Source of the DNA: Prochlorococcaceae cyanobacterium jk18x1bzbins.87
GTDB taxonomy: Bacteria > Cyanobacteriota > Cyanobacteriia > PCC-6307 > Cyanobiaceae
NCBI GenBank assembly: GCA_022826535.1
Contig: JAJDUS010000043.1
Coordinates: forward strand, 10,675 to 74,674
Direction of reading: 5' to 3'
DNA: 64,000 nucleotides
The notes beneath the pieces are model-generated. The model saw nothing but the letters and a program-made list of their open reading frames with translations. It was not told where the DNA came from and ran no database searches. Made by a program: the position numbers and the translations under genes. Below are positions 1-64,000 of the stretch, one piece after another. Every line of letters begins with the position of its first letter. The stretch's first letter is position 1.

Positions 1-87
1 AGTGTGGTGCGGGGCAGTTTCCGTAAGAGCGCCTCCATGAAAAAAGAATTCTTCGACCTCATCCGTCAGCAGGACAGCCTGCTCTGA
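1..87 (+). CDS. folE: 3' end of GTP cyclohydrolase I (partial, window edge)
   Basis: Frame 1 reads SVVRGSFRKSASMKKEFFDLIRQQDSLL*, resembling the FolE C-terminus. folE neighbours trpF in picocyanobacteria. Confidence 0.6.
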   Translation, partial: SVVRGSFRKSASMKKEFFDLIRQQDSLL

Positions 88-90
88 GGC

Positions 91-774
91 TCACCCGCCA
101 GCGCCCCTCACCGCTGCCACAAAGGCTGCGCAGCGTCGCAGATCTTTCCGGCCTGGGGCAGACTCCAGCCCACTGGATGCATCCACCCCATGGGGGCATA
201 CCCCCATGGCTGCCAGGCGCCGAAGGGTGGCACCCACATTGTCCGGTCCCAGACCCCCAGCCAGCCACCATGGACCAGAAAGCCGCTGACCACCAAACCA
301 GGTGACGGGAAGCTGCCGGCCTGTCCCCCCCAGTTGCTGGGGAACATGGGCGTCAAACAGCCGGGCGGCAGCCCCATCCTGGCGCCCCTGGACTATCCGC
401 AGATCCTCGGGGCTGCCAATGCGGTGGGCTTTCCAGATGGGCAATCCCCAACGTTGACTCAACTGGCGACAGCGTTCAGGTTGTTCCTGTCCATGGAGTT
501 GGAGCGTTGTGGGGCGTTGACGGCTGTCTTGGGCCCCCAAGTAGGCGTCCAGGTGGACATCGGCCCCATCAGCAACCACCAGCACCCGCTCCACGGAAGC
601 ATTCTGCCCCTGGACAGCGGTCCAGATGGCTTGACTGGTGGCCGGTGACACCCAACGGGGGGAGCCCGCCACGGCAATCACCCCAATGGCTTGCACACCA
701 CAGGCCACCACGGCCTGGGCCTGCTGCGGTGTGGTCAGCCCGCAAATCTTGATCTGAATCGGGACACTGCCCAT
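91..774 (-). CDS. trpF: phosphoribosylanthranilate isomerase
   Basis: Motifs IKICGLT, LQLHGQE, GGTG, LAGGLGPDNV, GVDASSGLESAPGRKD. Start placed at ATG 774. Confidence 0.95.
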   Translation of the reverse strand: MGSVPIQIKICGLTTPQQAQAVVACGVQAIGVIAVAGSPRWVSPATSQAIWTAVQGQNASVERVLVVADGADVHLDAYLGAQDSRQRPTTLQLHGQEQPERCRQLSQRWGLPIWKAHRIGSPEDLRIVQGRQDGAAARLFDAHVPQQLGGTGRQLPVTWFGGQRLSGPWWLAGGLGPDNVGATLRRLAAMGVCPHGVDASSGLESAPGRKDLRRCAAFVAAVRGAGG

Positions 775-851
775 GGTCGGGATCTCCCCCATTGCCGCAA
801 GCGCTGCATGTTCGCTGCGCTTTCTAAGATGATGGAAGGCCAAGGGCGCTT

Positions 852-2111
852 ATGGGAAAACCCTGGACAATCGGCGCCATTTGTGGTGTTCCCCTGAGGG
901 TTCACCCCAGTTGGCTGATCATCGTGGGTCTGGCCACAGTGTCGTTTCAGGCCCAGTACGGCCAACTGCTGCAAGGCCGTCAGTTGGCGGTGAACACCCC
1001 TGGGCTCTGGCTGCTGGGCTTTGTGACAGTTCTGCTGCTATTCGGCTCTGTGCTGCTCCATGAGCTGGGCCATTCTTTGGTGGCCCTCCGCCATGGGGTC
1101 AAGGTGCGCAGTATCACTCTTTTTCTCTTCGGTGGTGTGGCCACCATTGAAAAGGAATGCCGCTCAGCCCTTGCGGCCCTGCAGGTGGCGGCAGCGGGTC
1201 CCGCCGTCAGCTTTGCCCTGGCGCTGGGTTTCTTTCTTCTCGCCCAACTCGGTGAGACGGTGCAGCCCGTTGCCGCCCTGGTCTGCCGGCAGTTGATGAT
1301 CCTCAACCTGGTTTTGGGGATCTTCAATCTGATGCCGGGACTCCCCTTGGATGGTGGCCTGATCGTGAAGGCCCTGGTGTGGCACTTCAGCGGCAGCCGT
1401 CGTCGGGGCGTTCAGGTGGCTGCAGCGGCTGGACTGGCTCTGGCCATCACAGCCATGGCTCTGGGCCTCTGGTTTGTCCTGGTTTGGCGAACCCCCTCCG
1501 GGCTCTGGCTGGCGTTGCTGGGGTGGTTTGGCCTGGAGGCCGCCAGCGCCCAGTTGCAATTGCTGCGCCTGCAAGACCAACTTCTGCGATTCCGTGTGCA
1601 GCAGGTGCAGGGGCGACGCTATCGCATCCTGAGTGCCCATGTCGATCTCCAGACCATCAGCCGCCAACTGGCCCAGGAGACCACGGACATGGGTCCCCAG
1701 AACTGGCTCCTGGTATATGACGGCCACCGTTGGCTGGGGCGCTTTCAGCCCGAGGCGCTCAAGACGTTGCCGGTGCAGTGTTGGCCACGGGAGATGGTGA
1801 GTCAACGGCTCCAGCCCTGGGAGGAGGTCCCCAGCATCAGGGACAGCGCTCCCCTGTGGCAGGCTGCCCTGGCTTTGGAGCACGCTCCCGAGTCGCGGTT
1901 GCTGGTGCTCAATGGGGCGGGTCTGCCCAGTGGCACCATTGACCGGGTGGATTTGGTGAAGGCAGTCTGCAGGGGTTTGGGCATTCGCCTCCCCGAGCCT
2001 TTCCTCGGCCAGATCCAACGCCTTGGCGGTTATCCGCCAGGCCTCCAGTTGGGCCTTGTGGCCAGCGCCATGGCAGACAGTGAAGACACCAACTCCCCCG
2101 TCAAACCCTGA
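852..2111 (+). CDS. site-2 protease (M50 family) with C-terminal CBS-like region
   Basis: HELGH zinc motif, FNLMPGLPLDGG motif, several TM segments. Confidence 0.9.
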   Translation: MGKPWTIGAICGVPLRVHPSWLIIVGLATVSFQAQYGQLLQGRQLAVNTPGLWLLGFVTVLLLFGSVLLHELGHSLVALRHGVKVRSITLFLFGGVATIEKECRSALAALQVAAAGPAVSFALALGFFLLAQLGETVQPVAALVCRQLMILNLVLGIFNLMPGLPLDGGLIVKALVWHFSGSRRRGVQVAAAAGLALAITAMALGLWFVLVWRTPSGLWLALLGWFGLEAASAQLQLLRLQDQLLRFRVQQVQGRRYRILSAHVDLQTISRQLAQETTDMGPQNWLLVYDGHRWLGRFQPEALKTLPVQCWPREMVSQRLQPWEEVPSIRDSAPLWQAALALEHAPESRLLVLNGAGLPSGTIDRVDLVKAVCRGLGIRLPEPFLGQIQRLGGYPPGLQLGLVASAMADSEDTNSPVKP

Positions 2112-2949
2112 CGTTGCCCCCCGTCCCCCGCTGCGCTTGGGGCCAGGCCTCCAGTTGGCCCTTCTGTTGCTCCTGGCCCTGCTGACGCTTCTGCCCCTCT
2201 TCTGGCTGGTGAGCACATCCCTGAAGGGACCTGGCGAGAATATTTTCCAGACACCCCCCCAGCTTCTGCCCCAATCCCCCAGCCTGGCCGCCTACAAACG
2301 GCTGCTCCAGGACACCCTGATTCTGCGCTATCTGTTCAACAGCATGGTGGTCAGCGGGATGGCCGTCATGGCCAATCTCCTCTTCTGCAGCCTGGCGGCC
2401 TTTCCTTTGGCGCGGCTCCACTTCCGCGGCCGTGGTCTGGTGCTGGCCCTGGTGGTGGCCACCATTCTGATCCCGTTTCAGGTGGTGATGATTCCCCTCT
2501 ACGTGGTGATGGTGCAACTAGGCCTGCGCAACACCACCATGGCCTTGATCCTTCCCCATGCCGCCACGGCTTTTGGTATTTTTCTTCTGCGCCAGAGTTT
2601 TCTCGGTGTCCCCCGGGAACTGGAGGAGGCTGCCCAGATGGATGGCTGCACCGTGGTGGGGCGCTGGTGGAATGTGTTGCTCCCTGCCGCCAGGGCCGAC
2701 CTGCTCACCCTGGCGGTGTTTGTGTTCATTGGCACCTGGAGCGATTTCCTCTGGCCCCTCGTCATTCTGGATGACCCGCGGCTTTACACCTTGCCCCTGG
2801 GTCTGCAGCAACTCTCCAGCAGCTTCTCATTGGACTGGCGCCTGGTGGCAGCCGGCGCTGTGGTCTCAATCCTGCCGGTGTTGGTGCTGTTCACCATGCT
2901 ACAGCGGTTTATCCTGCCCAGCGGCGCCGCCAGTGGCCTGAAGGGGTGA
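2023..2949 (+). CDS. carbohydrate ABC transporter permease (start uncertain, probably near 2110)
   Basis: EAA loop PRELEEAAQMDG, WSDFLWPL, six TM helices. Confidence 0.9.
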   Translation: MAVIRQASSWALWPAPWQTVKTPTPPSNPDVAPRPPLRLGPGLQLALLLLLALLTLLPLFWLVSTSLKGPGENIFQTPPQLLPQSPSLAAYKRLLQDTLILRYLFNSMVVSGMAVMANLLFCSLAAFPLARLHFRGRGLVLALVVATILIPFQVVMIPLYVVMVQLGLRNTTMALILPHAATAFGIFLLRQSFLGVPRELEEAAQMDGCTVVGRWWNVLLPAARADLLTLAVFVFIGTWSDFLWPLVILDDPRLYTLPLGLQQLSSSFSLDWRLVAAGAVVSILPVLVLFTMLQRFILPSGAASGLKG

Positions 2950-2979
2950 TGGTTGCCATGTCTCCGGCCTTGCGGTGCC

Positions 2980-5028
2980 TTAGCGGGTAATGATGTCCTT
3001 GTGGGCGATGGGATAGGGGATGCGGTGATGGCGCATCCGCTTCCACACCTTGACAAAGGCATCCGCCACCAATTCCAGTTCCATGGTGCTGAGCCCCGAC
3101 TGGCCCAGTTGTCCATCCCGGATGCGGGAATCCATAATGCGACCCACGGTGGCGTGGGCCGCATCTTCCGAGACCTCTGGCGGCAGGGAGCGAAGTGCTG
3201 CTTCACAGCCATCGGCCAACATCTGAATCCCGGTTTCCCGTGAGCGGGGGGTTGGTCCCCGATAGCGGAAGTCCTTCTCCTGTGGCGTGGGATGGCGCTT
3301 CTGGGCAGCGTGCCAGAAGTACTCCATGCGCATGGTGCCTTGGTGCTCCGGAATGAAGTCACAAACGGACTGGGGGAGACGGGAGCGGCGGGCCATGCGC
3401 AGACCCTCGTCCACATGAGCTTGCAGCACCTTGGCGCTGGTCCATGGGTTGTTCAGCAGTTCATGGGGATTGTGCCCATCGGACTGGTTTTCAATGAACC
3501 ATTGGGGCCGATGAAGCTTGCCGATATCGTGATACAGGGAGCCGGTACGCACCAGGTCCACATCCGCCCCGATGGCCCTGGCCCCCTCTTCCGCCAAACC
3601 ACAGATCATGAGCGTGTGCTCAAAGGTGCCCGGCGCTTCCTTGGAGAGGCGCCGCAGTAACGGGCGTTGCAAATCAGCCAATTCCAGCAAACGACTGCGG
3701 CTCACCAGGCCACAGGTATGTTCCAACGCCGGCGCCAGGTTAAGGCCCAGCAGCAGGATTGCCCCCATGAGCAAGCCCTCTCCCAGGGGCTCCCTGCTGC
3801 TCAGCAACCCCACAGACACCCCCATCTGCTCCGCCACACGGAACGTGAGCACCTGCAACAGCAGCGCTGCCAGGGTGAGCAGGGTGGCGTTCTGCAACAG
3901 TTGGGCCCGACTTCGCTGGTGGCCGGCCATCAGCGCCCCGGTGGTCGCAATGCTGAATGCAATCAGCACCCGGAGAAGGCCCCCATTGTCCATGGGGAAA
4001 GGCCAAAGGGCTGAAGCCACCGCCAACCACCCCAGGGCTGGGCCCGCACCCATCACCTCCGCCAGCAAAAAGGTGGGTGGAACCAGAACAGCCAGTGGGC
4101 TGACCGCTGCCCTCAGCCAGAGCTTCACCCCCTGAATCAGGGCCATGGCCAGCAGAAGCACCAACCCATGCTGGGGCTGCAGCCGGGGATTCCAGCGGCG
4201 CGCCACCTGTACCATCAGCCATGACCCCAGCACCGCTTCACCAAAGCGCCAAGCCCAGTTTTCCAGTTGGAGCCGACGGGGCACAAAGTTAAAGTGGTCC
4301 AGCACATCAAACTGTCGTGAGTTGATCTGCTTCCCCCGGCTGACAATTAGGTCACCGGCCTTCACCTTGATTACCTCGGCGTTCTGATTGAGCAGCTTCT
4401 CGGTGAGTTGGCGGGTGAGACCTGGATCTCGCCGCAGGTTGGTTTGCCCCAGGAGGGAACGAACCAGAAGCTTGGCGCCCACCTGTTGCTGCTGTTCAGG
4501 CAGGGAAAATAATTGCTGCTGGGCAGCATTCCGCAAACTCTGCTCGGAGATGGACGCCACCAACCCTTGGGACAACATGCGCTGTTGGCCCTGAAGGATC
4601 TGCTGCTCCCAGGCCTGTCGGTCCTCCCCATGGAGTTGTTGCTGATCCTCCAGTTCTTCCTTCGAGAGATCAATGGGAGGCACTGCCAGGTCATCCGTAG
4701 CAATACTGCGACGCAGCTCCCCAAGACCTCGCTCCAAGGATTCCACCAGGAGGAGATTTTGCTGGCCATCAATCACATGGACCACAGTATTTAGACCCAG
4801 GTCACTGCGCCTGGCCTCCAGGGCAGACCGATCAATGATCCGTGCAGATGCTGGCGCCCGATAATCCTGCTCTGCGATGGCCCCCACAGCCAAGACCGGC
4901 TCCCGCAAGAGGGGCCAACTGGAGAGGGCCCCCACCAGCAATGCCACCAGAACAATGGCCACCCACCCCGACCATGGCCATGGTCGGGGCCATGGCCGCG
5001 GTTGTTGTGTCTGCCAAAAGCGACCCAA
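2980..5028 (-). CDS. 7TM-HD family phosphohydrolase (PgpH-like)
   Basis: 7TM region followed by HD domain (EHT...YHDIGK...HVDEG...EHQGT...LADGCEAA). Confidence 0.9.
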   Translation of the reverse strand: MGRFWQTQQPRPWPRPWPWSGWVAIVLVALLVGALSSWPLLREPVLAVGAIAEQDYRAPASARIIDRSALEARRSDLGLNTVVHVIDGQQNLLLVESLERGLGELRRSIATDDLAVPPIDLSKEELEDQQQLHGEDRQAWEQQILQGQQRMLSQGLVASISEQSLRNAAQQQLFSLPEQQQQVGAKLLVRSLLGQTNLRRDPGLTRQLTEKLLNQNAEVIKVKAGDLIVSRGKQINSRQFDVLDHFNFVPRRLQLENWAWRFGEAVLGSWLMVQVARRWNPRLQPQHGLVLLLAMALIQGVKLWLRAAVSPLAVLVPPTFLLAEVMGAGPALGWLAVASALWPFPMDNGGLLRVLIAFSIATTGALMAGHQRSRAQLLQNATLLTLAALLLQVLTFRVAEQMGVSVGLLSSREPLGEGLLMGAILLLGLNLAPALEHTCGLVSRSRLLELADLQRPLLRRLSKEAPGTFEHTLMICGLAEEGARAIGADVDLVRTGSLYHDIGKLHRPQWFIENQSDGHNPHELLNNPWTSAKVLQAHVDEGLRMARRSRLPQSVCDFIPEHQGTMRMEYFWHAAQKRHPTPQEKDFRYRGPTPRSRETGIQMLADGCEAALRSLPPEVSEDAAHATVGRIMDSRIRDGQLGQSGLSTMELELVADAFVKVWKRMRHHRIPYPIAHKDIITR

Positions 5029-5076
5029 CAGATCAATGAGATTTAAAGGGCCCCTGGGCAGGCCACCCTGGCGGAG

Positions 5077-6087
5077 ATGGCTGATCCAGCGGGCTATAGT
5101 TCTATAAATTTTGCATCGGGCATCGATGCTCCAACTTTAGCCCCGTGCCAGCAGCTTGCTGCATGCATTTTGGAGCCCATGGCAAAACATCTCGATGGTC
5201 GGTTACTGGCGACTCGCTATGAGGCCAGCCTCAGGGCGTCCATTGCACAGCACCTGGCCACCGCCGGTTATCCCCCTGGATTGGCGGTGGTGCGGATTGG
5301 AGAGGATCCAGCCAGCGGGGTCTACGTGCGCAAAAAGGCCCAGGCCTGTGGCCGGGTTGGCATCAGGAGCCGGATCACCCACCATCCGGCCACGGCCAGT
5401 CAACAGGAAGTGCTGGAGAGCATCCGCCAACTCAATGCCGATCCGTCCTGTGATGGCATCCTGGTGCAACTCCCCATTCCTGCCCATCTCGATGCCCGCC
5501 AGCTTCTCCTGGCCGTGGACCCGGCCAAGGATGTGGATGGGTTACATCCCCTCAATCTGGGCCGTCTGATGCGGGGTGAGCCAGGGTTACGCTCCTGTAC
5601 CCCAGCAGGGATCATGGCCTTGCTGGCCCAGGGCTGCATTGCGCTGGAGGGGATCCGTGCGTTGGTGATCGGCCGCAGCATCCTGGTGGGTCAGCCCATG
5701 GGGATCATGCTGCAGCAGGCCAACGCCACGGTGACCATGGCCCATTCCCGCACCCGGGATCTGGCTCACCAATGCCGTCAGGCGGAATTGCTTGTGGTTG
5801 CTGCAGGAAAGCCGGGCCTGGTGAGGGCGGATTGGGTGCGGCCTGGAGTTGTAGTGGTGGATGTGGGCATTCACCGGGTACCACCCCGACAGCAGGGTGA
5901 ACGGGCAACCCTGTGTGGAGATGTGTATTTTGCGGCGGTGGAGCCGTTGGCCAGCCACATCACCCCTGTTCCGGGAGGGGTGGGCCCAATGACCGTTGCC
6001 ATGTTGCTATGGAACACCGTGCAGGCCTGGCAGCAGCGCTGTGGTGGCGTGGTCAGAACCGTCTTGGTGCCGCTGCTGCCCCACTGA
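5077..6087 (+). CDS. folD: bifunctional methylenetetrahydrofolate dehydrogenase/cyclohydrolase (start may be 5179)
   Basis: Motifs [47 protein letters not shown]. Confidence 0.97.
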
Positions 6088-6163
6088 GGCGCTCCCGTTC
6101 CATCCCCTAAGGGACAATGGCTCCCCATGCCGTTTCTGTGGGACGGCTCCATCTCCATGCGCC

Positions 6164-7060
6164 ATGGCCCATCAACAGCCCTTTGAATTGGAGACCTATC
6201 TTCAGGCCAAAAAGGTGCAGGTGGAAGCCGCCCTTGCAGAAGCCGTGACGCTGGACCAGCCCGCCAGCCTGCGGCAGGCCATGGAATACTCCCTGCTGGC
6301 GGGGGGGAAGCGTTTGCGCCCCATTCTCTGTCTGGCCAGTTGCGAACTGGCGGGGGGAGAGCCCCGGTTGGCCCTGCCCACGGCCTGCGCCCTGGAGATG
6401 GTGCATACCATGTCCTTGATCCATGACGACCTACCGGCCATGGATGACGATGACCTGCGCCGGGGCCGCGCCACCAACCACAAAATGTTTGGTGAAGCCA
6501 TGGCGATCCTGGCCGGTGACGCTCTGCTCTGCCAGGCGTTCGAGATGGTGGCGGGACGCTCATCCGGTGTTCCGGCCCAGCGGCTGCTGGCGGTCACCAC
6601 CGCACTGGCCAGGGCTGCGGGCGCACCGGGTCTTGTGGGGGGGCAGGTGGTGGATTTGGCCAGTGAGGGGAAGCGGGTCCCCCTGGAAACCCTGGAGTTC
6701 ATTCACCTCCACAAGACAGCAGCCCTGCTGGAGGTGTCGGTCATCAGCGGCGCCCTCATTGCTGGGGCTGCTGAGGCGTTGGTGGCTGATCTGCGCCGCT
6801 ACGCCCGCAATATCGGCCTGGCGTTTCAGATCATTGACGACATCCTGGATGTCACGGCAGACAGTGCCACCTTGGGCAAAACCGCGGGCAAGGATCTGCT
6901 CACCGAAAAGAGCACCTACCCCGCGCTGCTGGGCCTTGAGGCGTCTCGTCAGAGTGCGACTGCATTGATCACGGCCGCCAAGGCTGCCTTGGCCCCACAG
7001 GTGGAGGCCACCCGCCCGCTGTTGGCCTTGGCGGACTTCATTGCCAACCGTAACCACTGA
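6164..7060 (+). CDS. crtE: geranylgeranyl pyrophosphate synthase
   Basis: Motifs [41 protein letters not shown]. Confidence 0.95.
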
Positions 7061-7272
7061 CCCCCGGCTGTCCTGGGAGATGGGACACAAGCCCCGCTCT
7101 TCAGGACAGCTTTTTCTTTGCTGCACCCTGGGGGTACGGACATGGAGTCCACCTCGGCTCGTCCCCCAGGCAGCAGCAGGCCGTGGCGTGGCAATCCACC
7201 TGAACGGTGTGTGCTTAAGCTCTCAGCGGAGAAGGAATCTCTGCCCTTCACGGTGGGGAGGAAGTCAACACC

Positions 7273-7752
7273 ATGAATGCCCTCACTGCGCTGTCTGACA
7301 ATGCCGTCCTCGCTTGGGCCCTCCTGGCCTGTGGCATGGCCCAGCTCAGCAAGCTGTTGATTGTGCTGGTGGTGGAGCGGCAATGGCGCCCAGCGGTCCT
7401 CCTGGAGACGGGGGGAATGCCCTCCAGCCATGCGGCCCTGGTGAGTGGGGTGGCGGCCGGCGTGGGCTGGCAGGTGGGCTTTGATCAACCCCTGTTTGCT
7501 CTGGCCTGTGCCCTGGCCCTGGTGGTGATGTATGACGCCAGCGGTGTGCGCCGTGCTGCTGGCCTTCAGGCCGAGCGGCTGAATACCTTCATGACGCCCA
7601 CTGATCCTGACTGTTGCTCCTCCCTTGAACCCCTGAACACCAATCTGGGGCATACCCGGCGCCAAGTGCTGGCGGGGGCCCTGGTGGGAATTTTCGTGGT
7701 CCTTCTAGGCATGGGCCGGACTGGCGGTGTCCTGGATGTTCCATGGCATTAG
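7273..7752 (+). CDS. divergent PAP2 family protein (DUF212)
   Basis: Motifs GGMPSSH, VMYDASGVRRAAG, LGHT. Confidence 0.9.
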   Translation: MNALTALSDNAVLAWALLACGMAQLSKLLIVLVVERQWRPAVLLETGGMPSSHAALVSGVAAGVGWQVGFDQPLFALACALALVVMYDASGVRRAAGLQAERLNTFMTPTDPDCCSSLEPLNTNLGHTRRQVLAGALVGIFVVLLGMGRTGGVLDVPWH

Positions 7753-8708
7753 AGCTCTTCCGGAGGCACGGTCATCACTGGATAACTGCCGAAGTTAAGC
7801 AGTTGCTCACAGATGGGGTACAGGTTTTCCAGGGCCCCCTGGAAATGTTCAGTCTGGTAGTGCCCCTCAACGTCAACGAAAAACACATATTTCCCCAAAT
7901 CGGTCTTGGCGGGGCGGGACTCAATGCGGGACATATTCAGGTTCTGCCCATGGAAGACCTGCAACGCCTCCACCAATGCTCCAGGGCGGTCCCGTTGCCG
8001 CAGGGCAAAACAGAGGCTGGTGATCACACCGTGAACCGGAGGCCCGGAGGGGGGGGTGGAACACGGCACCGTAACAGGCCGCACCAGCAGAAAGCGGGTG
8101 CAATTGTTGGGTTCGTCGTTGATGGGGTAAGCCAAAACCTTCAGGCCCTGCTCCCTGGCGGCATCCAGTGAGGCAATAGCCCCGCGGAAGCGGCTCCCTT
8201 TCACCATCCGCGCTGCTTCCGCCGTGGAGGTGGTGGGCAGTTGCAGTGCCTGGGGAAGGTGGTTATTCAGCCAGGTGCTGCACTGACCCAGTGCCTGGGG
8301 ATGGGAGATGACCTCGCTGATGTCTTCCATGCGGGCGCCCCCCAATAAGGCATGGCGGATGGGTAGCACCAGCCCTCGCAGAATTTCCAGGCCTTGGGGT
8401 CCATAGGGATTGGGGGAGGCCGGAGGGCAACAGGGAGCACTCAAATTCCAGAGGGTATCCAGCGTGGCGGTCACGCCACCCTGCACGGAATTTTCCACCG
8501 GCACCACAGCGGCGGCTACGGAGCCGTCTCCCCCATGGTTGCCCTTGAGCTGGCCCAACACATGCTGGATGGAGAGGCCGGAACGGGGAGTATGGTCCTG
8601 CAGCCCTTGGGCCTGGGCCAGTTGATGGCAGGCTGCCTCCGCATAGGTGCCGGAGGGACCCAGAAACGCAATGAAGGGAACAGACAAGGGTGGGTGACGG
8701 GATCTCAC
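7749..8708 (-). CDS. pheA: prephenate dehydratase
   Basis: Motifs FLGPSGTY, VPVENSVQG, SHPQALGQC, NCTRF, and ACT-domain IESRP. Confidence 0.95.
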   Translation of the reverse strand: MRSRHPPLSVPFIAFLGPSGTYAEAACHQLAQAQGLQDHTPRSGLSIQHVLGQLKGNHGGDGSVAAAVVPVENSVQGGVTATLDTLWNLSAPCCPPASPNPYGPQGLEILRGLVLPIRHALLGGARMEDISEVISHPQALGQCSTWLNNHLPQALQLPTTSTAEAARMVKGSRFRGAIASLDAAREQGLKVLAYPINDEPNNCTRFLLVRPVTVPCSTPPSGPPVHGVITSLCFALRQRDRPGALVEALQVFHGQNLNMSRIESRPAKTDLGKYVFFVDVEGHYQTEHFQGALENLYPICEQLLNFGSYPVMTVPPEEL

Positions 8709-8737
8709 TTGGCTAAGATCCCATCAACAGTGGCGCC

Positions 8738-9289
8738 ATGGCCATGCAATTGGCCTTCTCAGCCCGGCAAAAGCTGGGTCTGACTGTACCAGGGTCTTCG
8801 GAGAATCTGGGTGCTTATCTGAGGGAAGAGGAACGGGTGATCAGGCTCCTCCTGGGTTCCGACGCGCTTCAGGTTCTAGGACCGGCTCATTATCGCTACA
8901 CCCTTCCCCGGTTCAAGATCTTTCAGTTGCAGATGCAACCCATCGTTGACCTGCGCACCACCCTCTTACTCCAGCGGCTGGTGATCCGTTCCTGTCAGTG
9001 CCGCCTCAATAGCACGGCGCTGGCAGCCAGTGACTTTCAACTCCAGTTGGAGTCCTGGTTAGAGGCCCGTGGCGAGCAGGTGGAGGGGGACGCATCCCTG
9101 GCGATACAGGTGAACCGTCCGGCGCTGCTGCGCCTGGTTCCCAAGGCTGTCCTGGAAGGGGCGGGTGTCCGCGTGTTGAACGGTGCTTTGGGCAGCATCA
9201 AGGCCAGGATCAGCCAGAAGCTTTTGCAGGACTTCCAGGCCTGGCACCTTGGGAGCGGGGTTCTTGAGAACGGCGCGGTGTCCCCCTGA
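8738..9289 (+). CDS. DUF1997 family protein
   Basis: Size, sequence pattern and position between pheA and rnhB match this cyanobacterial family. Confidence 0.75.
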
Positions 9290-9872
9290 TCCCCTCTGCT
9301 GCTCCCGGAATCTTCCCCAGAAAGCTGAGACGGTGGAGTGGCGTGGGACCCAGTCTTTGGAGCGCTGCTTGATGCTGAGCCGTTCCATAGCCCTTATGGG
9401 CGGCCAAACCATAGCCCGGAAAGCGCTGATCCAGCCGGAGGAGCAAATCGTCTCTGGCCTGTTTGGCCACGATGCTGGCACAGGCAATGGTCAGGCAGCG
9501 TTGATCCCCCCGCACCACCGTCTGCTGAGGATTGCGCCATGGCCGCAGCTTCAGCTTGCCATCCACCAGCACCAGCTGCGGCACCTTGGCAAGACGTTGC
9601 AGGGCCCGCACCATGGCCAATTCCGTTGCAGCCCGTATTCCCCCCTGATCAATCTCCCGGGCCGAGGCCTGCCCCAAACCCCAATCCGTGGCCAGGCGAA
9701 GAATGACTGGCAGGAGTCTTTGGCGGCAGGCCGGTTTCAGGGCCTTACTGTCTTGAATGCCAGCAGCGGCAAGGATGGGCAATGCCGCCGCATTCAGACA
9801 ACAGGCCGCCGCAAAAACAGGGCCAAATAAACAGCCTCGCCCCACCTCGTCCACACCAGCAAGGGAGGTCAA
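9210..9872 (-). CDS. rnhB: ribonuclease HII (start approximate)
   Basis: Motifs [35 protein letters not shown]. Lies downstream of rne. Confidence 0.95.
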
Positions 9873-9921
9873 GGCCACCCCGGCGGCAGTCCCCCGCTGT
9901 GGATCTTCTCCGGCCAGGGCC

Positions 9922-12093
9922 TCAAGGGGCGGAGCGTCGCCGTCGCCGTCGCCGTTGGTCAATGCCTTGCTCCTCCTCAGGGTTTGCCCCGACAGATGGG
10001 TTATTGTCTGCGGGGAAGGCGCCGGTGCTCTGCAGACCGCCATTCACCTGTGGCGGACGGGTCGCCAGCTGATCTCCTGCACCCCCCTGCTCAGCAGGTG
10101 CCACTGGCCCAGACTCCTCCTGGGCCAGTGGCACCCCGGCACCTGTCTCCGCCTTGGCAACCACGGCAGCAGCACCGGTCCTGGGAACAGCATCGGATGG
10201 GTCTGTCGCGGCAGAGTCCCCGTTAGCGGCCACCACAGGCAAGGGATCATGGTTCCTTCCAGGTACGGGGTTGCTGTGTTGGGGCTCAGGCGCGGCGCTC
10301 TCCTCCTGCCCCTGTCCCCCCTGGTTCCGGTCGCCCCGTTGCTGGTCCGTGGCCATGTCTGGCGCCACCGCAGGTTTGCTTGTCTCGATCCCGTTGCGCT
10401 GGCGGCGGCGGCGGGGAACCCCATCCCCATTGCTCACCTGGTCCTTGGCTTCAGTCAAGGGAGGCTGCCCATCCCCGCCAGTGCTCACCACGCGAACCGC
10501 CACAGTGTTCAAGTCCTTGGGCGGCATGGGAGCCGCCAGCGCTGGATTGAAACCGCACCAACTGAAGACCATCTCCTGGTCTTTACTCATGGACACGTCA
10601 ATGGTCTCCCGCTCAGTGGGTGGGCTGGAGCTTGCCTCGGGCAATGGACTGGCGTCCGGCTCCTCTGGAACCGTGCTTGGAGTTGTGGCTGGAACCGTGG
10701 TGGTGGCCTCAACAGGCGCCATTGCATGACCACTGCGGCCACCGCCGCCACGGCGGCGACGTCGGTTGTTGCCACCGCCATTGGCCCCATCAGGACTGGT
10801 GTCCCCAGGGGCAGCCGATGGGGGGGGCATGGGAGATTGCACGATCCCCGTTGCCAAGGGCTGCATGGTGGCCTTGCCCGGCACCATGGCCACATGGCCC
10901 AGGCCGGCACAGGTGGGGCACTGGCGACTAAAAAGCTCGTAAATGTTCTGACCCTGGCGCTTGCGGGTCAATTCCACCAACCCCAACTCCGTAATCTGAG
11001 CAATCTGAGGCCTGGCCTTGTCAGGCCCCATGGCCTTCATAAAGTGCTCCAGCAAGAACAGTTGGTCCCGCCGCGACTCCATATCAATAAAGTCAATGAT
11101 CACCATGCCGCCAATGTTGCGCAGTTGGAGTTGGCGGGCAATCTCGGTGGCGGCTTCACAGTTGGTCCACAACACGGTTTCACGGGAATTGGCAGAACGA
11201 GTAAAGGAGCCAGAGTTCACATCAATCACCGTCAGGGCTTCAGTGGGCTGGATGATCACGTAACCGCCAGAGGGCAGATCCACCCGTGGCAAGAGGGCCT
11301 GGCGAATTGCCGCATCAAGACGAGAGGCCTCCAGCAACGCCTCGGCGTTTGCAAAGGAATCCACCGGGATGGTGCTCTTTTCTGCGTCAAGGAAGGCTTT
11401 GACCCGCTCCATCCCATGGGGGCTATCCACCACAATCTTGTCCAGATCCAGTCCGCAGTGATCCCGTAAGGTACGATGAACAAAATCATCGTCCCGGTTC
11501 AGCAGCACGGGCGGTTTGCAGGTCTCCGCCGTGGCCTGAATGGTCTCCCACTGGCGGCAGAGCATTTCAAGATCGTCAATAATCTGGTCCTCCCCCACCC
11601 CCTCGGCTTTCGTGCGCACCAGCAGGCCAGTTCCTGCAGGTTTGATCAGAACCGCCAGGGCCCGCAGGCGATCCCGCTCGGCCTCCTGGTCAATACGGCG
11701 GGAAATGTTGACCCCTTGGCCACTGGGCTGGAGCACCAAAAAGCGGCCGGGCAAGGTGATATTCCCTGTGAGCCGGGGCCCCTTGTTGCCTGTGGGCTCT
11801 TTGATGACCTGCACCAGAGCCTTCTGGCGTGGCTCCAGGAGTTCTGTAATGGATCCAGCAGTCTGCCGTAGCCGCAGAGGACCCAGATCGGTGACGTGAA
11901 TGAAACCATTTCTTTCACTTTCACCGATATTCACAAAGGCGGCATCAATTCCTGGATGGACATTTTCCACCATTCCAAGATAAATGTCGCCGATCTGATG
12001 TTGCCCTTGGGCAACAATCAGTTGGTCAACACGCTCGTTGTTGAGAATGGCAGCAATGCGCAGCGTTTCAGCAATAAAAATTTGCTTGGTCAT
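9922..12093 (-). CDS. rne: ribonuclease E
   Basis: S1 domain, KGPRLT, IDVNSG, IIDFIDM, CPTC, and the cyanobacterial C-terminal RRRRRRSA motif. Confidence 0.97.
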
Positions 12094-12297
12094 GGAAGAA
12101 AACCTAAAAGTTTTGCTAGAGGTTGAGAGCCATTGAGGCGTCTTATTTGGATGTCATTGAAGCTGTTCAGCAGATTGAGACATGGGATTAACCATCAATC
12201 TCTGCTGTTGACAGGAGTCGGAAGAAGCATGTCGAGGTGAAGGGGTAAACCCCGTCATGCAGGGAAGTCTTGTCGTCTCGGTCACGAGAATAACCTA

Positions 12298-14973
12298 TCA
12301 CAGGCAGATGCCCCCCTGGCAGTGCCTGGTGGCCTCGGAACGCAGATATAGCCAATCGCGGCGCAGGGTGGTTGTGTGCAGTCCCTCGCCGAGACGCTCC
12401 GCCAAAACCACCTCCAACTGCTCAGGTTTCAAGCTGCGTCCCGTGGGGTCAATGGCCACATCAACAGCCAGCTTCACAGCAGCACCCCTCTGCCCATGGA
12501 GGGTCAGATCCTTGAGCAGCGGGCGCAGATCCCGTTGCCGGGGGCGTCCTTTTTTGTCCGTGTCCTCCCAGGGCAAGCCAGGAGCAGCAAGCACAGCCTC
12601 GCAAGCGGCCTGCCAAATCCGGCTGGGCAGGATGGCCCCTGATTCCGGGCAGAAGCCCATGGTCCAGCGGGCCCCCTCCAGCAGTTGTGCCAGGCTCTTT
12701 TGCCCCACGGGAACCTCTTCGGCCATCAGGAGTTGAATCCCTGGGGGAAGCTGGGGCTGAAGGGTGTTGATCAGTGTCACGGGAGGGACGACTTCGGCCA
12801 ACTCCAGATCCAGCAATTCACCACCCCCCTGAACCCCTAGGGGTAGGGCATGGCCCACTTGCAGCCGTGGCAGCGGATGGAATCCTGCACTGAAGCTTAT
12901 GGGCAAGGCTGCAGAGCGCAGGGCCCTCTCCAGCAGGCGCAGCAGATCCAGATGGCTGAGCAAGGCCGTATCCCCTTCCTTGGTGAAGCGCAGCCGTAGT
13001 CGCTGGACCCGGCGGCTCACAGGCTGCACCTTGGGAAAGGCCACAGGGATCGGTGGCGGCGCCACAACCCGATTGTGTCCAAATCCTGGTCCGCACACCC
13101 CGCAACTGCTGCAAGCGGCAAAGGAACAGTCCGGCACCACCATGGCTTCCATGGCCCGTTGCAGATCCTCTCGAAGCCACTGGCGATCCACCCCCGTATC
13201 CATGTGATCCCAGGGCAGCGGAAGGGTTGTTGGGTCTTCCTGCTTCTGTGCCTGCTGCTGATCCCTCCAGCTCAGCCCTGCTGCGCCAATGGCCTGATTC
13301 CAAGCGTCGTAGGCCCGCTCCACGCTTTCCCACCAGGCATCCATCCCCGCACCATTGCGCCAGGCTCCAACAATCACCTGTGCCAAACGACGGTCCCCAC
13401 GGCCCACAAAGTCCTCCATGGCGGAGATGCGCACATCCGTTTCATTCACCTTGAGGCGGGGAATGTCCCGCAGCGCCTGGCGCAGCAACACCTGTTTGCG
13501 GCGCAGGTCATTACTGGAGACCTGGTGCCACTGGAAAGGCGTGTGGGGCTTGGGGGTGAAATTGCTGATGGTGAGATGGAAGCCAAGGGGCCCATGGCCA
13601 CGGCACTCCCGCTTCAGCCAACGCACCGTCTCCGCAATGCCCAGCACATCGGCATCCGTTTCCCCGGGCAAGCCAATCATGAAGTAGAGCTTGACGGTTC
13701 GCCAGCCCTGTTCATAGGCGGTACGGACACCCTGGAGCAACTCCTGATCCGTAAGGCCTTTGTTGATGATGTCCCGTAGTCGCTGGGTGCCTGCCTCCGG
13801 GGCAAAGGTGACCCCTGTGCGACGTGCGCCACCGATGATCCCGGCAATGGTTTCATCAAAGCGGTCCACCCGCTGGCTGGGCAGGCTGAGGCTGACCGAT
13901 TGCCCCTGGAGACGATTACGTAACTCCACACCAACCGCCGGGAGCGCCAGATAGTCGGAGCAACTCAGGGAGAGAAGGGAGAAATCGCTATGGCCGGTTG
14001 CCTTCATTCCCCTTTCCACAGCCTCCACCACCTCCTCCGGCGCCACATCCCGAGCGGGGCGGGTCAACATGCCGGGTTGACAGAAGCGGCACCCCCGGGT
14101 ACAGCCCCGGCGGATTTCCACCACCAGCCGATCATGGACGGTTTCCACCTGGGGAACCAATCCCGTGGCGTAGTGGGGGATGGGGTCCGCCACGCGCCGT
14201 ACCACCCGGACTGGAGCGGCGGGTGATCGGGGCACAACCCGTCCGTCGCTGTTGCGCTGGTACAGGCTGGGGACATACACCCCCGGCACCTGGGCAAGGT
14301 CCCGCAACAGCGCTGAGCGGCTCAGGCGGGCGGCCTTTCCCTCCTGGACCACCAAACCAATCTCCGGCAGCAACTCCTCCCCATCCCCCAGGGCAATGAA
14401 GTCGAAAAAAGCGGCATAGGGCTCGGGATTGGATGTGGCGGTTTGCCCCCCTGCAAAGATGAGGGGTTGGGACTGGGGATGATCCAGGGGCAGATCCGGA
14501 CGTTGCTGGGCCCAGATGGGCAGGCCACTCAGATCCAGCATTTCCAGGATGTTGGTGGCGCCCAACTCATAGCTGAGGCTGAAGCCAAGAATGTCGAATG
14601 CCGTCAGGGGCCGCCGACTTTCCACCGCAAACAGGGGAACCTTCTGCTGCCGTAGCCGGGCTGCAAGATCCGCCGCAGGCAGGTAAGCACGATCACAGAG
14701 TTGCCCCGGCAGGCGATTGAGGATGCCATAGAGAATGATGTGCCCCAGATTGCTGGCGCCCACTTCGTAGAGCTCCGGATAGGTGAGACACCAGCGCAAT
14801 GACGCCTGATCCCAGGGCTTATGCAGGGCGCCCCGCTCTTGACCCAGATAGCGGCCTGGTTTGCTGATGCTGCGATTGACCAGTTGAGGGAAGGGAATGG
14901 GGGCGGTCGCTGTAGCAGGGGGCATCGGCTTGGACTCAATCAACAGCGCAGGGTATGGCACACCCCTATCCAT
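12298..14973 (-). CDS. TIGR03960-type B12-binding radical SAM protein fused to DUF2344-like domain
   Basis: CxxxCxxC (RGCTRGCRFCQ), KPHTPFQW, C-terminal SHLDL...FSAGFHP. Confidence 0.9.
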   Translation of the reverse strand: MDRGVPYPALLIESKPMPPATATAPIPFPQLVNRSISKPGRYLGQERGALHKPWDQASLRWCLTYPELYEVGASNLGHIILYGILNRLPGQLCDRAYLPAADLAARLRQQKVPLFAVESRRPLTAFDILGFSLSYELGATNILEMLDLSGLPIWAQQRPDLPLDHPQSQPLIFAGGQTATSNPEPYAAFFDFIALGDGEELLPEIGLVVQEGKAARLSRSALLRDLAQVPGVYVPSLYQRNSDGRVVPRSPAAPVRVVRRVADPIPHYATGLVPQVETVHDRLVVEIRRGCTRGCRFCQPGMLTRPARDVAPEEVVEAVERGMKATGHSDFSLLSLSCSDYLALPAVGVELRNRLQGQSVSLSLPSQRVDRFDETIAGIIGGARRTGVTFAPEAGTQRLRDIINKGLTDQELLQGVRTAYEQGWRTVKLYFMIGLPGETDADVLGIAETVRWLKRECRGHGPLGFHLTISNFTPKPHTPFQWHQVSSNDLRRKQVLLRQALRDIPRLKVNETDVRISAMEDFVGRGDRRLAQVIVGAWRNGAGMDAWWESVERAYDAWNQAIGAAGLSWRDQQQAQKQEDPTTLPLPWDHMDTGVDRQWLREDLQRAMEAMVVPDCSFAACSSCGVCGPGFGHNRVVAPPPIPVAFPKVQPVSRRVQRLRLRFTKEGDTALLSHLDLLRLLERALRSAALPISFSAGFHPLPRLQVGHALPLGVQGGGELLDLELAEVVPPVTLINTLQPQLPPGIQLLMAEEVPVGQKSLAQLLEGARWTMGFCPESGAILPSRIWQAACEAVLAAPGLPWEDTDKKGRPRQRDLRPLLKDLTLHGQRGAAVKLAVDVAIDPTGRSLKPEQLEVVLAERLGEGLHTTTLRRDWLYLRSEATRHCQGGICL

Positions 14974-15002
14974 AGGATGGGGTCTCTGTCCCTGGTGCTG
15001 CC

Positions 15003-16238
15003 ATGGTGCGCGTCAACACCCACTACCAAAAGTTGCAGGCGGGATACCTGTTCCCGGAGGTTCAGCGCCGCATCAAGGCCTTCAGCGCTGAGCACCCCGA
15101 GGCTGATCTCATCCGGCTGGGCATTGGGGATGTGACAGAGCCTTTACCCGCTGCCTGCCGGGATGCCATGGCAACAGCCCTTGAAGCCATGGGGACCGGA
15201 ACAGGGTTTCATGGCTATGGCCCTGAGCAGGGCTACCACTGGCTGCGGCAGACCATTGTCCAGCATGACTACCAACAGCGGGGCTGCCCCATCGAAGCGG
15301 ACGAGATTTTCATCTCCGATGGCTCCAAGTGCGACACCAGCAACATCCTGGACATCCTCGGTGACGACAACCGCATTGCCGTCACCGATCCGGTCTACCC
15401 CGTCTATGTGGACGCCAACGTGATGGCTGGCCATACGGGTCCTGCAGATGATCAGGGTCGCTACAGCGGCTTGCAATACCTGCCCCTCACGGCGGACAAC
15501 GACTTCTGCGCCCCCTTGCCGGCACCCCCCGTGGATCTCGTCTATCTGTGCTTCCCCAACAATCCCACTGGGGCAGTGGCCACCCGTGCCCAGTTGCAGC
15601 GCTGGGTTGACTATGCCCGTAGCCATGGGGCCCTGATTCTCTTTGATGCGGCCTATGAGGCCTTTATCCAGGATCCGGAGTTGCCCCACTCCATTTTTGA
15701 AATCCCTGGGGCCCGGGACTGCGCCATTGAATTCCGCTCCTTCTCCAAGAACGCCGGCTTCACGGGAACCCGCTGCGCCTTTACCGTGGTGCCCAAAACC
15801 CTGACCGGCCACACCCGTGACGGGGATGCCGTGTCCCTCTGGCAGCTTTGGGGCCGTCGCCAGAGCACCAAGTTTAATGGTGTGGGTTATGTGGTGCAGC
15901 GGGGCGCCGAGGCGGTCTATTCCCCTGCGGGACAGGCCCAGGTGGCCCAGTTGGTGAAGGTTTACATGAAGAACGCCGCCGTCATCCGGCAACAGCTCCA
16001 GGGCCTGGGTCTGGCGGTGTATGGCGGTCAACATGCTCCCTACGTGTGGGTCAAGACACCAGATTCAATGGGGTCTTGGCAGTTCTTTGATCAACTGCTC
16101 AACGGGGCTCATGTTGTGGGCACGCCCGGGATTGGCTTTGGCGCTGCTGGAGAGGGCTACCTGCGCCTTTCAGCCTTTAACAGTCGGGCCCAGGTGGAGG
16201 CTGCCATGGCCCGGATTGCCCAGTGCAGGCTGCAATAA
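15003..16238 (+). CDS. dapL: LL-diaminopimelate aminotransferase
   Basis: Motifs [34 protein letters not shown]. Confidence 0.97.
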
Positions 16239-16317
16239 AACGCCATCAACCAGCCGGTCAGCTAAATTAACCACAAAGATCCTGTCCAGAGACCCGGCGT
16301 TGATCATGCCCCGCGAC

Positions 16318-16623
16318 ATGGCTTCACAACAAGGCGGCGCAACTGTCCTTGTCCGTCAAGAGCAAGCGCAGCGGACACGGAAGCGGCAGCCCTTATATCG
16401 CGTCCTTCTTCACAATGATCCCGTGAACACCCGGGACTACGTGGTGGCAGCGCTGCAAATGGTGGTTCCCCAGCTCAGTGAGCAAGAGGCTGTGGCTGTG
16501 ATGCTGGCGGCCCACAATACGGGGGTGGGTCTGGTGATTGTCTGTGACCAGGAGCCCGCTGAGTTTTACAGCGAGCAGCTCAAGGGCAAGGGACTCACCA
16601 GCACAATTGAACCGGAAACGTGA
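16318..16623 (+). CDS. clpS: ATP-dependent Clp protease adaptor
   Basis: Motifs YRVLLHNDPVN, MLAAHNTG, AEFYSEQL. Confidence 0.92.
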   Translation: MASQQGGATVLVRQEQAQRTRKRQPLYRVLLHNDPVNTRDYVVAALQMVVPQLSEQEAVAVMLAAHNTGVGLVIVCDQEPAEFYSEQLKGKGLTSTIEPET

Positions 16624-17444
16624 GGCGGGGTCCCCAACCAGGTCCCCGTTGGCTGGGCACCCTGCTGTTTGTGCCCCTGCTGCTGGCTCTGGCCTGGTTG
16701 CTCACCCGCCCCCTGTTGTGGCTGGGGATGGACCCTGAGACGGTGAGTTTGCTGGTCAGCCTGGGGGCCTTTGTGTTGTTTCTCATCGCTCTCCCCCTGC
16801 GCCTGCGTCGTGTCTGGAGGGTCCCCCATCCTTGGCGTTGTCTGGGGCTCAATGCTCCCCTTAAGCAGTCCATCTCCGCCCTGGCCCATGGCCTGTTGAA
16901 TGCTGCCCTGTTGCTGCTGGGCTTGGGCCTGCTGCTTCTGATCTTGGGGCAAGCCCGGTTGGGTGGTGGGCTCACCCTTGGTGAAGCCGTCAATGCCGTG
17001 GCCCTGGTGGGGGTTGGCTTTGCTGAAGAATTGGTGTTTCGTGGTTGGCTTTGGGGAGAGCTGCAGTTGCGGCTGGCTTGGCGCCAGGCTGCTGTTGTCC
17101 AGGCTGTGGCGTTCAGCGTGCTGCACACCCGCTTTGACCAGGGATGGGCCATCCCCCTTGGGCTGCTGCCGGGGATGTTTTTGTTGGGGCTGGTTCTGGC
17201 TGGGCAGCGCAGCAAAGATGACAACCTGCTGGCCGGTGCCGTGGGCCTGCATGGTGGGTTGGTGGCGGGGTGGTTTGCGCTGCAATCAGGACTTCTGATC
17301 CTGGATCCTTCCGTCCCCGTCGGGCTGATGGGTCCCAACTACAATTCCGCGGCTGCTTTGCCCAATTACAATCCCATTGGCGGACTTCTAGGCTGGCTTG
17401 GCTTGATCCCATTGCTCTGGTTGGCTCCGCCTCAGCGAATCTGA
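16620..17444 (+). CDS. CPBP (Abi/CAAX protease-like) intramembrane metalloprotease
   Basis: Motifs AEELVFRG, FSVLH, GLHGG; hydrophobic. Confidence 0.88.
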   Translation: MRRGPQPGPRWLGTLLFVPLLLALAWLLTRPLLWLGMDPETVSLLVSLGAFVLFLIALPLRLRRVWRVPHPWRCLGLNAPLKQSISALAHGLLNAALLLLGLGLLLLILGQARLGGGLTLGEAVNAVALVGVGFAEELVFRGWLWGELQLRLAWRQAAVVQAVAFSVLHTRFDQGWAIPLGLLPGMFLLGLVLAGQRSKDDNLLAGAVGLHGGLVAGWFALQSGLLILDPSVPVGLMGPNYNSAAALPNYNPIGGLLGWLGLIPLLWLAPPQRI

Positions 17445-17850
17445 ATGATCAGATCGCTGCTGCCCCATGCGCCGTCAGCGGTGACGGCAGGAATCCTGAG
17501 TCGGTGGCTGAGGGCAAGGCAAAGCCGATCTGCCAACAACAATGGTGTGCCAGGACGCCACTGCTCTGCCGCCCATGTCCCATCCTCAATCGTGATCGAC
17601 TCCACCTTGAGGCAATAGACTTTGCGCAGACCTTCTACCAGTGCATCCAGTGGTGAGGGGTCCTGATCCACACGTTTCTGGCGAACTTTCTGGACCAGCT
17701 CCGACCAGTTAACGCTGCTGGTAAAACAAGCTGTCTTCTCAAGTAGAGCGTTCACATACTCGTGCCCTTCTTCCTTGTAAAGAAAGGCAAGAAGGGCCGA
17801 TGCATCAAGGATAACTCCTTTTTCGGGATAAACTGCTCTGCTGTGTTCAT
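17432..17850 (-). pseudogene. vapC: VapC/PIN-domain toxin, frameshifted after codon ~11 (or expressed by -1 frameshift)
   Basis: The PIN frame reads GVILDASALLAFL...SSVNWSE...ADRLCLAL...TADGAW. ATG 17850, 3 nt after the upstream stop, is out of frame at an A5 run (17823-17819). Confidence 0.8.
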
Positions 17851-17853
17851 TGC

Positions 17854-18087
17854 TCAGACGACAGCCTCTGCTGTAGAGTGGCGCTCCCTGAGCAGCTCGT
17901 CGACAACACTGTGATGAACAGTCGTGCCTTGGAGGATTGAGTCTCGCAACTGCTTGAACTCCTCGTCTGTGGTGGGGATGGGAAGATTTTCCGTGATTCT
18001 GAGGGTTTCTATCGGTGCAGTGGCGGGCTTGAAAAAGAGCCTTGCAGGAAATGCACGTGGGGCGAGCTCAACATCAAAGAGGAGCAT
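17854..18087 (-). CDS. putative VapB antitoxin (C-terminal part recognisable)
   Basis: Directly upstream of the PIN gene. C-terminal SVVDELLRER resembles AbrB-type VapB tails; N-terminus not recognisable. Confidence 0.5.
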   Translation of the reverse strand: MLLFDVELAPRAFPARLFFKPATAPIETLRITENLPIPTTDEEFKQLRDSILQGTTVHHSVVDELLRERHSTAEAVV

Positions 18088-18362
18088 GGATGGCTTCTGC
18101 CCTGGGGAGCCATGAGAGGCTGGTTGAAAAAAGAAGGATAGACAGGGAAACCCACGTTCTGGAAGAGCCTTGGTGAAGAGTCATGATCGAGAGTGGGTGA
18201 AAGTTGATAGTCTGTCCCAGAGCTCCACTGGCTTCGGACAGTAGTGCGCTACAGCGGACTGCTATCCTAGTGCAGCAGGCTTGATCTCTGCCGCTTGAGC
18301 GGTGGGAACCGGCATCTCCGTAAGCTATGGATTCAACCTCTTCCCCCAGTGAAGACCTCTGA

Positions 18363-19499
18363 ATGGCCGACTACTACGACCTTTTGAATGTCAGCAGGGA
18401 TGCCAACCCGGAGACCCTTAAGCGCGCCTATCGGCGCTTGGCGCGTCAGTACCACCCTGACGTCAATAAGGAGCCGGGGGCCGAGGAAAGATTCAAGGAG
18501 ATTGGCCGGGCCTATGAGGTGCTCAGCGACCCGGAAAAACGGTCCCGCTATGACCAGTTTGGTGAAGCGGGTGTTGGGGGAGCTGCCGGCGGTATGCCCG
18601 ACATGGGAGATATGGGGGGTTTTGCCGACCTCTTTGAAAGCTTTTTTGGTGGTGGGGCAGCAACTGGCAGAGGATCACGGCGTCGTCAAGGGCCCACCCA
18701 AGGGCAACACTTGCGTCTGGATCTGACCATTTCCTTCCATGAGGCCATTTTTGGCACCACCCGGGAGGTTCCCATCCGTCACATGGAAACCTGCAGCACG
18801 TGCTCAGGTAGTGGTCTCAAACCCGGCAGCCATCCGAGGATCTGTCAAACCTGCGGGGGGCAGGGTCAGGTTCGTCGCACCAGCCGCACACCCTTTGGCG
18901 TGGTTTCCCAGGTGACCACCTGTCCTGCTTGTGGCGGCAGTGGACAATCCGTCAGGCCGGAGGATCGCTGCGGCGCTTGTGGCGGCCAAGGCGCCACCCA
19001 GGTGCTCAAAAAACTCCGCATCACCATTCCCCGTGGCGTGGAGTCTGACCAACAGCTTCGGGTTGTCGGGGAGGGGAACGCGGGAGAGCGGGGGGGACCC
19101 GCCGGAGACCTGTTTGTGCAATTGCAGGTGGAGTCTGATGCCAGATTCCGGCGTGAAGGCGTTACCATCCGGTCCACCGCCGAGGTGAACTATCTGCAAG
19201 CCATTCTTGGGGATACCATCATAGTACCCACCGTGGAAGGGGACCAGTCCATCGAGCTGCCGGCCGGCACGCAGCCGGGTGAGATTCTCACCCTGGCAGG
19301 TCTTGGTGTTCCCAAGCTGGGCAACCCCGTGGCACGGGGTGATCATCTACTGACGGTTAAGGTGAGGCTTCCCAAGGGCAAGTTTTTCATCAGGGAGAAG
19401 GACATCCCCGCTAGTCTCCCGACGGAAGGCCGCACCTTGCTCAAACAGTTGGACAGGAAAATTCAGGGTAAGGGCAGCATGCTCGGCGGCTTTCTCTAG
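18363..19499 (+). CDS. dnaJ: chaperone DnaJ
   Basis: J domain with HPD, G/F region, four CxxCxGxG repeats. Confidence 0.97.
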   Translation: MADYYDLLNVSRDANPETLKRAYRRLARQYHPDVNKEPGAEERFKEIGRAYEVLSDPEKRSRYDQFGEAGVGGAAGGMPDMGDMGGFADLFESFFGGGAATGRGSRRRQGPTQGQHLRLDLTISFHEAIFGTTREVPIRHMETCSTCSGSGLKPGSHPRICQTCGGQGQVRRTSRTPFGVVSQVTTCPACGGSGQSVRPEDRCGACGGQGATQVLKKLRITIPRGVESDQQLRVVGEGNAGERGGPAGDLFVQLQVESDARFRREGVTIRSTAEVNYLQAILGDTIIVPTVEGDQSIELPAGTQPGEILTLAGLGVPKLGNPVARGDHLLTVKVRLPKGKFFIREKDIPASLPTEGRTLLKQLDRKIQGKGSMLGGFL

Positions 19500-19500
19500 G

Positions 19501-19734
19501 ATGGTGGACCCCATTGGCCTGGATCTGCGCGGCATCCCTTGTCCTCTGAATGCTGTTCGATGCCAACTGGCGTTCGAGAAGTTGGCGGTGGGTGAAGGGC
19601 TGCGGGTCCACCTGGACTGCGGTGAACCCCTGGAGAGTGTGGCGAATCAGTTTCTCGATGCTGGTCAGCAGGTGGATGTGGAGGCCAACTCCGGGCAGGA
19701 GGCAATCATCCTCATCACCCGCCTCTCCCCCTAG
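19501..19734 (+). CDS. TusA/SirA-like sulfurtransferase family protein
   Basis: LDLRGIPCPLN motif; follows dnaJ. Confidence 0.85.
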   Translation: MVDPIGLDLRGIPCPLNAVRCQLAFEKLAVGEGLRVHLDCGEPLESVANQFLDAGQQVDVEANSGQEAIILITRLSP

Positions 19735-19767
19735 CCGTGCAGGACGCTGGGAACAGCAGCGTCAGCC

Positions 19768-20115
19768 TCACCCCCCCAGCAGATTGGGCACGTTGAGATT
19801 TCCCAGACCTCCCGTGAGTTCTTCCATGCGGGCTTTCATGGTTTCCGTGGAGCGCTGGTGGGCTGCCTGCAGGGCCTCCAGGACCGCGGTTTCCACCACT
19901 TGGGTCCCCTCGGCCAGCAGGCTGGGATCCAGAAAAACCCCTTTGGGAAACTGGTTGCCCGAGATGGTGACCCGTGCCCGTCCATCACTGCTAAACCCTT
20001 CCAAAACCAAAGCGTCTAACTCCTCCTGAAGCCTCACTGCATCCTTCTGGATTTGCTGTGCCTTCTGGAAGGCCTCCGTGAGTTGGGAAAAATTGGGGAG
20101 TCCGAAGCCGGCCAT
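19768..20115 (-). CDS. YbaB/EbfC nucleoid-associated protein
   Basis: MAGFGLPNF...FQKAQQIQ...SGNQ...MEELTGGL. Confidence 0.9.
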
Positions 20116-20135
20116 GGTGACAGATGAAAGTCCCA

Positions 20136-21074
20136 TCAGCCTACGGGACTTGGGGGGGATTGGTCGAACCGGCCAAGGCGCTTGACTTCTGTCTGGAGCG
20201 TGATGCCTTTCTCTCGCCTGACACTGTCCTGCACCAGGTGAATCAGCGCCTGGATGTGCTGGGCCTTGGCCTGGCCACGGTTAACAATGAAATTGCCATG
20301 CATTGTCGAGATCTCCGCATCGCCCCGTCGCTCGCCTTTCAGGCCCAGGAGGTCGATGAGCTTTCCTGCTTTCATCGGGAGAGGATTGCGGAAAACACTG
20401 CCCCCACTGGGCAAATGACAGGGCTGGGTTCTGTGGCGCTGGCTCAGGTTGGCTTTGATGGTCTCCAAAAGGGACTGGGGATTATGGCCAGGACTGGTGC
20501 GTAGGCAAGCCGAGGTCACGATCCATGGCGTCTGGGCAGCCGCCATGTCTTGCAGCAGGCTATGGCGGTAACCAAACGCCATGTCTTGCTCCCGCAGGCG
20601 CCAAGACCTGCCCGTGCTGGGGTCCAGCAGTTCCACATCAACAAGTCGCTCCGCCAGACAAGTCCCCTGGCAGCCCGCATTCATGGCAACGGCTCCACCA
20701 ATGGTGCCTGGAATTCCCACGAACCATTCCAGACCTTGGAGACCGGCTCGCGCAGCCTTGCGGGCCAGTATGGGCAGGGATTCACCCGCGTAGGCCTGAA
20801 CCAACTCCGCCGTTGGCTTGAAGTGGGCCCCCTGGAGACGCCTCAGACAAAGGGCCAGTCCCTCCACACCCTCGTCACTCACCAGTAGATTGGATCCGGC
20901 TCCAATGGGGTGAATGGGCAACCCCATGGCCACGGCCCATTGCACCACATGGGCCAACTGGGCAACACTGCAGGGTTTGGCCAAATACTCGGCGGTTCCC
21001 CCCACCTTCCAACTGGTGAGACCAGCCAGGGGCTGGTTGGAGAGCACAGCGGCGGGAAGGGAAACAGGGGACAT
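20136..21074 (-). CDS. murB: UDP-N-acetylenolpyruvoylglucosamine reductase
   Basis: Motifs [41 protein letters not shown]. Confidence 0.96.
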
Positions 21075-21079
21075 CTCAG

Positions 21080-22513
21080 CTACGCCGCCATGGGAACAGT
21101 GGAACGTACCAAATCCGGCAACCGATTAATGGAGCCTGCCCCCATGGCCAGCACCAGATCACCGGGCCTGGTGTGGCGGTGAAACTCCTGCGCCAGGTGC
21201 TCCAGGTCGTTAAAGCAATGCACTGTGCCTCCGGCTTTGGCAATGGCTGTGGCCAGAGCCGCGTGGGTGACGCCAGCGATGGATGTTTCCCCAGCGCTAT
21301 AGATGGGGAGCAGCAGCACCGCATCCGCATCCGCCAAAGTCAGGGCAAATTTTTGAAGAAAGTCTTTGGTTCGGCTATAGCGGTGGGGCTGGAAGGCGAT
21401 CACCACCCGCTGAGGCACCAAGGGTAGGGCAGATTGATCATCCCCCACCATGCCTTGGGCCATGGCAAGTGTTGCGGCCACCTCACTGGGGTGGTGAGCA
21501 TAGTCATCCACCAAGAGCCGGCCGTCCACAACACCACGAAACTCGAACCGGCGACCAGGGGCGCGAATGGCTGCACAGGCCTTCTGCAGGGCAGGGAAGG
21601 GGATCCCCAGCTCCAGGGCTGTCGCCAGTGCTGCGGCCAAATTGGCCAGATTGTGGAAGCCCGCCAAGGGAAGGACGACGGGACCTAAACACTCGGAACC
21701 GGCATGGACAACAGCCTCACTGGCCTGACCAAAGCACCTGATGTCTGAGAAGCGGTAGTGGGCAGAGCTTGTGTCATCAAGGGACCATTGCCGTGTACCT
21801 GGAAGATGCTGGCTCAGGAGGGGGCAGTCCCCATTGGTGAGAAGGGCCTGGCAGTTGCCGCCAAACTGGGCCATGGTGTGGAGCAAGTGGTTGATATCGG
21901 TGTAGTGGTCTGTATGGTCCAGTTCAAGATTGGTGATGATCCCGATCCGTGGATGGAATTTCACGAGGGTGCCGTCGGACTCATCCCCCTCTGCAACTAC
22001 AACGTCGCTGCAACCATGGCGACCGTTGCTGCCGAACCAGGGCACCACTCCACCGATGACGACCGTGGGATCCAGGCCTGCTTCCATCAGGATGGTGCTG
22101 AGAATGGTGCTGGTGGTGGTTTTCCCATGGGCGCCAGCCACGACGACGGAATGGGAATGACTGGCCAGCAGGTCAGCCAGCAGGTCGGAGCGATGAATCA
22201 CCTTCATCTCCCCCGCCGCACGGATGGCCGCCAGTTCGGGATTGTCCGCTTTAATGGCAGAGCTAATCACCACCAGAGGAGGCAGTGGAGAATCCTTACG
22301 CAGGGCTTCAACCATCGTGGCATCTTGCTGGAGGGTGATCCTGGCGCCGGCATGACGCAGAGCATCGACAGACTTGAAGTGACAGATATCCGAACCACTG
22401 ACACGAAACCCACGGGCCATGAGGATTTCCGCAAGGGCTGACATACCGGCCCCGCCGATCCCGACAAAGTGAACAGGTCGCTGTGGATCAAGAGTGTGTG
22501 TCAATCGCCCCAT
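21080..22513 (-). CDS. murC: UDP-N-acetylmuramate--L-alanine ligase
   Basis: Motifs HFVGIGGAGMS, GAHGKTTT, EGDESDG, DDYAHHPSE, FQPHRYSRT. Confidence 0.97.
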   Translation of the reverse strand: MGRLTHTLDPQRPVHFVGIGGAGMSALAEILMARGFRVSGSDICHFKSVDALRHAGARITLQQDATMVEALRKDSPLPPLVVISSAIKADNPELAAIRAAGEMKVIHRSDLLADLLASHSHSVVVAGAHGKTTTSTILSTILMEAGLDPTVVIGGVVPWFGSNGRHGCSDVVVAEGDESDGTLVKFHPRIGIITNLELDHTDHYTDINHLLHTMAQFGGNCQALLTNGDCPLLSQHLPGTRQWSLDDTSSAHYRFSDIRCFGQASEAVVHAGSECLGPVVLPLAGFHNLANLAAALATALELGIPFPALQKACAAIRAPGRRFEFRGVVDGRLLVDDYAHHPSEVAATLAMAQGMVGDDQSALPLVPQRVVIAFQPHRYSRTKDFLQKFALTLADADAVLLLPIYSAGETSIAGVTHAALATAIAKAGGTVHCFNDLEHLAQEFHRHTRPGDLVLAMGAGSINRLPDLVRSTVPMAA

Positions 22514-22674
22514 CGCTGGAGCCCTCAAGGTAAGCGAAGACCATCCACCAATGCCAGTGATGTCCCCATGATTCAGGGGCAGCGGCGGCAGCGGCAGGGT
22601 GGTTGTCTGTCCCTGGGGGCCAGGGCCTTCTGTATGATCCACTGCCGAATCCACCTCCGCCGCCCCACCCGTTC

Positions 22675-23739
22675 ATGACACTGAAAGTTGCCATCAATGG
22701 CTTTGGCCGCATCGGCCGTAATTTCCTGCGTTGCTGGTTAAGTCGTGGGGACAAGACAGGTCTTGAGGTGGTTGGCATTAACGACACCTCCGATCCCAAG
22801 ACCAACGCCCACCTGCTGACTTACGATTCCATGCTGGGCCGCATCCGGGACGCGGAAATCTCTGCCGCAGAGGGGGCCATCGTCGTCAATGGCAGGACAA
22901 TCAAGTGCTATTCCGACCGCAACCCTTCAAACCTGCCCTGGGCAGAATGGGGTGTGGATCTGGTCATTGAATCCACCGGTGTTTTCGTCACCAAGGAAGC
23001 CGCTGAGAAGCACCTGGAGGCTGGCGCCAGGAAGGTGCTGATCACCGCACCCGGCAAGGGCAAAGGTGTGGGCACCTTCGTGGTTGGCGTCAATGACCAT
23101 GAGTACCGCCATGGGGACTACACCATCATTAGCAACGCCAGTTGCACCACCAACTGCATGGCCCCCCTTGTCAAGGTGTTGGATCAGCAGTTTGGCCTGA
23201 ATAAGGGTCTGATGACCACCATTCACAGCTATACAGGTGACCAGCGCATTCTTGATGCCAGCCATCGGGATCTGCGCCGTGCCCGGGCCGCAGCGATGAA
23301 CATTGTGCCCACATCCACTGGTGCGGCCAAGGCGGTGGCATTGGTGTATCCCGTCGTGAAGGGCAAGCTCAGCGGCATTGCCATGCGGGTGCCCACCCCC
23401 AATGTTTCCGTTGTGGACCTGGTCTTTGAGTCCTCCCGCCCCACGACAGCAGAAGACGTGAATGCCGCGGTGAAGGAGGCATCCCAAAACGGCATGGCAG
23501 GCATCATCAAGTACGGAGACTTACCTCTGGTCTCCAGTGACTACGCCGGCACAAGCGAGTCCGCCATCTTTGACGAGGCCCTGACTATGGCCATGGGGGA
23601 CAATATGGTCAAGGTGGTGGCCTGGTACGACAATGAGTGGGGCTATAGCCAGCGGGTGGTGGATCTGGCGGAGGTGGTGGCCAGGAAGTGGGAGCCTTCC
23701 CCCGCAGCAAGCCCCATGAGTCCTGGACTTACCGCCTAA
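22675..23739 (+). CDS. gap2: glyceraldehyde-3-phosphate dehydrogenase (NAD(P))
   Basis: Motifs [36 protein letters not shown]. Confidence 0.96.
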
Positions 23740-24812
23740 CTGGTCCCCTTCTTTCCCGCCATGGAGGAGCCGGGATTGCCCTGGGTCTTGATCCCCGTCA
23801 CCATCATCGGGTCAACAAAATGGTCAAACGGCTCCCCTGGCGGGAAAGGACGCAACCCACCAGTCTGGGCATCCTTCAGCAGCAGGTGATCGTCGGCAGT
23901 TACCACGCCCACGTGGTGGAACTTCGGGCAGCGCTCCAGAAGGGCCTGGGCCCAGCAGGGCTCCAGGGCCAAAGCCAACTCGAAATCCTCCCCACCCCAG
24001 AGGCAGTGGCGCTCCCCCTCAGGAAGGTCCATCAGGGCCGCAGGGAGGGGAAGGCGATGGACATGGGCCCCCAAGCCCTGCTCCCTGCAGAGCAGGTGCA
24101 GGGCTTGGGCAAGGCCGTCACTGCTATCTGTTCCAGCAACGCGCCATGGGGTCCCAGGGGGCTGGGCGGCCCGGAGTTGTGGGGGAACATCCAAACGGGC
24201 CTGGGGATAGCGATGGGCTGCAATGGCCCCTGCCTGGAGGCTTCCTGACTTGGGGTTGATCCCACGGCGCATCAAAGACAGGCCATAGCCGCTGAGGCCG
24301 TGGGGACCACTGCAGACCAGCCAATCCCCCACTTCAGCCCCATGGCGATGGATGACATGGTCCTGGTCCACCGTTCCCAGGGCGGTCATGGCCAGGCTCA
24401 CCATGGGGCTTCCCACACAGTCACCCCCCAGCAGATGGCCCCCATGGCGGTCAAGGGCCTTGGCCATGCCCCCATAGACGGACTCCAGCCATGGCCAGGG
24501 GAGGGATCCCGGGCAACTCAGCCCCACTGTGACGCCCACCACCTCATCCGCTCCCATGGCGGCCAGATCGGAAAGGTTGGCCATCACAGCCCGCCAACCC
24601 ACACACTCAGGTGGGGTGGTGGCCTTTGAAAAGTGACGGTCCTCCACCAGCACATCACTGGTGACGACCCCACGGCGGTGCCCCGGCGTGGAGGGCACCA
24701 GGGCAGCATCATCAGCCAGTTGTCCCGGTGGGGCAAAGCGTTGCAGACGCCGGAGCAGCTCCCTCTCCCCCAACTCCGCCAACGAGGGGGAATGCACTTT
24801 ACCCATGGGCAT
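23736..24812 (-). CDS. thiL: thiamine-monophosphate kinase
   Basis: Motifs [33 protein letters not shown]. Confidence 0.95.
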
Positions 24813-25908
24813 GGAGGTTGTCGGCTCCGCTGATCACTGTGGCTTTAAGAATCCGATCCGTGGATGTCAATTCATTGAGCACATCCGCTCCCTCCACCAC
24901 ATAGCCAAAGGCGGCAAACCGTCCGTCAATCAGGTTCAGGCCCGCAGGAGTCAGCTCAGGCTCAAACAGGAAGAAGAAAAACTGGGACGACCCATCATCA
25001 ACTGCGGAGCTGGAATGGGCCCAGCCCATGGCGCCCCGTGCAGAGAAGGGCAGCACAGGTGTCTCCTTGAACAGTCCCAGATCTTCAAAGGTGAGGTTAT
25101 AGAAGGGCTCCTGCTCGCTGGCAATGCGGATTTCCAGGGGGACAGTGCGCAGTTGATGGGTCCGGGGATCCACAAATCCGTCAGCCTCACCCTCCGGATC
25201 ACCGGTCTGCAGCACATAGAATGCCTCAGCCCGGTTGAAGTCCAAGCCATCGTAGACCCCCCGCTGCGCCAGATCCACAAAGGCTCCAGCGGTCAAGGGG
25301 GCGTTGTAGCCATCCACCACTGTGAGCAGGTCGCCGGCCGTGGTGCGCAGCCGCACCTGGGCCCGCCCCAGCAGTCGGGGTAGAGCGTCGTACTCCTGGG
25401 GGATGGAGAAGGGGAACTCCTGCACCAAGTCTGCTTCCATGGCGCCAATCAGATCCAGAATCCGGGCGCGAACCGCTAAAAAGGCAGCGCGATCCTGTTG
25501 GGCTGTGGCCTGCTCCAGGCGGGGAAGCAGTTCCCTCAGCTGCGCAAGTTGCTCCTCAACGTCAACCCCATGTTGCTGGGCATTCGCCTGAATGGCGGCG
25601 GCCCCCTTGTCGAGAAGGCGTTGCAGGCGCCGCACCCGTTTTGTCAAGCGACTCCAACGCTTGGCCCGCAGATCGGTGCTGCTGGCCTCCATGGTGTGCT
25701 GGAGATCCCGCAACTGCTGCTGCTCCATGGGCAGCCCATCTCGCAGCAGGGCCCTGGGATCCGTGACGGGATCCCCTGCCGGCAGGGCCGCCGCGGCGGG
25801 CTGGGGAAGGGGGATCAGCAGGGCCAGCACCAGGACCAAAGACCAACACCCACGCCATAGGCGGTGCTGAAGCACTGGAAGACAAGGGATAAAGCTTGGA
25901 AAAGCCAT
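24799..25908 (-). CDS. cyclophilin-type peptidyl-prolyl isomerase (TLP40/CYP38-like)
   Basis: Signal peptide; motifs [30 protein letters not shown]. Confidence 0.92.
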
Positions 25909-26015
25909 GGGATCTGGCCGCAGGGCCTGTCATGGGTCGCTTGCTGAGGAACTCTGCCACATGGAGCCCGAGCCGGGCGCCTCTTAGAATGCATGTGCTT
26001 CAAGACAGGCAGTGG

Positions 26016-26573
26016 ATGATTTCCAGCAATGACTTCCGTACGGGCACGAGCATTGAACTTGACGGCCAGGTCTGGCGTGTCGTTGAGTTTCTCCACGTCA
26101 AGCCTGGCAAGGGGTCGGCCTTTGTGCGCACCAAACTCAAGGCGGTTGTGTCTGGAAGTGTTGTGGAGAAAACATTCCGGGCCGGGGAGATGGTGCCCCA
26201 GGCGGTGCTGGACAAGTCCAGCTTTCAGCACACCTACAAGGAGGGGGAGAACTTCGTGTTCATGGATATGACCTCTTTTGAGGAAATGCGCCTCACTGCC
26301 CAGCAGATTGGCAGTCAGTGCAAGTACCTGAAGGAGGGAATGGATGTCAACATTTTGTCTTGGAACGGGAAACCACTGGAGGTGGAATTGCCCAATACCG
26401 TGGTCCTTGAGGTGGTCCAAACGGATCCTGGCATCAAGGGGGACACCGCCGCCGGTGGCGCCAAGCCCGCTGTCCTGGAAACAGGGGCCCAGGTGAACGT
26501 GCCCCTGTTTATCAGCACCGGTGAGCGGATCAAAATTGATACCCGCAACGACACCTATCTGAGCAGGGAGTAA
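26016..26573 (+). CDS. efp: elongation factor P
   Basis: Motifs [31 protein letters not shown]. Confidence 0.98.
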
Positions 26574-26622
26574 CGCCCTTGATGGCCCATCTTCTTTCCC
26601 CCTTCACCCCCTCCCATTGATC

Positions 26623-27069
26623 GTGCAGCTTGATCACAATCAACTCAAGGATCTCCTCACACTACTTGGCGGCAGCGACATTCAGGAGTTTATCCTGGAA
26701 GGCAAGGATTTTCGCCTGGAACTGCGGCGTTACCGAAGCGACCAGCCCGCTGCAGTTCCTGCGGCTCCCCCTGTCGCTTCTGTTGCCCCACCGGTCCCGA
26801 GAACAAGCCCGCCCCCTGGTCACTCAGACATGATTGAGGTGCGTGCCCCCATGGTGGGCACCTTTTATCGTGCGCCGTCTCCAGAGGAGCCCCCTTTCGT
26901 GAAGGTGGGCGACAGGATTCAGGTGGGGCAAACCCTTTGCATCCTGGAAGCCATGAAGCTGATGAATGAAATTGAGGCGGAGATCTCCGGTGAGGTGGCG
27001 GAAGTCCTGGTGGAAAATGGCGCGCCTGTGGAATTTGACCAGCCCTTGATCCGCATCAAGCCCCTGTGA
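26623..27069 (+). CDS. accB: acetyl-CoA carboxylase biotin carboxyl carrier protein
   Basis: APMVGTFY, biotinylation motif EAMKLMNE. Confidence 0.97.
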
Positions 27070-27078
27070 AGGGGACGA

Positions 27079-28095
27079 TTACCCCGGCGGTGTTTGCTGC
27101 AGTGGCTTCAACTCGGCCGCAGCCAGCAGGGCGGCCACCATGCTTCCCTCCCGGGCCAGTCCTTGCCCCGCCAGGGAAAACGCTGTGCCGTGGTCCGGTG
27201 AGGTGCGGATGAACGGCAGCCCCAGCGTGGTGTTGACCGCATCATCAAAGGCAATCAGCTTGGTGGGGATTAGTCCCTGGTCGTGGTAGAGGGCCAGGTA
27301 GCCATCAGCAGCGGGGCCGTGACCCCGCCAGGCCAGGCCCGCATCCAGCCAACAGGTATCCGGGGGCTCAGGACCCAGAACCGTGCAGTGGGGGTGCAGG
27401 GCCTGCCAGTCCTGTAGGCAGGGCTCCAGCCAATCACACTCCTCGCAACCCAGATGGCCGGCTTCCCCCGCATGGGGATTGAGGCCCGCAACCTTGAGAA
27501 CCGGTTGGGCCCGGTATTGGCGACAAAAACGGTGCAGCACGGTGAGTTGACGCTGCACCAAATCTGGAGACAGTTTCCAGACCACCTGCTGGAGGGGAAT
27601 ATGGGTTGTGGCCAGGAGGGTGTTGAGCCGCCAGTCCTTGTGGGGCGAGCGGGCTGTGAACAACATGGACACCTTGACGCCCCCTGCCAGTTGGGCCAAG
27701 CGTTCGGTTTGCCCCGGATAAACATGACCAGCGGCCTGCCAGCAACGCTTGGCAATGGGTGCAGTGGTGAGGGCCTGACAGTGCCCCGCCAGCACCGCAC
27801 GACAGGCAGTCGTCAACCAGGCGAAACTGGCGGCCCCGCCAACTACCGTGGCCTGGCCCCAGTGAACCGGTTCCGCCAAAGGCACATCCACCAGGTGCAA
27901 ATCCCGGGGATCCGCCACCAACTGTCCCCGTTGCCGCAGCTCGTGGTACTGCTCCAGGAGCCAGTGGCGGCAGCCAAACAGCACAGGCTCCACCACCTGC
28001 TGAACCCGGCGGTGGGCCAAAGCCTTCAACACCACCTCTGCCCCAATGCCAGCGGGATCCCCCAAGGCAATGGCAATCCGCCGCGGTTGATCCAT
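27079..28095 (-). CDS. pdxA: 4-hydroxythreonine-4-phosphate dehydrogenase
   Basis: Motifs GDPAGIG, TAPIAK, LNPHAGE, YHDQG, RTSPDHGTA. Confidence 0.96.
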   Translation of the reverse strand: MDQPRRIAIALGDPAGIGAEVVLKALAHRRVQQVVEPVLFGCRHWLLEQYHELRQRGQLVADPRDLHLVDVPLAEPVHWGQATVVGGAASFAWLTTACRAVLAGHCQALTTAPIAKRCWQAAGHVYPGQTERLAQLAGGVKVSMLFTARSPHKDWRLNTLLATTHIPLQQVVWKLSPDLVQRQLTVLHRFCRQYRAQPVLKVAGLNPHAGEAGHLGCEECDWLEPCLQDWQALHPHCTVLGPEPPDTCWLDAGLAWRGHGPAADGYLALYHDQGLIPTKLIAFDDAVNTTLGLPFIRTSPDHGTAFSLAGQGLAREGSMVAALLAAAELKPLQQTPPG

Positions 28096-28556
28096 GGGAG
28101 GGAATCTAGCGTGGGTTGCCAGCCAGCCACAGCGCAGTGCTGTTGCACGTTTTAAGATGCATACTGGCTGCAGCCAGCGTCTTCCGGCATGGCAGTTGTG
28201 TCTCGAAGTTGATAGAAATTGAAGGGGTGTGAGTTGAGGAATTGTTACGATTTCAATGTGTCTTGCATCTTGCCCAGGAGCAATGGGACCCGCGGGGACA
28301 CGGAAGAGGGGTTTTGGAGCTTCACCCTGCCTGACGACAAACAACAAAAGTCAACCCGGCCCCAAGCACACACCCAGCCCGTGGCCAATGGGGGAACCGG
28401 CAAACTGAGGGCAATCACCAGTTCCCGATACCGTGGCCAAGGCGAAAATCACGAGATGGGCAGATCCCCCTAGCCAGGCCGGGACGCCGGATGGACAGCC
28501 CCCTGCCCCATGTCAAGATGGGTATTGGTCGGGGTTTTTCTGTGATCCGTGGGTCC

Positions 28557-29198
28557 ATGCAACACATTCTCATCAGCGCTGGTGTCTGCTTGTCCTGCCT
28601 TTTGGTGGCTCTGGTGAGTCAGTGGCTGGCCCCGGAGCCATCCGGTGCTCAGCCATTGGCAACGGACCAGCCTGTGGCGGCAAGCCCACCGGCCCCAGCC
28701 ACCATCCCATCAACCCCCCGCTGGGAACTGGACCCTGACGATCCCAATCCCACCCTGTTTGCCATGGCTAACGATGTTGGCACCACGGATGGCGCTGCAG
28801 TTGCCCAGGCCACAGACAATCCTCAACCCCAAGACACGCCCCAGGATGATCCACCCATGACCATCACCCCATCAGGCCTGAAAATAATTGATGTGCAGAT
28901 TGGCACAGGCCGTGAAGCTGTTGCCAATACAAACGTGACTGTCCATTATGATGGCCGCCTGGAGGACGGCAAGGAATTTGATAGCAGTCGCCGCCGTGGT
29001 CAGCCCTTCCAGTTCAGATTGGGTGCTGGCCAGGTGATTAAAGGCTGGGATGAAGGCGTGGCTGGCATGAAAGAGGGGGGCAAACGACAATTGGTGATCC
29101 CCCCGGAATTGGGCTATGGCCAGCAAGGGGCCGGTGGTGTCATTCCCCCCAATGCCACACTGGTGTTTGATGTGGAGTTGCTCAGGGTGGGGAGTTAA
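28557..29198 (+). CDS. FKBP-type peptidyl-prolyl isomerase
   Basis: Motifs [21 protein letters not shown]...[13 protein letters not shown]. Confidence 0.95.
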
Positions 29199-29229
29199 AC
29201 CTTCTGCTCAACCAGAGATTCACCGGGCA

Positions 29230-29550
29230 GGCACGCCATTCCCTGGCCAGGCTCAGCGGTGGCGGCAGGGTAATCCTGTCATCATCGGTGATGGTGATGG
29301 TGTGCTCCCCTGGGCTTCCACCGTGTAACCATTGGCAGCAGTCAAGTTGAGCACGATGGTCTCACTGTCATCATCCATCTGATCGTCCAGGATGGTGATG
29401 GAATGGTTCCCGCTCCACCCGTCATGGATACCGTATCAGGGTGCGGGGTGAGATGTCCTTACCCATGGTGGCCGCATCGCCCATAGGGTAGGAGAGGCGT
29501 GATCGCAGTGAAGACAGGGGCGGCACTCTCAGGGCCACATTGACCGTGCG
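29230..29550 (-). pseudogene. Calx-beta-like surface-protein remnant (distal part)
   Basis: Broken frames read RTVNVAL..., SITILDDQMDDDSETIVLNLTAANGYTV, HTITITDDD. Confidence 0.6.
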
Positions 29551-29589
29551 AATGCATCGGGGCACTGCTCCACACACAGGGAATCCCCC

Positions 29590-29997
29590 ATGAAAGCACT
29601 TCTTGCCACCCTGGCCTTGGTCCCCCTTTTAGCGCCCTCCAGTCCTGTTTTAGCTGAAGACCCTCGTTTTGATCGTTTAGATGCGGGGGAGATAGTGATT
29701 GACTTTGGGGAAATAAGCCAAGAAGAACGTATGGTCCTAGAAGAACTTAAGCACATTGGTGGTATCCCAAGAGTCATCGCTGCTCGTTGCCAAAGGGCTG
29801 ATGGGACGCATTATGGGACGGCAGGCATTTGCCGCAAGGGTAGAGAGGTTCAGACTACGCCCTCCTTTATTCCTTGCCGAAGGGCTGATAGGAAGTATTA
29901 TGGCGTTTGCCGCCAGACTACGCCTAAGCCAGAGGCTCAGACTACGCCCCCCTTCAAGCCATTAAGAGGTTGGTTGAAAGGGATACAAATATACTAA
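29590..29997 (+). CDS. hypothetical secreted protein with a Cys-containing internal repeat
   Basis: ATG start, signal peptide (MKALLATLALVPLLAPSSPVLA), two CxRADxxxYG...CR units, three QTTP motifs. Lower GC than flanks. Confidence 0.7.
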   Translation: MKALLATLALVPLLAPSSPVLAEDPRFDRLDAGEIVIDFGEISQEERMVLEELKHIGGIPRVIAARCQRADGTHYGTAGICRKGREVQTTPSFIPCRRADRKYYGVCRQTTPKPEAQTTPPFKPLRGWLKGIQIY

Positions 29998-30113
29998 TTG
30001 GCGGGTCTTCAAGACCGAGAAATAGGGGCCAAGGTCCACACTGTTGCCCAACCATCCGGGGTCCCATTGCCCTTCTATCAGGCCGTAGGCACACTCCCCA
30101 GAAGGGCTATCTA

Positions 30114-30575
30114 CTGCCGGAGGCCCTGCCGCCACTGTAGGCGGCAGGGCCGAACTCCACTGCTGGCATGGCAGGTGGTGTAGCGCCATCATCATCCACC
30201 ACCGTGACAGTGACAGTGGAGACGGGAATATTGACTTGGGATCAGTTGAGGGGGCGCTGTGGCTGATGGTGGCGCGGGGGGTGCCACTCTGCTCCACATT
30301 ATCGTCCACACCGGCGCTGTCACCCTTTGGGCAGTGCTCCAGTTGGATCGGGTGAAAGTCAAGGTGGCGGTGCTCACCGTGGCTGCTCCCGCATCGCTGG
30401 ATTCCACTTGGATCTCAACACGCCCTGATGGCTGAACAGCCACACTGCGGAATACGCAGTGTGGCCAACCCAGACTTCCCAGTCTTCATAAGGCTTTCAA
30501 GGGAGACCAAAACCCCATTGGACAAATGTTGGACCTGGCAGGACTCCCCACATCCGGTTTGGGTTGAGGGTCCCC
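30114..30575 (-). pseudogene. cadherin/Calx-beta-like repeat surface-protein remnant (proximal part)
   Basis: Broken frames read VESSDAGAATVSTATLTFTRSNWSTAQRVT, VDDNVEQ...ISHS, VTVVDDDG...VEFGPAAYSGG. Confidence 0.6.
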
Positions 30576-30577
30576 TA

Positions 30578-32087
30578 AGGTCAGGACTCATCACCAGAAG
30601 AGGCCAATGGCGGCCAGGAGGATGGCAGGACGGAAGATGTGGGTGCAGCGGTCGTAGCGGGTTGCAATGGGCCGCCAGTTCTTCTGTCGGGAAAAGAGAG
30701 TCTCGATTTTGTGACCCTTGCCATCCAGCCTCTTGCTGTAATGCACCGTGAGTTATTGGCACGGAAAAGTCCCCTGTTAAGGGGGCGGGAGGGGGTTAGA
30801 GTGAGTCGTCGTCATTTACAGTGCGGGCATAGTTGACCAGTTCTTCTGCATCAACCGGCGGCACCCCTTCACCAAGAGCTGCCAGAAGGAGAGCGATTAG
30901 CTTCTTCTGACCTGAGGATTTCTTCTTCAAGTCATCGAGATCCTCTCCTTGGCCAGCGTATGTCTCTTGCAGGGCAGCGAGCACCCCTGTAAGTGGGCAG
31001 TCGCTTTGTCTTGGTCGGCAATCGTCGCCCTTGAGGCAATAATCACCTCCCTCTGCTCTGCAAGTAACCTCTCCTGGCGAGTAAGTGCCACCTCCTGACG
31101 AAGAGGTGATCTTGGCCTGGAATTCAGTTGCCCCTTGAGATCAGCAATCAGCTTCTCCTGTTCGGCCATAACCTCCCTGTAGTCGCTGGTTGTCTCGTCC
31201 AGATTGACAATTTTCTCCTTTAACTCGGTGATTGTTTTGTCTCGGTCGTTGATCGTTCCGTTTAGGAGTTTGATCGTTTCGGCTTGCTCAGCGATCTGAG
31301 CATCCTGGAAATCAAGAGTCCGCCTGTAATCGGCAAGAACTTCCTTGTAGAAGGGAGTCCTTCTCACGACAAACGACACAGCAGACAAAAAACAGTTTTT
31401 CATGGAGTTACTCCGGTTTCTTGCGGCAGCGACGGGGCGGGATGGAAGGCGAGATGCCCTGCCAGGCCAGCATCTTACGGATTTTGTCCCTGTCATACCC
31501 TTTATCCTCCATCACCGTTGCCGCAGGCGGCAGGTCCTTGCGCAACACATCAGCACCAGTGAAGTCACTGCATTGCCCCTTCTCAGGCAGAGCCGCAGGG
31601 GACCACCTTTGCTGTGGCAGACCCATGGAGCTTGCTGGTCATACCTCCCTTGGAACGACCAATCAGGCGGGGGCACCCCCCTTTGTTGAGGCTGGACGCC
31701 GTGGGATGGGCTTTGAAGTTAGTGGCGTTAATCATCAGGGCCTCTGGCTCTGCGGCATCGGATGCCAACAACTCAGAAAAGATCAGATCAAAAACACCTT
31801 TGTCTCACCAGCGGCGGCAACGGTTGCAGAGGGTTTTGTGGGAGCCATCGGCCGCCAGAGCATCCACCCAGCGCAGTCCCTTCTGAATGACAGGGATGAT
31901 GCCGCTCAACACCTTCCTGTCATCCACCCGCTTCGCACCACGTTCCTTGGGAAACAAGGGGCGGATGCGGGCCACCTGCTCCGCGCTGAGCCCAAACAAC
32001 TGGGCCATCACCCATCTCCTCCTGGTGCTCTCTTGGGGGCTCCCTCTCTGGTGAGAGGATCGTTCCTCACATTGTGAGTCCTGACCC
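30578..32087 (-). mobile_element. IS5-family IS427-group element, degenerate, interrupted by a 664-bp cassette
   Basis: Ends AGGTCAGGACTCATCA / TGAGTCCTGACCC flanked by TA. Transposase fragments LFPKERG..VDDRKVLSGI, GGMTSKLH, DKGYD, RYDR. Confidence 0.85.
30796..31403 (-). pseudogene. coiled-coil hypothetical protein (~200 aa), single frameshift near 30985
   Basis: ATG 31403 with GGAG upstream; heptad-rich. Restoring one G in CAGGGG joins it to the 30796..30984 frame. Confidence 0.6.
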
Positions 32088-32701
32088 TAGGGGGGACGGA
32101 GCACCCAGCCTCAAGAATTGTTTATTTGTATCACATAAGTCTTGTTTTCAGACCCATGACAAGCCTCGTATGAGAATGGCAGGATGGCATTCCCCATCGA
32201 GGGGAGGTATCCACGCCGCAAATTGCCCAGGAAGCCTGCTGACTCTCTCATCCCATATGAGCCCTATTCATAGACTTGAAATGAGTCTTTTATGGGACTA
32301 ATGAGACAATGGATACATCAATGGAGGCGCTGCCTTGCTCCAGGCCGAGGAACCTGCTGGAGCAGAACGGTACTGCCATGGGCTGGTTCTTTGGCTGCAA
32401 GCTCCATCTGCCCATTAACCACCAGGGCCAGATCATGACCTTCAAGATCACAGGGGGCAAGACGGATGACCGCCAACCGTTGAAGTCCATGACCGCTGCT
32501 CTACGGGCAAGATATTTGGCGATAGGGGATCCATTACCAAGTCCCTCATGCAACGCCGATGGCAGGGGGTTCTCCATCTGCTCACTGGTACTGGCCGCAC
32601 CATGAAGAACCACATCTTCCCCCTGCTGGAGAAACTGCTGCTGAGAAAACGATCCAGCATCAAACCCTTCTTTGCTAAGTTGAAGTCAAGGATGGAGCTA
32701 G

Positions 32702-32811
32702 GGAACTTCTGAACAAGTCCCCTTGAGACCCTGAGAGCTTTGGGGAAGCCCAGTAGAGACAGGGGAAGCAGGAGCCTGATGGCGGACGACTCTGGCTTGT
32801 TCAGAGGTTTC
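32702..32811. mobile_element. 110-bp MITE with IS5-subgroup TIRs
   Basis: GGAACTTCTGAACAAG...CTTGTTCAGAGGTTTC with CTAG target duplication (32698-32701, 32812-32815). Confidence 0.85.
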
Positions 32812-32814
32812 CTA

Positions 32815-33655
32815 GGGTCAGGGCTCATCATATGAGGAATAATCCTCTCAGCAGAGAGGGAGCCTCAAGAGAGCACCAGGAGGAGATGGTGATGGCCCAG
32901 TTGTTCGGGCTCAGCGCGGAGCAGGTGGCCCGCACCCGCCCCTTGTTCCCCAAGGAACGTGGTGGAGCGGGTGGATGACCGCAAGGTGCTGAGCGGCATC
33001 ATCCCTGTGACTCGGAGGGGTCTGCGCCAGGTGGATGCCCCGGCAGCCGATGGCCCCCACAAAACCCTCTACAATCGTTGCCACCACTGGTGAGACAAGG
33101 GTGTTTTTGATCTGATCTTTTCTGAGTTGTCAGCATCCGATGCCACAGAGCCAGGGTCCTGATGCTTGACGCCACCGATCTCAAAGCCCATCCCACGGCA
33201 TCCAGCCTTACAACAGGGGGCCTGATCCCCGCCTGATTAGTGGCACCAAGGGGGGCATGACCCAGCAAACTCCATGGGGTCTGCCACAGCAAAGGTGGTC
33301 CCCTACGGCTCCACCTGCGTGAGGGGCAATGCAGTGGCTTCACCGGTGCTGATGTGTTGCTCAAGGACTGCTGCCTGCTGCCGGGGTGATGGGGGATCAA
33401 GGGTATGACAGGGACAAAATCCGCAAGATGCTGGCCCAGCAGGGCATCACGCCTTCATAACGCCCCACCGCCGCTGCAAGCAGCCAGTCCATGACCACAA
33501 GAGGCTGGATCGAATGCGCCACAAAATCGAGACGCTCTTTTCCCGGCTGAAGGACTGGCGGCGTCTTGCAACCCGCCACGGCCGCTGCGCCCACCTCTTC
33601 CTTTCTGCCATCCTCCTGGGCCGCCATTGTCCTCTTCCGGTGATGGGCCTGACCC
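32815..33655 (+). mobile_element. IS5-family IS427-group element, degenerate
   Basis: GGGTCAGGGCTCATCA...TGATGGGCCTGACCC flanked by TA on both sides; ~840 bp; frameshifted transposase. Confidence 0.88.
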
Positions 33656-34085
33656 TAGAGCACAGCCGCTACCGCTCTCCACATCAATGCCTTCGTCCAT
33701 ATCCTCTCCTGCTTGGCGGCTTACTCCCTGGCTCAACCCAAGGTCAACATCGGCCAGTCGCCATCGCTAATCTCTCCTGACCTGATCCGGAATTGGGGTA
33801 ACCGAGGCTTTTCCCCATGGAGGGACCACACCGCTGCGGCTCCCCCTTCTCTGATGGCCCCTTATCCAGAACTGGGGCAAATAACATTCCCCACAGGGGG
33901 ATGACCTGCCCCGCAATTCCTCCCCGGAATCGTGCCGATTCTTGTATCTTGTATGAGTCTTATTTATAGACCTAGAATGGGTCTTCTATGGAGATAGTGA
34001 GATATTCAGCGCATCACAGTCCAACAGTCATAGATCACTTTCCCTGATGGAAAGCCTAGAAAACATCAAAGCGGAGTCCCCTCGC

Positions 34086-34111
34086 GTCATTCCCGCAAAG
34101 GCGGGAAGCCA
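34086..34111. repeat. GTCATTCCCG-type REP-like palindrome
   Basis: GTCATTCCCGCAAAGGCGGGAAGCCA hairpin; the minus strand translates WLPAFAGMT. Confidence 0.55.
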
Positions 34112-34203
34112 TGGCTTCCCCTCAGCCTGGTGCAGACCGGTTATACTCCCATTGACTCTCCGTGTTTCCCCATGATTCTGGATCAGGAATAATAGCATGA
34201 TGA

Positions 34204-35580
34204 TTATTTTCCAATGCAAAACTTACTAAATATCTCATCCAAAATATTTTCATTGATCTCTTTTCCAGTGATCTCCCCCAGGCGATGAATGGCCTCTCGC
34301 AGATCAATGGTCCAAAAATCCCAAGGTAATCCCGCTTGGGCTGTATCTTCTAAATGGATAAGAGATTCAACCGCTTTCTGGGCTACGCTGGTCTGACGGC
34401 GATTAAGGCTTGTGTCAAGGCGCTCTAAATCAGTAAGGCCACAACACTCTAAAAGAGCATCGGTGAAGGCTTCCATTCCTTGACCTGTTACTGCACTAAT
34501 GGCCAAGGGAAAATTTGATGTATCTTTAAATTGATTTTTACTCTGGCTCAATAGATCAACCTTATTGCCGACCCGCAACTGAGGAACACCTTCCGGGATC
34601 TCGTTCGCAAGAGCCTGGTCAGCTTCACTCCAGCCCAAGTTAATATCAAATAACAAGATGATCACATCCACTTGCGTCAAGGCTTGACGGCTACGGGCAA
34701 TGCCCAGCTGCTCCACTGGGTTGCTGGCTTGGCGGATGCCAGCGGTATCCACCAGCGTGATGGGAACATCCCGTAAAACAAACTCGGTCTCCAAGAGATC
34801 TCGGGTGGTTCCAGGCAAATCTGTCACAATGGCGCGATCACGACCGCTGAGGTGATTCAGAAGACTGGATTTCCCCACATTTGGACAGCCAATAATGGCA
34901 ACCCGTAGTCCGTGTTGTAAGCACTGTCCCTGGGAACTGTCCTCCACCAGTTGGGATAAGTCCTCCTTCACCACTTGTATCTTCTCCTTCACGGCTTCGG
35001 GGTGTAAAGGTGGTAGATCATCTTCAAAGTCCAAGTGGGCTTCCAGTTGGGCCAACTGCTCCAGTAGCTGCTGACGTAGCACCTCAATGCGGCGGTAAAT
35101 TCCGCCATCCAGGCCCGCCAGCGCCAACGCAGCCGCCCGGCGACTGCGGGCACTGATCACCTGCGCCACAGCCTCTGCCTGGGTTAAATCCAAACGGCCA
35201 TGTAAAAAAGCACGCTGGCTGAAGGCCCCAGGCGCTGCGGCCTCTGCACCGTTGGCCAGCACCTGTTCCAACACCCGCTCCACACAAACCAGCCCTCCAT
35301 GACAGTGGAGTTCCACCACATCTTCTCCCGTGAAGCTTCGCGGGGCTCGCATATAGAGCAGCAGCACTTCGTCAAGAGCCTGGCCACTGGCAGGCTCCAC
35401 CACATGGCCATAGAACACCCGATGGCTTTCCCACACCTGGTGACCTCCACCTGCCGGACGAAACACCCGTTGACCGATGGCCTGGGCTTGCGGTCCGGAG
35501 ATGCGCACAATGGCCACACTTCCTACACCAGCAGCCACTGCCGTGGCGATTGCAGCAATGGTGCTTCCTGGGCGATTCAT
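34204..35580 (-). CDS. mnmE: tRNA modification GTPase MnmE/TrmE
   Basis: Motifs TIAAIATA, FTGEDVVELHCHGG, G1 GCPNVGKSS, GTTRD, DTAG, C-terminal FCIGK. Confidence 0.98.
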   Translation of the reverse strand: MNRPGSTIAAIATAVAAGVGSVAIVRISGPQAQAIGQRVFRPAGGGHQVWESHRVFYGHVVEPASGQALDEVLLLYMRAPRSFTGEDVVELHCHGGLVCVERVLEQVLANGAEAAAPGAFSQRAFLHGRLDLTQAEAVAQVISARSRRAAALALAGLDGGIYRRIEVLRQQLLEQLAQLEAHLDFEDDLPPLHPEAVKEKIQVVKEDLSQLVEDSSQGQCLQHGLRVAIIGCPNVGKSSLLNHLSGRDRAIVTDLPGTTRDLLETEFVLRDVPITLVDTAGIRQASNPVEQLGIARSRQALTQVDVIILLFDINLGWSEADQALANEIPEGVPQLRVGNKVDLLSQSKNQFKDTSNFPLAISAVTGQGMEAFTDALLECCGLTDLERLDTSLNRRQTSVAQKAVESLIHLEDTAQAGLPWDFWTIDLREAIHRLGEITGKEINENILDEIFSKFCIGK

Positions 35581-35641
35581 GGGCTGTCAACAACAGCTTC
35601 AATGGGAAATGGTTTTGATGGGAAGGCAGTGACTGCAAGCC

Positions 35642-36130
35642 ATGGTTACAAACCGCAGACAGAAGCACCTGTGCCCACTGCCCATGCGGCTACGCCAGGG
35701 TGTGCAATGGCTCCTGCAGCAGGAGGGATCCCCCGGCCAACGGAGCCGTGGCCTGGCTGCGGGTGTTTTTGCAGGATGCTTCCCCTTCTTTGGCTTCCAG
35801 ACCCTTCTTGGCGTGGCACTGGCGTCCCTGTTGCGGGGGAACCGCATCCTGGCTGCGGCCAGCACATGGATCAGCAACCCGTTCACCTATGTGCCCCTCT
35901 ACTGGTTCAACTACACCATCGGGAAACATGTGTTGGGGGAGCATCCCGGCCAGATTAACCACATCTATGGAGGCACTGCATCATCCATGCCCTGGAATGA
36001 TATTTGGTCCTTAGGCTGGGGGGTGGCCCGTTGTGTTTTGGTGGGGTCAACCCTGGTGGGTTTGGCCTTGGGGATGGGCCTTGGCCTGCTCTGCTGGCTC
36101 TGGCTGCGCCGCCCCCGTCCAACGCCATGA
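35642..36130 (+). CDS. DUF2062 membrane protein
   Basis: GLAAGVFAGCFPFFGFQT, WISNPFTYVPLY. Confidence 0.88.
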   Translation: MVTNRRQKHLCPLPMRLRQGVQWLLQQEGSPGQRSRGLAAGVFAGCFPFFGFQTLLGVALASLLRGNRILAAASTWISNPFTYVPLYWFNYTIGKHVLGEHPGQINHIYGGTASSMPWNDIWSLGWGVARCVLVGSTLVGLALGMGLGLLCWLWLRRPRPTP

Positions 36131-37555
36131 GTCCACCAGTTGGTGGAATGGTTCCCAGTTGTCCTGCTCGCTGATGGCTTGCCAGACGCCCTCAATCACA
36201 GGGCGGGTGGGGGTCCGTGTCAGGTTCCAGCGCTGCAAGGTCCAACGGGCGGCCTTACGGCCATCCCCATGGAGACGCCGCCAATGGCTCCACCAGCAAT
36301 CACGCCAGGCCAGCCATGGTTGTCGGGGGGGCTCCGGTGTCTGCCAAGGCGTCAAGGCATCAGGTTCCTCCAGATCCGAGCGACTCACCTGATCCTTCAA
36401 ACCAGCGAAAAAATCCCCGTAGTCAATGCTCCAGGTCCCAAGCAATTGCAGTGTCAGGGATACCAGATCCCCTGCAGAAGGCTCCATGGTTTGCCCTGTG
36501 ACCCAGGGCTGAACCAGCCCAAGGCGCCGCAGCAAGCCAGAGCGGTAGGCGGTCCCATAGGTGGACCCAAACGGCGCAATGGCGGCCTCAAGGGCATCCA
36601 AAGGCAGCACCATTGCCAGGGGCTGCAGCAGCAGCTTCAAATTGTGATAGCAGATGGCTGGCTGACGTCCATAGGCATAGAGTCCCGTGTGGTCAAAATA
36701 GGCTGCCGTAAAATTGGGATCCCAGGCTGCAAGAAACCCATAAGGGCCGTAATCAAAGCTCTCCCCCGCCAGGGACATGTTGTCCGTATTCAGCACGCCA
36801 TGGGTGAAGCCAGCCACCATCCACTGGGCCGCCATGTGGGCCACCCGCTCCGCCAGTTCCGCCACCATGGCCAGTAGGGGGCTCTCCTCTTCATCCAGGT
36901 GGCCATAGCAGGTGCGCTGCACATGGTGGAGGAGACCCACAAGGCGATCCGGCTGCTGCAGATGGAGCAGCCGCTCACAACTGCCGAAGCGCAGGTGGGT
37001 TTTGGCCAGCCGCACCATGACCGAACTGCGGGTGGGGGAGGGTTCATCGCCGCGGTAGAGCTGCTCCCCTGTTTCAATAAGGCTCATGGTGCGGCTGGTG
37101 GTGACCCCCAGGCGATGGAGAGCCTCCGCAGCGATCACTTCCCGTACCCCTCCCTTGAGGGTCAGGCGCCCATCGCCACCCCGGGACCAGGGTGTCTGGC
37201 CAGATCCTTTGGTGCCCAGATCCTGGAGTTGGCCATGGCGATCCCGCACTTGGCCATAGAGAAATCCCCGCCCATCCCCCAAGTGGGGATTATAGACACC
37301 AAATTGATAGCCATGATAGCGCAAGGCCAACAGGGGCTGGCGTCCCTCAAAGTGACCATAGGCGGCCTCCAAATGGTCCCGGCTCACCCGGGCCGGGTCC
37401 AGGCCCAATTGCCAAAGAAGATCGTCATTCCGAAACCGTAGGTGGATTTCCGGGAAGGAGGCAGCCTCCACCACATCCCAATAGTCACTGCCCAGCCGTT
37501 CCAGGGAGGGCTCAAAGGGGAGTGCCAGAAGGGGGTTAGCCCTATTGATGGTCAT
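36047..37555 (-). CDS. SelO/YdiU family protein adenylyltransferase
   Basis: Motifs YHGYQFG, LGDGRG, KGSG.TPWSR.GDGR, HGVLNTDN, FDYGPY. Confidence 0.93.
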   Translation of the reverse strand: MTINRANPLLALPFEPSLERLGSDYWDVVEAASFPEIHLRFRNDDLLWQLGLDPARVSRDHLEAAYGHFEGRQPLLALRYHGYQFGVYNPHLGDGRGFLYGQVRDRHGQLQDLGTKGSGQTPWSRGGDGRLTLKGGVREVIAAEALHRLGVTTSRTMSLIETGEQLYRGDEPSPTRSSVMVRLAKTHLRFGSCERLLHLQQPDRLVGLLHHVQRTCYGHLDEEESPLLAMVAELAERVAHMAAQWMVAGFTHGVLNTDNMSLAGESFDYGPYGFLAAWDPNFTAAYFDHTGLYAYGRQPAICYHNLKLLLQPLAMVLPLDALEAAIAPFGSTYGTAYRSGLLRRLGLVQPWVTGQTMEPSAGDLVSLTLQLLGTWSIDYGDFFAGLKDQVSRSDLEEPDALTPWQTPEPPRQPWLAWRDCWWSHWRRLHGDGRKAARWTLQRWNLTRTPTRPVIEGVWQAISEQDNWEPFHQLVDSWRWTGAAQPEPAEQAKAHPQGQTHQG

Positions 37556-37667
37556 GGGAGACCCCCATTCTCCGGGTCAGCAGTCATTATGCAAGGCCAT
37601 TATCCACAGCTATTGGCCCTCGGCTGTCCCGGGGCATAAGCCCCGTTCTTCGGGAGGGTTTTACTTT

Positions 37668-37697
37668 GTGCTTATGTTCTTAGTGCTTATGTTCTTA
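37668..37697. repeat. perfect 15-bp tandem duplication
   Basis: GTGCTTATGTTCTTA x2. Confidence 0.85.
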
Positions 37698-37996
37698 GTG
37701 GGTAGTCACTCGCTGGGTTCCAGCACGGTGAGGGGACAGTGCCAACGGCACTGCCGGCGTAGCAGAGCAGTGCTGGGGTGGCCAGGCTGTGGGAGACATC
37801 CGGCTCCAGCGCCTCAAACACCTGTCGGTCGTAGGGAACGCGGTGGGTTGCCCTATGGTGGCGCAGCCCGGTGGGGGGGATGTGGCCACTGCCAGGGCAC
37901 CGCAAACATCGGCTCTGGCGGTAGTCAGCGCCGTGCTTTCAGGGGCCTGACCCCACGCAGAGTGTTGATGTGATAGAATTAGGCCAAATCTACTAA

Positions 37997-38106
37997 GGAA
38001 CCTCTGAATAAGCCCCCTTGAGTCTCTGAGAGCTTTTGGAAAGCCCAGTAGAGACAGGCGAAGCAGGAGACTGATGGCAGACGACCATGACTTGTTCAGA
38101 GGTTCC
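37997..38106. mobile_element. 110-bp MITE with IS5-subgroup TIRs
   Basis: GGAACCTCTGAATAAG...CTTGTTCAGAGGTTCC with CTAA target duplication; homologous to 32702-32811. Confidence 0.9.
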
Positions 38107-38175
38107 CTAACATCCATGATACTATTGGACACCCTCACCGCCGCACTGGCGGCCAGGCTAACGGGCATGGAGCTA

Positions 38176-39024
38176 AGGTCAGAACCCATCACCAGAAGGG
38201 CACAATAGCGGCCAGGAGGATGACAGAAGGGAAGACGTGGGCGCAGCGGTCGTAGCGGGTTGCAATGGGATGTCAGTCCTTCAGCCGGGAAAAGAGATTC
38301 CCGATTTTGTGACCCTTGCGATCCAGTCTCTTGTTGCAATGGACTGGTTTCTTGCGGCAGTGGCGGGGCGGGATGCAAAGCGGGATGCCCTGCTGGGCCA
38401 GCATCTTACGGGTTTTGTCCCTGTCATACCCTTGATCCCCCATCACGGTGGCCGCAGGCGGCAGGTCTTTGAGTAACACATCAGCACCGATAAAGTCACT
38501 GCATTGCCCCTCCTCAGGTGGCGTCGCAGGGGACCACCTTTGCTGTGGCAGACCCCATGGAGCTTGCTGGTCATGCCCCCCTTGGCGCCACCAATCAGGC
38601 GGAGAACACCCCCCTTGTTGAGGCTGGACACCGTGGGATGGGCTTTGACGTCAGTGGCGTCAAGCATCAGCACCTCTGGCTCTGGGGCATCGGATGCTGA
38701 CAACTCAGAAAAGATCAGATCAAAACACCCTTGTCTCACCAGCGGCGGCAACGGTTGTCGAGGGTTTTGTGGGGGCCATCGGCCGGGCCGGGGCATCCAC
38801 CCAGAGCAGACCCTTCTGAAGGACATGGATGATGCCGCTCAACACCTTCCTGTCATCCACCTGCTTCCACACCCCGTTCCTTAGGGAACAAGGGGCAGAT
38901 GCAGGCAACCTGCTCTGCGCTGAGCCCAAACAACTGGGCCATCACCCATCTCCTCCCGGTGCTCTCTTGGGGCTCCCTGCCTCTCTGGTGAGAGGATCAC
39001 CCCTCACATGATGAGTCCTGACCC
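38176..39024 (-). mobile_element. IS5-family IS427-group element, degenerate
   Basis: Same ends as the other copies, TA flanks, ~850 bp, fragmented transposase. Confidence 0.88.
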
Positions 39025-39104
39025 TAAGGATGAAAATGTAGAGAGGGGCAATGCAGCCATCATGGTTGAAACAAGTATGTAGATCCCTGGTAGTAAGAAC
39101 GTGG

Positions 39105-39280
39105 TGATGGTGAGGCCATGGCTGGCGCAAGGTGAAGGTGGATTGGAACCCATGGTGCCGCCGCAGGCTGACAGAGGAGGACTCAGTGTTAACTGCCATC
39201 GGCGAGCGCCGTGATGGGCAGAAGGCCCTCCTGGCCATCGGCAACATGGGAGGTGAGAGCCCAGCGGCGGGCTGCTGGTG
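39105..39280 (+). mobile_element. IS256-family transposase remnant
   Basis: Reads WRKVKVDWNPWCRRRLTEED / VLTAIGERRDGQKALLAIGNMGGES. The segment carrying the first catalytic Asp is deleted. Confidence 0.6.
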
Positions 39281-39463
39281 ATTATCGATCCACAGGGAAT
39301 GGCTTCTGTGATCAGCAGCACACTGGCAGGATTGCAGGATTGACTCCGGCTGTGGGGGTGGGTCAAGGTGCTGCCCACCAGTACAACCACCATTAACGCC
39401 AAGCAGGGGGAGTGCTGATGAGGGCAACCATTTGCCTATAGTTTCCTTAATCCATCCCTTCCC

Positions 39464-39580
39464 ATGGTTGAACCCCTGCTCTGTGGCATTGTTCTGGGCT
39501 TGGTGCCCATCACCATCTTCGGCCTCTTCGTGAGCGCCTACAACCAATATCGCCGTCAGGGGGGAACCTTCGGAGGCTGA
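39464..39580 (+). CDS. petG: cytochrome b6-f subunit V
   Basis: [31 protein letters not shown] (38 aa); not in the ORF track. Confidence 0.95.
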
Positions 39581-39641
39581 GGGCCATCCCCCATCGGTTG
39601 GGTTCTGGTCAGTCTGCCGGGGAGTGCCACCGACTCCCTAT

Positions 39642-40220
39642 CTAGTTGTCCACAGCCCGTTGGAGAAGGAGCACTGTGGTGCCTCCATAGCGGTGGCGGC
39701 TGCCCAATCGCCAGCCGGGCAGATTTGTGGGGGGTTGTCGGCTTGTGCATTCCAGTAGCAACAGGCCTGTCGGCGCCATGACACCGGCCGCGGCGATGGC
39801 CATGGCCACGGGTTCATGGAGTCTCCCATTGTAGGGGGGATCCGCATAGATCAAGGCAAAGGGTTGTTGTGGCTCTGTTGAGTGGTTCCAGGCCCGGAGC
39901 CAGGCCAACGCCTCCCGGCGGTGGAGGGCAAAGGTCTGGGGTGGACGGCAGACCAACTGCAAATTGTGGCGGGTCACGGCGGCGGCACGGCCATGGCGCT
40001 CTACAGCCGTGACATGGGCAGCGCCATGGCGGAGGGCTTCACAGGCCATGGCGCCGCTGCCGCTGAACAGATCTAGCCAGCGGGCCCCCACAACCTGCTC
40101 CTGCAACAGGTCAAACACCGACTGCCGTACCCGCGCCGGTGTGGGGCGGGTGATGGTGCCCGGTGGACTCTGTAGACGTCGCCCACCACTGAGACGCAGA
40201 TCCCCGCCACCTCGAGCCAT
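39642..40220 (-). CDS. rsmD: 16S rRNA m2G966 methyltransferase
   Basis: Motifs TRPT..RVR, WLDLFSGSG, ADPPY. Confidence 0.9.
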   Translation of the reverse strand: MARGGGDLRLSGGRRLQSPPGTITRPTPARVRQSVFDLLQEQVVGARWLDLFSGSGAMACEALRHGAAHVTAVERHGRAAAVTRHNLQLVCRPPQTFALHRREALAWLRAWNHSTEPQQPFALIYADPPYNGRLHEPVAMAIAAAGVMAPTGLLLLECTSRQPPTNLPGWRLGSRHRYGGTTVLLLQRAVDN

Positions 40221-40225
40221 GGTCT

Positions 40226-40873
40226 TCAACAAGGCAGGCGCTTCAGCCAGCGGGCCAGGATCCGCTGACCACAGGGACCAGACTTTTCCGGGTGGAACTG
40301 GGTGGCCACCAGGGAACCGTGGGCAATGGCTGCAGTGACCGGTTGCCGGGCCACCATCACATGGGCCGCCACCATGGCGGCCTCCTTGGGCACAGCCCCA
40401 TAGGAATGGACAAAATACACCCACTGCTCTTCCCCTGAGGGAAACAAGGGGCAGGTATCGGCAGAGCGGAGTGGTTGCCAGCCCATGTGGGGAATGGGTT
40501 CATCAGTTGTGGGATTCAGGGGCTCCACCGTGCCAGGTACCAGGTTCAGCCCCGCCAACCGACCCTCTGCACTGCCACTAAACAACAGTTGCAGCCCCAG
40601 GCAGATGCCCAGCAGGGGGCGATCCTGGCTGACCCAATGGCCAATGGGTTGAATCAGGTCACGATCCGCCAGCTGGGCCATGGCGGGGTCGAAGGCACCC
40701 ACCCCTGGCAACACCAGCGCAACACCACCGGAATCCCCCCAGCGGCGCAGATCAGCACCGCTGCAGAGGCGCTGACAGTGGGCCCCAAGCCGTTGCAGGG
40801 ATTTGGTGACGGAGTGGAGATTCCCCATGCCGTAGTCAATGATTCCCAGCAGGGGGGATATGGTCGTGGTCAT
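40226..40873 (-). CDS. hisH: imidazole glycerol phosphate synthase glutaminase subunit
   Basis: Motifs IDYGMGNL, LPGVG, GICLGLQ, FVHSY, QFHPEKS. Confidence 0.96.
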   Translation of the reverse strand: MTTTISPLLGIIDYGMGNLHSVTKSLQRLGAHCQRLCSGADLRRWGDSGGVALVLPGVGAFDPAMAQLADRDLIQPIGHWVSQDRPLLGICLGLQLLFSGSAEGRLAGLNLVPGTVEPLNPTTDEPIPHMGWQPLRSADTCPLFPSGEEQWVYFVHSYGAVPKEAAMVAAHVMVARQPVTAAIAHGSLVATQFHPEKSGPCGQRILARWLKRLPC

Positions 40874-42054
40874 TGGCGCTGTTCAGGGTGCTCCAGGTGC
40901 GGTCCCCCTGATAGGGGCAGGTGGTTGAGATGGCGAATGAGCCCATAGAGGCGTCCCATGCAGCGGTGATCAAAGTGAAACTGCAATCCTGGGACCACCC
41001 CTTGATCACCTTTGTGGGCGAAGGGTTCAATGGTCCCTCCAAGCAGCAGATCGGAGAACATGTGGTTCATGACCTTCAACTGCTCGGCGGTGGGTGTCCC
41101 ATGGAGCAGCAACCGCAACCGCTCCTCGCCCAGGAAGTGGCAATGGTGGAAGATGCGATAGAAGCGGCGGATGACCCCCACGGCAGCCTCCACGGAGTCC
41201 ACCTGGTCATAGATCTGGGCATCGGCGGCGGACACCATGCCCCGCTCCTCAACGGACTTGACCATGTAGCGCTTCCAGCGTTGCCAGTAGTCATCACCGG
41301 CAGGGGCCAGGAGCACCACGGGGATGGGAGCGGTCTTGGCGGTCTGAATCAGGGTGAGGGCCTCGAACAGCTCATCCAATGTGCCCACACCTCCCGGCAT
41401 GGCCACCAGGGCGTCGCTCTCCCGCACCAGGAAGTGTTTCCTGGTGAAGAAGTAACGAAAGGCCACCAGCTTGCCCTGGGGGTCGATATAGGGGTTGGGG
41501 GCAAACTCAAAAGGCAGTTGGATATTGAGACCGTAGCTCTTGCCTGGTCCGGCGCCGCGGTTGGCTGCTTCCATCACCCCTCCCCCGGCCCCGGTCATCA
41601 CCTCAAAGCCTGCCGCCGCCAACTGTCGAGACAGGTGGACAGCCTGTTGATACACGGCGCTCTGTGGCGGCACCCGGGCGGATCCCACCACTCCCACCTT
41701 ACGGCGATCACGGTGGGGGCAGAAGACGTTCAGCCCATCCCTGATGTCAGCCAGGGCGCCATGGAGAAAGGCCCAGTCGCTCTGCTCGTGGGTTGCATGG
41801 CGGATGGCCACCAGGTGACCCAGGATCCCTTCCAACAATTCCCCATGCCCCTGGCCCTCCAGTTGGTCCGCCAACTCCAGGATGCGTTGACGCAATGGGC
41901 TGGCGGCGCCGTTGCCAGATCCATGGAACGCCCTTCCGCCACTAGGGCCCAGGGGAGAAGAGAGGCCGTCCGTGAGGGCGGGGCAAGACTTAGAGGTATT
42001 TGGCAATGGTGCTGGATAGCGTGGTCTTGGGGACAGCCCCCACCACCGTATCAA
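40870..42054 (-). CDS. LOG-family Rossmann-fold protein (true start likely downstream, ~41900-41980)
   Basis: [39 protein letters not shown]. Confidence 0.88.
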
Positions 42055-42313
42055 CCCGCTGGCCGTCCTTGAACACCATCAGGGTGGGAATGCTGCGAAT
42101 CCCGAACTGGCTGGCCACAGCGGGATTTTCGTCTGTATTGAGCTTCACCACCTTGATCTTGCCGTTCAACTCGACGGCAATCTCGTCAATGATGGGCGCC
42201 ACCATGCGGCAGGGTCCACACCAGGGCGCCCAGAAATCCACCAACACGGGCACGTCGCTTTTGAGCACGTCTGCCTCAAAGGAAGCATCGGTCACTGGGG
42301 CGGCGTTCGACAT
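41990..42313 (-). CDS. trxA: thioredoxin
   Basis: WCGPC active site, 107 aa. Confidence 0.97.
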
Positions 42314-42362
42314 GTCGATGACTATTGTGGTTCATTTTGAATGTAGCAGAAAACGGTCCCCT

Positions 42363-43526
42363 TCAGCGGCCCATGCCAAGCTGTTGGGCTTTTTGATAAA
42401 CTTTCCCCTCGCTCAGCAGGGATGGGGCCACCATAATTTCCACCCGATGCATCTCTTTGATGGTGCATGCTCCCAGGGTACCCATGGAGGTGTGGAGGGC
42501 CCCCATCAGATTGTGGGTGCCATCGTCCAACCGGGCAGGACCACGGAGAATCTGCTCCAGGGTGCCCGTGGCGCCCACCCGGATCCGGGTGCCCCGGGGT
42601 AATACCGGCGATGGGGTGGCCATGCCCCAATGGAACCCGCGCCCTGGCGCTGTCGTTGCCCGGGCAATGGGGGAGCCAATCATCACCCCATCAGCCCCAC
42701 AGGCGATGCACTTGCAGATGTCCCCACCGGTCACGATGCCCCCATCGGCAATGATGGGCACATAGGCACCACCACTGCGCTCCACATCATCCCGTGCGGC
42801 GGCGCAATCGGCAATGGCTGTGGCTTGGGGAACACCCACCCCCAGCACCCCCCGGGAGGTGCAGGCCGCGCCAGGTCCAATGCCCACCATCACCCCCGCA
42901 GCGCCAGCCTGGATCAACTCCATGCACACTCCATAGGTGACGCAGTTACCCAACACTACCGGCACGGGCATCTCCTGGCAGAATGCTTTGAGGTCCAGCT
43001 TGTTTTGGCCAGGGGGGCTCTGGTGATGGGTGGAGACCACCGTGGCCTGGACAAAGAACAAGTCCGCTCCCGCCTGGGCCACGGCACGACCAAAGGCCAT
43101 GGCCCCCGCTGGGGTGGCGCTCACCGCAGCAATGCCCCCCGCCTCCTTGATCTCCCGCACCCGCTCCAGAATGAGTTCTTCCCGAACCGGTGCGCTGTAC
43201 AACTCCTGCATCAAGCCCACAAACTTATTCCCCTCCACTGTGGCGATGCGCTCCAGAGCCCTGCCGGGATCCTCGTAGCGGGCTTGTAGGCCCTCCAGAT
43301 TCAAGACCCCCAGGGCGCCCAACCGGGATAACTGCACCGCCATGGGCACATCCACCACGCTGTCCATGGCGCTGGCGAGGATGGGCATGGGGCGTTCAAT
43401 GCCCCCCAGGGTCCAATGGCTCTGCACAAGGGAAGGATCCACTGTGGCGCCGCCAGGGGCAAGGGCAATCTCGTCAATGCCATAGGCCCGTCGCACATGG
43501 CGAACCTGGCTCAGTTGAATGTCCAC
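42363..43526 (-). CDS. guaB: GuaB3-type IMP dehydrogenase
   Basis: AYGIDEIAL, ASAMD, GIGPGAACTSR, IADGG; no CBS domains. Confidence 0.93.
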   Translation of the reverse strand: MDIQLSQVRHVRRAYGIDEIALAPGGATVDPSLVQSHWTLGGIERPMPILASAMDSVVDVPMAVQLSRLGALGVLNLEGLQARYEDPGRALERIATVEGNKFVGLMQELYSAPVREELILERVREIKEAGGIAAVSATPAGAMAFGRAVAQAGADLFFVQATVVSTHHQSPPGQNKLDLKAFCQEMPVPVVLGNCVTYGVCMELIQAGAAGVMVGIGPGAACTSRGVLGVGVPQATAIADCAAARDDVERSGGAYVPIIADGGIVTGGDICKCIACGADGVMIGSPIARATTAPGRGFHWGMATPSPVLPRGTRIRVGATGTLEQILRGPARLDDGTHNLMGALHTSMGTLGACTIKEMHRVEIMVAPSLLSEGKVYQKAQQLGMGR

Positions 43527-43622
43527 GGGTTGTCCAAAGGCAGTCCATGGAGCGTATCAAGACGGACGAACCTGCCGCGGAGCCCAGGGCCATGGCAAGC
43601 TGTTCATCCCGGACCACCGCCC

Positions 43623-43721
43623 ATGAAACGCCCCCCCTGGCTCAACTGGCTCTACCTGCTGATCTTTCTTTGGTCCAGTTGGCATCTGGCGGGCATGTGG
43701 TGGCAACGGCTCCATGGGTGA
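43623..43721 (+). CDS. small single-TM protein (32 aa)
   Basis: MKRPPWLNWLYLLIFLWSSWHLAGMWWQRLHG; recalled as similar to a conserved picocyanobacterial small protein, not verified. Confidence 0.55.
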   Translation: MKRPPWLNWLYLLIFLWSSWHLAGMWWQRLHG

Positions 43722-43830
43722 GCAGGGATCATCCTTGATGGATCGCTCTGGTGGCCTCCACAGGGGGCGACTCCCAATAATCAAGCTTGGCTTCCCGTAA
43801 ATCCGGTATGGGGTGGCTGATGCACACAGA

Positions 43831-43953
43831 CCGTCACTCGCTTCTTGCTCTCGTACTCAAGGTCCGCAAAGCTCCTCTCCACCCTCTCCATCCCAGCAAA
43901 GCTCCAATCAGCGCTCCATCCTAACACCCCCAGAAGACTTGTTCAGAGGTGCC
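43831..43953 (-). mobile_element. IS5-subgroup left end with transposase N-terminal remnant
   Basis: TIR GGCACCTCTGAACAAG with CTAA outside; reads SFADLEYESKKRVT, like the IS5 InsH N-terminus. Confidence 0.7.
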
Positions 43954-44043
43954 CTAAACCGATTTCAATTCTACCATATCAGTCTGTGACAGTTTAGATA
44001 GTGTCCACTGAAGCGTCCTGATTCTTTTCACTACCTGTTAGGA

Positions 44044-44615
44044 ATTAAGACTTATCAGTTTTTCGCGCCCTCTCTTGTCAGTTTGCTGCTTCTGTTTTTC
44101 TTTCTGCTTGTGGTGGAAGTCCGCAAGTATCTGTAGCAGATGATGATGGCGAGACTCCTTTACATAAAGTCGCAAAAGAAAGCCCCGCAGGCTTCGGGTT
44201 CAGAGAGTTAAGAAAACAAAAATTGGCAAGGGTACGGGAACTAATAAAAACTGGTGCTGATGTAAATGCAAGAGATGATGATGGTCGTACTCCTTTATAT
44301 TACGCCGCATACGAAGGCGACTTGAAAATTGTACAGAAACTAATAAAAGCTGGTGCTGATGTGAACATAAAAGAAGATATTTGGGGTTATACTACTTTAC
44401 ATCAAACCGCAGGACGTTTGTTTCTTAGAAAAGAAAAAAGATTGAAAATTGTACAGGAACTAATAAAAGCTGGTGCTGATGTAAATGCAAGAACTAACAA
44501 TGGTTTTACTCCTTTAGATCTTGCCAAAGGAAGAGCTGCCGAATTAGAAATTGTGCAGGAACTAATAAAAGCTGGTGCTAAGGCAACTCTAATTCCTGAT
44601 CTAATTCTTGATTAA
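44044..44615 (+). CDS. ankyrin-repeat protein, probable lipoprotein; signal peptide frameshifted, start uncertain
   Basis: About 4 ankyrin repeats (GETPLH, GRTPLY, GYTTLH, GFTPLD; GADVN). In-frame upstream LSAC lipobox. Strongly AT-rich. Confidence 0.8.
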
Positions 44616-44704
44616 TTGAATCTGTATTGAGTCAGATTCTTTGTCTAGGGAAAGCGTTTGGAGTCTTTGGCATTGAGCCATGGCCCCTATCTAGCCTTTC
44701 CAAA

Positions 44705-44960
44705 GGGGCTTATGTAGCAAAGTGCCGAACCCCTACAAACTCCTCTTGAACACTAGGTTTTGGTAATATGAAGCAAGCTCTAAGGCTGCCGTTCTCAGGG
44801 ACGACGTACGCCAGTCGCACCTCAAAATGCCCGGCCCGGCTTTGGTTCTGGCTAGTCTCAAGTGAGTCTTGCTTTTCTGAACTCCTATTTTCATTGCCTT
44901 TTCAGGAAAAAGCTAGTGCTGAAGAGGCTTCTCAGTCTCGGCACTTGCTACATAAGCCCC
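44705..44960. mobile_element. 256-bp MITE-like element with IS1595/IS1016-like TIRs
   Basis: GGGGCTTATGTAGCAAAGTGCCGA ... TCGGCACTTGCTACATAAGCCCC; no TSD seen. Confidence 0.65.
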
Positions 44961-45034
44961 TTATCTCATCATGAGAAGGTTAGTCCTGGAGAGGGATTGC
45001 CCAGGCTAGCAGATTTTTCCAGGCGAGGCTTTAA

Positions 45035-45190
45035 GGAACCTCTGAACAAGTTTCCTTGGGGCTCTGATGAGCTTTGGGAAGTCCCTGTAGAGACAGGGGA
45101 AGCGAGAGCTTGATGATGTTGGCCTTTTCTTCTTGTCCTGTTTACAAATGATTGATTGAGGGAAAGCCCGGCAAACTTCCCCTTGGTCCA
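45035..45190 (-). mobile_element. IS5-subgroup right-end remnant
   Basis: TIR GGAACCTCTGAACAAG after TTAA; first ~80 nt homologous to the 110-bp MITEs; no second TIR. Confidence 0.65.
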
Positions 45191-45284
45191 GTTCGGCCTT
45201 ACAGCAATCCCAATGGCGGTTGAGCAGGGGAGCGCCACCCAGCCATCATGTCTTCACCGAACATCAACGAGCAAGGGAAGGATA

Positions 45285-45369
45285 CGGAGGGGGTGGGATT
45301 CGAACCCACGAACGCTTGCACGTTGACGGTTTTCAAGACCGTTGCCTTCAGCCACTCGGCCACCCCTCC
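45285..45369 (-). tRNA. tRNA-Ser(TGA)
   Basis: GGAGGGG acceptor stem, anticodon loop CTTGAAA, long variable arm, GGTTCGAATCC T-arm; CCA not encoded. Confidence 0.97.
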
Positions 45370-45460
45370 TCTGTGTTGTGCTGCTCCCAAGGAGCATAGG
45401 TACTCTGCCACAGCAAGTGGGCGGTTGCTTCCGCGTCCAGCCCACTTGCTGTCGGTGGCA

Positions 45461-47737
45461 TCAGGGTGCCTTCTCGGGCATGAGGCATTTGTCCGAGTCA
45501 CAGGCCATGGGGCCAACCTCCTCCTGGAGGCCGTGGTCGTGCCGTTGTAGGGCGGTGAAGAAGTCCTCCTCCCGGCGCCGCGTCAACACGGCGGCATGGA
45601 GCTGGTCATAGACCGCCTTGCTGATGGGCTCGAAGGGGAGACGGGGAAATGTGGCATTCGCGTCAAACCGGGCCAGCAGCGCTGCGGAGATGTAGCCACC
45701 GTCACCGTGGATGGCCTGGTGAATGGCCTCGGCGAGGGGCTGAATCTCCTTCTCCCGTAGCTCGATGGTGGCGCTGGTGTTGTGTCCCACGTAAAACTGC
45801 TGCACCTGCATGTAGAAATCAAACTGCGCTGTTGCGGAAAACCGGCTCAGGTCCACTTCATCGGCCCCAGGCAGACTGGCCCAACTCACCGCGGTGGGAA
45901 TTTCCACCAGCCACTCCGTGCAACGGGAATCAAAGGGATCATCCAATAGGCGACCTTGATCATCCTTATCGGTCTGGGAGGGAACGATGGTGTAGCCATA
46001 GTCCATACAGGCCAAGGCGACGGGATCATTCTTACGAAAGGTGATGCGGCGGATAAACCGCTGGGATTTTGGCGGATGCCACCCTGGGCTGGCCCCTGTG
46101 AGCAGACTCTTTGTGCCAGCGGGTTGAACGGTGGTACAGCGGTTGGGGACCCTGAGGCCATGGTCACGACAATACTCCTCCACGGTGCTTTGCACCACCT
46201 GGTTCCATCGCAGCAGACATTCCGCCTCCTGATCCAGAAACTGGCAACCGACTGCATGGCGGGGTCGTCCTTCGAGCCACCAGTGGAGCCATGGGGTCCC
46301 AAAGGCATGGACAAAGAAATCGAAGAGACCCGTGAAACTCACCCCCACAATGGGATCCATCTCACGACTGCGCTGGTAGCGCCCCACTGCAAAGCGATGA
46401 TTGAGCAGCACAACTGCTGCCAATGACGCGGCTTGGAAGGCGTTATCCTGCCCCTGGTGGTCTTCTGGGGAAATCAGGTTGAGATGCACCTCCGAGAGAT
46501 TGCAATGGAAGTCTGAACCGATAATCTCTCCGCAGGGGTTAAGCCCATAGCGGCCAAGGCGGTGCTCCATCTCCTGGGTAGGGATTGGCCGTCCATGGTT
46601 CTGCTCCAGCCAGCGACCAGCCTCCTGGCGTCCCTGGTCACAGTAGATCTCAATGAACTCTTGACGTAACTCGGCTGTGGTCAGGAGATCGGCATTGGCC
46701 CGGGCGATGGCCTCCGGAGCGAATTGAATGGCTCCCTCACCGGAGTGGTATTGACGCCGCACCGCATCCTCAATCACCTCCATGCTGGGGCGCCTATGAA
46801 ACACACGGGTGTGGTTGGCCATGCGCAGGGCATCCCGCTCAGGGTCAATGCGCCAACTGCCGTCTGGCCCCTGCTGCCAGAGATTGTCTTTGGCGGTGGC
46901 GGCCAGGCCATCTTGCGCGGCAAATTGGCGCATCCCCGCGGAGCGACGAATGTTGCCTGCCACGATGGTGACGGCCGCCTCATCAATGAGCAGGCAGCAC
47001 TCCACGGAACTGAGTTGGCGCCCCAGGGCCCCATTCAGAATGGCCGCCACCCGACCAAAGAGGTCCTGAAGCTTGATGGGATTTGCCACGCCGCCAAAGC
47101 CCTTCAGAGGTTCGCCAACGGGACGCACATGGGAGAGGTCAACTGTGATCTGCAATGGCGCCGCCGCCGTCAACCTCTCATCACTGGCCAGGTACAACAG
47201 CCGGCCATAGGCCTCCACCCAGCCGCTGCGACTGTCCCCCACGGTAATGGACCCATGGGACCCTTGAATCTGGTGCGTGGTGGTTTCCTGGCGGTCCTGG
47301 GAAGGGCATTGCCCAATGGGGATGACCCGGACCACCTGGAGGCGGTTCAGGATCGGAGGCAGATTTTCAATATGATGGGGCTCAATGACAGCGCCGGTGC
47401 CACAACCCATCATGGCCAGGTCCATCATCAGGGCAAAGGCTTCCCAATCCGCCAGGTTGGTGGATGTGCAGTTGTAGGCCCCGGAAAAATTTTCCGGTCT
47501 GTCCACCCACGGGGTGCCACCAATCCAGAGCCAGCGACCTGCTGGCAGGGCCTTGAGCTGCTCCTGCTGCTGGCGCAGCAAATTCACCTGATCCGGACGC
47601 AAGCGCCCCAGCCGGGCCAGCCCCTCCAGGCTGCGGTTGGTCACATCAGCCCAGGTTTCCCGATGGTGAAGCAGCTTACGGCTGTAGGTGCGAAAAAAAA
47701 CCGGATAGGCCGCTGGCGCCGCATCTGGAAATGTCAT
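45461..47737 (-). CDS. nrdJ: adenosylcobalamin-dependent (class II, monomeric) ribonucleotide reductase
   Basis: PAGRWLW.GG, AYNCTS, NPCGE..C, TTVQPAGTKS, C-terminal CDSDKC; no intein. Confidence 0.95.
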   Translation of the reverse strand: MTFPDAAPAAYPVFFRTYSRKLLHHRETWADVTNRSLEGLARLGRLRPDQVNLLRQQQEQLKALPAGRWLWIGGTPWVDRPENFSGAYNCTSTNLADWEAFALMMDLAMMGCGTGAVIEPHHIENLPPILNRLQVVRVIPIGQCPSQDRQETTTHQIQGSHGSITVGDSRSGWVEAYGRLLYLASDERLTAAAPLQITVDLSHVRPVGEPLKGFGGVANPIKLQDLFGRVAAILNGALGRQLSSVECCLLIDEAAVTIVAGNIRRSAGMRQFAAQDGLAATAKDNLWQQGPDGSWRIDPERDALRMANHTRVFHRRPSMEVIEDAVRRQYHSGEGAIQFAPEAIARANADLLTTAELRQEFIEIYCDQGRQEAGRWLEQNHGRPIPTQEMEHRLGRYGLNPCGEIIGSDFHCNLSEVHLNLISPEDHQGQDNAFQAASLAAVVLLNHRFAVGRYQRSREMDPIVGVSFTGLFDFFVHAFGTPWLHWWLEGRPRHAVGCQFLDQEAECLLRWNQVVQSTVEEYCRDHGLRVPNRCTTVQPAGTKSLLTGASPGWHPPKSQRFIRRITFRKNDPVALACMDYGYTIVPSQTDKDDQGRLLDDPFDSRCTEWLVEIPTAVSWASLPGADEVDLSRFSATAQFDFYMQVQQFYVGHNTSATIELREKEIQPLAEAIHQAIHGDGGYISAALLARFDANATFPRLPFEPISKAVYDQLHAAVLTRRREEDFFTALQRHDHGLQEEVGPMACDSDKCLMPEKAP

Positions 47738-47783
47738 CCAGTCTTCAGGTCTGGAATAGGGAGCTTACATTGCAAACTGCTAG

Positions 47784-47886
47784 GGAACCTCTGAACAAGC
47801 CGGAGTTGTCCGCCATCAGACTCCTGCTTTCCCTGTCTCGACTGAGCTTTCAATCGCTCTCAGAGCCTCAAGGGGACTTGTTCAGA
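47784..47886. mobile_element. MITE copy (IS5-type TIR), opposite orientation, second TIR truncated
   Basis: CTAG|GGAACCTCTGAACAAG...CTTGTTCAGA, fused to IS427 sequence. Confidence 0.75.
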
Positions 47887-48235
47887 ATCACCGCGGCAGC
47901 CGGCGGCAAATCCTTCAGCAGCAGATCAGGGCCAGCGAAGTCACTGCATTACCCCCCACTCCGGTGCAGCCGTCGGGGACGGCCTTTGCTGTTGCAGACC
48001 CCATGGAGCTTGCTGGTCATCCCCCCTTGGTGCCACCAATCAGGCGGGGTTCAGATCCCCCCCCACCCAGCACAGACCCCTCCGGATCCCATGGATGATG
48101 CCGCACAACACCTTGCGGTCATCCACCCGCTTCCCACCCCGTTCCTTGGGGAAAAGGGGCGGATGGCTGCAACCTGCTCCTGGCGCAGCCAAAACAACTG
48201 GGCCACCACCCGTCCTCCGGCCCGGGACGATCCTT
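47887..48235 (-). mobile_element. internal IS427-group transposase fragment
   Basis: LFPKERGGKRVDDRKVLCGII, MTSKLHG; homologous to the other copies. Confidence 0.75.
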
Positions 48236-48290
48236 GGGGGAGGGAATTTCAAGTGGTTGACATCATGGGATGAGAAGCGATGACTTCAGC

Positions 48291-48839
48291 TCAGCAGTAG
48301 GAAGCCAGGCTGTCCCGGGTGGAGACTCCTGTTTGAGGATTCGTCCCCTCAGCCATGGCACAGAGTTGCCGGGCCGCGCTCAAATCAAGCAGGGCATCAC
48401 TGAAATCCGCACCCTTGATCCGGGCCCCTTCCCAGCGGACACCTGTGGCAATGGCCTCACGGAGATCAGCATTGCGCAGGTCGGTGTTGCGGAAATCTGC
48501 AGCGTCCATCAGCACATTGCTCAGGGTGGCGCCCATGAAGCGGGCGCCTTGAAACACCCCCTTGGTCAGGATGGCGCCATGAAGGTTGCTGCCACTGAAA
48601 TCAGCCCCTCGGGCATGGGCGCCGGCAAAGGAGGTGTTCTCCAGATCCTGCTCCTGGAAATTCTCCCGATCATGGGTGGTGAGAGTGTAGTCCACCCGTC
48701 CTTGAAAGAGGGCCCGCTGCTCCAGGCCAGCAGCGGCGGCCAGACCATGACCACCGATGGGAAGCACCACACCCCCGCCAGCCACCAGGAGCAGGGTCAA
48801 CAGGAGACCTGCGCAACCCCGCTTGATGATGGTGTTCAT
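48291..48839 (-). CDS. pentapeptide-repeat protein with signal peptide
   Basis: A(D/N)LxxA-type repeats; C-terminal LC..A.GTNP.TGVSTRDSL. Confidence 0.9.
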   Translation of the reverse strand: MNTIIKRGCAGLLLTLLLVAGGGVVLPIGGHGLAAAAGLEQRALFQGRVDYTLTTHDRENFQEQDLENTSFAGAHARGADFSGSNLHGAILTKGVFQGARFMGATLSNVLMDAADFRNTDLRNADLREAIATGVRWEGARIKGADFSDALLDLSAARQLCAMAEGTNPQTGVSTRDSLASYC

Positions 48840-49122
48840 CCTTGAATTAAGGCCCTGCCTTATTCTACCATTGCGGATCAGGAATGGCTGCCTGCGACAC
48901 GGTTGGGCCCATTGCACCCGCTGCCCGCCAGGGATTGGCAAGGCAGAGGAACCCGTAGCCCGCCTTCCGGAAGGGTCAAGGAAACACTGGGGAAGCCTCG
49001 GTCCGCATATTCCCGCGTCCCTTCTCCCCGTGACCGCGGAAGCATATCCGCCATCAGGAAACCTCGACTACCGTGCCCTGGCCATCTTCCATTCCCCTGC
49101 AATACCCAACTCTCAACCATTA

Positions 49123-49345
49123 GGGTCAGGACTCATCACCAGAAAAAGACGGTGACGGCCAGGAGGATGGCAGAACGGAAGACGTGGGCGCTGCGGTCGT
49201 AGCGGGTTGCAAGACGCCGCCAGTCCTTCTGTCGGGAAAAGAGCATCTCGATTTGTGACGCCTGCGATCCAGCCTCTTGCTGTAATGGACTGGTTTCTTG
49301 CGGCAGTGACGGGGGCAGGATGCAAGGCGGGATGCTCTGCCCTGA
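49123..49345 (-). mobile_element. IS427-group right-end fragment
   Basis: TA|GGGTCAGGACTCATCA end plus transposase 3' sequence (RYDR). Confidence 0.75.
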
Positions 49346-49394
49346 AAATCAGCATCGGGATTAGAATTGGCCCTGGCTTCTTCCGATTTTAGAA

Positions 49395-50639
49395 ATGCAT
49401 CCGCATCCGATCTCTGTCACGTCCAAATTCACCTCGGCTCTGGGTTCCGGTCTCATGGCACTGGGCCTGTGTGCTGCCACAACCCCTGGCCTTACGCAAA
49501 CAGATCAGGTGGTCAAGATCGGTGTCCTTTTTGGCTTTACCGGCCCGATTGAGTCCCTCACTCCGCCCATGGCCACCAGTGGGGAGTTGGCCTTTAAGGA
49601 GATTTCAGACAGTGGGCAGTTTTTGGGGGGCAAAACCATTGAATCCGTACGGGCTGATTCCACCTGTGTTGATGCCGCCGCCGCCACAGCCGCTGCTGAG
49701 CGCCTGGTCACTTCAGATCAGGTGACTGCCATTCTCGGTGCGGATTGCTCCGGCGTCACCATTGCCGTCGCCAATAACGTTGCCGTTCCCAAAGGCATTG
49801 CCCTCATCTCCCCCTCAGCCACATCTCCAGCCCTCTCCACCATTGACGATAACGGCCTGTTCTTCCGCACATCCCCTTCTGATGCTCGCCAAGGGAAAGT
49901 GCTGGCCCAGGTGATCAAGGGGCGTGGCTACGACACCATTGCCATCACCTACACCAAGAATGACTACGGCAAGGGCCTGAGCGAGAGTTTGCAGGCAGGC
50001 TTTGAAGCCTTGGGTGGAATGGTCACCATCAACACGGCCCATGAGGACGGTAAGGCCGATTACACATCCGAGGTGGGTGAGTTGGCAGAGGCGGGCGGTG
50101 AACTGCTGGTGGTGCTTGGCTATGCCGACCAGGGCGGCATTGGCATTATTCGGGCGGCGCTGGATACCGGCGCCTTTGAAACCTTCGGATTGGCGGACGC
50201 CATGTACTCCCAGCCCTTCCTGGACGACATTGGGGCTGATGGCAATGATTTGACCGGTTCCTTTGGGACGGTGCCCGGCAATGAAGGCGAAGGGGCCGAT
50301 CTGTTCAGGGAGATTTCCATGGCTGCCGGTGGGGATGGGCAAAGTGCCTTCACTGGCGAGAGCTACGATGCAGCAGCCCTCATGGCCCTGGCCATGCAAA
50401 GGGGTGGCGAGGCCACATCAGAGGCGTTGGCCGGCAACATGATGGCTGTGGCCAATGCGCCAGGGGAAAAAATTCTGCCCGGGGAACTGGGCAAGGCGCT
50501 GGAGATCCTCGCGGCTGGTGGTGAGGTGGACTACGTGGGCGCCACGAATGTGGAGCTTGTCGGTCCTGGCGAGGCCTCCGGCAGCTATCGGGAATACAAA
50601 GTCCAAGGCGATGAATTCATAACCGTTCGGTTCCACTGA
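49395..50639 (+). CDS. branched-chain amino acid ABC transporter substrate-binding protein
   Basis: KIGVLFGFTGP, SPSATSPALS, FFRTSPSD, YDAAAL. Confidence 0.92.
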   Translation: MHPHPISVTSKFTSALGSGLMALGLCAATTPGLTQTDQVVKIGVLFGFTGPIESLTPPMATSGELAFKEISDSGQFLGGKTIESVRADSTCVDAAAATAAAERLVTSDQVTAILGADCSGVTIAVANNVAVPKGIALISPSATSPALSTIDDNGLFFRTSPSDARQGKVLAQVIKGRGYDTIAITYTKNDYGKGLSESLQAGFEALGGMVTINTAHEDGKADYTSEVGELAEAGGELLVVLGYADQGGIGIIRAALDTGAFETFGLADAMYSQPFLDDIGADGNDLTGSFGTVPGNEGEGADLFREISMAAGGDGQSAFTGESYDAAALMALAMQRGGEATSEALAGNMMAVANAPGEKILPGELGKALEILAAGGEVDYVGATNVELVGPGEASGSYREYKVQGDEFITVRFH

Positions 50640-50640
50640 C

Positions 50641-50890
50641 CGGGAAAGAACGGGATTCAAGCCCTGTCGTAAACGACGGCTTTTGATGCTAGACTGACCT
50701 TGACGCTTTTCTGGCGCTTCAGTCTTGAGACCCTCGCCGCCGCTGCGGCGGCGAGGCTGAATGGACGTGGAGACCATGGAAGACTCCCTCGGGAGCAGCA
50801 GGCCATGGGGCGTCAAGCCACCTGAATCCTGAATGCTCAGGCATCCAGAAAAGAAGGAATCCTCGCCATTCATGGGGAGGAGTCGTTCAA
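50641..50890 (+). mobile_element. non-autonomous IS200/IS605 mini-element (PATE) with omega-RNA-like right end
   Basis: TGAC immediately 5'. Left-end hairpin preceded by CAAG. Right-end hairpin CCTCGCCA-TTCA-TGGGGAGG preceded by GAAT and followed by a terminal TCAA. No tnpA/tnpB ORF. Confidence 0.75.
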
Positions 50891-50986
50891 GATGCGCTGC
50901 TGCTTCTGTGCTGCAAGGCCGTAGAAGCAATGTTCTTTGCCACAATGCCATGGGGAACGGAAGCTTAAGGTTCTGCCCCTCTGCTG

Positions 50987-51799
50987 TTGGCAATGTCTGC
51001 CCCAGGCATGGATGTTCCCGGAAGCCCCCCCATGATTCGCATCGATGGCCTCCATATGCATTTTGGCGGCATCCGGGCTGTCAATGGCGTCAGCCTGGAG
51101 ATCCCCAGGGGCAAGATCACCGGTCTGATCGGCCCCAACGGTGCGGGCAAAACAACCTTATTTAATGTGGTTGCCGGGCATCACAAGCCCACTGCCGGCC
51201 ATGTCTACCTGGAGGAGGAGGAGGTGACGGGCCTGGCGGCCCATGAACTCTTCGCCCGGGGTTTGCTGCGCACCTTTCAAGTGGCCCACGAGTTTTCAAC
51301 CCTCACGGTGCGGGAGAACCTGATGATGGTTCCCAGTGGACAACCAGGAGAACACCTGTGGAATGCCTGGTTCCGCACGGGGCAGGTGCAGGCGCGGGAG
51401 AGGGACATTCGCCACCGGGCTGACCAGGTGCTGGATTTTCTCCAAATCACCCCTGTGGCAAACCAGTTGGCTGGAAACTTGAGTGGTGGCCAGAAAAAGC
51501 TTCTGGAATTGGGGCGCACCATGATGATCAATCCCAAGGTTGTCTTCCTTGATGAAGTGGGCGCCGGGGTGAACCGCACCCTGCTCAAAACCATCACCAC
51601 GGCCATTCAACGCCTCAACCGGGAACAGGGCTACACCTTTTGCATGATCGAGCATGACATGACTCTCATCAGCCAGCTTTGTGATTCAGTGGTGGTGATG
51701 GCTGAGGGCATGGTGCTCTGCCAGGGGAGCGCCGCTGAGGTGCAGCGTGACCAGCGGGTGATTGAGGCCTACCTTGGCAAAAATCTGCTCGACCCATGA
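50987..51799 (+). CDS. ABC transporter ATP-binding protein (LivG-like)
   Basis: GPNGAGKTT, LSGGQ, LDEVGAG, IEHD. Confidence 0.94.
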   Translation: MAMSAPGMDVPGSPPMIRIDGLHMHFGGIRAVNGVSLEIPRGKITGLIGPNGAGKTTLFNVVAGHHKPTAGHVYLEEEEVTGLAAHELFARGLLRTFQVAHEFSTLTVRENLMMVPSGQPGEHLWNAWFRTGQVQARERDIRHRADQVLDFLQITPVANQLAGNLSGGQKKLLELGRTMMINPKVVFLDEVGAGVNRTLLKTITTAIQRLNREQGYTFCMIEHDMTLISQLCDSVVVMAEGMVLCQGSAAEVQRDQRVIEAYLGKNLLDP

Positions 51800-51817
51800 A
51801 ACATCACCCTGCAATCC

Positions 51818-52528
51818 ATGGCTGACCCTTTTCTCATCGGCGAGGCCATGACTTGTGGCTATGGAGACGCCAATATCCTCCATGGCTGCACCATCGCCGT
51901 TGAGCAAGGGGAAATCGCCGTGATTGTGGGTCCCAATGGAGCGGGTAAGTCCACCGCCATGAAAGCCGTCTTTGGCCTTCTTCCCCTCCGTGGGGGCGTT
52001 GTGCGTCTGGGGGGGCAAGATATTTCAACCCTCACCCCTCCGGATCGGGTGGCCGCCGGCATGGGGTTTGTCCCCCAGACCAATAACGTGTTTCCCTCCC
52101 TCACCATCCGGGAGAACCTGGAGATGGGCGCCTACCTCTGCCCGCAAAACATTGAGGACAGGATTGCCCAGTTGACCAACCTGTTCCCCATCTTGAAAGA
52201 ACGCTCCCAGCAGCCGGCGGGGGAGCTTTCCGGCGGACAACGGCAACAGGTGGCCGTTGCCCGGGCCATGATGACCCAGCCCAGGGTTCTGATGCTGGAT
52301 GAACCCACGGCAGGGGTGAGCCCCATCCTGGTGCAGGAACTCTTTGCCAGGATTCAGGAGATTGCAGCGGCGGGCATCGCCGTGCTGATCGTGGAGCAAA
52401 ACGCCCGGCAGGCCTTGAGCCTGGCCCATAGGGGATTTGTATTGGTGCAGGGGAAAAACCGTTTTACGGGCACGGGCCAAGATTTATTGAATGACCCTGA
52501 TGTGCGCCAGAGCTTTCTGGGAGGCTGA
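51818..52528 (+). CDS. ABC transporter ATP-binding protein (LivF-like)
   Basis: GPNGAGKST, LSGGQRQ, LDEPTAG, VEQNA. Confidence 0.94.
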   Translation: MADPFLIGEAMTCGYGDANILHGCTIAVEQGEIAVIVGPNGAGKSTAMKAVFGLLPLRGGVVRLGGQDISTLTPPDRVAAGMGFVPQTNNVFPSLTIRENLEMGAYLCPQNIEDRIAQLTNLFPILKERSQQPAGELSGGQRQQVAVARAMMTQPRVLMLDEPTAGVSPILVQELFARIQEIAAAGIAVLIVEQNARQALSLAHRGFVLVQGKNRFTGTGQDLLNDPDVRQSFLGG

Positions 52529-52557
52529 TCATGGGACCATCCCGGCATTCGTGACCA

Positions 52558-53675
52558 ATGGCTACCAAAACTGAGACCAACGGTCCCCCCAGGGAATGGC
52601 ACCGCCCTTGGGGGATTGCCGTGGGGGTGGCCCTGTTGCTGATTGTTCTCCCACTGGTGGGCCGGGAGGGGGCAGGCGTCAACCTCCTCAATGCCCTGGT
52701 GCGGTTTGCCAATTTTGTGGTGATTCCAGGGATGACCTATGGATCCCAGTTGGCTCTGGGGGCGTTGGGGGTGACCCTGATCTATGCAGTGATGCGGTTT
52801 TCCGATTTTGCCCATGGGGACACCATGGCCTTTGGGGCCATGGGCGTCATCCTGGCGACACGGGTGTTGCAGGGCATGGGCATCTCGGCAGGGCCACTCC
52901 CCACGGCACTATTGGCGCTCCCCTTCGGAATTCTGGGGGCCGTGACCCTGGCTCTGGTGTTTGATCGCACCGTCTATCGCTTTTATCGACGACAGCGGGC
53001 AGCACCGGTGACCTTTGTCATTGCCTCCATCGGCGCCATGTTTGTCACCAATGGCTTGGTGCGCCTCATCATTGGCCCCAGTGATCAGCGCTTTGCCGAT
53101 GGGGCGCGGTTCATCATCCGGGTCCAGGCGTTCAAGGAAATGACAGGGTTATCGGAAGGCCTCGCCCTGAGAACCACCCAGGCCATCACCCTGGTGGTGG
53201 CCGTGGTGGTGGTGCTGGCCCTGTTTCTCTTCCTCAATCGTACATCCCTGGGGAAGGCCATGCGGGCCTATGCCGACAATGAAGACCTGGCCCTCCTCAG
53301 CGGCATCAACCCGGAGCGGGTGGCCCTCTGGACATGGATCCTTGCCGCAACCCTCGCCACCATCGCGGGCACCCTCTACGGCCTCGATAAATCCTTCAAA
53401 CCCTTCACCTATTTCCAGTTGCTACTGCCCATCTTTGCCAGCGCCATTGTGGGTGGGATCGGCAAACCCCTTGGGGCCATTGCGGGTGGCTTTGTGGTGG
53501 CCTTCTCGGAAATTGCCCTCACCTACCCCTACAGAAAAGTTCTCGACTACCTGGGCTTCGAGACCGACAGCCTCGTTCAACTGCTGTCCGCGGATTACAA
53601 GTTCGCCGTCTGCTTCATCATTCTGGTGGTGGTGCTCATCTGGCGACCACGGGGCATCTTCCAGGGGCGGGTGAT

Positions 53676-53679
<4 letters not shown>
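52558..53679 (+). CDS. branched-chain amino acid ABC permease (LivH-like)
   Basis: ALGVTLIY, FAHG, GKAMRA.ADN..LA..SGIN, RPRGIF. Confidence 0.92.
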
Positions 53680-56458
<2,779 letters not shown>

Positions 56459-56499
56459 TAGGCTGATCTCAGCTTATTCGGACGGCTGCCATTGCGCCC

Positions 56500-57477
56500 A
56501 TGAGCTCTTCGCAAGATGTCCGTCCCCGTTGGCTGGCCCATCACCATCCGCCCATCTTGTGGCGTGGCGCCCCAGTGGACTGTCCCAGCCTAGAAGAAGG
56601 CTATGAAGCCTGCCGCGTTGAAACCCGGCACTGGGCCAAAACCTATTACCTGGGCAGCCTGCTGATGCCCCCCAAGAAGCGCCGCGCCATCTGGGCCATT
56701 TATGTATGGTGTCGACGCACGGATGAGCTGGTGGACGCTCCCGATGCCGCCGCCCTGGACCCCACCCAACTCCATCAGCGCCTCGACCAATGGGAGGAGC
56801 GGACACGGCGGCTCTTTGCCGGAGAGGTGAATGATGCCCAGGAGGTGGCCCTCTGGGACACCCTGCAGCACTATTCCCAAGACATCAAGCCTTATCTGGA
56901 TATGATCGCCGGCCAACGGATGGACATCACCCTTAAGCGCTACCAGACCTTCGAGGAGCTTAAGCTTTACTGCTACCGGGTGGCGGGCACCGTGGGTCTG
57001 ATGAGCCAAGCGGTGATGGGGTTGGACGAGGCATTTTACTCCGCCCCCTGGAGTCGCTGCCCTGACCCCACAGAATGTGCTGTGGCCTTGGGCATCGCCA
57101 GCCAACTGACGAATATTTTACGGGATGTGGGGGAAGATCGAGAGCGGGGACGCATCTACCTTCCCCAGCAGGAGCTGGCCCAGTTCAACTACACGGAAGC
57201 GGAGTTGATGAGTGGGGTCATCAATGAGCACTGGCGTGCGCTGATGAAATTCCAGGTGCAGCGGGCCCGGGAATGGTTCCGTCGCTCGGAGGAGGGGATT
57301 CGCTGGCTCTGTAAAGATGCCCGCTGGCCCGTGTGGACATCTCTGCAGCTTTATCAGGGCATCCTGAGGGTCATTGAGGACAACGGCTATGATGTGTTCT
57401 CCCGCAGGGCTTACGTACCACGCCTGAGAAAGCTGCTGAGCCTGCCCATCTCCTTGACCCTCGCCCAGTCCCGCTAA
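56500..57477 (+). CDS. crtB: phytoene synthase
   Basis: WCRRTDELVD, YCYRVAGTVG, QLTNILRDVGED, RGRIYLP. Confidence 0.97.
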   Translation: MSSSQDVRPRWLAHHHPPILWRGAPVDCPSLEEGYEACRVETRHWAKTYYLGSLLMPPKKRRAIWAIYVWCRRTDELVDAPDAAALDPTQLHQRLDQWEERTRRLFAGEVNDAQEVALWDTLQHYSQDIKPYLDMIAGQRMDITLKRYQTFEELKLYCYRVAGTVGLMSQAVMGLDEAFYSAPWSRCPDPTECAVALGIASQLTNILRDVGEDRERGRIYLPQQELAQFNYTEAELMSGVINEHWRALMKFQVQRAREWFRRSEEGIRWLCKDARWPVWTSLQLYQGILRVIEDNGYDVFSRRAYVPRLRKLLSLPISLTLAQSR

Positions 57478-57926
57478 ACTGCTGTCTTCTGCTGGTCCAG
57501 CAGCAGCTTGAGCTTGGAGAGTTCCTGGCTCCAGCGGGGATCCGGAGCATCTGCCTCAGCAAGCTCACGGTGAACCACCTTGTCGGCCACCTTGCTGGCG
57601 CGGGGGGGCGCTTGGTCATTGCGCCGGGCACTGGCGTTGCGGTTGCCATCCTTGCGCTCGGAGCGCTCCACACGGAGGGTTTGACCAGCAAACTCCTTGC
57701 CGTTGAACTGGGCAATCATTGCTTCAGCCAGTCGCTCATCATTTACACTGATGAAGCCAAAGCCACGACATTCGCCATTCTCCCGGTCAGTCACCGGTTT
57801 GAAGCGAATGCTTTGATCAACAACAGCTTTGAACTGGCCCTCAAGCTCCTGGAGATCAGCGTCCCGGGGCACATTGCCCACATAGATGCGAATTCCCGGC
57901 TGATTATTGTTGGAACGGTTGCTCAT
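57474..57926 (-). CDS. RRM RNA-binding protein (Rbp3-like)
   Basis: RIYVGNVP, RNP1 CRGFGFI, C-terminal PDPRW..EL.KLK. Confidence 0.9.
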   Translation of the reverse strand: MSNRSNNNQPGIRIYVGNVPRDADLQELEGQFKAVVDQSIRFKPVTDRENGECRGFGFISVNDERLAEAMIAQFNGKEFAGQTLRVERSERKDGNRNASARRNDQAPPRASKVADKVVHRELAEADAPDPRWSQELSKLKLLLDQQKTAV

Positions 57927-58065
57927 GCGTTGCAGTGGGGGAGTGGGAAAGGAAGGAAGGTTAAAGTCAACAGGATGATGATGCCCTTTTGGTAGGCCTG
58001 AAACATAAATCACCAATACATACCCCTATCACATCAAGACTCTCTACGGGTGATTCATGTAGCCC

Positions 58066-59337
58066 TTACAGGCCATTCTCCTCCTGCTGGAGCCATTGTC
58101 GGGACCTGTCCAGGATGGACCCCTCATCATGAACGACCAAGCGCCCGAAGGCATTCTCGTGGCGCAGAAAGGCCATCAGCGCCCCCAACCGGGGACTGGG
58201 TGATAAAGACAAGGCCTCCTGCAAGCGGTCCCCACTGAGGGGGCAGCGGGGATGGCAGAGGGGGTGGGCAGGATCCTGCCAGCGGCGTAGCCACAGCCTA
58301 GCGTCTTTCAGGGTCAGTTGGTTCTGGGCCAGCAGAACCAGCAGTAGGGCCGGGAGCTCCTTCGTCAGGTCCAGGTGAAGCTGAAGTTGCTGGTCCTCTG
58401 TCAGCCCCGTCGTTGCTGCGGCCCACACTTGACGCCAGTGATTGAGCCGTTGCCACTGCCGTTGCTGGCGCCTGCTGCAGCCCAGGCGTTCCACCAGGAA
58501 TTGCGCTCCCAATACTCCCGAGAGTCGGGCCAAGGCCAGATGGCGTGTCAAGCACTCCCCCTCCAGGCCCATGGCCATGGCCAGTGGGCGGCTCAGGCGC
58601 CCAAGGCCTGGCCATGGTCGCGCCATGGGGAGCCATGTCCCCAGAACACTGCCCGTCTCAAGGAGCCAATGGTGGGCCTGGGGCGCCCGACAGAGTCGCT
58701 CCAGTTCCCCCAGGACCCGTTCGGAAGCCGCCATGGCCAGCTTCGGCGCCGCCTGCCAAAGCCATTGACGGGTGCCCTCCTCAATGGTGCATCCCAACTC
58801 AGCCGCCAAGCGATAGGCCCGCAGCACCCGCAAGGGATCGGCCACCAGATTGGCTGCCGCCACACAGCGCAGCCGCCGCCGGGCCAGGTCCTGCAGACCA
58901 CCACAGGGATCATGGACTGTCTGCTGCCTCAGGTGGTATGCCATGGCATTGAGGGCAAAATCCCGCCGCCACAGGTCCGCCTCCATGGTGGGACCGTCCC
59001 AAGCAGCCACATCCACGGTCCAGGGACCATGGACCAGGCGGCCCATGTCACGTCCCTGGTCCAACACCACCACCGTGCCACCCCAGCGGCTGGCCAACTG
59101 CCGACAAAGATGGATTGCCCCCTGGGGAATGGTCAGATCCACGTCAGGATGGTCCCTGAGGCGCCCCAGCAAGACGTCACGGACAACCCCTCCCACCAGG
59201 ACGGTATCCCCAGGCAGGGCAGCCCAGGGGAAGGGCAGAATCAATCTGGCTACGGCAGCGGTCACTTGGGCCGCTGCCCCTTCCCGAGTCAAGCCGGAAT
59301 GGAGATCACCTGTTGCGACTTCACTGCCCCTGTGCAT
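58066..59337 (-). CDS. tRNA nucleotidyltransferase (CCA/CC-adding)
   Basis: LVGGVVRD, DVDL, DLWRRDFALNAM, DPLRVLRAYR, ERVLGEL. Confidence 0.93.
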   Translation of the reverse strand: MHRGSEVATGDLHSGLTREGAAAQVTAAVARLILPFPWAALPGDTVLVGGVVRDVLLGRLRDHPDVDLTIPQGAIHLCRQLASRWGGTVVVLDQGRDMGRLVHGPWTVDVAAWDGPTMEADLWRRDFALNAMAYHLRQQTVHDPCGGLQDLARRRLRCVAAANLVADPLRVLRAYRLAAELGCTIEEGTRQWLWQAAPKLAMAASERVLGELERLCRAPQAHHWLLETGSVLGTWLPMARPWPGLGRLSRPLAMAMGLEGECLTRHLALARLSGVLGAQFLVERLGCSRRQQRQWQRLNHWRQVWAAATTGLTEDQQLQLHLDLTKELPALLLVLLAQNQLTLKDARLWLRRWQDPAHPLCHPRCPLSGDRLQEALSLSPSPRLGALMAFLRHENAFGRLVVHDEGSILDRSRQWLQQEENGL

Positions 59338-59361
59338 CTGTCTTGACTGCCACTGGGTGGA
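59193..59361. repeat. direct repeat copy 1 (cca 5' end plus dead ycf34 start)
   Basis: Aligns without gaps to 61504-61672; 148/169 identical by manual count. Confidence 0.95.
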
Positions 59362-59379
59362 TCCTTTGAGCGCACAACG

Positions 59380-60576
59380 ATGGGCAAAGGTCTCGACAAA
59401 GCCCAGCCCCAGGACGTGGTGGATTTACTGCCAGAGCAGCCTCCCCATGGTGCTGCCCGTCGGCCCCGGCTGGGGCCCGCTGACCCAACCGTTGACCTCC
59501 AGGAGGCAAGTAGGCTTTTGCATGGCAGTTGGCAGGTGATTTGCTGTGTCCAGGGGGCTGAGCACGCTGCATCCGGGACCGGCCCAGGAGGTCTACGGCA
59601 CATGGGATCCACCGGATCTGATCGTGTCCGATGGCGCCTATGGCGTGGGCGGGTTTCCAGGTGATCCTCGCACGCCGCAGGGATTGGCAGGGTGGTATGC
59701 CGACCATGTGGCAGCGTGGTCGAATTTCGCACACCCGGCCACGACGTTGTGGTTCTGGAACACCGAGATTGGCTGGGCAACCCTTCATCCCCTTCTGGAG
59801 CGGGAAGGCTGGGAGTATGTCCAGACGATTCTGTGGGACAAGGGGATTGGCCATATCGCGGGCAATATGAACGGGGAGACGATTCGCCGACTGCCGATTG
59901 TTACGGAACTCTGTGCCTTCTACCGGCGACGGCTTGTGCTGAAAACCCCAATGGGCAAGATGCCCCTCTGCCGCTGGCTGCACACGGAATGGCGACGGAC
60001 CGGACTGCCCCTGTACCGGGCCAACGAGGCATGTGGGGTCAAGAACGCTGCAACCCGCAAGTATCTCACCCAGGACTGGCTCTGGTACCTCCCACCCGCG
60101 GAGATGATGGGCAAGCTGGTTGCCTTTGCAAACGCCCATGGTGATCCAGGGGGGCGACCCTATTACGCGATTGACGGGAAGCGGCCTGTCACTGCAGTTG
60201 AGTGGGCACGGCTGCGCCACCCATGGCACCACGAGCACGGCCTGACCAATGTCTGGTCCCATCCCCCCTCAATGGGGCAGAGCGCTATCGGGGCGATGGA
60301 CGGCGCGTCGCTCCCCGGGTGCATAACCCAGGGAGGAATGCAGCGGCCCATCTGAATCAGAAACCTCTTGCGTTCATGCGCCGCATCATCAAGGTGGCCT
60401 CCAATGAGGGGGACACCATCTGGGAGCCCTTTGGGGGGCTATGCACTGCATCAGTGGCGGCGGTTGAGACCGGCCGGAATGCCTTTGCCGCCGAACCTGA
60501 CCCCTACTTCTTGGCACTGGCAAAACAGCGCCTAACTGGCCAGTTTGCTGGTAACCAGTTACCGCTGAAGGTGTGA
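59380..60576 (+). pseudogene. amino-DNA methyltransferase (beta-class motif order), two frameshifts
   Basis: Catalytic-like SDGAY, HLNQKPL, SAM-binding WEPFGG. Segments join at G5 (59553-57) and C6 (60263-68). The N-terminal join is inferred. Confidence 0.8.
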
Positions 60577-60580
60577 CGTC

Positions 60581-61492
60581 ATGCCGATGGACAACCCACA
60601 GCCACAACGACAGGAGCTCCTCAGACCTGAGCGAGAGCTTGTCAGTCATGTGAGAGATGCACTCGGCGCCCTTCCGGCGTATTTTCAAACTGCAACCCGA
60701 ATCGAAGGCCTCGACGGAGGGGAACTGTTTAACCTCAGCGCTGTTCCGGGTAGCGCCATTGAGGTCCAGGTCGTTGAAACTCTCAATCGAATCCGCAAGG
60801 TCTGGGATCCCAAGAACCGCTGGCCGTGTCACCGATTTGTACGCTCGGCACAAACTTTCCCGGACGTGAGGTTGGTTGCGGACAAGAAAGACACGGATCC
60901 CCATATTGCCCTTGGCATCGAACGCAAGGGATGGTATCTCCTGTCCAAGGAAGGGGAGCCCAGTTTCAGGTACACCGTGACACCATCAGCTTGCTCTCCC
61001 CAGGATCTGCTGGTCGTCGTTCCCTGGCACCTCAAAAACGTCCTGTCGGGAGAGCCTGTGGTCTACAAGCCCTACATTGAGCAAGCTCGCTACGTGGCCG
61101 AGTTGCGCAACTGGTTTTGGACCAATAAAAGGGAGACGAGCGACACGTTGGACCAGCGACAGATCAAGCCACCCGATATACAGGTCAGCCCTTATCCGCC
61201 CCCCAAGGCAAGAATTGCTGATCAGCCCGTTAAGGACGGCGGGCACAACTTCGGTCGCGTCGCACGGCTTGCTGATCTCATGGACGATTACACCTCTTCC
61301 TTGCGGGGGTAACGGATCGCTGGAATTCCGGCTGATCACTGGATCGTATTTTTCAAGCGACATGCGGAAGCCAAAGACCCAGGACGGATTCTCGCTCACC
61401 TGGAACATGACCTGAGAGAGAGGGGGCTCAACAAAGATGTAGAGGCGGATTTAGCAGAAGCGATCTCCCGAATTGTCAAGTGGTTCAGATAA
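60581..61492 (+). pseudogene. putative PD-(D/E)xK restriction endonuclease with premature stop
   Basis: FPDV...GIERKG motif; starts 4 nt after the MTase stop. TAA at 61310-12 is followed by 59 more open codons to TAA 61490-92. Confidence 0.65.
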
Positions 61493-61503
61493 GGTGCCCA
61501 TCT

Positions 61504-61672
61504 CCACCAGGAGTGTATCCCCAGGCAGTGCGGCCCAGGGGAAGGGTGGAGTCAACCTGGTTACGGCCGCGGTCACTTGGGCCGCAGCCTCCGCCCGAGT
61601 CAGGCCAGAATGGGGATCACCTGTTGCGGCTTCACTGCCCATGTGCATCTGTGTTGATTGCCACTGGGTGGA
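61504..61672. repeat. direct repeat copy 2 (truncated cca 5' end plus live ycf34 start)
   Basis: Paralogous to 59193-59361; encodes MHMGSEAATGDPHSG...PWAALPGDTLLV on the minus strand. Confidence 0.95.
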
Positions 61673-61889
61673 CCGTTGCTCCACATACCATGCAGTAGAG
61701 ACCCAGCATGGCGTCAAACATCTGACCCCAACACCGGACTTTGAACCTCTCCAGCCTCGCATCAATGTCCATTTACGGTCCCAAGAGTTGACCACCACAG
61801 TGGAGTGGGACGTGGTGGCCTGCAACAGTTTCTTGACGGACCTGGGCCATTGGCAGCGCTTGCGGCCCCGGGAGGCCGTACCCACTTGA
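61641..61889 (+). CDS. ycf34: Ycf34 family protein
   Basis: MCICVDCHWVDRCSTYHAVETQH...EWDVVACNSF...WQRLRP (82 aa). Confidence 0.92.
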   Translation: MCICVDCHWVDRCSTYHAVETQHGVKHLTPTPDFEPLQPRINVHLRSQELTTTVEWDVVACNSFLTDLGHWQRLRPREAVPT

Positions 61890-62080
61890 GCATGGCCATG
61901 GCGTTGGCGCCGTTCCCCTGATCAGGGGATGGGCCCCTGTCCCTTTGCTGCAAGGCAAGGGGGAAAGAGCTGGCCAATGGGCTGCATCAGAAATTGCAGA
62001 CCCTCTTGCCAGTGTCCCGATGGTGTCGGCTGGCGGCCATGGCGGTGGCCACCGGACCCAAGAGCAACATGGTTCCACAG

Positions 62081-62120
62081 CCCATCTCTAATTTCTCCTG
62101 ACCTTATCCGGACTTGGGGT
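62081..62120 (+). mobile_element. isolated IS982-type right end
   Basis: CTAATTTCTCCTGACCTTATCCGGACTTGGGGT matches the end at 33767-33799. Confidence 0.65.
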
Positions 62121-62395
62121 CAGAAGGGTTGGCGGCGACCACCTGGCTCGGGCAGGCTGCAGCAATTAAAGCCATCGCGACAGACCTTGCCATGGTCCAT
62201 GGCCCAATTGATGAGCACTACACGGTTTTTGGTGCCGGTCTTGGTGAAGATATTGCTCACATGGTTATCCACGGTGCGCTTGCTGATGGAGAGCACCTGG
62301 GCAATTTCCTGGTTGGTCAGGCCGCGGGCCAAGTGCTCGATGATTTCGATCTCCCGTTCCGAGAGGCCGACACCAAAGTCCCGAGGAAGCGCCAC
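62120..62395 (-). CDS. pedR: small LuxR-family redox regulator
   Basis: LSEREIEII...GLTNQEIA...SKRTVDNHVSNI...GKVCRDGFNCC; GTG start at 62395. Confidence 0.88.
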   Translation of the reverse strand: MALPRDFGVGLSEREIEIIEHLARGLTNQEIAQVLSISKRTVDNHVSNIFTKTGTKNRVVLINWAMDHGKVCRDGFNCCSLPEPGGRRQPF

Positions 62396-62437
62396 TGGGT
62401 TCCCATAATCTGATCCCAGCTTAAGCTGTATCGCGTT

Positions 62438-63418
62438 TTGGCTGGGCAAAATGGGGTGATGAACTCCCAGGTCAGTTCCTCGGCCTTCCAACAGGCCCTT
62501 GCCAGCGGTCAACCCGTGATCACCGCTGAACTCAGCCCGCCCCGTGGGGGATCCGTGCAACAGGTGCTGGCCACGGCAGACCAGTTGCGGGGCCGTGTTC
62601 ATGCCCTGAATGTGACCGATGGCAGTCGGGCTGTGATGGGCATGAGCAGTGTGGCGGTCTGTCGTCTGTTGCTTGACCGCAATCTGGAAACGGTGCTCCA
62701 GGTGGGTTGTCGTGATCGCAATCGCATTGCCCTGCAGGCGGATCTGCTGGGGGCCCATGCCCTGGGTTTGCACAATGTGCTCTGCCTCACCGGTGACCCC
62801 GTCAAAGTGGGGGACCAGCCCAAGGCACGGCCCGTCTTCGACTATGAAGCAGTGCGACTCTTGCGGGATGTAAAGAACCTGAACCAGGGCCTGGATGCCC
62901 TGGGGCAGCCCCTCCCCGATGGACCCACCGCCCTGTTCCCCGGCTGCGCGGCGGATCCCCAGTCGCCAAGCTGGACTGGTCTCAAGAGTCGTCTACAACG
63001 TAAAAAAGAGGCGGGGGCCCGATTTATTCAAACCCAGATGGTGATGGACCCGGAGGCTCTGCGCCGCTTCTGCCGGGAGTTGGCCACGCCCCTGGGCCTT
63101 CCCGTTCTGGCAGGGGTGTTTCTGTTGAAATCTGGCAAGAATGCCCGCTTCATCAACCGGATGGTGCCAGGGGCATCCATCCCGGAGGAGGCCATTGCCC
63201 GGCTGGATGGGGCCAGGACTCCACGGGCAGAAGGGCTCCGGATGGCTGCCGAACAACTGGCCGCCTACCTGGAAATTGCCCAAGGTGTCCACCTCATGGC
63301 CATCAAGGCGGAGTCTGCCATTCCACAAATCCTGGACCTGGCCGGTGTGCCGCCCCTGGTCTCACCTGCTGTTGTGGATGGCACGGGCCTTAGACCGTTG
63401 GCGGCGGAACCACCTTGA
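62438..63418 (+). CDS. metF: methylenetetrahydrofolate reductase
   Basis: TAELSPPRG, NVTDG, CRDRNRIALQ, LTGDP, FIQTQ. Confidence 0.92.
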   Translation: MAGQNGVMNSQVSSSAFQQALASGQPVITAELSPPRGGSVQQVLATADQLRGRVHALNVTDGSRAVMGMSSVAVCRLLLDRNLETVLQVGCRDRNRIALQADLLGAHALGLHNVLCLTGDPVKVGDQPKARPVFDYEAVRLLRDVKNLNQGLDALGQPLPDGPTALFPGCAADPQSPSWTGLKSRLQRKKEAGARFIQTQMVMDPEALRRFCRELATPLGLPVLAGVFLLKSGKNARFINRMVPGASIPEEAIARLDGARTPRAEGLRMAAEQLAAYLEIAQGVHLMAIKAESAIPQILDLAGVPPLVSPAVVDGTGLRPLAAEPP

Positions 63419-64000
63419 GCTCTGCCCCCAGGAGGGCGGCCATGGCCTTTTGCTCAGGGGAGGGCTCCACCAGGTCTTTGCGGCGGGCATCGGTGATGAG
63501 CCAATCCAGGGATGCTTCCTGCACATCAATATGGGCGCCGTTCTTCTCCACGCAGTAGCGGCCAAAGACCAGCTTGTCCACGAGGGTCACGTTGGGGCCA
63601 ATGCGGGAGTGGTGGAAGATGATGGAATTGTTGATGGCGGCGCCCTTGCAGATGTGGCAGTTGGGGCCGATCATGGCTGGTCCAACCAGCCGCACCTCGG
63701 GTTCAATGTGGCTCATCCCCCCCACAAAGATGGGGCCCTCCACCGTGACGCTGTCCCAGTCAGCCGCCACGTTCAGGCCTGCATAAAGGCCAGGGCGCAC
63801 CTCACGACCGGGAATGGAAACCTGGCGCACCTTTCCCTGAAGAACGCTGCGGATGGCCTGCCAGTAATCCGGCACCCTGCCAATATCCACCCACTCGAAA
63901 TCCATGAGCAGGGCATAGAAGGGGGCCCCCTGGGCCACCAGTTTTGGGAAAAGGTCAGAACCGATATCATAGGGAATACCGCTGGGGATATGGTCAAAGA
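63390..64000 (-). CDS. 3' part of NDP-sugar pyrophosphorylase (mannose-1-phosphate guanylyltransferase-like); partial
   Basis: DIGSDLFP, FEWVDIGRVPDYW, left-handed beta-helix region. Confidence 0.85.
   Translation of the reverse strand, partial: FDHIPSGIPYDIGSDLFPKLVAQGAPFYALLMDFEWVDIGRVPDYWQAIRSVLQGKVRQVSIPGREVRPGLYAGLNVAADWDSVTVEGPIFVGGMSHIEPEVRLVGPAMIGPNCHICKGAAINNSIIFHHSRIGPNVTLVDKLVFGRYCVEKNGAHIDVQEASLDWLITDARRKDLVEPSPEQKAMAALLGAELKVVPPPTV

Follow-up and report, generated by a model that had tools for sequence, protein, structure and literature searches.

An ORF-less IS200/IS605-family element with an omega-RNA scaffold, probably an immobile relic, between two ABC transporter genes of a sponge-symbiont cyanobacterium

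The gap between two genes of an ABC transporter operon in a sponge-symbiont cyanobacterium ('Candidatus Synechococcus spongiarum' group; genome of 2.49 Mb) contains a structured sequence of 250 bp, which raises the question of whether it is a transposon derivative, a guide-RNA gene, a regulatory cassette or ordinary intergenic DNA. The window referred to here is the whole stretch of DNA analysed (64,000 nucleotides), and all features described lie on its forward strand. An initial annotation, made from the sequence alone, proposed an IS200/IS605 derivative that lacks ORFs and keeps both transposon ends and a tnpB-3'/omega-RNA scaffold. This identity was borne out by homology to tnpB 3' ends and by an empty site in related genomes, and the positions proposed for TGAC, CAAG, GAAT, the right hairpin and TCAA match base for base. 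Positions 50641-50890 are very probably a non-autonomous, internally deleted IS200/IS605-family element (a palindrome-associated transposable element, PATE) with an omega-RNA scaffold, and probably an immobile relic in this genome.

Insertion site and empty sites in relatives

The upstream gene (49395-50639, from the ORF list) encodes a 414-aa Liv/Urt-type (HAAT family) ABC substrate-binding protein, whose match to an NCBIfam branched-chain amino acid binding protein family scores under the curated cutoff. Its TGA stop codon (50637-50639) is shared with the tetranucleotide TGAC (50637-50640), which lies outside the element and represents the left cleavage/target site and the predicted TAM of a cognate TnpB. 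The element is inserted precisely 3' of TGAC without target duplication, spans 250 bp, and is flanked on the right by GATGCGCTG. The only ORFs within it are chance ORFs of 41-49 aa. Downstream lies a gene for a LivG/UrtD-like ABC ATPase (51029-51799; ORF list and family match), and beyond it lie genes for another ATPase and two permeases. The rest of the intergenic gap (140 nt, 50891-51031) folds ordinarily (z = +0.87) and has no repeats in the genome.

Seven members of the same genus possess this locus, and the site is empty in all seven. In four of them (G002, G004, G005 and G008) TGAC is joined directly to GAT(C/G)CGCTG, i.e., CGCTGAC is followed immediately by GATCCGCTG, which is the form of the junction between TGAC and GATGCGCTG that had been predicted for an unoccupied allele. 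The gap between the binding-protein and ATPase genes without the insert measures 12 nt in G005 and G008, 24 nt in G002 and ~125-165 nt in G003 and G009. Another copy within the window shows the same insertion behaviour as the 250-bp element. Polymorphism within the species was sought in metagenome contigs using exact empty- and filled-junction patterns, with 0 matches for each.

The element family and its ends

About 34 copies of the element family occur in this genome (32 nhmmer matches and 34 covariance-model matches); its 159-nt core recurs about 32-34 times, with a best nhmmer E of 1e-40, which greatly exceeds chance expectation, and most copies start after TGAC and end in TCAA, in keeping with the junctions initially proposed. 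About 19 copies are ORF-less and 205-290 bp long, while full-length members of ~1.25 kb carry tnpB. ORF-less subfamilies have deletion junctions in common, which indicates that they spread as PATEs and not via repeated deletion. Elsewhere in the genus, the number of copies per genome ranges from 0 to 32; when 59 other genera of the same taxonomic family were sampled, copies turned up in just one. To our knowledge, the element family has not been described in 'Ca. Synechococcus spongiarum' and related Prochlorococcaceae.

The left end, delimited by alignment and HMM (50641-50699), contains a guide-like CAAG (50658-50661) and an imperfect hairpin at about 50661-50680 (stem 50664-50679), followed by a T-run at 50681-50684. 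At the right end, a guide-like GAAT (50857-50860) precedes a subterminal imperfect hairpin (50860-50881), formed by TCCTCGCCA/TGGGGAGGA with one G.G mismatch and paired in 83% of cells. TCAA (50887-50890), the right cleavage site, provides the last bases of the element, 5 nt beyond the hairpin foot. This terminus is present in 22 of 29 copies and the 3' boundary is sharp; exact TGAC was found no more than 16 nt upstream in 17 of 29 left-end matches by a strict scan and in ~19 of 27 by eye. Both end hairpins are conserved across copies with compensatory changes, and the two ends are asymmetric, i.e., not inverted repeats.

A comparison for these motifs is offered by IS608 of Helicobacter pylori, the structural paradigm of transposition in IS200/IS605, in which the guide/cleavage pairs are AAAG/TTAC and GAAT/TCAA (PMC5934647, PMC3201880), as the initial annotation had stated. 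The right-end pair is identical in the window element, and CAAG/TGAC has the same position-wise relation as AAAG/TTAC. The deduction of TGAC from CAAG agrees with the family consensus as well as with the IS608 relation, with no covariation of the pairing among decayed copies. Spacing is also similar, given that the left target precedes the foot of the left hairpin by ~21 nt (19 nt in IS608) and the element terminates 9 nt beyond the right hairpin foot (10 nt in IS608). However, the left target is TGAC and not TTAC, the window element carries neither tnpA nor tnpB, and the related autonomous copies of another genus member, G007, have divergent genes (as in IS605) in place of co-oriented ones. 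Membership of the IS607 (serine-recombinase) group was ruled out, since the family has hairpin ends, TCAA/TGAC sites and, in G007, linkage to Y1 tnpA.

The left end also carries a candidate extended -10-like box, TGCTAGACT (50687-50695), recognised by its sequence, which is kept in many left ends and lies ~10 nt before the tnpB start in the full-length copy. Furthermore, a terminator scan scored the left-end hairpin (50664-50679, then CTTTTG) as terminator-like. Some MITEs, e.g., Correia elements, act as cis-regulatory cassettes, and the window element could have been exapted in this way if the hairpin and T-run attenuated transcription after a highly expressed binding-protein gene and if TGCTAGACT or the structured RNA set the expression of the ATPase and permeases. 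Besides the hairpin and the box, the target TGA speaks for this, since in eight of the 17 TGAC-flanked copies it terminates an ORF of 80 codons or more. However, such placement is expected where harmless insertions simply survive, the same operon lacks the insert in sister species, and no sigma-70-type site was found by the promoter scan, so that regulatory exaptation is regarded as distinctly improbable. As a probable relic, the window copy would be likely to have a single present-day effect, namely to place 250 bp of structured sequence between the binding-protein and ATPase genes, including a hairpin that resembles a terminator and a box that resembles a promoter.

The omega-RNA scaffold

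Seven copies of the family are preceded by tnpB 3' coding sequence (...DRDVNAA..IL.AG). The presence of this sequence in front of several copies indicates that the interior of the element shares ancestry with the tnpB-3'/right-end region, the source of omega RNA. Used as a lone query, the window sequence matches the tnpB 3' end on contig C79 (E = 2.7e-7), and homology extends to the tnpB 3' ends on contigs C87, C101 and C112 and in genus members G004 and G005. In terms of the full-length copies, the omega-RNA (reRNA) scaffold homologue at 50732-50890 equates to the final ~108 nt of tnpB together with the right end. It is matched by the covariance model at 155 bits (contig C7, 61406-61564); the window copy contributed in part to both this model and the structure tested.

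In four hairpins the copies differ by compensatory changes. The 5' hairpin H1 (50732-50756), previously described as a perfect 12-bp hairpin, is indeed palindromic but consists of 11 pairs with a 3-nt loop; in full-length copies it codes for the ...ILAAG... segment of the TnpB C-terminus. Hairpin H2 (CTCC/GGAG, 50784-50795) is paired in 88% of cells with changes on both sides in three of four pairs, and hairpin H3 (50828-50849) in 71% of cells with such changes in four of nine pairs. The structure was built by hand on a MAFFT alignment, with the window copy as its source, and counted against slid controls. Overall, 74% of cells are paired compared with 38-50% in the controls, double-change cells number 65 compared with 22-34, and the covariation score is 0.264 compared with 0.131 at most. 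RNAalifold recovered 9 pairs only from the raw MAFFT alignment, and single-sequence folds were noisy.

Rfam was searched with the region at E ≤ 10 and with the whole window at the gathering score; no family was found, the matches to CRISPR-DR29 and two microRNA families being chance matches on palindromes. The loci of relatives in which this RNA adjoins an intact tnpB also had no match; the sole trace was on the C79 RNA, which matched HgcC below the threshold. Because Rfam also misses RNA beside intact tnpB, the lack of an omega-RNA covariance-model match, which had been put forward as a check, is uninformative either way. Without this proviso the Rfam result might favour conserved intergenic DNA of an ordinary kind, or else a riboswitch or RNA leader specific to the operon, in either case with a coincidental likeness to transposon ends. 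That reading is refuted by the site being empty in all genus members holding the locus, by the dispersed copies and by the homology to tnpB 3' ends, and it retains next to no credence.

Partner proteins and the fate of the window copy

The element was presumably moved by a Y1 (HUH) TnpA acting in trans through single-strand 'peel and paste' transposition. If transcribed, possibly from the left-end -10-like box or by operon read-through, the element would give an omega RNA with the 3' guide GATGCGCTGCTGCTTC, a prediction based on the architecture of TnpB reRNAs (PMC8612924), by which the 16 nt of flanking DNA at 50891-50906 would serve as the guide. A cognate TnpB with this RNA would then cut the vacated donor joint, TGAC followed by GATGCGCTG, after which the element would be restored by homologous repair. 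The predicted guide matches the empty-site flank of relatives, species differences aside. The occupied site would be left uncut, given that its guide target is preceded by TCAA and not by the TAM TGAC, and the RNA therefore has no licensed target inside the operon. In addition, no second target for the guide next to TGAC was found in the genome at up to three mismatches, and second-site targets for the guides of all copies were limited to chance matches with 3-4 mismatches, none of them TGAC-flanked.

The proteins needed for these steps are missing from the assembly. Y1 tnpA (PF01797) is absent, and neither an intact TnpB nor a TldR-like protein was detectable; the search yielded tnpB remnants only. 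The ORF on C79 matches ISDra2 TnpB (E = 1.5e-44) and has Pfam OrfB_IS605 and TNB domains, but this tnpB shifts frame after ~39 codons and encodes Arg in place of a zinc-finger Cys, and the remaining tnpB copies are fragments. The earlier proposal that the RNA loads a trans-encoded TnpB or TldR, or binds inside the operon, is accordingly unsupported in this genome, which also offers no TAM-preceded target. Elsewhere in the genus, intact TnpB genes (400-420 aa) overlapped by the homologous RNA are present in G004 and G005. Y1 tnpA was found within the genus only in G007, at four loci, where it is divergent beside tnpB and the homologous RNA, some copies having stops. The left-end HMM did not detect the left end in these tnpA-carrying elements, and recognition of the family ends by the G007 TnpA is assumed. 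With tnpA absent and every tnpB broken, the window copy has most likely become an immobile relic whose guide RNA either is an orphan or depends on unassembled copies, as the assembly is a MAG (145 contigs, 95% complete) from which intact tnpA or tnpB copies could be missing.

A further reading is that the window copy is a functional stand-alone guide-RNA gene, whose omega RNA is loaded by a TnpB from an unassembled repeat copy or a co-resident element and retains the PATE by directing cleavage of the vacated joint. Deletion derivatives arose independently no fewer than three or four times, and all retain at least 135 nt of scaffold, although about 50 nt of the right end should suffice for TnpA. 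Compensatory changes preserve the hairpins, the window copy has the second-best score against the partly self-derived family model, sister species encode intact TnpB, and PATEs often encode omega RNAs for use in trans (Meers et al., 2023, PMC10055086). However, the compensatory changes may date from ancestral master copies and not from current maintenance. The copies share just 68-86% identity with the window copy, and between the window RNA and the RNAs adjoining intact tnpB of relatives the identity is just ~58-61%. Together with the broken tnpB genes and absent tnpA, this leaves a working guide-RNA gene rather doubtful, and an immobile relic is preferred.

It has also been considered that the ~20 ORF-less elements bearing omega RNA might be kept as structured orphan RNAs that serve the host, for instance as terminator/promoter cassettes directly after TGA stops or as guides for TnpB from phages or strains that share the sponge microbiome. 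This is highly improbable; if true, genes for guide RNAs would survive and remain functional in a genome without the effector. With TldR proteins, i.e., nuclease-dead TnpB-like repressors with guide RNAs, the element has in common only the idea of an omega-like RNA acting outside the transposon life cycle. A TldR-type repressor was nevertheless ruled out here, there being neither an intact TnpB-like ORF nor a TAM-adjacent second-site target for any guide. The window element shows that the family transposed in the lineage after speciation; later it most likely lost its proteins there, leaving orphan guide-RNA genes.

ORF-less PATEs bearing omega RNA are already known from Geobacillus stearothermophilus (Meers et al., 2023, PMC10055086), and IS200/IS605 biology is unchanged by the window element. 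It resembles these PATEs in lacking ORFs, in having both end hairpins and multiple copies, in needing TnpA in trans and in containing an omega-RNA region that needs TnpB in trans. In contrast, it is found in sponge-symbiont picocyanobacteria, has an unrelated sequence and a TGAC target/TAM, and has neither partner intact in the assembly. The ISDra2 TnpB/reRNA system of Deinococcus radiodurans (Karvelis et al., 2021, PMC8612924), with which the TnpB of the element family aligns, has a similar scaffold of ~150-160 nt that runs across the 3' end of tnpB into the right end and takes its guide from flanking DNA, the window RNA being a prediction. It differs in its TAM (TTGAT, against the predicted TGAC) and in that the window copy has no tnpB ORF. 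The window element is a fully delimited case of a PATE bearing omega RNA, for which the exact ends, the empty site and a prediction of the target/TAM are all available. For the intact TnpBs (~400 aa) of sister species, it supplies a scaffold and a TAM that can be tested, TGAC.

Position of the element and its empty site

The element, a palindrome-associated transposable element (PATE) at window positions 50641-50890 (+), belongs to a five-gene transporter operon, where it occupies part of the 389-nt gap that separates the Liv/Urt-type ABC substrate-binding gene (49395-50639) from the first ATPase gene (starting at 51029). The TGA stop codon of the substrate-binding gene (50637-50639) is part of the TGAC target (50637-50640). 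Within the element are CAAG (50658-50661) with an imperfect hairpin and then a T-run behind it, a 25-nt palindrome (50732-50756), GAAT (50857-50860), a right-end hairpin (50860-50881) and a terminal TCAA (50887-50890), all located where the initial annotation had placed them. The element had also been described as devoid of genes, and the only ORFs within it are indeed chance ORFs of 41-49 aa.

Seven congeneric genomes besides the source genome have the orthologous operon, and the predicted empty allele, in which TGAC is joined to the flank at 50891, was matched by the junctions of four of them: ...GGTTCCGCTGAC/GATCCGCTGCTTCTT... in G004, ...TTGAC/GATCTGCTGCTG... in G002, ...CTGAC/GATCCGCTG... 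in G008 and ...CTGAC/GAGCCGCCG... in G005, against ...CACTGAC(250 bp)GATGCGCTGCTGCTTC... in the occupied window. In G003, G009 and G001, which are likewise without the 250 bp, the site reads TGAT. Because the relatives' junctions are without the 250 bp, the insertion is delimited by sequence comparison as exactly 50641-50890, 3' of TGAC and without duplication. Insertion 3' of a target tetranucleotide without duplication is a hallmark of IS200/IS605. Sister species run this operon insert-free; in metagenome contigs, neither the empty nor the filled same-species junction was matched.

Another presence/absence difference lies beside the element. About 125 bp of the rest of the intergenic DNA (window 50903-51028) is present in the source genome, G003, G004 and G009. 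G002, G005 and G008, with a stop-to-start gap of only 12-24 nt, lack it. It is not repeated in the source genome, its folding is not unusual (z = +0.87), and it represents either an indel specific to the lineage or an insertion of greater age.

The ends were compared with those of IS608, in which the left and right cleavage sites, TTAC and TCAA, correspond to the guides AAAG and GAAT; TTAC is found 19 nt upstream of its hairpin foot on the left, TCAA 10 nt downstream of that on the right (PMC3201880, PMC5934647). GAAT and TCAA are identical in the element, which stops 9 nt past its right hairpin foot, and the distance from TGAC to the left foot is ~21 nt. The IS608 relation (AAAG to TTAC, GAAT to TCAA) carries position-wise to CAAG and TGAC, as originally proposed, and the pairing fits the family consensus; in decayed copies, however, guides change without matching flank changes, and for this reason we infer the pairing from consensus fit.

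The repeat family and its omega-RNA scaffold

With the element as query, BLAST and nhmmer retrieved many copies in the source genome, in line with the suggestion that copies be sought genome-wide. Iterated nhmmer converged on 32 matches and a covariance model built in this analysis found 34, counted in a 95% complete MAG (2.49 Mb, 145 contigs, 59.8% G+C) from which repeat copies may be missing. The ORF-less copies are 205-290 bp long, and aligned copies share a sharp 3' edge at (G)TCAA, beyond which the flanks are unrelated. Most ORF-less copies begin after TGAC with C(A/C)CCGGCTGTCCTGGGAYACAAGCCCC, followed by the hairpin and TTTTT-cTGTGCTAnAnT; an exact TGAC lies just upstream in 17 of 29 left-end matches by strict scan (~19/27 by eye). 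The host genus is the 'Candidatus Synechococcus spongiarum' group of sponge symbionts, in which the RNA model found 34 copies in the source genome, 32 in G004, 20 in G009, 11 in G006, 10 in G002, 7 each in G005 and G007, 2 in G008, 1 in G003 and none in G001; outside it, 59 genera from the same family were sampled, and the RNA appeared in just one.

Immediately before seven of the copies stands coding sequence (...C..CG...DRDVNAA..IL.AG) corresponding to the RuvC-III/C-terminal end of TnpB. The longest such ORF, on contig C79, matches Pfam OrfB_IS605, the Cas12f1-like TNB domain and ISDra2 TnpB structures (E=1.5e-44). At C79 and at intact-tnpB loci of sister species, the repeat takes in the 3'-terminal ~108 nt of the ORF and a further ~40 nt up to TCAA, and the element alone matches the C79 tnpB 3' end (E=2.7e-7). 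The reRNA (omega RNA) of ISDra2 has the same architecture, comprising ~150 nt of the tnpB 3' end and right end, then ~16 nt of flank as guide (PMC8612924). From the tnpB 3'-end overlap and the direct match to C79, 50732-50890 is therefore, by sequence, a true homologue of the omega-RNA scaffold, where the initial annotation had noted a resemblance. The proposed covariance-model check was negative for Rfam, in which no family matched the element; this is uninformative since the relatives' intact-tnpB loci were likewise unmatched. The C79 RNA (C79:6598-6735, or L046 2490-2627) gave a sub-threshold match to Rfam HgcC (21.6 bits, E=0.14), which may reflect distant relation to this archaeal RNA family, or chance.

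RNA structure was assessed on 24 copies with a hand-built model taken from the window copy, comprising the 5' hairpin, a GTGG/CCAC closing helix, a CCAYG/CRTGG helix around hairpin H2 (50784-50795), hairpin H3 (50828-50849) and the right-end hairpin. Paired cells reached 74% versus 38-50% with slid partners, double-change cells 65 versus 22-34 in controls, counts that kinship among copies inflates, and the covariation score was 0.264 versus at most 0.131. Compensatory changes fall mostly in H2, H3 and the right-end hairpin. In a single-sequence fold, the predicted guide (GCGCUGCUGCUUCUG, 50894-50908) pairs with a conserved scaffold stretch (GGGAGCAGCAGGCC, 50790-50806); the pairing is probably coincidental, owing to the GCAGCAG motif, but in an RNA that was actually produced it would hide the guide.

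Spread and decay of the family

A second ORF-less copy, of a short subfamily without the 5' hairpin, lies at window 7062-7268 (+), behind TGAC (7058-7061), where it was inserted directly next to the TGA that ends an ORF of 355 codons. Its locus is empty in all eight same-genus genomes that hold it. As this copy too is absent from relatives, the family is read from the sequences as having transposed in the source lineage after its split from them (flanking DNA ~85-92% identical, or 79-80% in G001, the most distant of them). Groups of ORF-less copies have a common deletion junction, e.g., ...TGCTAGACTTTGGCGTTGAGGCATCAACCTTGC joined to CCTCGCC..., on which evidence they multiplied as PATEs and not by repeated independent deletions. 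Distinct deletion derivatives number three or four at the least, all keeping at least 135 nt of scaffold; since this is more than TnpA (the Y1 transposase) should need, past selection for keeping the guide RNA is suggested.

Two further observations concern other copies. Window 37621-37672 (+) resembles a left end (nhmmer E=7e-10) but stands alone, lacking both a preceding TGAC and a right end within 2.5 kb, and is probably a remnant of another copy. C7:78084-78234 and C11:1302-1450 have an identical right flank (GTCATCAGTAGGGCCTCTG...) past TCAA, suggesting a segmental duplication or composite repeat, not independent insertions.

Partner proteins and predicted activity

The search for partner proteins in the source genome returned broken tnpB genes, and neither tnpA nor a TldR-like protein. 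Every tnpB copy is broken: that on C79 has its first ~39 codons (MKQCYCVYPY...) in another frame, where they run into TAA, and has one zinc-finger Cys replaced by Arg, and those on C87, C101 and C112 are fragmentary. For Y1 tnpA, no PF01797 match was found and tblastn with congeneric TnpA was empty across the 145-contig, 95% complete MAG. Among the genomes of the genus, G004 has two intact TnpB genes and G005 one (~400-420 aa), and Y1 tnpA is confined to G007, at four loci where it lies beside tnpB and homologous RNA in divergent orientation, some copies having stops. TnpBs of ~65% identity are plentiful in MAGs of freshwater Prochlorococcaceae. Contig C74 also carries a pair of degenerate TnpB-like open frames at a distance of 3 kb, in both of which the zinc-ribbon/RuvC-III region is recognisable only in part: 30068-30979 looks like a different TnpB lineage, and 33469-34056 is ~58% identical to the family C-terminus and weakly matches the family's RNA model.

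PATEs of IS200/IS605 have long been known. They 'often encode omega RNAs', which TnpB from other elements must use in trans (Meers et al., PMC10055086), as would apply to the present element with its omega-RNA region. Given that report, an omega-RNA-bearing PATE is already a known kind of element, and what is new here is the predicted TAM, TGAC, and the unusual host setting. TnpA in trans would have mobilised the element by single-strand excision after TGAC and after TCAA. Its RNA, if transcribed, would end in the guide GATGCGCTGCTGCTTC, and with a cognate TnpB only the vacated joint would be cut, because the target there is preceded by the TAM TGAC; where the element is in place, TCAA precedes this target, which would stay uncut. 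In the source assembly the guide RNA is most likely an orphan.

A TldR-like regulatory role was rejected, as the source genome yielded no such protein and no TGAC-flanked second target for any guide of the family. Nor is the proposed binding inside the transporter operon supported for this genome, as the target at the occupied locus is preceded by TCAA.

The left end combines a terminator-like hairpin with an extended -10-like box (TGCTAGACT), which lies ~10 nt before the tnpB start in the full-length copy. Of the 17 TGAC-flanked copies in the source genome (left ends among the 17 include C25:10016, C138:10574, C109:4143 and C5:21960), 8 have a target whose TGA terminates an ORF of 80 codons or more. 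This clustering of surviving insertions exactly at gene ends probably reflects survivorship and not targeting. On account of the hairpin, the -10-like box and these stop codons, the element could possibly exert a cis effect on the operon.
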